Translations under genes and position numbers: made by a program | IMG/VR virus record: IMGVR_UViG_2563366843_000008 | Source: a virus | Taxonomy: Duplodnaviria; Heunggongvirae; Uroviricota; Caudoviricetes | Length of the DNA: 5,913 nt | Strand: one strand, 5' to 3' | In this document: one piece after another, positions 1 to 5,913 of the stretch | How the letters are laid out: each line of letters opens with the position of its first letter | Position numbering within the stretch: position 1 is the first letter of the stretch | Notes under the pieces: model-generated | What the model was told of the DNA's origin: nothing | Databases searched by the model: none | The model's input: the letters and a program-made list of their open reading frames with translations, nothing else

Positions 1-1005
1 GTCGGTCGGGCGAGCGATGATGCGGAAGGTTACCTGGATTTTTTCAAAGGCAAGATAACCGAATCCCATCTCGGCAAGGAGCTGCTGGAAAAAGTCGAGC
101 TGACGGAGGATAACGCCAGCAGACTGGAGGAGTTTTCGAAAGAGTGGAAGGACGCCAACGATAAATGGAATGCCATGTGGGGCGTCAAAATTGAGCAGAC
201 CAAAGACGGCAAACATTATGTCGCGGGGCTTGGCCTCAGCATGGAGGATACGGAGGAAGGCAAACTGAGCCAGTTCCTGGTTGCCGCTAACCGTATCGCG
301 TTTATTGACCCGGCAAACGGGAATGAAACGCCGATGTTTGTGGCGCAGGGCAACCAGATATTCATGAACGAAGTGTTCCTGAAGTATCTGACGGCTCCCA
401 CCATTACCAGCGGCGGTAATCCCCCGGCATTTTCCCTGACACCGGACGGGCGGCTGACGGCGAGAAATGCTGATATCAGCGGTAACGTGAATGCGAACTC
501 CGGGACGCTCAATAATGTCACGGTAAATGAAAACTGTACGATTAAGGGCATGCTGGAGGCGAACCAGGTCAGAGGTGACTTCGTTAAAACTGTATCCAAA
601 TCATTCCCGAAAAAGGCTGGTACGTGGGGTAACACGGAAACACCAAACGGGACGGTTACAGTCACCATTTACGATGATCATAACTTTGACCGCCAAATCA
701 TTATTCCGCCCATTATTTTTAACGGTGTGGCGTATGACGATCCGGGGAGCGGTAATAACCCGGGAGGTACGCGATACACGGGTTATGGTTTTGAAGTTCG
801 CAAAAATGGCGTATTAATCGCATCCAGAGAAACTAAAGGAGCCATTCCCGGTAGTTACAGTGCGGTTATTGATATGCCGAGTGGTGGTGGTAACGTCACT
901 CTGGAGTTTAAGATTTTCCAGAAAGGCAATCAGGGCGCAGGTAACATCACAGACTGTACGGTGATTGTGACCAAAAAAGCTGCTTCCGGTATCAGTATCC
1001 GTTGA
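1..1005 (+). CDS. J: Host specificity protein J-like central tail fibre, C-terminal portion (5'-partial; reading frame open from base 1)
   Basis: Frame 1 is open from position 1 to the TGA at 1003-1005. The translation (…[120 protein letters not shown]…) matches what I recall of the C-terminal third of phage lambda J. The last ~140 residues (from about [14 protein letters not shown]) no longer look like my recollection of lambda J. The ORF-track start at 175 is an internal Met. Confidence 0.88.
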
Positions 1006-1025
1006 AATATTTATAACCCCAATAC

Positions 1026-1050
1026 GGGCGCCAGAAATGGCGCCTTTTTT
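1026..1050 (+). terminator. Rho-independent terminator-like hairpin between J and stf
   Basis: Perfect palindromic stem GGCGCC (1027-1032) / GGCGCC (1039-1044) with loop AGAAAT, followed directly by a T6 run (1045-1050). Confidence 0.55.
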
Positions 1051-1065
1051 ATTTGTGGAGTAAGT

Positions 1066-3249
1066 ATGGCAGTACAGATTTCAGGTGTGCTGAAAGATGG
1101 TGCGGGAAAACCAATACAGAACTGCACTATTCAACTGAAGGCAAAGCGTAACAGCACCACGGTACTGGTGAACACGGTGGCCTCTGAAAATCCGGATGAA
1201 GCCGGGCGTTACAGCATGGATGTTGAGTATGGCCAGTACAGCGTTATCCTGCTTGTTGAAGGTTTTCCGCCTTCACATGCCGGAACCATTACCGTCTATG
1301 AAGGTTCCAGACCAGGTACGCTGAATGATTTTCTCGGTGCCATGACGGAAGATGATGTCATGCCGGAGGCATTGCGTCGTTTTGAGGAAATGGTGGAAGA
1401 AGCGGCACGCAACGCTGAAGCCGCCTCTCAGAGCGCAGCGGCGGCAAAGAAATCCGAAACTGCAGCGGCATCATCGAAGAACGCGGCGAAAACCTCAGAA
1501 ACGAATGCAGCTAACAGCGCACAGGCGGCAGCGGCCTTGCAGACTGCATCGGCAAACTCCGCAACAGCAGCTAAAAAATCAGAAACCAACGCGAAAAATA
1601 GCGAGACAGCCGCAAAGACGAGCGAAACCAACGCAAAGTCCAGCCAGACGGCAGCGAAGACCAGCGAAACGAATGCCAAAGCCAGTGAAACTGCGGCGAA
1701 AAGCAGTCAGGATGCAGCGGCTCAAAGCGAGAGTGCCGCAGCCAGTTCTGCAAGCGCGGCGGCTGCTTCTGCCACTGCATCAGCTAACAGTCAAAAAGCA
1801 GCAAAAACCAGTGAAACCAACGCAAAGGTGAGCGAAACAGCGGCTGCGAACTCAGCGAAAGCATCGGCAGCAAGCCAGACGGCAGCTAAAGCAAGCGAAG
1901 ATGCAGCCAGAGAGTACGCAAGCCAGGCTGCGGAGCCGTATAAATATGTCTTACAGCCGCTGCCTGATGTGTGGATACCATTTAACGATTCGCTGGATAT
2001 GATTACGGGCTTTTCGCCGTCATATAAAAAAATTGTTATTGGTGACGATGAAATAACGATGCCTGGCGACAAGATTGTTAAGTTTAAACGTGCATCGAAA
2101 GCAACCTATATTAACAAATCTGGTGTGCTGACAGAGGCTGCCATTGACGAGCCACGATTTGAACGTGATGGCCTGCTTATTGAGGGGCAAAGAACAAACT
2201 ACATGCTCAATTCGGAAAACCCTGCCAGTTGGGGGCGATCGTCAAATATGGATGTTCCCGAAACCGGGACGGATAGTTTTGGTTTTACCTATGGAAAGTT
2301 TGTCTGTAACGATTCTCTGATTGGGCAAACCTCAGCCATTAATATGGCATCAATTGCTGCAACAAAGTCAGTTGATGTCTCAGGCGATAATAAATACGTG
2401 ACAACCTCATGTCGTTTTAAAACAGAACTGCAGGTAAGGTTGCGTATCCGGTTTGATAAATATGACGGTAGCGCAACAACTTTTCTTGGTGATGCGTATA
2501 TTGATACACAAACGCTTGAAATTACTATGACAGGCGGTGCTGCCTCAAGGATTACTGCGAGAGTCAGAAAGGACGAAGCTACCGGATGGATTTTTGCAGA
2601 GGCAACAATTCAGGCAATTGATGGGGAGTTAAAAATAGGTTCTCAGATACAGTATTCTCCTAAGCAGGGCGGGGCAACCGTATCTGGTGACTATATTTAT
2701 CTGGCCACCCCACAAGTAGAAAATGGGCCTTGTGTATCATCTTTTATTATATCAGGAACGACGGCGGCGACCCGCGCAAGCGATATAGTTACAGTTCCCA
2801 TTAAGAATAATCTTTATAATCTTCCTTTTACGGTTCTTTGTGAGGTACATAAGAACTGGTATAAAACGCCAAATGCAGCGCCGCGTGTTTTTGACACCGG
2901 CGGTCATCAAACCGGAGCGGCTATTATTCTTGGCTTCGGTCGTTCAACAGATTACGACGGATTTCCTTATTGCGATATTGGAGGAGCTAACAGACGGGTA
3001 AACGAAAACGCATCGCTTGAAAAAATGGTTATGGGGATGCGTGTAAAGTCAGAGCAGTCTACGTGCTCAGTAAGTAACGGGCATATATCCAGCGAAACAA
3101 AAACCACATGGTCCTGTATTCAGAACACCGCAATTATCCGTATTGGAGGCCAGACTACAGCCGGGTTACGTCATTTATTTGGTCATGTCAGGAATTTCAG
3201 AATATGGCACAAGGCATTGACTGATGCTCAGGTGGGGGAGTCAATCTAA
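1066..3249 (+). CDS. stf: Side tail fibre protein: lambda Stf-like N-terminal domain, phage tail-fibre repeats, and a C-terminal concanavalin A-like/LamG-type lectin domain
   Basis: ATG at 1066 follows GGAG at 1056-1059. The N-terminus (MAVQISGVLKDGAGKPIQNCTIQLKAKRNSTTVLVNTVASENPDEAGRYSMDVEYGQYSVILLVEGFPPSHAGTITVYEGSRPGTLNDFLGAMTEDD) closely resembles the lambda Stf N-terminus as I recall it. Residues ~125-275 are low-complexity A/S/T/K/E repeats (…AAKTSETNAKSSQTAAKTSETNAKASET…). The C-terminal ~430 aa are non-lambda and end in …GLRHLFGHVRNFRIWHKALTDAQVGESI, which fits the terminal strand motif of Laminin-G_3/concanavalin A-like domains (G-x-[IV]-x-x-[FV]-R-I-[WY]-x-[KR]-A-L-[ST]-x-x-[EQ]-[IV]). 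Confidence 0.88.
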   Translation: MAVQISGVLKDGAGKPIQNCTIQLKAKRNSTTVLVNTVASENPDEAGRYSMDVEYGQYSVILLVEGFPPSHAGTITVYEGSRPGTLNDFLGAMTEDDVMPEALRRFEEMVEEAARNAEAASQSAAAAKKSETAAASSKNAAKTSETNAANSAQAAAALQTASANSATAAKKSETNAKNSETAAKTSETNAKSSQTAAKTSETNAKASETAAKSSQDAAAQSESAAASSASAAAASATASANSQKAAKTSETNAKVSETAAANSAKASAASQTAAKASEDAAREYASQAAEPYKYVLQPLPDVWIPFNDSLDMITGFSPSYKKIVIGDDEITMPGDKIVKFKRASKATYINKSGVLTEAAIDEPRFERDGLLIEGQRTNYMLNSENPASWGRSSNMDVPETGTDSFGFTYGKFVCNDSLIGQTSAINMASIAATKSVDVSGDNKYVTTSCRFKTELQVRLRIRFDKYDGSATTFLGDAYIDTQTLEITMTGGAASRITARVRKDEATGWIFAEATIQAIDGELKIGSQIQYSPKQGGATVSGDYIYLATPQVENGPCVSSFIISGTTAATRASDIVTVPIKNNLYNLPFTVLCEVHKNWYKTPNAAPRVFDTGGHQTGAAIILGFGRSTDYDGFPYCDIGGANRRVNENASLEKMVMGMRVKSEQSTCSVSNGHISSETKTTWSCIQNTAIIRIGGQTTAGLRHLFGHVRNFRIWHKALTDAQVGESI
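1438..1890 (+). repeat. Degenerate tandem ~42-bp coding repeats (phage tail-fibre repeat region) inside stf
   Basis: Recurring 14-aa units such as AAKTSETNAKSSQT / AAKTSETNAKASET / AAKSSQDAAAQSES correspond to a ~42-nt DNA periodicity. This low-complexity stretch also produces the spurious overlapping ORFs on both strands (1352-1831 +, 1428-1679 -, 1571-1780 -, 1791-2072 -). Confidence 0.7.
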
Positions 3250-3530
3250 TGAAAGATTTAACACTCAAATTTGAAGACAGGGCCGACTTTTCGGCCTTTA
3301 TGGATAGCACTGGCTATTATGATGACGAGTCGATGCAGGATGATATTCTTATTGACGTGATAGGTAACGTGTACAAAGAAACCGGAGAACTGACTGAAGA
3401 TGGCGAACCGGTATGTGTTAAGGAAGACGGATATTTTGTAAGCGTGCGCATCATTAATGATTCGCAAATATCGTCATTATTCGATGAATACGTGGTTGCT
3501 GTTGAGCATCAACTTCGTGGCTGGATGTGA
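3249..3530 (+). CDS. Small acidic hypothetical protein (93 aa), translationally coupled to stf; candidate fibre assembly chaperone or adaptor
   Basis: Its ATG (3249-3251) shares a base with the stf stop TAA (3247-3249), giving a TAATG overlap. A purine-rich SD-like GGGGGAG lies a few nt upstream. The product is strongly acidic (many D/E: MKDLTLKFEDRADFSAFMDSTGYYDDESMQDDILIDVIGNVYKETGELTEDGEPV…). I could not recognise a family by eye. Confidence 0.65.
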   Translation: MKDLTLKFEDRADFSAFMDSTGYYDDESMQDDILIDVIGNVYKETGELTEDGEPVCVKEDGYFVSVRIINDSQISSLFDEYVVAVEHQLRGWM

Positions 3531-3539
3531 GGAAGAAAA

Positions 3540-4580
3540 ATGGCTACATCGACAGTAATTCCTGATGACATCAAAACGCTAAAATCCGACGTTAGCAAAT
3601 TAAAAAACGATCAAGGAAGCTACGCAACAAAATTATATGTAGACAGCAAAGATGAAATCGTTGGTGACTGGTCTGCTTCATGGTATCAGCAGGTATTGCC
3701 AACTAGCGGAGCTATATTTGGGAGAAAACTCCGCTCAACTCACAGGACGGCAGGTGTTGAGGATGCGTATTGCGAACTATACCTCAAAAAATGGATAGAC
3801 AGTCCAGGTAACGCAATGGCGCGCCTTAACCTGAACGATAACGGGACAAACATTTGCTGGGACTTTACCAACCTTTATGGCGGTACGATGATTTTTCCCG
3901 GTGACAGCGGATACCTCAAAATGGGTAACTGCCTTATGTCATACAGCAAGCGTGGAAGTAACGCGCTTATTAAATTTGATTACACCGACACATTACAGAT
4001 CAAATATGCCAATCATGGGTCAACCATGACATTAAACACACAGGGAACCGCTTATGCTGGTGTTACTGCTCAATTGTGGGGCAACACCAGCCGTCCTGTT
4101 GTTTATGAAGTCGGTGTTGATGGTGGCGCTTATATGTTCTATGCGCAGAAAAATACCGATAACACCTATATGTTAAGCGTTAATGGTGCATGTCATGCCA
4201 CCGCATTTAACCAGCATTCCGACCGGGATCTGAAAGACAACATTCAGGTGATCGATAATGCAACCGACCGCATCCGTAAAATGAACGGCTATACATACAC
4301 GCTTAAAGAAAACGGTATGCCCTATGCTGGTGTCATTGCACAGGAAGCTCTGGAAGCAATCCCAGAAGTTGTAGGTTCCGCAATGAAATATCAGGACGGT
4401 GCAAGCGGATCGGAAGGTGAAGAAGGTGAACGTTATTACACAGTAGATTATTCTGGTGTTACTGGCTTGCTTGTTCAGGTAGCCAGAGAGTCAGACGACA
4501 GAATAACAGCACTGGAAGAAGAAAACGCAGAATTAAGACAAAGATTATCTGCAATTGAGGCGGCGCTTGCGTCTAAATAA
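3540..4580 (+). CDS. Tail fibre/tailspike-like protein (346 aa) with C-terminal intramolecular chaperone auto-processing domain (peptidase S74-like)
   Basis: SD GAGGA (3529-3533) sits 6 nt before the ATG at 3540. The C-terminal region contains …ACHATAFNQH-S227-DRDL-K232-DNIQVIDNATDRIRKMNGYTYTL…GVIAQEALEAIPEVV… and ends in a heptad-like helix (RITALEEENAELRQRLSAIEAALASK). The S-x4-K spacing, with Ser codon TCC at 4218-4220 and Lys codon AAA at 4233-4235, matches the catalytic Ser/Lys dyad of endosialidase-type intramolecular chaperone domains (K1F endoNF, T5 pb1). The stop codon is TAA at 4578-4580. Confidence 0.8.
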   Translation: MATSTVIPDDIKTLKSDVSKLKNDQGSYATKLYVDSKDEIVGDWSASWYQQVLPTSGAIFGRKLRSTHRTAGVEDAYCELYLKKWIDSPGNAMARLNLNDNGTNICWDFTNLYGGTMIFPGDSGYLKMGNCLMSYSKRGSNALIKFDYTDTLQIKYANHGSTMTLNTQGTAYAGVTAQLWGNTSRPVVYEVGVDGGAYMFYAQKNTDNTYMLSVNGACHATAFNQHSDRDLKDNIQVIDNATDRIRKMNGYTYTLKENGMPYAGVIAQEALEAIPEVVGSAMKYQDGASGSEGEEGERYYTVDYSGVTGLLVQVARESDDRITALEEENAELRQRLSAIEAALASK

Positions 4581-4586
4581 TATTAA

Positions 4587-4609
4587 GGGGCCGAGCGCCC
4601 CGTTTTATT
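4587..4609 (+). terminator. Rho-independent terminator closing the stf-orf93-orf346 unit
   Basis: GC stem GGGGC (4587-4591) / GCCCC (4597-4601) with loop CGAGC, then GTTTTATT; it begins 7 nt after the orf346 stop. Confidence 0.65.
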
Positions 4610-4622
4610 GGGTAGGATGAAA

Positions 4623-4916
4623 ATGGATATAACACCTTTCCTTCATGCGCTTTGTGCTGTGGCTGCGCAGGTACTGGTTGGTCTTTTTACCGGGAACTGG
4701 GCTTACGGAGCGATAGCCGGTTGTACGTTCTTCATTGCGCGTGAACACACCCAGGCAGAATATCGCTGGATTGAAATGTTCGGGCATGGCAAGCGTATGA
4801 ATATGCCGTGGTGGGGTGGTTTTGATCCGCGCGTGTGGGATATGGCAAGCCTGGTGGATTTTGCTGTGCCGGTGGTGGCGTGTCTGCTGATCTGGCTGTT
4901 GGTTAATCACGGGTGA
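4623..4916 (+). CDS. Small hydrophobic protein (~97 aa), predicted inner-membrane protein with 2-3 transmembrane segments; function unknown
   Basis: The ORF is open from 4608 (TTG) to the TGA at 4914-4916. In-frame ATGs lie at 4617 and 4623, and AGGA at 4614-4617 gives a 5-nt spacer to the ATG at 4623. Hydrophobic stretches FLHALCAVAAQVLVGLFTG, AYGAIAGCTFFIA and LVDFAVPVVACLLIWLLV are separated by a charged/aromatic loop (REHTQAEYRWIEMFGHGKRMNMPWWGGFDPRVWD). The exact start is uncertain. Confidence 0.55.
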   Translation: MDITPFLHALCAVAAQVLVGLFTGNWAYGAIAGCTFFIAREHTQAEYRWIEMFGHGKRMNMPWWGGFDPRVWDMASLVDFAVPVVACLLIWLLVNHG

Positions 4917-5072
4917 AAAAGGTGAGCTGTAAATGTCGGAGGAAGAACCATCATTGTTGGCGTGGAAGAAGTATTTGTGTTGTTGAATCATGGTCAGCGG
5001 GAGATGAAGGAAGAACTGAATAACTTGGAGGATTTGAAGTCGATACGAATGTTAAGTATTGAATAATGAATA

Positions 5073-5094
5073 AACCGCGATGAGCGGTTTTTTT
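5073..5094 (+). terminator. Rho-independent terminator (+ strand)
   Basis: Stem AACCGC (5073-5078) / GCGGTT (5084-5089), loop GATGA, followed by a T7 run (through 5094). Confidence 0.6.
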
Positions 5095-5108
5095 GTACCT
5101 GAAAAATG

Positions 5109-5138
5109 AAAGCCCGGCTGCGTCAACAGTCGGGCTTT
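5109..5138. terminator. Bidirectional intrinsic terminator-like hairpin
   Basis: A 12-bp stem AAAGCCCGGCTG (5109-5120) / CAGTCGGGCTTT (5127-5138, with one G-U pair) and loop CGTCAA. It is flanked by an A-run upstream and a T-run downstream, so either strand reads hairpin plus U-tract. It could terminate the convergent minus-strand gene and any + strand read-through. Confidence 0.5.
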
Positions 5139-5349
5139 TAGCTTTTGATAATTGCGAGTTCTAATATGGAGGTCTTCCGTGTTCAATTTTAGCGGAGGAG
5201 ACTGGATAGTGAAAGCCCTAAAATTACTGGCAAGAAGCCGAAGATTACGCCAGATTTATTATTCCACATTAGTTGCTGCGCTGATATATGCCCTGATACG
5301 TTCCCCCCGTATTGGTTGAGTTGGTAAAACTATACGGGAATTAATAAAA

Positions 5350-5913
5350 TCAGAGTCGCATCAATCGTTCCACCAGTTGTTCTTTACGGGCAACGATCCA
5401 GCCGTGTTGCTCCAGATAAAATTTAAACCGCTCCAGAGTGCATACCATCGCATCGGCGGGGACTTTTTCCGTGAACTCGACCTGACCGTGTTTATCGAAG
5501 TGGATCAGTAATGTGCATCCATTATTTTCGTTGAGGGAGTTTTGTGCTGCTGGTGGTTGTTTTTGGCTGAAATAACAGTCTTCGAGTTTTTCGAACACTT
5601 CCCACGCCTGATCGGTTTCGAGCATTTTTGCGTGGCGAGCTGCCCCGCGTTCTGTCCATAGGATGAGGGAGCGGGCTTTGGGAGATATGGGGTTTTGTGA
5701 CTTACTTAAAGTAAGTCGCAAATTTTTTAATTCTTCACCCGATGCTTTAAAAAAGTGCTTTCCTTCGACAAAACGCTCTTTGTTTCTGGTGAAGTTAACC
5801 TGGATATTCTGAATTTCGGTGCCATAAAGCTGCGCCAAAAGTTCAGTGGTAATAACAGGAATCTGGTTATGGGTGATCGGGGAGAGAGTTTCAACAGAGA
5901 TTTGAGTGGCCAT
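5350..5913 (-). CDS. ORF6N-domain (KilAC/antirepressor-like) DNA-binding protein; start lies at the window edge and may be 5'-truncated
   Basis: The minus-strand ORF ends at a TGA (reverse complement of 5350-5352). The N-terminal ~100 aa (…IPVITTELLAQLYGTEIQNIQVNFTRNKERFVEGKHFFKASGEELKNLRLT…ARSLILWTERGAARHAKMLETDQAWEVFEKL…) follow the ORF6N pattern as I recall it (LA-LYG-E…RN-ERF-E…F…EEL … TE-G-A…L…A--V). The C-terminal ~80 aa are unrecognised. The Met codon is the reverse complement of the last three bases of the window. Confidence 0.7.
   Translation of the reverse strand: MATQISVETLSPITHNQIPVITTELLAQLYGTEIQNIQVNFTRNKERFVEGKHFFKASGEELKNLRLTLSKSQNPISPKARSLILWTERGAARHAKMLETDQAWEVFEKLEDCYFSQKQPPAAQNSLNENNGCTLLIHFDKHGQVEFTEKVPADAMVCTLERFKFYLEQHGWIVARKEQLVERLMRL

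Follow-up and report, generated by a model that had tools for sequence, protein, structure and literature searches.

A modular side tail-fibre cassette of a tailed phage that probably encodes a two-segment fibre with two receptor-binding parts

Known two-part fibres

Two-part or branched lateral tail fibres (LTFs) and S74 chaperones belong to established phage biology. The closest known arrangements are those of the T5-like phage IrisVonRoten (Bas32), with Gp22, Gp23 and Gp24, and AKFV33, with ORF137, ORF136 and ORF135. In Bas32, AF-Multimer placed Gp24 on the proximal fibre Gp22, with a galectin-like C-terminal domain protruding as an extra receptor-binding domain (RBD) (PMC11990801). In AKFV33 virions, mass spectrometry identified four major bands only; ORF137, the homologue of the Stf C-terminus described here, was among them, and the other two cassette proteins were not (PMC3326045). 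The middle protein is discussed in neither paper (PMC11990801, PMC3326045). The branched LTFs of the T5-like phages DT57C and DT571/2 are encoded by adjacent fibre genes, ltfA and ltfB; these proteins differ in receptor specificity, and the second, which has no anchor to the tail, is held by the first (PMC4728585, PMC10713586). Another comparable system is the head-spike fibre Rcc01080 of RcGTA, which is flexible, binds the capsule and is docked by a short N-terminal peptide (PMC7296036).

Organization of the locus

The window, the whole 5,913-nt stretch of IMG/VR virus record IMGVR_UViG_2563366843_000008 (Caudoviricetes), carries stf, orf93 and orf346 packed closely together (Table 1), as the initial annotation had proposed. 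The stf/orf93 junction reads TCTAATGAAA, in which the TAA of stf and the ATG of orf93 have one base in common (TAATG). The 9-nt gap between orf93 and orf346, GGAAGAAAA, lies inside TGAGGAAGAAAAATG, which holds a GAGGA Shine-Dalgarno sequence. The three genes are real and conserved rather than chance ORFs, because their order and 9-nt gap recur among 80 IMG/VR loci wherever the flanks are complete, with invariant spacing, because orf346 has a dN/dS of 0.13-0.38 against diverged alleles, and because a near-identical three-gene module is present in the plaque-forming phage Tritos, a viable siphovirus (PMC9928086).

Table 1. Features of the fibre locus and the evidence on which each assignment rests
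Feature	Position	Strand	Size	Basis or remark
Intrinsic terminator between gpJ and stf	1026-1055	+		8-bp stem, T-run; terminator scan
stf	1066-3249	+	727 aa	ORF translation
Stf aa 1-131, lambda-type tail-attachment domain	1066-1458	+		PF08400 phage_tail_N, E 1.6e-67 (Pfam)
Stf aa ~108-290, Ala/Ser/Thr-rich KTSETNA-type repeat shaft	1387-1935	+		Translation; strong AT skew
Stf aa 291-380, junction segment (QPLPDVWIPFNDSLDM...LLIEGQRTN)	1936-2205	+		Conservation 0.84-0.96; invariant columns
Stf aa ~381-556, variable CBM-like / GTA head-spike-fibre domain	2206-2733	+		Putative glycan-binding RBD 1
Stf aa ~557-727, second variable subdomain with conserved C-terminal tail (HLFGHVRNFRIWHKALTD)	2734-3249	+		Weak LamG/ConA-like signal
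orf93	3249-3530	+	93 aa	ORF translation
orf93-orf346 spacer	3531-3539	+	9 nt	Overlaps orf346 Shine-Dalgarno (GAGGA, 3529-3533)
orf346	3540-4580	+	346 aa	ORF translation
orf346 aa 1-26, motif M[AV]TxTxIPxDIxxLK and heptad repeats	3540-3617	+		Putative docking peptide, trimeric coiled-coil stalk
orf346 aa 35-226, mature fibre body	3642-4217	+		Allele comparison; phrog_6578 and phrog_5668 matches; weak T4 gp34 motif
orf346 aa 227-346, Peptidase_S74 intramolecular chaperone, then C-terminal heptad helix	4218-4580	+		PF13884
Terminator-like hairpin 3' of orf346	4587-4609 (hairpin 4587-4601, then GTTTTATT)	+		Terminator scan

The terminator upstream of stf has a counterpart in phage 21, where the gpJ-stf feature is likewise annotated as a terminator. 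Downstream of orf346, where an intrinsic terminator had been predicted, the hairpin and the GTTTTATT that follows it were found, but the structure is weak (five GC pairs, dG -11.7 kcal/mol, z -0.72 versus shuffles).

With lambda stf-tfa (Ur-lambda side tail fibres) the locus shares its place downstream of J and the N-terminal attachment domain of the fibre. It differs in that the cassette has taken the place of the distal half of Stf, a second fibre gene is present and Tfa survives only as a vestige of about 16 codons (~4925-4975), with no intact tfa gene in the window, which agrees with the initial view that this is not the lambda arrangement. Gene order and spacing are instead those of Bas32 and AKFV33. 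Gp22 of Bas32 is 63% identical to the Stf C-terminus of the window, the 92-aa middle protein of the Bas32 type is 37% identical to orf93, and the third protein of that type has the N-terminal motif and the S74 intramolecular chaperone (IMC) C-terminus found in orf346. With the homologous module, the orf93 homologue and a third protein carrying motif and IMC all in order, the locus is a member of the Bas32-type three-gene LTF cassettes. The differences concern the two ends, since the anchor is a lambda Stf N-terminus here and of T5 Ltf/LtfC type in Bas32, and the distal protein is a 346-aa single-RBD fibre here, as opposed to a 574-aa T-shaped dual-RBD protein. The resemblance to the branched LTF of DT57C is functional only: in DT57C both proteins have S74 and no small gene lies between them, whereas here Stf has lectin-like domains and no S74, and orf93 intervenes.

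The Stf fibre and its variable tip

As the initial annotation had held, Stf keeps a lambda-type attachment domain that orf346 does not have; the Pfam match to PF08400 is confined to Stf aa 1-131, with none in orf346, which places Stf among the lambda Stf-type side tail fibres. The KTSETNA-type repeats of the shaft are also found in LTFs of T5-like phages and Drexlerviridae. They lead to the junction segment, which is nearly invariant across phage families and is a candidate docking platform.

Beyond the junction, Stf aa 371-571 match NF048003, the GTA head-spike-fibre domain, a sandwich that binds polysaccharide (NCBIfam, above cut-off), and PDB 6tb9, with a CBM-like fold. This region is the counterpart of Rcc01080; the latter is a single subunit on the head, while here the domain forms the C-terminal tip of a tail fibre. 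The following subdomain, whose homologue in Bas32 Gp22 is described as galectin-like (PMC11990801), gives a weak Laminin_G_3 match (E 0.0014, 19.2 bits, below cut-off), reassorts independently of the CBM-like domain and ends in a tail with a conservation of 0.8. Residues 291-380 and 701-727 are conserved, and aa 381-700 are variable and reassort freely with third-gene alleles. An AF2 monomer prediction of the C-terminal 437 aa is confident only in the CBM-like core, with pLDDT <50 for the junction and the last 170 aa. No S74 domain was detected in Stf by Pfam. Stf is more than a carrier. Its tip is itself a variable, putatively receptor-binding domain of lectin-like (CBM/GTA-spike-fibre) type, which may bind glycans, and the reading of Stf as a mere adaptor was rejected.

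The second fibre protein, orf346

The predicted C-terminal S74 chaperone of orf346 was recovered at aa 227-278 (PF13884 Peptidase_S74, E 4.8e-14, 52.8 bits against a Pfam gathering cut-off of 22). A Ser-Lys dyad of the S-D-x-x-x-K type lies at the domain boundary (HS227DRDLK232; Ser227 at 4218-4220, Lys232 at 4233-4235), and this region aligns with SDRRIK of the S16 gp37 IMC (6f45). Cleavage before Ser227 is predicted to give products of 24.9 and 13.2 kDa (computed masses). Like the chaperones of K1F endosialidase, T5 pb1 and S16 gp37, this domain has the SDRxxK dyad motif, lies at the C-terminus and is followed by a helix; relative to these proteins, orf346 has a mature part of only 226 aa and no anchor domain of its own.

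Within the mature body, aa 35-110 are hypervariable, with three sub-alleles and dN up to 0.6, and the tips of long single-chain tail fibres contain homologues of aa ~92-226. Homology to the C-termini of such fibres of 1210 and 1567 aa (phrog_6578, phrog_5668) extends over aa ~92-342, and together with the downstream tfa vestige it would fit a decaying C-terminal remnant of a former long Stf, left by recombination. Such an origin is, however, highly improbable, and the pseudogene or remnant reading was rejected: the intact 346-aa ORF, with its own Shine-Dalgarno sequence and ATG, occurs in 522 complete E. coli genomes and in isolated phages, truncated copies are only occasional, the dN/dS is as given above, and the allelic diversity is structured around a conserved N-terminal motif.

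This motif revises the description of orf346 as anchor-less. What third-gene alleles of 346, 234, 245, 326, 338 and 574 aa have in common is limited to the N-terminal motif and the S74 domain, and the segment M[AV]TxTxIPxDIxxLK is the sole N-terminal part shared by the 346-aa and 234-aa alleles and the tunus, T5-like, Dhillonvirus and Bas32 proteins. It is followed by heptads, and longer third-gene alleles give matches to Lpp-type coiled coils. Outside orf93-containing cassettes, homologous downstream domains occur without the first 26-48 residues, so the motif, which is missing there, is probably a docking element specific to the cassette. LtfAB of DT571/2 does not have it.

Transfer of the cassette and the proposed two-segment fibre

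The cassette, consisting of the C-terminal ~430 aa of Stf, orf93 and the third gene, is common to lambdoid phages (Tritos, 2G7b and HannyBb), Nonagvirus, Drexlerviridae, Dhillonvirus and T5-like phages, and it is transferred whole between phage families whose tails differ. In Nonagvirus ESCO3, nucleotide identity is 95% from Stf aa ~297 onward. Since the carrier phages have different tails, the cassette must bring along the site to which its third protein attaches. This transfer across tails and the homologous T5-like model (PMC11990801) make a side fibre of a proximal and a distal protein, as originally suggested, the best reading.

The locus is therefore read as a modular side (lateral) tail-fibre cassette that probably specifies a fibre built from two segments and equipped with two receptor-binding parts. 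Stf would attach to the tail in the lambda manner through its PF08400 N-terminus and extend through the repeat-rich shaft and the conserved junction to its variable lectin-like domains, a CBM/GTA-spike-fibre and a LamG/galectin-like one, which may bind surface polysaccharides. The orf346 protein would be a short trimeric distal fibre, whose S74 domain is predicted to drive trimer folding and then to be released by cleavage before Ser227. With its N-terminal motif and coiled coil, orf346 would dock on a conserved part of the Stf C-terminal module. In Tfa's place, orf93 would act as a conserved accessory of that module, needed with or without a distal fibre.

[quoted passage not shown] We regard this as improbable. 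Along with orf93 and the C-terminal module of Stf, the third gene and its motif have moved into lambdoid, T1-like, 9g-like, Dhillonvirus and T5-like tails, which have no common tail-tip proteins beyond the cassette, and the motif is absent outside it.

The small acidic middle protein

As predicted, orf93 is acidic (pI 4.05; 22 D+E versus 7 K+R). It is a small alpha/beta protein with no relatives among known folds. For orf93 and its 23 relatives there were no Pfam, NCBIfam or PHROG-annotated matches, either to the Tfa/Caudo_TAP assembly chaperones or to any other family. Two giant repeat proteins that match aa 32-63 are Ig-repeat surface proteins, and these matches are probably spurious.

The initial annotation suggested that orf93 might be the adaptor that joins orf346 to Stf. 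Its position between stf and orf346, its translational coupling, its identity of 88-99% (the highest of the three genes) between variable flanks, and the restriction of the third-protein motif to orf93-containing cassettes are all consistent with a physical joint. Nevertheless, such a role is rather unlikely. An orf93 homologue follows the same fibre C-terminus without a third gene in phage 21, Lambda_2G7a, 4A7 and the rV5-like EmilHeitz, in the published Bas32 model Gp24 is joined to Gp22 and Gp23 goes unmentioned (PMC11990801), and orf93 shows no structural similarity to known phage adaptors. At the corresponding locus, rV5 itself has an S74 allele without orf93, and proteomics of its virions therefore gives no information here. 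Conservation itself may be partly recombinational. The dS of orf93 is 0.03-0.12, compared with 0.14-2.8 for aa 111-226 of orf346, and synonymous divergence is unusually low throughout the conserved island of the Stf tail, orf93 and the first ~15 orf346 codons, so part of this conservation may reflect recombination rather than a protein interface; dN/dS of orf93 among close alleles is noisy.

In 181 phage records, including loci without a third gene, orf93 follows this type of fibre C-terminus, and it is always translationally coupled to it. By this genomic association orf93 goes with the fibre tip and not specifically with the distal fibre; its most likely role in the Stf C-terminal module is that of an assembly factor or of a small subunit bound to it. 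More tentatively, the acidic ~90-aa family might constitute a new accessory class that is an obligate partner of lectin-tipped lateral fibres in at least six lineages, either as a chaperone that serves monomeric CBM/galectin-type tips independently of Tfa or as the structural socket in a joint of universal plug-and-socket type. If the socket version were true, distal fibres with the M[AV]TxTxIPxDIxxLK plug would be swappable between unrelated phages.

Prevalence and use of the cassette

The layout of the cassette is largely ordinary, and a prediction for a related T5-like phage had described it before. The arrangement is far commoner and better known than the initial annotation implied. A literature search on the accession numbers or FIG name of these proteins returned no matches. 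About 10% of complete E. coli genomes have both orf93 and orf346, and about 21% have orf93 together with the conserved third-gene start; the cassette is one of the most frequent host-range modules in siphoviruses and prophages of E. coli. Three findings provide a practical map for host-range engineering in lambda-based vectors and for receptor prediction from sequence: a conserved island lies between two parts, the Stf tip and the third protein, that both vary and reassort; the distal fibre has a putative docking motif that is short and portable; and the small middle gene is linked to the fibre tip rather than to the distal fibre.

Organization of the Fibre Cassette

The cassette of stf, orf93 and orf346 is as tightly packed as the initial annotation described: ORF calls and sequence inspection confirm a TAATG overlap between the first two genes and a 9-nt gap with a GAGGA Shine-Dalgarno sequence between the last two. 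Expression of the cassette presumably relies on Q-type antitermination read-through of the terminator preceding stf. A terminator had also been proposed to follow orf346; a hairpin matching the consensus is present there, yet its stability is no greater than that of shuffled sequences (dG −11.7, z −0.72).

Features of the window and their positions
Feature	Position	Strand	Evidence or remark
gpJ, 3' end	175-1005		Phage_Tail_Tip and Ig_GpJ_C (Pfam)
Strong intrinsic terminator, between gpJ and stf	1026-1045	+	Terminator scan; annotated in phage 21 as well
stf	1066-3249	+	727 aa; PF08400 at aa 1-131 (Pfam)
Repeat shaft of Stf (aa ~108-290)	1387-1935
Variable tip of Stf (aa 381-700)	2206-3165
orf93	3249-3530	+	No family assigned (Pfam)
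Low-dS island	3249-3585		orf93 and first ~15 codons of orf346
orf346	3540-4580	+	Peptidase_S74 at aa 227-278 (Pfam)
Weak hairpin after orf346	4587-4601	+
Membrane protein, 97 aa, two TM	4623-4916	+	phrog_1443; no Pfam family
tfa vestige	~4925-4975	+	~16 codons
ORF6N gene, divergent	5350-5913	minus	Antirepressor-like domain; runs off window end

Distribution and Mosaicism

The cassette genes are genuine and common. Four isolated lambdoid phages, Tritos, HannyBb, PhiR63_1 and 2G7b, match the stretch from stf to orf346 (1066-4610) at 97-98.5% identity. One of them, Tritos, resides in E. coli LF82 as prophage 3; it yields plaques and particles of the siphovirus type (PMC9928086). Of 5426 complete E. 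coli genomes, 522 contain both orf93 and orf346 at ≥80% coverage, and about 1130 contain orf93 together with the initial ~15 codons of the gene after it; the megablast matches of about 600 extra genomes end at query position ~335. Outside lambdoid phages, Nonagvirus ESCO3 shares 95% DNA identity from Stf residue ~297 on, orf93 included, and its orf346 homologue (351 aa) is 92% identical in amino acids. In the Drexlerviridae phage tunus the fibre C-terminus (77% aa identity) and an orf93 homologue (48%) precede a third protein of 245 aa. On a 111-kb T5-like contig, LtfC is followed by a fibre of 783 aa and then by proteins of 92 aa and 326 aa, the latter with S74. The corresponding proteins of a 50-kb T1-like contig measure 653, 91 and 338 aa and are encoded in the same order, which is also that of IrisVonRoten (Bas32), AKFV33 and Dhillonvirus KarlBarth. 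In the comparison of homologous loci that had been proposed initially, which covered 80 IMG/VR loci, every locus with complete flanks keeps the three genes in this order and the 9-nt gap. The C-terminal part of stf, orf93 and the third gene thus form a mobile cassette.

Stf is conserved up to aa 380 and in its last 27 residues. The alleles of the variable, putatively glycan-binding tip (45 to 98% identity) combine freely with third-gene alleles, and its two subdomains (about aa 381-560 and 580-700) reassort independently of each other; at locus L011 the first is different and the second identical. The Ala/Ser/Thr-rich shaft of KTSETNA-type repeats, with an extreme AT skew (about 0.5), differs in length from locus to locus (Stf of 727 to about 800 aa), and such repeats also occur in T5-like and T1-like fibres. 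Among the three genes orf93 is the most conserved (88-99% identity), with an unusually low dS of 0.03-0.12, compared with 0.14-2.8 for aa 111-226 of orf346. Judged from these divergences, the low-dS island, flanked by variable sequence, probably acts also as a recombination linker shuffling Stf tips and distal fibres.

The Third Protein and the Proposed Two-Part Fibre

The S74 domain expected at the C-terminus of orf346 is recovered by Pfam (E 4.8e-14), and S227 and K232 are the Ser and Lys of its SDRDLK motif. PF08400 is found on Stf and not on orf346, which bears out the claim that the latter has no lambda Stf-type attachment domain. A dN/dS of 0.13-0.38 indicates purifying selection on orf346. 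Lambdoid prophages carry two major third-gene alleles, one of 346 aa with three sub-alleles differing in aa 35-110, and one of 234 aa composed of a coiled coil, a small tip and S74 (S74 confirmed separately). Apart from S74, the third proteins of lambdoid phages, tunus, T5-like phages, Dhillonvirus and Bas32 have nothing in common but the motif M[AV]TxTxIPxDIxxLK at the N-terminus and heptads, which vary in number. When the phage collection was searched with the N-terminus of Bas32 Gp24, matches covering residues 1-26 were confined to T5-like genomes, every one of which, where amenable to cross-check, also carries orf93; in DT571/2, phiKT, Wifcevirus and Kuravirus, homology begins only at residue 27-49. 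The motif is therefore cassette-specific, as would be expected for a docking element, and orf346 is not "anchor-less", as had been thought, but would have a small anchor of another kind. Its docking, like its S74 cleavage, is predicted. In L034-type loci (L019, L035, L079, L084) frameshifts or stop codons shorten the third gene to 90-227 aa; the distal fibre is thus dispensable or decaying in some lysogens.

As the BASEL papers point out, lateral fibres may comprise two or more proteins (PMC8594841). A 2012 description of AKFV33 names ORF137 and ORF135 as fibre proteins and places the hypothetical ORF136 between them; ORF137, a homologue of the window Stf C-terminus, was detected in virions (PMC3326045). 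The branched fibres (LtfA/LtfB) of DT57C and DT571/2 are genetically established (PMC4728585, PMC10713586), but these phages differ from the window in being without orf93 and in having S74 on both fibre proteins. An AlphaFold-Multimer model of Bas32 from the BASEL work attaches distal Gp24 to proximal Gp22 and shows the galectin-like C-terminal domain of the latter sticking out, possibly as an additional RBD (PMC11990801). Gp22 and the C-terminus of the window Stf share 63% identity, and the two-protein side fibre of the initial annotation is thus essentially what has already been published as a prediction for a homologous cassette, here on a lambda-type anchor; Stf and orf346 would be its virion components. 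The observation is confirmed and its interpretation partly supported, the anchor-less orf346 and the orf93 adaptor being among the parts that find no support.

The orf93 Family

orf93 is acidic, as noted initially (pI 4.05). Its family, which has no annotated function and is confined to enterobacterial phages, is a small one: a set of 1.8 billion proteins yields 50 cluster representatives. The 181 phage records span lambdoid phages, Drexlerviridae, Dhillonvirus, Queuovirinae, T5-like phages and rV5-like myoviruses. AF2 models orf93 (pLDDT 84.7) as a small beta-alpha-alpha-beta4-alpha domain, for which structural comparison gave no informative neighbours. The gene always lies 3' of a fibre gene ending in a conserved ...HLFGHVRNFRIWHK... 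module, whether or not a third gene is present; phage 21 and Lambda_2G7a lack the third gene, and rV5-like EmilHeitz lacks a motif-bearing one. These loci count against orf93 as an adaptor for orf346 and suggest that it belongs with the fibre tip, though a dual role in both would be compatible with them. In two giant Ig-repeat surface proteins (P0397, P0398), 5-8 repeats match aa 32-63 of orf93; composition or a chance likeness of beta-hairpins probably explains this.

The Downstream Region

The two-TM protein after the cassette and its weak hairpin lies directly 3' of orf93 in phage 21 and Lambda_2G7a and possibly has a moron or exclusion function. The window has no tfa gene, in agreement with the initial reading, and retains only the vestige (SEEEPSLLAWKKY...), which was compared with positions 8125-8235 of locus L003 and matches a tfa pseudogene annotated by PGAP in E. 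coli LF82. In LF82/Tritos the pinQ invertase follows this trace, which suggests that the cassette replaced an ancestral invertible stf-tfa region. Similarity to LF82/Tritos stops at ~4987-4999, and the boundary of the segment ~4987-5913 is a mosaic junction. To its right lie terminator-like hairpins at 5072-5090 (bidirectional) and 5107-5140, followed by the ORF6N gene.

Follow-up and report, generated by a model that had tools for sequence, protein, structure and literature searches.

The T5-like phages DT57C and DT571/2 carry branched lateral tail fibres built from two proteins, LtfA and LtfB. LtfAB and LtfC are mentioned in PMC12617516. Swapping of tips is a well-documented, ordinary form of phage tail-fibre mosaicism and is already known; in the account relayed by PMC3945230, the classical cases (P2, Mu, P1, lambda and T4) go back to Haggard-Ljungquist 1992 and Sandmeier 1992, 1994. 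PMC3945230 itself deals with the relaxed homologous recombination of phage recombinases, and PMC2327257 concerns lambda Red recombination of diverged sequences. Here we examined a stretch of 5,913 nucleotides (hereafter the window; all features lie on the + strand), in which the segment from 1954 to about 4509 is very probably a portable receptor-binding cassette grafted onto a lambdoid-specific fibre base.

The window covers the J–stf end of an E. coli prophage of the lambdoid group and shares 98.4% identity with phage Tritos and with the prophage of LF82. The 3' end of the tail-tip protein gene J (1..1005; Pfam Phage_Tail_Tip and Ig_GpJ_C) ends at 1005 and is directly followed by stf, which starts at 1066. 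No lom is present between the two genes in the window, and the J to stf layout is identical in Tritos, LF82 and ev207. Homology breakpoints were located in J at about 561-614, the start of its C-terminal receptor-binding module: the lambda DNA match ends at 561 and those of PhiR47_1, PhiR46_1 and 4C10 at 608-614. Stf begins with a collar/anchor domain specific to the lambdoid backbone (aa 1-131, 1066..1458; Pfam phage_tail_N, PF08400, E=1.6e-67), to which the tail fiber protein of PDB 9e7m aligns at aa 1-94 (E=1.4e-49); the collar is described in the Ur-lambda structure paper. Then comes an Ala/Ser/Thr-rich repeat segment (1441..1953), assigned to a coiled-coil shaft from its 21/42-nt tandem repeats and codon-position composition. 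This shaft is 36% Ala and owes its 55% GC to a GC2 of 0.65. Compared with the shaft of Tritos it lacks 63 aa, as seen from the 189-nt offset separating the two Tritos matches, and the repeat copy number of the fibre shaft is polymorphic. At the far end, the small ORF orf102 (4608..4916; phrog_1443, 52.8% GC) is 91-100% identical to every lambdoid compared and belongs to the lambdoid backbone, not to the cassette. Lastly, a decayed, frameshifted 3' relic of a lambda-type tail fibre assembly gene, tfa, was recognised at 4935..4990 by DNA alignment to an LF82 pseudogene annotated as 'tail fiber assembly protein, missing N-terminus'. In translation, this LF82 relic is similar to the C-terminal end of lambda Tfa; lambda Tfa itself, used as a tblastn query, gave no match in the window.

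The distal, receptor-binding part of Stf (aa 297-727, 1954..3249; 44.4% GC) matches the NCBIfam GTA_spike_fiber domain (E=1.1e-13) and is predicted to contain a beta-sandwich at aa 371-571 (nt 2176-2778). The AF2 model of this distal fragment was confident for fragment residues 82-262; AF2 confidence was low in Stf outside this one domain, and the model of orf346 was of low confidence throughout. Foldseek searches with the Stf model returned weak matches to Pa193/E217 tail-baseplate/fibre entries and to CBM4/CBM6, and no S74 domain was found within the Stf of the window. The next gene, orf93 (3249..3530; phrog_1361), is a small, conserved putative partner gene 3' of every fibre gene of this type, with homologues (32-96% aa identity) directly 3' of the fibre gene in nine other loci. 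Downstream, orf346 (3540..4580; phrog_4563) codes for a short tail-fibre protein that matches the C-termini of long fibre proteins and carries a C-terminal Peptidase_S74 intramolecular chaperone domain (PF13884, E=4.8e-14, aa 227-278, nt 4218-4373), exceeding the gathering score. Its Ser-Lys motif S227-D-R-D-L-K232, nearly invariant in 24 homologues, would be a putative self-cleavage dyad. The loci of ev207 and 4C10 keep an orf93 homologue yet have no orf346, which is therefore an optional second module of the cassette.

The left edge of the cassette coincides with a conserved box, QPLPDVWIPFNDSL (1954..2040, encoding (Q)PLPDVWIPFNDSLDMITGFSPSYKK), that is kept in all alleles aligned, while the sequence 5' of it is unalignable. 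DNA matches of four virulent-phage loci, ESCO3, JenP1, VogelGryff and HMD-P4, from the Nonagvirus, Seuratvirus and T5-like groups, start at 1952-1954 (Stf aa 297) and that of the Drexlerviridae phage tunus at 1912, in agreement with the initial annotation, which had anticipated a mosaic breakpoint near 1900. The box sits at the junction in 16/16 proteins with differing N-termini. Specifically, the distal module was found at 69-98% identity on lambdoid, Queuovirinae, Drexlerviridae, T5-like and PF12571/PF03406 myovirus-type N-termini; in P0046, P0047, P0103 and P0112 a 92-95% identical distal part is joined at the left box to N-termini of the PF12571/PF03406 type. The crossover had been expected in the repeats themselves, but it maps instead to the conserved box 3' of them, and the same box also connects the distal module to fibre N-termini of the myovirus type without Ala repeats. 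The longest exact run common to the window and ESCO3 within this box is about 14 nt, so these two may not have exchanged DNA directly at this site. Furthermore, at the protein level the homology between Stf and the Queuovirinae fibres runs from end to end, and the sharp DNA boundary could therefore partly reflect divergence rates rather than a crossover.

The right edge lies inside orf346, at a second box (4440..4508; …GLLVQVARESDDRIT) that is nearly invariant between families; in six loci it does not vary at all, and two tails, each specific to a family, come after it. From there on lambdoids and Queuovirinae differ, which places the cross-family edge at about 4509; the ESCO3 and JenP1 matches end at 4516. 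A terminator scan revealed a terminator-like hairpin, GGGGCCGAGCGCCCC, with a T-run at 4587..4609, and homology to the lambdoids without orf346 (ev207 and 4C10) resumes at 4614, just 3' of it. The proposal of a second breakpoint near the terminator thus holds against these lambdoids, but not across families, where the edge falls within orf346. Beyond the two boxes, on both sides, each phage family has its own sequence.

Between the boxes, the virulent Nonagvirus ESCO3 was 94.8% identical over a contiguous 2.56 kb (1954-4516), with 93-100% identity per 100-nt bin across 2101-4000 and flanks that could not be aligned. Other relatives came closest over shorter segments: VogelGryff was 99% identical in 2001-2200, tunus 98-100% in 2201-2500 and PhiR46_1 92-100% in 3301-4000. 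Close alleles of the cassette are found between lambdoid prophages, Nonagvirus, Seuratvirus, Drexlerviridae, T5-like phages and PF12571/PF03406 myovirus-type proteins. The cassette is thus a patchwork whose segments differ in their nearest relative. At least two sub-modules are present, Stf distal part plus orf93, and orf346, with observed/expected CAI ratios of 1.06 and 1.42, respectively; from the patchy interior it follows that more crossovers must have happened inside the cassette. The suggestion that the block was 'acquired as a unit' is consistent with the contiguous ESCO3 match, but not with the patchy identity, the differing CAI and the absence of orf346 from some loci that are otherwise alike.

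The two conserved boxes, 1954-2040 and 4440-4508, bound the cassette. It very probably consists of the 431-aa distal part of Stf, the whole of orf93 and all but the final ~24 codons of orf346, carried by a base made of the collar domain and the Ala-rich coiled-coil shaft. Exchange would proceed by homologous or homeologous recombination within the boxes, on the occasion of a co-infection or of the infection of a lysogen by a virulent phage. The cassette would set the primary, probably glycan, receptor specificity: the lectin-like beta-sandwich predicted in Stf may bind the receptor, orf93 may act as a constant partner or help in assembly, and orf346 may form an accessory fibre or tip that chaperones itself.

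The principal alternative, the one put forward in the initial annotation, is a single acquisition of ~1900 to ~4600 from a donor of lower G+C content, by recombination in the Ala-rich repeats, with the drop in G+C as the signature of the donor. Within 1-4600, a single G+C change-point is indeed placed best at 1938, in stf, 16 nt from the left junction (51.9% on its left, 44.1% on its right), with a log-likelihood ratio of 13.7 against a maximum of 8.8 among 200 codon shuffles. The AT-richer DNA described from ~1920 onwards was confirmed (41.7% GC in 2041-2100, 40.0% in 3249-3660); GC-richness up to ~1900 was seen in 1381-1440 (60% GC), but 601-1200 is already at 44-48%. Moreover, the strongest GC3 break is not in stf but at ~571, inside J (0.674 to 0.427; LLR 20.4, reached by 0/300 shuffles). 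From the repeats (55.0% GC) to the distal part (44.4% GC) the step amounts to -10.6 points; the encoded amino acids explain -7.6 of these, and the choice among synonymous codons about -2.9. Amino-acid composition thus makes up about 70% of the step, an Ala/Ser/Thr-rich coiled-coil shaft being followed by a beta-rich distal domain. GC-ending codons, which the initial annotation had noted up to ~1900, are not its main cause: in the repeats, GC3 is only 0.40-0.57 and it is GC2 that is high, at 0.65-0.72. Differing synonymous usage makes up the smaller share: GC3 drops only modestly across the stf junction, 0.49 vs 0.39 (Fisher p=0.008), and when a GC3 change-point was sought beyond 572 without guidance, the break came out at 2020 with p about 0.10.

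The step recurs in the homologous fibre genes of virulent phages whose genomes have 43-45% GC: from repeats to distal part, G+C falls from 51.3 to 43.9 in ESCO3, 53.4 to 39.6 in JenP1, 50.3 to 40.9 in VogelGryff and 52.0 to 41.7 in tunus. Since these fibres show the step too, it is largely intrinsic to the protein architecture, and the G+C step at ~1940 meets the left junction because both mark one protein domain boundary. As a signal of acquisition, composition is weak, being mostly amino-acid driven and present in the genes of the putative donors too. The overall G+C content of the cassette (44.2%) is lower than anywhere in the structural arm of Tritos (51.7-59.1%) and, together with a GC3 of 0.39-0.42, matches the ESCO3 genome (43.5%; GC3 of its own repeats 0.40), but it fits the lambdoid's own non-structural half (43.7%) equally well. 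The dinucleotide signature of the cassette did not discriminate the direction of transfer. A single acquisition would also account for the contiguous ESCO3 match, for a drop in identity among lambdoids at about 1700, inside the repeats, and for the polymorphic repeat copy number. Against it stand cross-family junctions at a box 3' of the repeats, even in fibres without repeats, the patchy interior with its two CAI ratios, and a right edge at ~4509 or 4614 depending on the comparison; overall we consider it unlikely. The initial reading of modular tail-fibre exchange therefore survives in part, on homology evidence that is independent of composition.

Exchange through a site-specific invertase (Pin/Gin/Cin type) working on tail-fibre segments, the mechanism put forward by Sandmeier, in place of homologous recombination, is very improbable here. 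Tritos and LF82, the relatives closest to the window, do have the tfa relic and a pin recombinase gene just downstream, and De Paepe et al. credit invertases with ancient stf exchange (PMC3945230). However, no invertase ORF was found in the window (pin of Tritos and LF82 lies beyond 4987, the point where the window diverges from both), the virulent phages carrying the cassette have none at the locus, and junctions at conserved coding boxes, in all alleles, suit a homology-driven crossover. Vertical descent without transfer, with a conserved shaft and a fast-evolving receptor-binding end, can be practically dismissed: receptor-binding domains evolve quickly, Queuovirinae and lambdoid fibre proteins align end to end and the G+C step comes with the architecture, but the pattern is the opposite one, with lambdoid and Nonagvirus distal parts 93-100% identical per bin in 2101-4000 next to unalignable proximal DNA, and one distal module is found on unrelated N-termini.

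Returning to the cassette bounded by two boxes, we tentatively suggest that the boxes might be standing 'linkers' through which the whole cassette moved very recently between lambdoid prophages of gut E. coli and virulent Queuovirinae, very recent movement being suggested because identity is 93-100% per 100-nt bin over about 1.9 kb. This would contrast with PMC3945230 (2014), which reported no recent temperate-virulent mosaics among coliphages. It is likewise conceivable, though somewhat doubtful, that the same boxes also tie the cassette to Drexlerviridae, T5-like phages and myoviruses. The virulent Queuovirinae concerned are phages with deazaguanine-modified DNA.

The current understanding of tail-fibre modularity is unchanged by these results. 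They do provide a worked example of a G+C break, noted by eye, that did land on a real mosaic junction, but for another reason than the one assumed: a protein domain boundary and not donor composition. For host-range engineering, the two boxes, one at Stf aa 297 and the other in the S74 domain, mark probable swap points for fibre tips of this type. The prophage cassette is near-identical to that of a virulent Nonagvirus from an anti-APEC cocktail, which shows a flow of host-range determinants between lifestyles among gut E. coli phages. If the boxes do act as linkers, prophages would be a reservoir of host-range alleles for virulent phages of the therapeutic type, and vice versa.

Among known systems, the Stf of Ur-lambda resembles that of the window in its collar domain (PF08400; 83% nucleotide identity over 1049-1415), in its coiled-coil shaft followed by a distal receptor-binding part, and in the position of its gene after J. 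No lambda DNA match to the window extends beyond 1415, and the gp37-like tip with which lambda binds OmpC has no relation to the distal part of the Stf described here. The window also differs in having no lom between J and stf and no functional tfa (3' relic only), with orf93 and an S74-domain protein instead. Virulent siphoviruses (Queuovirinae, Drexlerviridae and T5-like Markadamsvirinae), whose lateral tail fibre loci have been described for the BASEL collection, share with the window a three-gene layout, in which a fibre gene of about 660-780 aa is followed by a ~92-aa gene and an S74 'putative lateral tail fiber chaperone'/'tail fiber' gene, except in tunus, where a 245-aa ORF takes the place of the S74 gene. 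They have the same junction box and segments of up to 95-100% nucleotide identity, whereas the window carries it on the backbone of a temperate lambdoid, behind a lambda-type collar and ahead of the lambdoid-specific 3' tail of orf346, the terminator and orf102. As in classical mosaicism, receptor-binding ends are swapped between unrelated phages at conserved motifs, and the module of the window is found also on fibre N-termini of the P2/Mu type; the classical tips are of the gp37/Tfa type, often in invertible segments, whereas the module described here is a predicted GTA-spike-fibre-like beta-sandwich with an S74 partner. Lastly, LtfA/LtfB of DT57C and DT571/2 differ from the window in that its Stf has no S74 domain of its own; common to both systems would be a multi-protein fibre, adjacent genes and an S74-type self-chaperoning domain.

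The initial annotation had placed a compositional break at about 1900, inside the side tail fibre gene stf (1066-3249, plus strand; 727 aa, with a Pfam phage_tail_N domain at aa 1-131), and had read it as a sign of acquisition of the distal part. The drop in G+C is real: the maximum likelihood single change-point over 1-4600 fell at 1938, with 51.9% G+C to its left and 44.1% to its right, and its LLR of 13.7 exceeded the maximum of 8.8 among 200 codon shuffles. A flat profile was thereby rejected, and the stretches picked as examples have the G+C ascribed to them. The description of the left side as GC-rich with GC-ending codons held only in part, as G+C is high at 1300-1950 but reaches only 44-48% at 601-1200, and GC3 within 1300-1950 is only 0.40-0.57, with GC2 at 0.65-0.72. 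The repeat segment of stf is 36% Ala, and the high G+C of 1300-1950 arises at second codon positions, from Ala/Ser/Thr codons. Computing the G+C that each segment's amino acids would give if synonymous codons were used evenly attributed 7.6 points of the 10.6-point drop to the encoded protein and about 2.9 to codon choice. Across the stf junction GC3 goes down from 0.49 to 0.39 (Fisher p=0.008); when a change-point was sought without guidance in the codons after 572, it fell at 2020 with p about 0.10.

The decisive control was provided by homologous fibre genes of 4 virulent phages with native genomes of 43-45% GC, in which the same step from repeat to distal G+C was found: 51.3% to 43.9% in ESCO3, 53.4% to 39.6% in JenP1, 50.3% to 40.9% in VogelGryff and 52.0% to 41.7% in tunus. 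The step therefore largely reflects protein architecture, namely a coiled-coil shaft rich in Ala and, beyond it, a distal domain rich in beta structure. The G+C step alone is no signature of acquisition; the observation is real, yet mostly explained by protein composition.

To map homology breakpoints, the whole window was compared by local BLAST with 13 fetched loci. DNA matches to ESCO3 (Nonagvirus; 1954-4516, 94.8%), JenP1 (Nonagvirus) and VogelGryff (Seuratvirus; 1954-3272) all start at 1954, which is codon 297 of Stf, and those to HMD-P4 (T5-like) and tunus (Drexlerviridae) start at 1952 and 1912, respectively. In alignment A1, family-specific and unalignable sequence upstream of 1953 gave way to a left box conserved in every allele and encoding QPLPDVWIPFNDSLDMITGFSPSYKK. 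The distal 431 aa, used as a protein query, returned 2465 relatives. In four database proteins from E. coli genomes (P0046, P0047, P0103 and P0112), P2/Mu myovirus-type N-termini (PF12571/PF03406) give way precisely at the QPLPDVW box to a distal part 92-95% identical; these N-termini carry no Ala repeats ahead of the box. Since the same join occurs on repeat-free N-termini, the junction is the box and not the repeat array, and at the level of sequence comparison the mosaic junction at 1954 is confirmed. Recombination in the repeat region, as originally proposed, thus does not describe the cross-family junction, but the repeats recombine too. The array within 1597-1860 is 189 nt (63 aa) shorter in the window than in Tritos and LF82, and homologues with near-identical distal parts are 665 to 742 aa long, so that repeat copy number, and with it shaft length, is polymorphic. 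In several lambdoids identity falls from 95-100% to about 75% at about 1700. Ur-lambda Stf has been divided into collar, linker, proximal coiled coil, hinge and distal part (PMC12617516); on this scheme the proximal coiled coil would end at the junction at aa 297, a sensible graft point.

Downstream of stf, ORF listing and a Pfam search identified on the plus strand orf93 (3249-3530), orf346 (3540-4580; Peptidase_S74 domain at aa 227-278) and orf102 (4608-4916), with orf93 and orf102 falling in no Pfam family, and on the minus strand an ORF6N anti-repressor-like gene (5350-5913). An Rfam search of the whole window gave 0 matches. The right box (4440-4508), encoding …GLLVQVARESDDRIT, is nearly invariant in the lambdoid and Queuovirinae loci (alignment A5), and beyond it the two groups differ in gene 3' ends and downstream sequence, which puts the right edge across families at about 4509, within orf346. 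Against the lambdoids that lack orf346 (ev207 and 4C10), local BLAST homology starts again at 4614, just past a terminator-like hairpin (4587-4601) and its T-run. A second breakpoint near the terminator, as first suggested, is thus correct for this comparison but not across families.

The interior of the cassette (about 1954-4509) was profiled in 100-nt bins of identity to each relative. ESCO3 matched at 84% over 2001-2100, 93-100% over 2101-4000, 75-90% over 4001-4400 and 97% over 4401-4500. VogelGryff was 99% identical over 2001-2200 and 60-91% past there, tunus 98-100% over 2201-2500 and PhiR46_1 92-100% over 3301-4000, and ev207 and 4C10 matched at 67-94% to 2888 with no match past that point. 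All nine other loci examined have an orf93 homologue after the fibre gene. In ev207 and 4C10, where orf346 is missing, the next gene after it is the orf102 homologue; in PhiR11_1 and PhiR47_1, orf346 (shared from 3519, at 83-85% overall by local BLAST) is kept beside an unrelated Stf distal part. We therefore regard orf346 as an independent, optional module. Codon adaptation indices, computed with Sharp-Li E. coli weights and indicative only, were compared with random synonymous choice: the ratio was 1.06, near 1, for Stf distal plus orf93; orf346 gave 1.42, and J and the 5' part of stf gave 1.4-1.7. Patchy identity, varying gene content and codon adaptation together indicate at least two sub-modules (Stf distal with orf93, and orf346) with further internal crossovers. 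Acquisition as a unit, although in keeping with the contiguous ESCO3 match, is accordingly an oversimplification. In 4C10 (6247-8663 of its locus), 4A7, 1W and 3W, stf is truncated by the insertion of 3 'mobile element protein' genes, located after the point homologous to window position 2888.

A second exchange may lie in J, whose 3' end (to 1005, plus strand) carries Phage_Tail_Tip and Ig_GpJ_C domains (Pfam). The main GC3 break of the window, at about 571 (0.674 to 0.427, LLR 20.4), lies where matches to lambda (561), PhiR46_1 and PhiR47_1 (608) and 4C10 (614) stop. The J 561-1005 allele, common to Tritos, ev207 and PhiR11_1 at 92-100%, looks like a swapped C-terminal receptor-binding module. 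Lambda, PhiR46_1 and PhiR47_1 have lom between J and stf, and homology to them picks up again at 1049; lom is absent from this gap (1005-1066) in the window.

Over 1-4987 the closest relatives, at 98.2-98.4%, were phages Tritos and HannyBb and the corresponding prophage in E. coli LF82 and 40-odd further complete E. coli genomes. Past 4987 the window parts from every Tritos-like prophage, and the ORF6N gene is 97.7% identical to genes of other E. coli prophages. Among the complete E. coli genomes of the collection, none has this exact combination of a Tritos-like sequence to 4987 and a divergent right end. Strong terminator-like hairpins at 5072-5090 (bidirectional) and 5107-5140 precede the ORF6N gene.

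With regard to the direction of transfer, the cassette's G+C of 44.2% is outside the range of 2.56-kb pieces of the Tritos structural arm (51.7-59.1%) and within those of ESCO3 (39.3-47.3%) and the Tritos non-structural half (35.5-49.7%). GC3 across the junction is flat in ESCO3 (0.40, 0.38) and drops from 0.49 to 0.385 in the window, a pattern which hints that these alleles equilibrated to lower-GC phages. Dinucleotide signatures (delta*) were uninformative as a donor clue: set against the ESCO3 genome and against the left arm and right half of Tritos, the cassette always gave a value within the spread that 2.56-kb pieces show among themselves, or close to it.

We propose that exchange would take place by crossing over inside the conserved boxes when phages co-infect a cell or a virulent phage infects a lysogen. 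About 29-45 nt of the right box are exactly identical across families (alignment A5). Between some pairs the left box is more degenerate than that: its longest exact run against ESCO3 is about 14 nt, whereas VogelGryff nearly equals the window across the whole box (alignment A1). PMC3945230 deals with relaxed homologous recombination by phage Rad52-like recombinases, and PMC2327257 with lambda Red and diverged sequences. Exchange driven by an invertase could be imagined from the pin gene downstream of the locus in Tritos and LF82, but is unlikely, as the virulent phages with the same cassette lack an invertase there. A scenario of vertical descent in which the tip evolves fast was rejected on the local BLAST starts, the bin identities and the presence of the same tip on other N-termini. 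A frameshifted, decayed 3' relic of a lambda-type tfa (4935-4990) escaped a tblastn search of the window with lambda Tfa, which gave no match, and emerged only when the DNA was aligned to that of LF82 and ev207; it shows that a lambda-type stf-tfa arrangement was once present in this lineage. In LF82 and Tritos the relic is followed by a pin-family invertase gene. Together, relic and pin suggest that the lineage formerly had a fibre end that was invertible or depended on Tfa.

Stf aa 371-571 matched the NCBIfam GTA_spike_fiber domain (52 bits, cut-off 36), and a PDB sequence search with Stf found the N-terminal collar as its sole match. An AF2 model of the distal part, which left out the C-terminal 170 residues, was confident only at fragment residues 82-262, a beta-sandwich. 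Foldseek (PDB) related this sandwich weakly (E 6e-5 to 1e-3, TM-scores 0.22-0.50) to Pa193/E217 tail-baseplate/fibre entries and to CBM4 and CBM6 carbohydrate-binding modules. The S74 intramolecular chaperone domain of orf346 has the conserved Ser-Lys motif, with a weak PDB sequence match in this region (6f45, E=0.0014), and over the C-terminal two-thirds of orf346 there are matches to the ends of long fibre proteins. The probable role of orf346 is that of an accessory fibre or tip that carries its own chaperone; in the BASEL phages the equivalent gene is annotated 'putative lateral tail fiber chaperone'. The AF2 monomer of orf346 (24-sequence alignment; mean pLDDT 53.8, pTM 0.27) was set aside for fold search and interpretation.

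Records labelled Campylobacter phage (such as C13, about 100 kb, at about 79% nucleotide identity) or Listeria phage, from a hit list that includes MG065692.1, also match the E. coli fibre distal part, and may be mislabelled or contaminant coliphage genomes. Tail-fibre mosaicism is a kind of feature already known, the exchange of fibre ends between unrelated phages having been described since the early 1990s according to references cited in PMC3945230. The one mildly notable point is the apparent recency of temperate-virulent sharing, with each 100-nt bin in a stretch of about 1.9 kb at 93-100% identity: De Paepe et al. 2014 found no recent temperate-virulent mosaics among coliphages (PMC3945230), and later surveys found temperate-virulent transfers (PMC8136500).

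Follow-up and report, generated by a model that had tools for sequence, protein, structure and literature searches.

orf93, a candidate partner of the lectin-like tip of a phage side tail fibre

The small acidic protein orf93 is encoded directly downstream of the side tail fibre gene stf in the window, the whole 5,913-nucleotide stretch of caudoviral DNA analysed here. Across very distant phages, genes of its family are almost always adjacent and translationally coupled to fibres that carry a Laminin_G_3-like module. Most likely, the family comprises fibre assembly helpers or fibre-tip subunits and not anti-defence factors. With moderate confidence, we propose that orf93 is a partner dedicated to the lectin-like module at the distal end of Stf, acting as a chaperone, as a subunit retained at the tip, or as both.

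The stf, orf93, and orf346 genes

All coordinates refer to the plus strand of the window. The stf gene (1066..3249) encodes a side tail fibre of 727 amino acids, composed of an N-terminal attachment domain, an Ala/Ser-rich shaft, and a C-terminal lectin-like module of two domains. PF08400 covers residues 1-131 (E 1.6e-67), the tail fibre of PDB entry 9e7m matches residues 1-94, and the PHROG matches are phrog_1419 and phrog_3279. The first domain of the module (amino acids 371-571; 2176..2778) resembles the head spike fibre of RcGTA, a polysaccharide-binding jelly-roll. It is recognized by NCBIfam NF048003, GTA_spike_fiber (E 1.1e-13; 52 bits with a cut-off of 36), and a profile of the Stf module matches Rcc01080 (PDB entry 6tb9) with an E value of 1.2e-47, the homologous region being Stf residues ~340-580. 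The second domain (residues 572-727; 2779..3246), which ends in FGHVRNFRIWHKALTDAQVGESI, is Laminin_G_3-like. The Laminin_G_3 match is sub-threshold in Stf itself (E 0.0054) but above threshold (E 2e-10) in L088_679, a protein homologous to Stf residues 179-723 (E 1.6e-34). This C-terminal domain is basic, with a net charge of +4 and a pI of 9.0, and its last 40 residues carry a charge of +3. Pfam and PHROG searches found no Tfa gene at the stf locus. An S74 intramolecular chaperone domain is present in neither Stf nor orf93; Peptidase_S74 occurs in orf346 only.

The first-pass annotation had described a strongly acidic protein of 93 residues overlapping the stf stop, and both points are borne out. 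orf93 (3249..3530) contains 13 Asp, 9 Glu, 4 Lys, and 3 Arg, so that 24% of its residues are acidic; its net charge is -15 and its pI 4.05, and a high density of acidic residues is also a feature of DNA-mimic or anti-restriction proteins such as Ocr and ArdA. The stf stop codon TAA (3247-3249) shares its final A with the orf93 start codon ATG (3249-3251) in the arrangement TAATG. Reading the sequence, we noticed a Shine-Dalgarno-like GGGGGAG (3234..3240) within the end of stf, 8 nucleotides before the orf93 ATG. The GGAG core is retained at nearly all related stf/orf93 junctions, and a stop/start overlap of 1 or 4 nucleotides is retained in 82 of 83 related loci. By itself, this overlap suggests that orf93 may be produced stoichiometrically with Stf.

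The next gene, orf346 (3540..4580), starts 9 nucleotides past the orf93 stop, which is overlapped by the sequence GAGGAAG. A scan revealed no promoter-like or terminator-like sites between stf, orf93, and orf346. It placed the probable limits of the unit at two terminator-like hairpins: one upstream, between the J gene and stf (1026..1045), where phage 21 has an annotated terminator at the equivalent place, and a GC hairpin downstream (4587..4601), 7 nucleotides past the orf346 stop. orf346 appears to be a second (branch) fibre whose C-terminal part holds an intramolecular chaperone domain; it matches Peptidase_S74 at residues 227-278 (E 4.8e-14) and the tail fibre family phrog_4563. Its N-terminal motif, MATSTVIPDDIKTLK (3540..3584), has the form M-x-T-x-T-x-I-P-x-D-I-x-x-L-K and is a putative docking peptide.

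A conserved family next to one type of fibre tip

orf93 is a real, conserved phage gene and not an ORF that arose by chance. Its full length aligns with phrog_1361, a family of unknown function (residues 1-93 of 93; profile positions 1-92 of 92; E 8.2e-45); phrog_18574 is a sister family, and distant relatives of orf93 match both. A profile search of 1.8 billion representative proteins returned 88 clusters at 50% identity. Five large matches considered as orf93 fusions were rejected as spurious, being TPR, PKD-like, or cell-wall-repeat proteins; all other clusters consist of short proteins of about 150 residues or less. The checked members of at least 80 residues are all acidic, and the pI of the family lies between 4.1 and 4.8. 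Even in unrelated phages without DNA similarity, where protein identity falls to 25-35%, the frame is intact and some residues are invariant, and the gene is under purifying selection (median dN/dS 0.235 over 42 distinct alleles). The cassette is widespread: 181 deposited phage genomes carry the small gene, hundreds of environmental phage contigs have distant versions, and of 5426 complete E. coli genomes 1069 contain the junction region.

We also considered production of orf93 as a -1 frameshift fusion with Stf. This candidate was dropped, as no canonical slippery heptamer was seen on reading the sequence. It is further disfavoured by the relatives, which have their own start codon and ribosome-binding site, lie in varying frames, and are separated from the fibre gene by gaps of up to +13 nucleotides, and by the lack of any orf93-fibre fusion among the 1.8 billion representative proteins.

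Searches for known relatives were negative. Pfam returned no family at E≤1 for orf93 and none for 50 family members scanned, and NCBIfam and PDB sequence searches, run with the single sequence or with the 50 members, found no relative. Literature searches covering LtfA/LtfB, engineering of chimeric Stf, the BASEL collections, phage 21, and Laminin_G_3 fibres turned up no study of the family. An alignment-based AlphaFold model of the monomer predicts a small alpha/beta fold (pLDDT 84), for which we found no solved structural neighbour. Arg-90 and Trp-92 are invariant and belong to a conserved C-terminal R-x-W tail that is modelled with low confidence, as would be expected if this segment becomes ordered upon binding a partner.

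The gene neighbourhood of homologues had been set beforehand as the refuting test, and the homologues proved to be fibre-adjacent. In all 83 E. coli-type loci, which span six phage groups (lambdoid, T5-like, rV5-like, Drexlerviridae, Dhillonvirus, and Seuratvirus), the small gene lies directly 3' of a homologue of Stf residues ~300-727; the identity of the Stf module in lytic phages is 62% for the T5-like and 45% for the rV5-like phages. The same order of fibre and small gene was found in about 68 of 80 distant environmental loci, scanned with a narrower family alignment as the broader one was too diverse. The upstream ORFs at these loci encode 400-1000 residues with a Laminin_G_3-type end (...NGxIRKIAYYPxRLTNAQLQALTS) and lie -4 to +13 nucleotides from the small gene. 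Two further loci, L087 and L088, retrieved by an exact-protein look-up, have the same arrangement, and L088_416 is homologous to Stf (E 1e-25). In the reverse test, fibres picked by fibre homology alone were followed by a gene of the small family in 58 of 72 cases. The remaining 14 have none directly downstream, so that some fibres of this type either do without the small protein or have another in its place, such as a DUF7936 protein.

The first-pass annotation had tied the gene to both Stf and orf346. Phage 21, the rV5-like phages, and most environmental loci keep the small gene without a second fibre, and in most environmental loci the gene that follows it is holin-like. This persistence ties the gene to the C-terminal module of Stf. 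Within that module, the small gene appears to track the Laminin_G_3-like domain and not domain 1, because Rcc01080 consists of domain 1 only and no partner gene is evident beside it; the genes named beside it, rcc01081-86, are capsule biosynthesis genes (PMC10218006).

Conservation within E. coli prophages counts against the partner reading and narrows the possible contacts. orf93 is 88-99% identical among them, whereas identity of the Stf module ranges from 39 to 98% and only residues 293-382 and 698-727 are conserved. orf93 being nearly constant and the module variable, the small protein cannot be matched to the variable receptor-facing surface, and it could contact only these two conserved segments. 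The conserved acidity of orf93 stands opposite the basic Laminin_G_3-like end of Stf.

Possible roles of orf93 at the fibre tip

We propose that ribosomes finishing Stf would go on to translate orf93 by way of the stop/start overlap, so that orf93 would be made beside the new C-terminus of Stf. There it would bind the Laminin_G_3-like end and may be needed to fold or assemble the tip, the job that the unrelated protein Tfa does for lambda Stf. Alternatively, orf93 may stay on the tip as a small subunit. In enterobacterial phages, the unit formed by the Stf tip and orf93 probably holds the attachment site for the N-terminal peptide of orf346, giving rise to a branched fibre. Published virion proteomes, which are shallow, neither show nor exclude the small protein in AKFV33, for which four gel bands were analysed, or in mar004NP2, for which eight proteins were reported and the branch fibre itself was not detected either; the rV5 proteome is uninformative, as rV5 itself is without this fibre allele.

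The first-pass annotation had offered a fibre chaperone or adaptor on one side and a DNA mimic or anti-defence factor on the other. The gene context upholds the fibre side, and it fits a chaperone and an adaptor alike. We consider it possible, albeit unlikely, that orf93 is mainly a structural adaptor, kept in the virion on the Stf tip as a socket that holds the N-terminal peptide of orf346 in a branched side fibre; the gene order would then mirror an assembly order of trunk, adaptor, and branch. The motif MxTxTxIPxDIxxLK is common to the downstream fibres of lambdoid, T5-like, Seuratvirus, Drexlerviridae, and Dhillonvirus phages, which otherwise differ in sequence. The last 30 residues of Stf, orf93, and the first ~20 residues of the downstream fibre form a single conserved block between variable flanks, and branched lateral fibres are established in the T5-like phage DT57C (PMC4728585). 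Each of the 119 IMG/VR ORFs that bear the motif follows closely on a gene of the small family, but these loci are mostly closely related prophage DNA and hence not independent. The docking site could equally sit on Stf itself, and at the environmental locus L179 a second fibre with a different conserved N-terminus follows a lectin-type fibre with no small gene in between. Moreover, the phages that retain the small gene without a second fibre imply that an adaptor role can be neither its ancestral nor its sole function. A broader version, in which orf93 is a universal junction subunit that remains on the Laminin_G_3-like tip of the trunk and builds, jointly with the conserved final strands of Stf, one standard socket for MxTxTxIPxDIxxLK, is more doubtful still. 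If the socket reading were true, lambdoid, T5-like, Drexlerviridae, Dhillonvirus, and Seuratvirus phages could freely swap their second receptor-binding fibres through a plug-and-socket system for branched fibres shared across phage families.

It is improbable that orf93 serves as a transient cap or regulator, masking the polysaccharide-binding tip by mimicking an anionic glycan until release or host contact and thus preventing aggregation or binding to cell debris. Strong acidity throughout the family, opposite a mildly basic fibre end, would suit such a role, and chaperones that stay as removable fibre-tip caps are known from Alteromonas phages (PMC10579305). However, those caps resemble S74 intramolecular chaperones and orf93 does not, and a nearly invariant protein is a poor fit to occupying the specificity site of a widely varying receptor-facing fibre. 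Far less probable is a DNA mimic or anti-defence factor that sits in the fibre operon by chance, a reading favoured only by the small size and the net charge. orf93 lies within a late structural operon between two fibre genes and has no promoter-like site of its own; it keeps company with fibre genes across six phage groups as well as environmental phages; it matches no Pfam family, those of Ocr and ArdA included; and its predicted alpha/beta fold differs from a helical phosphate-mimicking surface. Least probable of all is that the stretch is no functional protein but a conserved DNA linker providing homology for the shuffling of fibre modules. In E. coli prophages the DNA of the block is indeed conserved while its flanks vary, yet the dN/dS of about 0.24, the confident alignment-based fold prediction, and above all the deep conservation of the protein in phages without DNA similarity speak against a linker, the last of these refuting it.

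A dedicated tip partner would matter beyond this locus. Side and lateral tail fibres determine the surface polysaccharides open to a phage and are the main target in host-range engineering. If these fibres cannot be made or completed without the small protein, chimeric fibres built from the Stf module must include orf93, and the family deserves a functional name over "hypothetical protein." It would then represent a type of chaperone or tip subunit that has no relation to Tfa, gp38, gp57A, or S74 domains. The putative docking peptide conserved among downstream fibres suggests that branched fibres are put together by a simple rule. BASEL phage Bas32 IrisVonRoten, phage 21, and Tritos are tractable phages for work on the family.

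Comparison with known fibre systems

orf93 is unrelated to known chaperones. T4 gp57A is a small, acidic general chaperone that is not itself a fibre and is linked to fibre assembly, features that orf93 would share. The gene for gp57A lies at a separate locus and its helical product serves several fibres, whereas orf93 has a predicted alpha/beta fold and is linked in cis to a single kind of fibre tip; a Pfam search detected no homology between the two.

Another analogy is provided by the Tfa proteins of lambda and of Mu/P2-type phages (Caudo_TAP). Like orf93, Tfa is encoded by a separate small gene directly after the side-fibre gene, and the lambda stf/tfa overlap is also a single nucleotide; the presumed role of orf93 likewise concerns the distal domain of the fibre. 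Mu-type Tfa is reported to remain bound to the fibre tip (PMC11990801). Although orf93 sits at the tfa position, the first-pass annotation was right to see no resemblance to lambda Tfa (BLASTP E 8.5; hhalign probability 0.04%). Lambda Tfa has 194 residues compared with 93 in orf93, and the tip that orf93 would partner is a lectin-like one of two domains, not of the T4 gp37/lambda type.

Accessory elements at the fibre C-terminus are also represented by S74 domains and by the detached "chaperone caps" of the Alteromonas phages V22 and A5, the latter encoded by separate genes downstream of the fibre (PMC10579305). Unlike S74 domains, orf93 has no S74 similarity and is never fused to a fibre among the representative proteins searched; the S74 domain of this locus belongs to orf346.

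The head spike fibre Rcc01080 (PDB entry 6tb9), whose homology covers domain 1, has capsular polysaccharide as its ligand and a short N-terminal peptide as its anchor. It differs from Stf in having no Laminin_G_3-like C-terminal domain and, being a single-subunit fibre on the capsid, belongs to no tail fibre. When this monomeric fibre, with its domain 1, was produced by itself in E. coli, it bound cells (PMC10218006), an observation that counts against the partner requirement in our reading of orf93.

Finally, in LtfA-LtfB of the T5-like phages DT57C and DT571/2, as proposed here for Stf and orf346, a trunk fibre anchored to the tail bears a second fibre whose gene lies downstream. In DT57C, LtfA itself contains an S74 domain, and ltfA/ltfB are described without mention of an intervening small gene (PMC4728585). 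The T5-like phages IrisVonRoten, AKFV33, and mar004NP2 carry a cassette of the Stf-tip/orf93 type in the ltf locus. In contrast to LtfA-LtfB, the trunk of the orf93 cassette ends in a Laminin_G_3-like domain, and a gene for a protein of 90 amino acids always intervenes.

The stf-orf93-orf346 cassette and the orf93 family

The window comes from a lambdoid E. coli prophage, at its tail-fibre end, and matches Escherichia phages Tritos and HannyBb at 98% identity across 84% of its length; its final ~900 nt are absent from both phages, whose match stops near 4987. The gene order starts with the C-terminal portion of the J tip protein (175-1005), followed by stf (1066-3249, 727 aa, N-terminal PF08400), orf93 (3249-3530, 93 aa) and orf346 (3540-4580), whose 346-aa fibre product carries a Peptidase_S74 intramolecular chaperone domain. 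Terminator-like hairpins at 1026-1045 and 4587-4601 flank these three genes, and a scan of the interior of stf-orf93-orf346 found no promoter-like or terminator-like site. An ORF6N/KilAC-type anti-repressor (5350-5913, minus strand; phrog_2379, E 2.5e-91) has its start codon at the window edge. Beyond the second hairpin, 3' of the fibre genes, lies a predicted 102-aa membrane protein (4608-4916, plus strand; phrog_1443, function unknown). Phage 21 carries a 91% identical homologue, annotated as 2-TM with a signal sequence, directly 3' of its small acidic gene; this may be a lysogenic-conversion or exclusion gene. The Stf shaft (window about 1400-1930, Stf aa ~110-290) is a long repetitive Ala/Ser/Thr/Lys-rich stretch (…AAKTSETNAKSSQTAAKTSETNAKASETAAK…) and the source of several spurious ORFs, in both orientations, and of weak matches to SMC and serine-rich protein models.

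Orf93 is a real gene. PHROG family phrog_1361 (function unknown) matches it over its full length (E 8e-45), and a comparison of 42 alleles puts the median dN/dS at 0.235. Because protein-level conservation is deep, we excluded a non-coding "linker" in this region. The first-pass annotation had described a strongly acidic product coupled to stf, and both features are borne out: in the protein, 22 acidic residues stand against 7 basic ones (net -15, pI 4.05), and its start overlaps the stf stop codon (TAATG), with GGGGGAG 8 nt 5' of the ATG. Orf346 starts 9 nt past orf93, whose stop codon shares bases with a GAGGAAG.

The family is already known, as two PHROGs and thousands of "hypothetical protein" entries without assigned function; our literature search found no published experiment on it, and the only virion proteomes from phages that carry it are of low depth. 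An exhaustive profile search returned 88 clusters at 50% identity, all short proteins (about 150 aa or less) bar five large repeat proteins, which were false matches. All checked members of at least 80 aa have a pI of 4.1-4.8, and 181 deposited phage genomes gave tblastn matches to the protein. Motifs shared across the family are M-x-D-[LFY]-x-L-K-F at the N terminus, D-x-I-G-x-x-Y, G-[YFW]-[HFY]-V-N-x-R and, at the C terminus, P-x-R-x-W, with Arg-90 invariant and Trp-92 near-invariant. AlphaFold2 with a 50-sequence alignment (pLDDT 84.3, pTM 0.71) predicted a small alpha/beta domain with strands at 2-8, 33-39, 42-48, 54-58 and 62-68 and helices at 11-21, 27-32 and 75-81; the tail (82-93) that holds Arg-90 and Trp-92 has low model confidence. 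Sequence searches of Pfam, NCBIfam and the PDB gave no matches. Lambda Tfa likewise has no detectable similarity, in agreement with the first-pass annotation. The small protein of two rV5-like phages (L003:5001-5333; L086:6257-6589) is 110 aa long; about 10 aa are inserted, and the P-x-R-x-W-A ending is missing from its C terminus.

Gene context of the small gene

The gene context is the decisive evidence. At all 83 loci examined, the small gene starts directly after a homologue of Stf's C-terminal ~430 aa, with a 1- or 4-nt stop/start overlap at 82; the phage records among them span lambdoid phages (phage 21), Tequintavirus, Vequintavirus, Seuratvirus, Drexlerviridae and Dhillonvirus. IMG/VR has 358 loci of a divergent subfamily from environmental phages (25-35% identity). 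Here, about 68 of 80 loci have a 400-1000-aa ORF that ends ...NGxIRKIAYYPxRLTNAQLQALTS, -4 to +13 nt from the small gene, and the exceptions are mostly contig ends or frame breaks. A chaperone or adaptor role had been offered provisionally, to be dropped if homologues lay mostly outside fibre contexts; they lie next to fibre genes in both sets, without exception in the first and mostly in the second. An exact-protein look-up added two loci with the same order. Conversely, 58 of 72 fibres picked solely by homology to the fibre end have a small-family gene directly 3'; the remainder includes loci with a tandem fibre paralogue, with an HNH insertion or with a different small acidic protein.

One such protein, an unrelated 108-aa DUF7936 member (pI 4.1), occupies the slot after a lectin-type fibre in an environmental phage (L183, IMG/VR 3300044675_000616, about 3219-3545), which suggests that small acidic partners need not be homologous to take each other's place. 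A bacterial prophage (L088; GCA_002994485.1, contig MTBD01000010.1, 2691-6297) has two tandem lectin-type paralogues (679 and 416 aa), with the small acidic gene 3' of the second only, then holin and amidase. Phage rV5 itself has a different gp41 allele and no small gene. Records labelled "Campylobacter phage" or "Listeria phage" (MG065692, MG065666, MG065652/3, OR848352, OR849447) carry T5-like or rV5-like coliphage fibre cassettes and look like mislabelled or contaminant assemblies.

A second fibre downstream

The next gene varies: prophages have a 346-aa or ~234-aa fibre, T5-like phages have one of 550-590 aa, and elsewhere it takes other forms. These fibres all start M-x-T-x-T-x-I-P-x-D-I-x-x-L-K, and the remainder of each protein differs. 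The motif lies at window 3540-3584 and, in related loci, at L002:5289-5333, L084:5071-5115, L368:3792-3836, L369:3770-3814 and L370:3789-3833; it occurs in lambdoid, T5-like, Drexlerviridae, Dhillonvirus and Seuratvirus groups. A pattern scan of IMG/VR found 120 motif ORFs; 119 of them have enough sequence upstream to judge, and in every one of these a small-family gene lies just 5', although these cases are not independent because they come mostly from related prophages. Within prophages, Stf aa 383-697 vary (39-98% identity overall), and a single conserved block runs from the final 30 aa of Stf through orf93 into the first ~20 aa of the fibre that follows. The motif is probably a docking peptide, and this sequence pattern suggests that the fibre is branched and that the second fibre docks on a Stf-tip/orf93 unit.

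Phage 21, rV5-like phages and most environmental phages have the small gene without the second fibre; since it is kept there, the primary tie of orf93 is to Stf. A holin-like gene follows in most environmental phages, and in the rV5-like L003 and L086, which have no motif-bearing fibre 3', the next gene encodes a Dit-like tail protein. In environmental phages, a fibre that starts with a second, different conserved motif, MPSLIGNKPNQVPTNGDLGTLAFQD, often comes right after the small gene (L090, L101, L118, L126, L130, L141, L144, L150, L160 and L169); in L179, such a fibre follows a lectin-type fibre with no small gene between.

Possible roles of orf93 at the Stf tip

The best-supported reading, which we judge slightly more likely than not, is that orf93 serves the lectin-type fibre tip as its dedicated partner, as an assembly chaperone, a retained tip subunit or both. 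Coupled translation would make it beside the fresh Stf C terminus, where it might act as a chaperone analogous to Tfa and/or stay as a tip subunit. The main rival, under which orf93 is an adaptor for the branch fibre with a structural role alone, seems to us about half as plausible, and it is improbable that the protein is a cap that can be removed from the sugar-binding tip. The first-pass annotation had also offered a DNA mimic or anti-defence factor; negative charge alone speaks for this, whereas operon position, gene context and predicted fold all contradict it, and we regard it as very improbable. If the tip-partner reading is right, orf93 would represent a new and unrelated kind of accessory protein for fibres, linked to one particular domain of the tip. 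That reading is directly testable and has practical weight for fibre engineering; its interest is moderate and specialist. Roughly 20% of complete E. coli genomes contain the region joining the stf end, orf93 and the orf346 start (3100-3700).

The Stf tip itself has two parts. NCBIfam GTA_spike_fiber matches aa 371-571 (window 2176-2778) above cut-off, a domain also found in the solved phage proteins 8env gp45, 9b45 gp46 and 9occ gp17. The last ~150 aa are Laminin_G_3-like, sub-threshold in the window and above threshold in one homologue, and are mildly basic (net +4; last 40 aa, +3), against -15 for orf93. Rcc01080, the head-spike fibre of the Rhodobacter gene transfer agent (PDB 6tb9), binds capsular polysaccharide as a single-subunit fibre with a short N-terminal peptide anchor, and its named neighbours, rcc01081-86, are capsule biosynthesis genes (PMC10218006), so that a small partner gene is not evident beside it. 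Our module profile matches Rcc01080 (E 1e-47) over the first domain only: it shares that domain with Stf but, unlike Stf, lacks the Laminin_G_3-like one. With no evident partner gene there either, it is the Laminin_G_3-like end of the fibre that the small protein tracks, not the domain that Stf has in common with Rcc01080.

Follow-up and report, generated by a model that had tools for sequence, protein, structure and literature searches.

A strongly conserved small gene, predicted to encode a membrane protein, at the 3' end of a prophage tail fibre gene may be accessory cargo of receptor-binding cassettes

The 5,913-nt stretch of caudoviricete DNA analysed here in full (IMG/VR record IMGVR_UViG_2563366843_000008; hereafter the window) contains, on its plus strand, an open reading frame at 4608..4916 that encodes a 97-aa protein (the target gene) and is attached to the 3' end of a tail fibre gene. 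The 42 nt that follow the fibre stop codon (4578-4580) are filled by a hairpin and a ribosome-binding site, and a gene remnant and two terminators lie downstream. The features of the locus are as follows.

3540..4580, plus strand: 346-aa tail fibre with a Peptidase_S74 intramolecular-chaperone domain (Pfam PF13884, 4.8e-14; phrog_4563 'tail fiber protein', 3.1e-220)
4587..4601, plus strand: weak intrinsic-terminator-like hairpin, GGGGC-CGAGC-GCCCC (5-bp GC stem, 5-nt loop), then GTTTTATT (-11.9 kcal/mol, z -1.5)
4613..4617, plus strand: ribosome-binding site TAGGA/AGGA, 5 nt ahead of ATG 4623, as read from the sequence
4623..4916, plus strand: coding sequence of the target gene, PHROG 1443 member, 97 aa, stop codon TGA at 4914-4916
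4632..4739, plus strand: predicted helical hairpin of TM1 (residues 4-23; invariant H8, Q16) and TM2 (26-39) with a 2-residue turn between them (AF2, hydropathy, invariant columns)
4740..4847, plus strand: conserved amphipathic Trp/Arg-rich loop, residues 40-75, REHTQAEYRWI..FG.GKR.NMPWWGGFD.R.W, predicted to be cytoplasmic (invariant columns, K+R bias)
4848..4907, plus strand: predicted TM3 (residues 76-95; invariant D79, P83, C87; AF2, hydropathy, invariant columns)
4987..5066, plus strand: truncated 3' end of a DUF4376 (Tfa-like) tail-fibre-assembly gene, a recombination scar (blastx, DNA identity)
5072..5090, bidirectional: strong intrinsic terminator that follows the Tfa-like remnant (-11.7 kcal/mol, z -4.4)
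5107..5140, plus strand: strong intrinsic terminator, 14-bp stem (-24.5 kcal/mol, z -5.7)

The most likely start of the target gene is ATG 4623, and neither TTG 4608 nor ATG 4617 is a likely one: the 97-position PHROG profile begins at MDIT, and in phage-21-type orthologues, whose sequence is AAGGAGGAAATA-ATGGATATA, an in-frame ATG is lacking further upstream. Those orthologues have AAGGAGG where the target gene has TAGGA/AGGA. With the conserved start, the length of about 97 aa given in a preliminary description of this DNA is borne out. The target gene is a real gene: dN/dS between E. coli copies is 0.17-0.5 and falls below 1 in every comparison, and against distant homologues pN is 0.25-0.29 and pS 0.70-0.84, where synonymous sites are saturated, a pattern that points to purifying selection on the family. 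An antisense open reading frame at 4605-4991 (128 aa) was rejected as a shadow ORF, having no family match and a substitution pattern that fits the plus frame. In composition, the gene is a GC-rich island unlike the flanking DNA, at 53.4% GC (GC3 55.7%) vs 44.5% in the fibre gene (GC3 41.6%) and 41.1% downstream. No tRNA was found in the window, and Rfam yielded one sub-threshold match (IS009, 27 bits vs a gathering score of 117).

Profile searching places the protein in PHROG 1443 (E 5.2e-58; residues 3-98 of a 99-aa translation on profile positions 1-96 of 97), which gives a family, of unknown function, to a protein that the preliminary description could not place by eye. It has the family's size of about 97 aa and its core motif, AREHTQAEYRWI...GKR.NMPWWGGFD...D..P..C, and it keeps all 26 invariant columns of a 30-sequence alignment, among which are D2, H8, E41, E46, D68, and D79; H42 is near-invariant, and E41 and W72 are unchanged in 104 divergent members. 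We found 573 homologues of 95-103 aa, with 56-66% identity retained even in Aeromonas and Comamonas, and the family comprises 430 clusters at 50% identity, nearly all of 60-145 aa. By megablast, the gene is present in 1904 of 5426 complete E. coli genomes; those that carry it have 2 copies in the median and at most 7. Relatives are spread over the Proteobacteria. The E. coli copies are always annotated 'hypothetical protein'. The PHROG search matched only two families, both of unknown function; Pfam and NCBIfam hold no family for the protein, PADLOC gave no match at E<=1, and no relative was detected in the PDB or by sequence or fold, known enzymes included. A literature search by family and locus names returned nothing, the literature on fibre-adjacent exclusion proteins held nothing on PHROG 1443, and no experimental data on the family were found there. 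PHROG 1443 is a compact and strongly conserved family that lacks a named function.

A small polytopic membrane protein is predicted. The AF2 model (mean pLDDT 90.3) has helices at residues 4-23, 26-53, and 74-96, and hydropathy marks hydrophobic segments at 4-23, 26-39, and 76-95, in agreement with the three hydrophobic helices of the preliminary description, as is the Trp/Arg-rich loop that it noted, which we place at residues 40-75 and which holds 4 Trp, 4 Arg, and 1 Lys. Invariant within this loop are R40, E41, T43-I50, R58, M61, P62, W64-D68, and W72. Family means for K+R are 5.5-5.8 in the loop vs 0.4-0.7 in the turn and C-tail together, and we infer an N-in/C-out topology in the inner membrane, in which a polar and aromatic motif (H8, R40-E41-H42, Q44, E46, D68, D79) would face the cytoplasm. 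The phage 21 record annotates a SignalP signal peptide on its copy. A lipoprotein or cleaved signal peptide was ruled out: helix 1 carries two invariant residues, H8 and Q16, and the window protein has neither a lipobox nor a basic n-region, H-A-L preceding a Cys11 that varies (C, A, I, V, M) in the family.

As the preliminary description had it, the gene directly follows a terminator of the fibre module, in that the hairpin at 4587-4601 sits between the fibre stop codon and the gene, though it is weak. A crude scan of the plus strand over 4300-4622 found no sigma-70-like site; by eye, TTGAGG-17-TAATAT at 4555-4583 is a weak promoter candidate (8/12 matches). The placement at the end of the tail module also stands, but the long intergenic region that was said to follow does not, as it holds the Tfa-like remnant: blastx aligns 4995-5063 with the C-terminal 23 aa of a DUF4376 protein from E. 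coli E9 at 61% identity, the DNA at 4987-5360 is 85% identical to that E9 locus, and homology to E. coli LF82 stops at about 4987. The terminators at 5072-5090 and 5107-5140 belong to this truncated gene, and the locus as a whole is a patchwork of recombination scars. An invertible (Pin) segment, suggested by pinQ after the LF82 gene, was considered and rejected, as the window shows no inverted repeats on either side of the gene.

Family members in described phages and prophages include phage 21 gp24 (CPT_21_24, UMO75439.1, 'putative membrane protein') and three copies in LF82, namely TRITO_22 (Tritos), PERCE_24 (Perceval), and GALLYPH_17 (Gally). These have 80-93% protein identity to the window protein and, like the window gene, follow tail-fibre or tailspike genes; none has an assigned function. 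They differ in cis context, phage 21 and Perceval having a 12-nt gap and no hairpin, Gally its own terminator and a promoter-like region, and the window and Tritos a hairpin and no promoter. TRITO_22 is the closest available proxy in the sense that its upstream sequence, hairpin included, is identical to that of the window and its protein is 92.8% identical, LF82 being another strain. In published stranded RNA-seq of LF82, which covers ten samples from five conditions and applies a MAPQ>=30 filter that could drop reads shared by paralogues, TRITO_22 drew 1-17 raw reads in all ten samples and was not called a moron (PMC9928086). Its LB value of 10.4 is about the prophage median (10.3), the moron cut-off being 51; TRITO_19-21 rise in macrophages, where TRITO_22 stays at background, and the Tritos fibre gene draws 151-336 reads there against 2-6 for TRITO_22 (PMC9928086). 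PERCE_24, without a hairpin ahead of it, varies together with the genes upstream and is up 8-fold in macrophages, and the Gally copy is transcribed in the LF82 lysogen (PMC9928086). The latter reaches a log2 fpkm of 8-8.7 in macrophage samples, above the upstream tailspike gene, and is preceded by a terminator, an AT-rich promoter-like region (TTAAGA-18-TAGAAT), and its own ribosome-binding site. Three family copies in one strain display three expression behaviours that a few dozen upstream bases set, which makes moron character a property of the local cis context and not of the family.

The preliminary description took the gene for a candidate moron. As expected of one, it differs in base composition from its flanks and has terminators downstream (5072-5090, 5107-5140); it also encodes a predicted membrane protein, lies at a module end, and behaves as cargo (below). 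The other half of that reading is not supported at this locus: no promoter of its own was found over 4300-4622, the gap is 42 nt, and transcription from the repressed prophage was not seen, with TRITO_22 in a different strain as proxy. Silence in lysogens, which the preliminary description had named as the result that would speak against it, was found as far as five conditions in another strain go. A classical moron, expressed from the prophage under a condition outside those sampled and acting in superinfection exclusion or lysogenic conversion, is probably not what lies here, and we regard it as a doubtful, if the least doubtful, alternative. The GC island, the Gally arrangement with its high transcript level, and the induction of PERCE_24 in macrophages all favour it, and the chromosomal orphans and decay in virulent phages described below fit a function of benefit to the host. 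Against it, the order fibre, hairpin, gene leaves a promoter no space and the scan detected none, TRITO_22 is at background in all five conditions, macrophages included, and the protein resembles no annotated exclusion or defence family.

What does recur among relatives is position. In alpha-, beta-, gamma-, and delta-proteobacterial prophages, the family gene comes straight after the gene of a tail fibre, a tailspike, or the chaperone of either, in many cases with the stop codon of the one overlapping the start codon of the other, and what lies downstream varies (terminators, a Pin invertase, a lysis cassette, or the avd-RT pair of a DGR). It follows a 935-aa S74 tailspike with a 0-nt gap in Desulfovibrio, a Tail_spike_N protein in Leclercia, a lectin-domain protein with a 4-nt overlap in Chelativorans, and a DUF4376 protein in Halomonas; in Comamonas it lies between tail genes and a lysis cassette, in DGR cassettes it is flanked by a 370-383-aa gene upstream and by bAvd/RT, and one Aeromonas phage has an intact copy between two fibre-like genes. 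The Tritos copy is likewise linked to receptor-binding genes, and in Gally, a P22-like prophage, the gene follows the tailspike, in the slot between tailspike and int. In phage 21, it begins 12 nt after a 93-aa gene that itself follows stf; the 93-aa protein was rejected as a conserved partner, the pairing being confined to Escherichia loci. Among the annotated families upstream, tail proteins come up most often; 14 loci have a J-like protein at a distance of 2-5 genes upstream, and the gap to a co-oriented upstream gene is 30 nt or less in 21 of 68 loci. Because the gene directly follows a receptor-binding gene whatever comes next, it moves as the last gene of receptor-binding cassettes. It also appears dispensable for virions, since lambda PaPa is without it and only broken copies, one frameshifted in HC6 and one truncated in a Kuttervirus, are left in the receptor-binding position of these two virulent phages. 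Stand-alone chromosomal copies are conserved in Aeromonas (the same locus in several species), Leclercia/Silvania, and sphingomonads (ligA-X pairs), which suggests that the gene can work without other phage genes. On these counts the family acts like dispensable cargo, in line with the moron reading.

Our preferred explanation, held tentatively and short of even confidence, is that the target gene is accessory cargo of a receptor-binding cassette, expressed late by antitermination and acting at the level of the cell in the membrane. The hairpin at 4587-4601 would block ordinary transcription and the gene, without a promoter of its own, would not be an autonomous moron here. In lambda, Q-modified polymerase passes the terminators and transcribes the late operon to its end. 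With no promoter and a hairpin upstream, the target gene may be reached only by such Q-antiterminated late transcription, which would finish at the terminators of 5072-5140; that at 5107..5140 is probably the actual end of the late transcription unit. The protein would then serve an accessory function in the cytoplasmic membrane, to the benefit of the phage-carrying host, and blocking genome entry by incoming phages, or another change to the envelope, is our leading guess, a plausible one of low confidence. A virion or fibre-assembly role is less likely than an accessory one. Two points weigh the other way: conservation as strong as that of PHROG 1443 is unusual for exclusion proteins and counts against the exclusion guess, and the predicted cytoplasm-facing motif is not expected of a receptor blocker, which counts against the preferred explanation. 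In many prophages the gene is tightly coupled in translation to tail or lysis genes, which would also fit a role in the lytic cycle.

Known systems offer partial parallels. The HK97 gp15 gene sits inside the tail-gene operon, and its product and T4 Imm are superinfection-exclusion proteins that, like the target protein as predicted, are small, phage-encoded, and located in the inner membrane. P22 SieA is another (PMC10883804). The target protein differs from all three in its lack of similarity to any annotated PHROG, Pfam, or PADLOC family, in being far more conserved, and in its silence in the lysogen in this arrangement; no membership of an exclusion or defence family was found in PADLOC, PHROG, Pfam, or NCBIfam. 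Cor (phi80/N15/T1) and T5 Llp block receptors and are encoded next to siphophage receptor-binding genes, but these are outer-membrane lipoproteins for one receptor (FhuA), whereas the target protein is predicted to be polytopic and has no lipobox, and its sequence stays unchanged while the adjacent fibres vary. In P22-like phages, the tailspike-int slot carries conversion genes, and the Gally copy occupies the same slot as the O-antigen conversion genes gtrABC and oac. The target is instead a single gene without a match to GtrA or any other Pfam family, no gtrB, gtrC, or oac lies next to the Gally copy, and the neighbours in the window are the fibre gene and the Tfa-like remnant.

Class I holins of the lambda S105 type resemble the target protein in having about 100 aa and three hydrophobic helices, and a late membrane protein that tunes lysis, as a holin or antiholin accessory, or that aids fibre-virion release or assembly, is an alternative that we hold to be rather improbable. 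It draws further on the short gaps in 21 of 68 loci and on Comamonas-type prophages, in which the gene is placed 1 nt ahead of a multi-TM holin-like gene or shares 4 nt with it; behind the latter come another small membrane protein, a GH108-like endolysin, and Rz/Rz1-like genes (all identified from translations). However, no lysis gene lies in the window, only Comamonas-type prophages had a lysis cassette alongside, and lambdoid prophages keep the gene with the fibre genes, which on lambdoid maps are at a distance from S/R/Rz. Holins of this class have short loops and a charged cytoplasmic C-tail, as opposed to the long, conserved TM2-TM3 loop of 36 residues and the 2-residue C-tail (family mean 2-4) predicted here; the protein itself has no holin PHROG or Pfam match, and a single one at chance level (E 0.0036) turned up among 104 relatives; the chromosomal orphans have no lysis genes nearby, and the gene is broken in two virulent phages.

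A small membrane enzyme, or a metal- or ion-binding protein of general cellular role, picked up by phages and linked to fibres through a recombination hot spot, strikes us as improbable to a like degree. The conservation is enzyme-like (the 26 invariant columns across 30 sequences, with E41 and W72 kept in 104 members), the conserved residues cluster on one membrane face by the topology model, and vertically inherited chromosomal copies exist in Aeromonas, with ligA-X pairs in sphingomonads. Set against this are the lack of any sequence or fold relative among known enzymes, the probable need for oligomerization at 97 aa, and a position after receptor-binding genes that is steady across four proteobacterial classes and hard to ascribe to chance. 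Least probable of all is a silent hitchhiker, an unexpressed passenger of the fibre cassette heading for decay, which the silence of TRITO_22, the recombination scars, and the median of 2 and up to 7 copies per carrier genome might suggest, but which the intact reading frame, ribosome-binding site, and invariant residues, the dN/dS below 1 in every comparison, and the late read-through that should express the gene oppose.

A more far-reaching and distinctly speculative reading would make the family a new class of inner-membrane proteins linked to receptor-binding cassettes, in which H8, E41, H42, E46, D68, and D79 form a catalytic or metal site that serves an undescribed mechanism of exclusion or envelope conversion across alpha-, beta-, gamma-, and delta-proteobacteria, and which has been repeatedly domesticated as a chromosomal gene. 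This unnamed gene is among the commoner E. coli prophage genes, and is unusually conserved for a phage protein of 97 aa. When host-range cassettes are swapped between phages the gene tends to travel along, including into virulent phages of the type used in therapy, where the copies are broken; its function, once known, would thus be relevant to the evolution of host-range modules and to what comes along when fibres are swapped by engineering.

The small membrane protein gene at 4623-4916 (+) is a member of PHROG 1443 (phage 21 gp24), matching the profile of phrog_1443 (unknown function) over its full length (5.2e-58). The ORF listing extends its frame over 4608..4916 (+), and the ATG at 4623 is most likely the start, because phage-21-type orthologues, which read AAGGAGGAAATA-ATGGATATA here, have no upstream in-frame ATG and the 97-position PHROG profile begins at MDIT; the product would therefore have 97 aa, the approximate length given in the preliminary description. 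Its substitution pattern shows it to be genuinely protein-coding: the E. coli copies compared give a dN/dS of 0.17-0.5, and comparison with distant homologues shows saturation at synonymous sites (pS 0.70-0.84) beside a pN of just 0.25-0.29. An antisense ORF at 4605-4991 (128 aa) matched no family in searches and was rejected as a shadow ORF. Searches for Pfam, NCBIfam and PADLOC families, for a PDB sequence relative and for a specific fold by structure comparison returned none, as did a Pfam scan of 104 divergent relatives. The PHROG family is already catalogued, without an assigned function, and as far as our searches reached we found no literature on it. A search of 5.8 billion proteins yielded 573 homologues, nearly all of 95-103 aa and all labelled 'hypothetical', with Aeromonas and Comamonas members still 56-66% identical; a profile search of 1.84 billion representatives yielded 430 clusters, nearly all of 60-145 aa, and gave no hint that larger proteins contain the family as a domain. 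The gene is present in 1904 of 5426 complete E. coli genomes, at a median of 2 and a maximum of 7 copies per carrying genome.

The three helices and the Trp/Arg-rich loop first read by eye recur in an AlphaFold2 model built from 30 homologues (mean pLDDT 90.3), with helices at residues 4-23, 26-53 and 74-96, and in residues 40-75 (REHTQAEYRWIEMFGHGKRMNMPWWGGFDPRVWDMA), which hold four Trp, four Arg and one Lys. The family alignment (n=30 sequences) has 26 invariant columns, comprising D2, H8, Q16, G29, R40, E41, T43-I50, R58, M61, P62, W64-D68, W72, D79, P83 and C87. E41 and W72 are invariant even among the 104 divergent members, in which conservation of H8, R40, Q44, A45, E46 and P83 reaches 90% or more. 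Because Lys and Arg are concentrated in loop 40-75 (5.5-5.8 per member; TM1-TM2 turn, 0-0.1; C-tail, 0.4-0.6), the positive-inside rule predicts an N-in/C-out topology, which would have the conserved motif facing the cytoplasm.

The window covers the right-hand end of the tail module of a lambdoid prophage.

Features flanking the target gene
175-1005: J C-terminus (ORF, Pfam and PHROG searches)
1066-3249: Stf-like side tail fibre (ORF, Pfam and PHROG searches)
3249-3530: 93-aa protein, phrog_1361 (unknown function, no Pfam)
3540-4580: 346-aa fibre with S74 intramolecular-chaperone domain (ORF, Pfam and PHROG searches)
4587-4601: hairpin then T-run, between the fibre stop codon and the target gene (-11.9 kcal/mol, z -1.5)
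4987-5066: truncated 3' end of a DUF4376 (Tfa-like) tail-fibre-assembly gene (homology to E. coli E9)
5072-5090: strong terminator, downstream of the target gene
5107-5140: strong terminator, downstream of the target gene
5350-5913 (-): ORF6N antirepressor gene, convergent (Pfam/PHROG searches)

The gene does lie at the end of the tail/fibre module, directly after the fibre gene. Its supposed position beyond the tail-operon terminator holds in part: the hairpin at 4587-4601 exists but is weak as a terminator, and the gene lies upstream of what seems to be the actual end of late transcription. Over positions 1-4987 the sequence shares 98% identity with the region of prophage Tritos in E. coli LF82; at 4987 this homology ends and homology to a prophage end of E. 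coli E9 begins, with 4987-5360 being 85% identical to an E9 locus in which the last ~80 nt of a DUF4376 (Tfa-like) gene and its terminators lead up to a Rha/antirepressor gene. Given this match, the region after the target gene, previously called terminator-rich and intergenic, has the terminators but is a truncated fibre-assembly gene followed by its usual terminators. The exact junction near 4987 is absent from every complete E. coli genome in our collection.

Several neighbouring elements deserve mention in their own right. The ATG of the 93-aa gene overlaps the stf stop codon; its product is a constant companion of this Stf type in Escherichia, was not found by jackhmmer outside Escherichia loci, and may be a chaperone of its Stf. 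The antirepressor is complete (187 aa; phrog_2379 at 2.5e-91) and also weakly matches the PADLOC candidate defence family PDC-S05 (6.8e-9). A 55-aa TTG-start ORF at 5152-5319 (+), with a hydrophobic C-terminal stretch and a promoter-like site before it (5123-5152), matched no family and is probably spurious. At 4897-5005, across the end of the target gene and the beginning of the Tfa-like remnant, Rfam gave a match to IS009 that is below threshold (27.2 bits; gathering score 117; E 0.002).

Across phages, the gene lies directly 3' of a receptor-binding gene or its chaperone.

Gene order at phage-borne copies
Phage 21, Perceval (a prophage of LF82): stf, 93-aa gene, 12-nt gap, target gene
Tritos of LF82, the window: stf, 93-aa gene, S74 fibre, target gene
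Gally (P22-like podophage, LF82): tailspike, target gene, int
Desulfovibrio prophage: after a 935-aa pectate-lyase/S74 tailspike, gap 0 nt
Leclercia: after a Tail_spike_N protein, gap 15 nt
Chelativorans: after a Laminin_G_3 lectin-domain protein, overlap 4 nt
Halomonas: after a DUF4376 protein, overlap 7 nt
Comamonas-type prophages: tail genes, target gene, lysis cassette; 1-nt gap or 4-nt overlap with a holin-like gene
Pigmentiphaga, Comamonas nitrativorans: 370-383-aa gene, target gene, bAvd/reverse transcriptase
Aeromonas phage ACP1: intact 87-aa copy flanked by two fibre-like genes

The gap to a co-oriented upstream gene is at most 30 nt at 21 of 68 assessable loci, and the upstream families that carry an annotation are most often tail proteins. 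We conclude that the gene is a terminal passenger of receptor-binding cassettes, moved with them. In the C. nitrativorans and Pigmentiphaga prophages (loci L034 and L035, ~6780-10050), the flanking 370-383-aa gene, probably a DGR target, and bAvd and reverse transcriptase place it inside a diversity-generating retroelement cassette. The lysis cassette immediately 3' in Comamonas-type prophages (L036 8296-10175, L003 8300-9521) encodes two small multi-TM proteins, a GH108-like endolysin (HEGKFTDNPKDDGNWTGG) and Rz/Rz1-like genes, none with a Pfam match.

Two virulent phages hold only broken, unannotated copies in the same position, after fibre/tailspike genes: a frameshifted remnant in coliphage HC6 (L078 3935-4094) and a truncated one within the tailspike cluster of Kuttervirus KFSST3 (L079 2980-3102). 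Such remnants testify to an exchange of fibre cassettes with temperate phages. The gene is absent from lambda PaPa. Chromosomal orphans occur in Aeromonas, several species of which share a locus where the gene is flanked by pirin and a RIO1 kinase gene; in Leclercia and Silvania; and in sphingomonads, where it lies 3' of ligA, separated by 1 nt or overlapping by 4 nt. We conclude that the gene is dispensable for virion building and able to function without other phage genes. The sphingomonad ligA pairs (L069 and L070, around 870 and 7900) are arranged as if in one operon, and ligA, the NAD-dependent DNA ligase gene, is also upstream in L059 and L068.

The three family copies in LF82 constitute a natural experiment on cis context, in stranded RNA-seq reanalysed by Misson et al. 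(2023; PMC9928086). TRITO_22 (LF82_259), the Tritos copy, whose upstream sequence is identical to the window's, had an LB value of 10.4 (prophage median 10.3; cut-off 51), and did not respond in MB6 relative to LB (log2FC 0.2, q 0.22); its 1-17 raw reads in 10/10 samples were counted under a MAPQ>=30 filter that may drop paralogue-shared reads, and that applied equally to PERCE_24 (PMC9928086). The upstream TRITO_19-21 reached log2 fpkm 5-8 in macrophages while TRITO_22 stayed at the floor (PMC9928086), and the transcript therefore stops at the hairpin. PERCE_24 (LF82_183), the Perceval copy, with a 12-nt gap and no hairpin, had an LB value of 11.5, co-varied with its upstream genes and rose in MB6 (log2FC 3, q 1.9e-5; PMC9928086). 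GALLYPH_17 (LF82_765), the Gally copy, is preceded by its own 9-bp-stem terminator, an AT-rich region with TTAAGA-18-TAGAAT and an AAGGAG RBS; its LB value was 18.3 (prophage median 15.6), its log2 fpkm 6.0-7.0 in B1 and B6 samples and 7.9-8.7 in macrophages, above its upstream tailspike gene, and its MB6 response the log2FC of 4.9 (q 1.3e-22; PMC9928086). From these levels and cis contexts, the family gene is a moron in Gally, an operon member in Perceval and silent in the window-type arrangement, the last in the lysogen of another strain, whose protein is 92.8% identical to the window's, under five conditions. As a separate matter, in macrophages the stf, 93-aa and fibre genes (TRITO_19-21, PERCE_22-23; window 1066-4580) climb to log2 fpkm 5-8, with portal, terminase and J remaining close to the floor (PMC9928086). 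This pattern suggests that a promoter within stf, or upstream of it, acts independently of the late operon.

The preliminary description had proposed a moron at this locus, with independent expression to be sought in lysogen RNA-seq. Two of four moron properties are missing: a promoter scan found no + strand promoter upstream of the gene in the window (the best candidate by eye, at 4555-4583, has 8/12 matches), and lysogenic expression, read from TRITO_22 in another strain, is at background. In lambda, Q-modified polymerase passes terminators and carries on until the late operon ends. Because such a polymerase ignores terminators, the gene here would be reached only by late, antiterminated transcription, passing the weak hairpin at 4587-4601 and ending at the strong terminators at 5072-5140.

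We class the gene among the accessory cargo found at the ends of tail modules, a kind already known. It fell outside the annotated exclusion/defence families, Cor/Llp lipoproteins, class I holins and GtrA-like conversion proteins in the membership tests run. Its position is analogous to that of cor, llp and gtr-type genes. This analogy, together with Gally-type autonomous expression, chromosomal domestication and decay in virulent phages, is tentatively more in keeping with a benefit to the host than with a role in the virion. The product may thus exert a cell-level accessory activity in the cytoplasmic membrane, and our leading, low-confidence guess is that it interferes with genome entry by incoming phages or otherwise changes the envelope. 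Against this guess, its conservation is enzyme-like, its motif is predicted to face the cytoplasm, and its sequence is constant while neighbouring fibres change; three rivals are therefore kept. A small membrane enzyme or metal-binding protein, to which that enzyme-like conservation would be congenial, seems improbable, and a lysis-associated late function, for a protein outside the class I holins, is equally doubtful. Least probable is a silent hitchhiker. There is nothing unusual about the locus itself, but its family is abundant, uncharacterised, easily tested and conserved to an unusual degree.

Follow-up and report, generated by a model that had tools for sequence, protein, structure and literature searches.

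At the tail-fibre end of a lambdoid Escherichia coli prophage we found a gene for a small, predicted membrane protein, which is preceded by a bidirectional terminator and overlapped by a putative antisense promoter and RNA; with somewhat better than even confidence, we read this set of elements as a type I toxin-antitoxin-like arrangement lying amid tail-fibre debris. Comparison with relatives establishes the coding gene, its frameshift in this copy, the terminators and a constraint that acts at the nucleotide level.

The window (the whole stretch of DNA analysed, 5,913 nucleotides) is an exact piece of scaffold KB733135.1 of GCA_000352705.1 (locus L057), and its sequence identifies the region as a mosaic junction in a prophage inserted near yciE/trpA. 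The prophage looks degraded, with the J gene split in the source contig. An earlier note, made from the letters alone, had described 4917-5349 as an intergenic region with two intrinsic terminators and micro-ORFs preceded by Shine-Dalgarno (SD) motifs. Every sequence feature that it listed was found in place, and both of its terminator hairpins were recovered by a terminator scan (5072-5090 with a T-run, and 5107-5140), which across 4500-5913 gave 6 terminator-like sites against 1.8 +/- 1.3 in shuffles. Its statement that the region lacks a long open reading frame (ORF) holds only loosely, because the frame of the 36-aa ORF is open from TTG 5152 (55 codons). The features of the region are listed below.

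4920..4986, plus strand: micro-ORF 1, with AGGTGAG at 4920-4926 and ATG 4933 to TGA 4984-4986, encoding MSEEEPSLLAWKKYLCC; a tfa relic by alignment
4987..5066, plus strand: DUF4376 relic, the last ~26 codons (..NHGQREMKEELNNLEDLKSIRMLSIE*) and the stop, identified by blastn, alignment and frame translation
5072..5097, plus strand: terminator 1, hairpin 5072-5090 (AAACCGCGATGAGCGGTTT) and T-run, from the terminator scan
5101..5146, both strands: terminator 2, bidirectional, stem-loop 5107-5140 with an A-run before and a T-run after
5101..5180, minus strand: predicted cis-antisense RNA of ~80 nt, from the promoter-terminator geometry, with a sequence that complements the 5' leader, SD1 and start codon of the small gene
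5123..5152, plus strand: weak sigma-70-like promoter, TCAACA-18-GATAAT, 9/12 matches, which could start the small-gene mRNA near 5159
5168..5172, plus strand: SD1, GGAGG, 6 nt 5' of GTG 5179, read from the sequence
5179..5319, plus strand: small membrane-protein gene, frameshifted allele, VFNFSGGDWIVKALKLLARSRRLRQIYYSTLVAALIYALIRSPRIG*, 46 codons, from the family search and pN/pS
5186..5213, minus strand: predicted sigma-70 promoter of the antisense RNA, -35 TTCACT (5213 to 5208), 16-nt spacer, -10 TAAAAT (5191 to 5186), from a promoter scan
5194..5211, plus strand: internal SD-like GGAGGAG (5194-5200) and GTG 5209, the GTG being codon 11 of the family protein
5303..5308, plus strand: C6 homopolymer, one extra C compared with relatives, giving a +1 frameshift
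5320..5344, plus strand: last part of the reading frame of intact alleles, shifted out of frame in the window, stop TAA 5342-5344
5350..5913, minus strand: ORF6N-domain gene (antirepressor-like), Pfam ORF6N E 2e-22, convergent with the small gene

By alignment, 4917-5066 is gene debris, in which a 3' relic of tfa runs into what remains of a DUF4376 gene, its last 26 codons, and the conserved module comprises what follows from 5101 onward, namely the bidirectional terminator (5107-5140), a short leader and the small membrane-protein gene. Micro-ORF 1, once offered as a possible gene, is according to the same comparison a decayed in-frame remnant of a lambda-type tail-fibre-assembly gene (tfa), from its 3' end. 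In an alignment of this segment, three indels (2, 3 and 1 nt) set the window apart from E. coli loci L051-L054 and phages 2G7b, HannyBb and 21; those relatives contain a 32-aa stretch with 100% identity to lambda Tfa, and the window retains EE.PSLL.AWKKY of the Tfa C-terminal region despite its indels. The micro-ORF peptide itself is not conserved in these relatives, which from the conserved ATG would yield another one, MQRRKKPRCWKPGRSIGCC. Rfam family IS009 (RF02111) scored 25-27 bits over 4897-5005 against a gathering score of 117, and only its tfa-relic part aligned. The mosaic has its left junction at about 4987, and the DNA identifies 4987..5066 as the tail of a deleted tail-fibre-associated gene of the DUF4376 family (PF14301): blastn matches begin at query position 71 under genes annotated 'DUF4376 domain-containing protein' in E. 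coli E9 and SE11, they are collinear with the 3' end of the DUF4376 gene at 83-85% from that position onward, and the intact E9 gene matches Pfam DUF4376.

The second micro-ORF of the earlier note, running from GTG 5209 to TGA 5317-5319 and encoding 36 aa (VKALKLLARSRRLRQIYYSTLVAALIYALIRSPRIG), proved to be the 3' part of the gene at 5179..5319. Homologues were gathered by leader DNA pattern, codon pattern and protein HMM, and they form an unnamed family of ~49-57 aa in Enterobacterales prophages with the layout MNFxxGxWIV(K/E)AL..LRRMYY followed by a transmembrane helix. Fifteen divergent lineages were obtained, from E. coli, Salmonella, Sodalis and metagenomes, and the motif MNFxxGxWIV persists in the distant relatives, where the DNA has diverged. 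Values of pN/pS were 0.15-0.35 in the small-gene frame only, the other two frames giving 0.5-3, and 11 synonymous versus 7 non-synonymous changes separated the pair L058/L001 (p = 0.0018), with 18 versus 8 for the pair L004/L005 (p = 3e-6). These comparisons identify the small gene as a real coding sequence under purifying selection, and because of such conserved homologues the 36-aa ORF lies far beyond chance.

The allele in the window is frameshifted. A run of five C together with an intact 54-aa ORF is present in 6 of the 8 near-identical loci (L058-L061, L063 and L064), the C6 run being found in the window source (L057) and in L062, and deletion of one C from the window run restores ..IRSPVLVELVKLYGN*. 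The extra C probably impairs the window copy. Disrupted copies of the small gene are frequent (the window, SE11, L003, L020 and L024). The TAA of the intact frame (5342-5344) sits 5 nt from the stop codon of the ORF6N gene.

In the intact 54-aa protein, a hydrophobic core (Kyte-Doolittle ~2.0) and a basic N-terminal side give hydropathy and charge that fit a membrane protein, and AlphaFold2 modeled three helices (8-19, 21-41 and 43-52) with a mean pLDDT of 74. The product is predicted to be an inner-membrane protein of ~54 aa in which an amphipathic helix at the N-terminus is followed by a single transmembrane helix and then by a short C-terminal one. The 36-aa membrane peptide proposed before was right as to a small membrane protein in a conserved frame, but it was misdelimited, being a frameshift-truncated allele of the 54-aa protein. 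No Pfam, NCBIfam or PADLOC model, known type I toxin families included, matched the small protein at E up to 1; tblastn and blastn searches of 50,697 deposited phage genomes returned no relative of the gene, and neither of two leader patterns had a match in the GTDB representative genomes. In protein databases the family is represented by only 8 clusters among 5.8 billion proteins, with most copies unannotated, and one Sodalis genome carries three copies. The L071 protein matches phrog_23357 (PHROGs, unknown function) end to end with E 1.7e-5 and the L072 protein does so weakly; the E. coli types, including the window-type protein, gave no match to it.

Two translation starts can be read in this gene. 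GTG 5179 is the likely start, and we favor it because the family N-terminus MNFxxGxWIV points there; proteins of the distant relatives begin MNF, an SD-like motif precedes this upstream start in 14 of the 15 lineages, and the start has been kept through a GTG-to-ATG change and a one-codon shift, the indels in the extension being multiples of 3. GTG 5209 with GGAGGAG, taken before as the ORF start, has its motif there and conserved, but it is an internal codon of the family protein. GGAG(A/G), 8-9 nt and then GTG are kept in 14/15 lineages, and the motif makes use of the glycine codon GGA, which is rare in E. coli; GTG 5209 is a possible second start that would give a 44-aa form in intact alleles. 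Across lineages, codon identity among same-residue pairs reaches 87% in codons 3-15 versus 30-35% in the rest of the gene, and this constraint also holds in lineages found only by protein search. Codons 3-15 coincide with both the minus-strand TTCAC(A/T)-16-TAAAAT promoter and the internal SD and GTG, and the most conserved codons (AAT 100%, TTT 82%, GTG 100% and AAA/GAA 100%) match the -10 and -35 hexamers, not the SD. The internal start region alone could also explain the synonymous-site constraint, without any contribution from the antisense promoter. A leader hairpin that would sequester the internal SD (UCUUCCGU/GCGGAGGA) was rejected: RNAfold predicts it in the E. coli types with an energy that does not improve on shuffles (z of -0.6 to +0.5), and the pairing partner is absent in distant lineages.

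Upstream of the gene, terminator 1 (5072-5090), which the scan called on both strands, is the terminator of the lost DUF4376 gene and ends that relic. Terminators 1 and 2 are kept together in E9, SE11, Oki1678 and a Sodalis prophage (L067). For terminator 2 the scan called only the plus strand in the window, and the minus-strand reading (the stem, then CATTTTTC) was taken from the sequence; counterparts in L004 and L071 were called on both strands. A hairpin of this layout, with an A-run before and a T-run after, stands 40-80 nt 5' of the start codon in all 15 lineages, and its stem shows compensatory changes between them. Terminator 2 is the left edge of the small-gene module and the predicted 3' end of both the antisense RNA and the ORF6N operon transcript; no minus-strand terminator was called by the scan between 5349 and 5141. 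Since A-tracts are common upstream of strong terminators, the bidirectional shape of the hairpin is no proof of a minus-strand RNA.

The predicted minus-strand promoter overlaps codons 3-12 of the small gene, where synonymous sites are exactly conserved. In L004, L066, L067, L071 and L072, TTCACA-16-TAAAAT (10/12) is the only or the top promoter call and occupies the same codon positions. We infer from this geometry an antisense RNA of ~80 nt (about 5180 to 5101) that would end at terminator 2; equivalent RNAs of about 60-95 nt are predicted in 14/15 lineages, and the body of the RNA, hairpin aside, is not conserved between lineages. The lineage that is without the minus-strand -10 (L033 type) is also without SD1 and has a poor minus-strand U-tract. 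On the plus strand, the site at 5123..5152 is not conserved and the scan called no promoter in L004, L066, L067, L071 and L072; most lineages have no convincing plus-strand promoter between the hairpin and the start, which leaves the target mRNA of the antisense RNA undefined.

The candidate small RNA plausibly lies on the minus strand. A plus-strand sRNA ending at one of the terminators, as the earlier note had suggested, is not borne out: 5040-5140 consists of the DUF4376 gene tail and terminators, a covariance search of it for a conserved sRNA gave no Rfam family at threshold, and the sole promoter-like site (5040-5067) would start transcription inside terminator 1. We also rejected a minus-strand ORF of 44 codons (5186 to 5052), which passes through the hairpin and is not conserved. 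The antisense family ctRNA_pGA1 of Rfam gave a sub-threshold match.

In the arrangement that we favor, the first 12 codons would carry two superimposed signals, the internal SD and GTG and, on the opposite strand, the sigma-70 promoter. That promoter would make the ~80-nt RNA across the start codon and SD1, stopping at the bidirectional terminator, and the RNA would repress translation of the membrane protein; transcripts reading through at the 3' end of the ORF6N antirepressor operon, which converges on the gene and is controlled by IsrK/C4, would be antisense to all of it and would strengthen the repression. What we infer from these sequence patterns is the existence of the antisense RNA, repression by it and whatever toxicity the peptide may have. 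More tentatively, and with doubt clearly outweighing belief, these elements may constitute a new type I toxin-antitoxin-like family of Enterobacterales prophage late regions, in which a ~54-aa peptide with hok/mok-like coupled dual starts would be silenced by an ~80-nt cis-antisense RNA that has its promoter in the first 12 codons and shares its terminator with the upstream late operon, with extra control here by read-through of the IsrK/C4 operon.

Among known type I modules, Ldr/Rdl, ZorO/OrzO (PMC3919570) and hok/mok/sok encode the antitoxin RNA opposite the 5' leader of the toxin. Similar to these, the present module combines a membrane peptide of < 60 residues, a predicted ~80-nt antisense RNA over the SD and start codon that ends at an intrinsic terminator, and two in-frame starts resembling the mok/hok coupling, and it is usually unannotated, lies on mobile elements and can be present in several copies per genome. 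Unlike them, it would have its antisense promoter inside the first 12 codons and an antisense terminator that doubles as the upstream late-operon terminator, and some family members are translationally coupled to structural phage genes. The type I toxin-like build, remarked on before from the peptide, gains support from the conserved, predicted antisense promoter and terminator; unlike the type I toxins, however, the protein has no sequence similarity to any known toxin family, and its toxin role is here a prediction from sequence.

A second parallel is P22 sar, an antisense RNA of ~69 nt whose promoter lies at the 5' end of its target gene (ant) and which crosses the ribosome-binding site of the target and stops at a hairpin. 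The Rfam sar model (RF00262) can be aligned over its full length to the predicted RNA (5171 to 5104), and, as in P22 immI, several family members adjoin Arc/Mnt-antirepressor (immI-like) modules. Homology with sar was rejected, because the window reaches 21.6 bits where the gathering score is 43, and because the strand varies between loci (22-27 bits elsewhere, often on the other strand). In other loci the model matches the palindromic hairpin on the plus strand, so that the likeness is essentially in the terminator; unlike that of sar, the target here would be a small membrane protein, not an antirepressor.

Morons are extra genes inserted inside late operons, dual-start holins yield two products from nearby starts, and HK97 gp15 (superinfection exclusion) and the lambda holins S105/S107 are small single-pass or helical membrane proteins. 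The small protein is predicted to resemble HK97 gp15 and S105/S107 in build, placement and a plausible dual start, without homology to them, and it may be an ordinary, non-toxic accessory membrane protein of the moron type, serving for example superinfection exclusion or the modulation of lysis or of a host membrane protein. On this explanation, which we count as possible but would not expect to be correct, the two conserved starts would yield two forms and translation of the shorter one would be initiated in codons 3-15; the hairpin would act only as an insulating terminator, and the module would lack an antisense RNA of its own. It accounts for the GGAG-N8-9-GTG that 14 of the 15 lineages keep within the otherwise unconstrained spacer of the minus-strand promoter, and for the internal SD and GTG (SD2 and GTG2) still kept by the L033-type lineage, which is without that promoter. 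The family is also placed as morons classically are: some members separate gpV-like from gpW-like genes or endolysin from Rz, and others follow tail-fibre genes or adjoin Arc/Mnt-antirepressor modules. In types B and D the small-gene stop codon overlaps the ATG of the gpW-like baseplate gene and the two are translationally coupled, and type E, one lineage and the only one in a lysis cassette, has the gene between a SAR-type endolysin and Rz; placement in these three types is as compatible with an accessory protein expressed late as it is with a toxin. With respect to moron criteria, the terminator lies upstream of the small gene, not downstream, and the plus-strand promoter is weak or absent. 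As for a holin, the small protein has no holin Pfam match and most members lie outside lysis cassettes. The explanation is opposed by the fit of the strongest codon conservation to the -10 and -35 hexamers rather than the SD, by the minus-strand U-tract after the hairpin, which is retained even in L004, where all neighbors are on the plus strand, and by the joint loss of SD1, -10 and U-tract in one lineage.

The functional product might instead be a minus-strand RNA, either a 3'-UTR-derived sRNA or one with its own promoter, at the end of the isrK-C4-ORF6N operon, the plus-strand ORF being incidental. The model for this is Gifsy-1, where IsrJ and IsrI occupy the corresponding intergenic region after anrP, on the antirepressor strand, and one full-length transcript spans isrK-orf45-anrP-isrJ (PMC2330248, PMC4825925); IsrI of Gifsy-1 itself carries an ORF. 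In the source contig the IsrK, c4-a1b1 and C4 RNAs, all above their Rfam gathering scores, are directly upstream of ORF6N, and like IsrJ/IsrI the window module is flanked by a plus-strand late gene on one side and, on the other, by the 3' end of an antirepressor operon under IsrK control, with a promoter and a terminator predicted on the minus strand. We nevertheless judge such an RNA improbable as the main product, since the conserved entity here, unlike IsrJ/IsrI, is a plus-strand protein gene, with a frame under purifying selection and protein motifs that outlast DNA divergence; moreover, the module is found in many contexts without an adjacent antirepressor operon, and only the hairpin of the predicted RNA is conserved. 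Homology to isrJ/isrI was rejected as well: Rfam gave no match to either at E up to 10 in 4900-5400, and blastn of the region brought up neither a Salmonella nor a Gifsy phage, nor any DNA likeness to phages of the Gifsy type. Least credible of all is that nothing here functions, both micro-ORFs having arisen by chance in debris that recombination left at a prophage end and the hairpins being terminators left behind. This is true of 4917-5066, with its tfa and DUF4376 relics, and it is in keeping with the frameshifted small-gene copy and with a degraded prophage whose J gene is split; for the family, however, it is already contradicted by the homologues of the second ORF in 15 lineages, their pN/pS and their conserved motifs, and intact alleles predominate among the close relatives of the window.

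Small membrane proteins and antisense regulators are routinely missed by annotation, and the 'intergenic' ends of prophages mix gene debris with real micro-genes, which comparative codon analysis separates. In the family that we describe, one compact stretch of DNA would both code for a protein and hold the promoter for the RNA that probably regulates it in antisense. Should the peptide turn out to be toxic or to exclude phages, it would represent a new prophage-borne module beside antirepressor switches (IsrK/C4, Arc/Mnt), which govern the choice between lysogeny and induction.

The 36-aa ORF which an earlier note had read as a possible small membrane peptide is the 3' portion, cut short in this allele, of a conserved gene for a small membrane protein. 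All coordinates of that note proved exact on re-reading the sequence, and its observation was confirmed; of its interpretation, the two intrinsic terminators and the coding character of the 36-aa ORF stood, while micro-ORF 1 turned out to be a relic and the second ORF to be truncated.

Features of the studied region and its 3' neighbor
4920-4926, plus strand, SD-like AGGTGAG (sequence)
ATG 4933 to TGA 4986, plus strand, micro-ORF 1, MSEEEPSLLAWKKYLCC (sequence)
5072-5090 and 5107-5140, hairpins (consensus terminator scan)
5194-5200, plus strand, internal SD-like GGAGGAG (sequence)
GTG 5209 to TGA 5319, plus strand, 36-aa ORF (sequence)
5913 to 5350, minus strand, ORF6N-domain gene, on the 3' side
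L057 7748-7949, just beyond window position 5913, isrK/c4-a1b1/C4 array directly 5' of the ORF6N gene; also at L001 4971-5169, 5' of an ORF6N/Rha gene

Scaffold KB733135.1 of E. coli assembly GCA_000352705.1 (locus L057) contains the window as an exact piece, which is the tail-fibre end of a lambdoid prophage adjoining yciE/yciF/trpA. The studied region is preceded, in order, by a J C-terminal piece, a side tail fibre, a 93-aa ORF, a tail fibre with a Peptidase_S74 chaperone domain, and a 97-aa membrane protein (4623-4916; two transmembrane helices; phrog_1443, unknown function). The last ends the tail-fibre cluster, a position kept in phage 21 and many lambdoid phages, and the cargo 3' of its gene is very variable (sitABCD, invertase, methyltransferase, AraC/omptin). 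In the 727-aa side tail fibre, a long Ala/Ser/Thr/Lys-rich repeat (..SETNAK..AAKTSETNA..; window 1400-1900) follows the phage_tail_N domain. The tail-tip gene J of the source contig (L057 12909-16225, with window 1-1005 as its end) is called as two pieces of 334 and 716 aa, so the prophage may be defective; J of the relatives is a single gene of ~1130-1160 aa.

The stretch 4917-5066 is gene debris. The 97-aa gene and the next ~70 nt are common to phages 2G7b, HannyBb, 21 and several E. coli prophages, in which this stretch encodes 32 residues with 100% identity to the C-terminal part of the lambda tail fibre assembly protein Tfa. Compared with these relatives, the window carries indels of 2, 3 and 1 nt, which happen to bring an ATG in frame with EEEPSLLAWKKY and then a stop; because the same conserved ATG opens a different peptide in the relatives, micro-ORF 1 is a relic, not a conserved gene. 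An Rfam IS009 match on the tfa relic is weak (27 bits vs a gathering score of 117). From ~4987 on, the window instead resembles the final ~26 codons of a DUF4376-family gene, of which E. coli E9 and SE11 keep intact copies; 4987-5066 is also a relic, and the first terminator belongs to this lost gene. Both hairpins were recovered by the consensus scan, and the region holds 6 terminator-like sites vs 1.8 +/- 1.3 in shuffles. The first hairpin was called on both strands and the second on the plus strand only, but the latter also reads as bidirectional, since CATTTTTC follows its minus-strand stem. Opposite the coding strand of ORF6N and inside that gene, the plus strand has a 13-bp hairpin and then TTTTTT (5694-5722), which could stop plus-strand transcripts leaving the small gene.

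Window positions 5101-5349 are collinear with E9, and part of them recurs in quite different prophage contexts. Homologues collected by a leader DNA pattern, a leader-independent degenerate-codon pattern and protein profile searches form a family of 15 divergent lineages (E. coli, Salmonella, Sodalis, metagenomes) sharing the motif M-(x)-N-F-x-x-G-(D/E)-W-(I/V)-V-(K/E)-A-L-x-L ... L-R-R-M-(Y/F)-Y, after which come a hydrophobic helix and a short stretch at the C-terminus. Substitutions show a strong synonymous bias in the small-gene frame only (11 synonymous vs 7 non-synonymous in the pair L058/L001, p = 0.0018; 18 vs 8 in L004/L005, p = 3e-6), with pN/pS of 0.5-3 in the other two frames, and we regard the family as very probably protein-coding. 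AlphaFold2 predicts helices at residues 8-19, 21-41 and 43-52 (mean pLDDT 74), and the hydropathy and charge profile agrees with a small protein of the inner membrane whose N-terminal side is basic. Pfam, NCBIfam and PADLOC hold no family for it, and no relative of the gene was found in 50,697 deposited phage genomes; only 8 clusters in a collection of 5.8 billion proteins, and 10 at 50% identity in 1.84 billion representatives, contain it, all 'hypothetical'. The single link to phrog_23357 (unknown function) runs via one distant family member.

The truncation comes from a frameshift. Among eight near-identical relatives of the window, six carry C5 at this run and encode 54 aa ending in ..IRSPVLVELVKLYGN, whereas the window and locus L062 have C6 (5303-5308 in the window), shifting the frame to ..IRSPRIG and a stop; other decayed copies occur in SE11, L003, L020 and L024. 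At the 5' end, GTG 5209 falls on codon 11 of the family protein. Every intact lineage keeps an in-frame start 9-12 codons upstream (GTG in nine, ATG in six; GTG 5179 in the window, with GGAGG at 5168-5172), which outlasts a GTG-to-ATG change and a one-codon shift, with extension indels in multiples of three and an SD-like motif before it in all lineages but one. The internal GGAG-N8-9-GTG is also kept in 14 of 15 lineages, with GGA, a rare glycine codon in E. coli, so that a second, shorter product from the internal start is plausible.

The small gene occupies accessory-gene positions inside late regions.

Genomic settings of the small gene
After DUF4376 or tail-fibre genes: window, E9, type F, Sodalis (next to int)
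Between a gpV-like and a gpW-like baseplate gene; in types B and D the small-gene stop overlaps the gpW-like ATG as ATGA
Between SAR-type endolysin and Rz-like spanin: type E (L033/L039)
After portal/MuF genes
Adjoining Arc/Mnt-Arc-Rha/KilA-N modules

In type E, 9 nt inserted in frame add TAH to the N-terminal extension. Sodalis GCA_039646275.1 carries three identical copies (L067, L068, L069), each after Lom and tail genes, two of them then followed by a convergent integrase, and all retaining a tandem of two terminators as in window 5072-5140. In a myovirus-like prophage family, the gpV-like to gpJ-like baseplate interval is a cargo hotspot (L004 3171-4828; L010, L016, L017, 3' of the small gene), including 'type I restriction endonuclease', AntA/Rha-like genes and a 179-aa exported protein. 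In L071 (3310-4785) and L072 (3758-5140), distant members lie directly 5' of a P22 immI-like unit, namely an Arc/Mnt-family gene on the minus strand and, beyond it on the plus strand, an Arc-family gene plus one for Rha or KilA-N; a PhdYeFM/YoeB toxin-antitoxin pair lies just 5' in L071.

The first codons seem to carry a second signal. Among residue-identical pairs, codon identity is 87% in alignment columns 3-15 vs 30-35% in the rest of the gene, a figure repeated in the six lineages found purely by protein search. The consensus here is AATTTTA......GGAGA.TGGATTGTG.AAGC, in which the least variable positions spell TTCAC(A/T)-16 nt-TAAAAT on the minus strand. The internal SD and GTG explain part of this constraint but not the AAT TTT codons. 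For L004, L066, L067, L071 and L072 the promoter scan gave this minus-strand site as its sole or top promoter-like match (10 of 12), and it called the site in the window too (9 of 12); the 5' end of the gene probably carries an antisense promoter. Transcription from it would start approximately at the start codon, run antisense over the upstream SD and leader, and then reach the upstream hairpin (5107-5140), whose stem shows compensatory changes and is preceded in every lineage by an A-run, which on the minus strand would give a U-tract. For the antisense RNA, a length of ~80 nt is predicted in the window (about 5180 to 5101) and one of 60-95 nt at other loci. The L033 type, the single lineage without the -10, also lacks the upstream SD and has a poor minus-strand U-tract, which suggests that the three features work together. 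On this comparative evidence, we give a dedicated antisense RNA about an even chance. Between hairpin and upstream SD, a palindrome CCTTG-N6-7-CAAGG in types B, C, E' and L073 (~60-110 nt 5' of the start in L004, L010, L017, types B-D) overlaps a weak plus-strand promoter, TTGAAT-18-TATGTT, and could be an operator or small stem-loop.

This layout resembles in design the type I toxin-antitoxin loci Ldr/Rdl, Zor/Orz and hok/mok/sok, with an RNA opposite the toxin leader, but the small protein has no homology to them. P22 sar/ant has a similar antisense arrangement; however, the Rfam sar model scores 21.6 bits in the window vs a threshold of 43, and at other loci its match to the palindromic hairpin falls on the opposite strand. 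Membership in either is therefore not established, and we consider it rather unlikely that the peptide is toxic, as a true type I system would have it.

The convergent neighbor can be assigned to a known switch. Directly 5' of the ORF6N/Rha gene, isrK (75.5 bits), c4-a1b1 (51.2 bits) and C4 antisense RNA (77.6 bits) all exceed Rfam gathering scores, and E9 carries the same array; the gene is thus the antirepressor of a P1-c4/Gifsy-1 IsrK-type switch, matching the arrangement isrK-orf45-anrP-isrJ of Gifsy-1 (PMC4825925). The equivalent intergenic region of Gifsy-1 encodes IsrJ and IsrI on the antirepressor strand (PMC2330248); neither Rfam model matches in the window, so this latter likeness is positional only. 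An intact small-gene frame in the window would stop 5 nt from the ORF6N stop codon. Because the terminator scan called no minus-strand terminator from 5349 to 5141, the ORF6N transcript should cross the whole small gene, and the antirepressor operon would thereby supply antisense read-through up to the bidirectional terminator.
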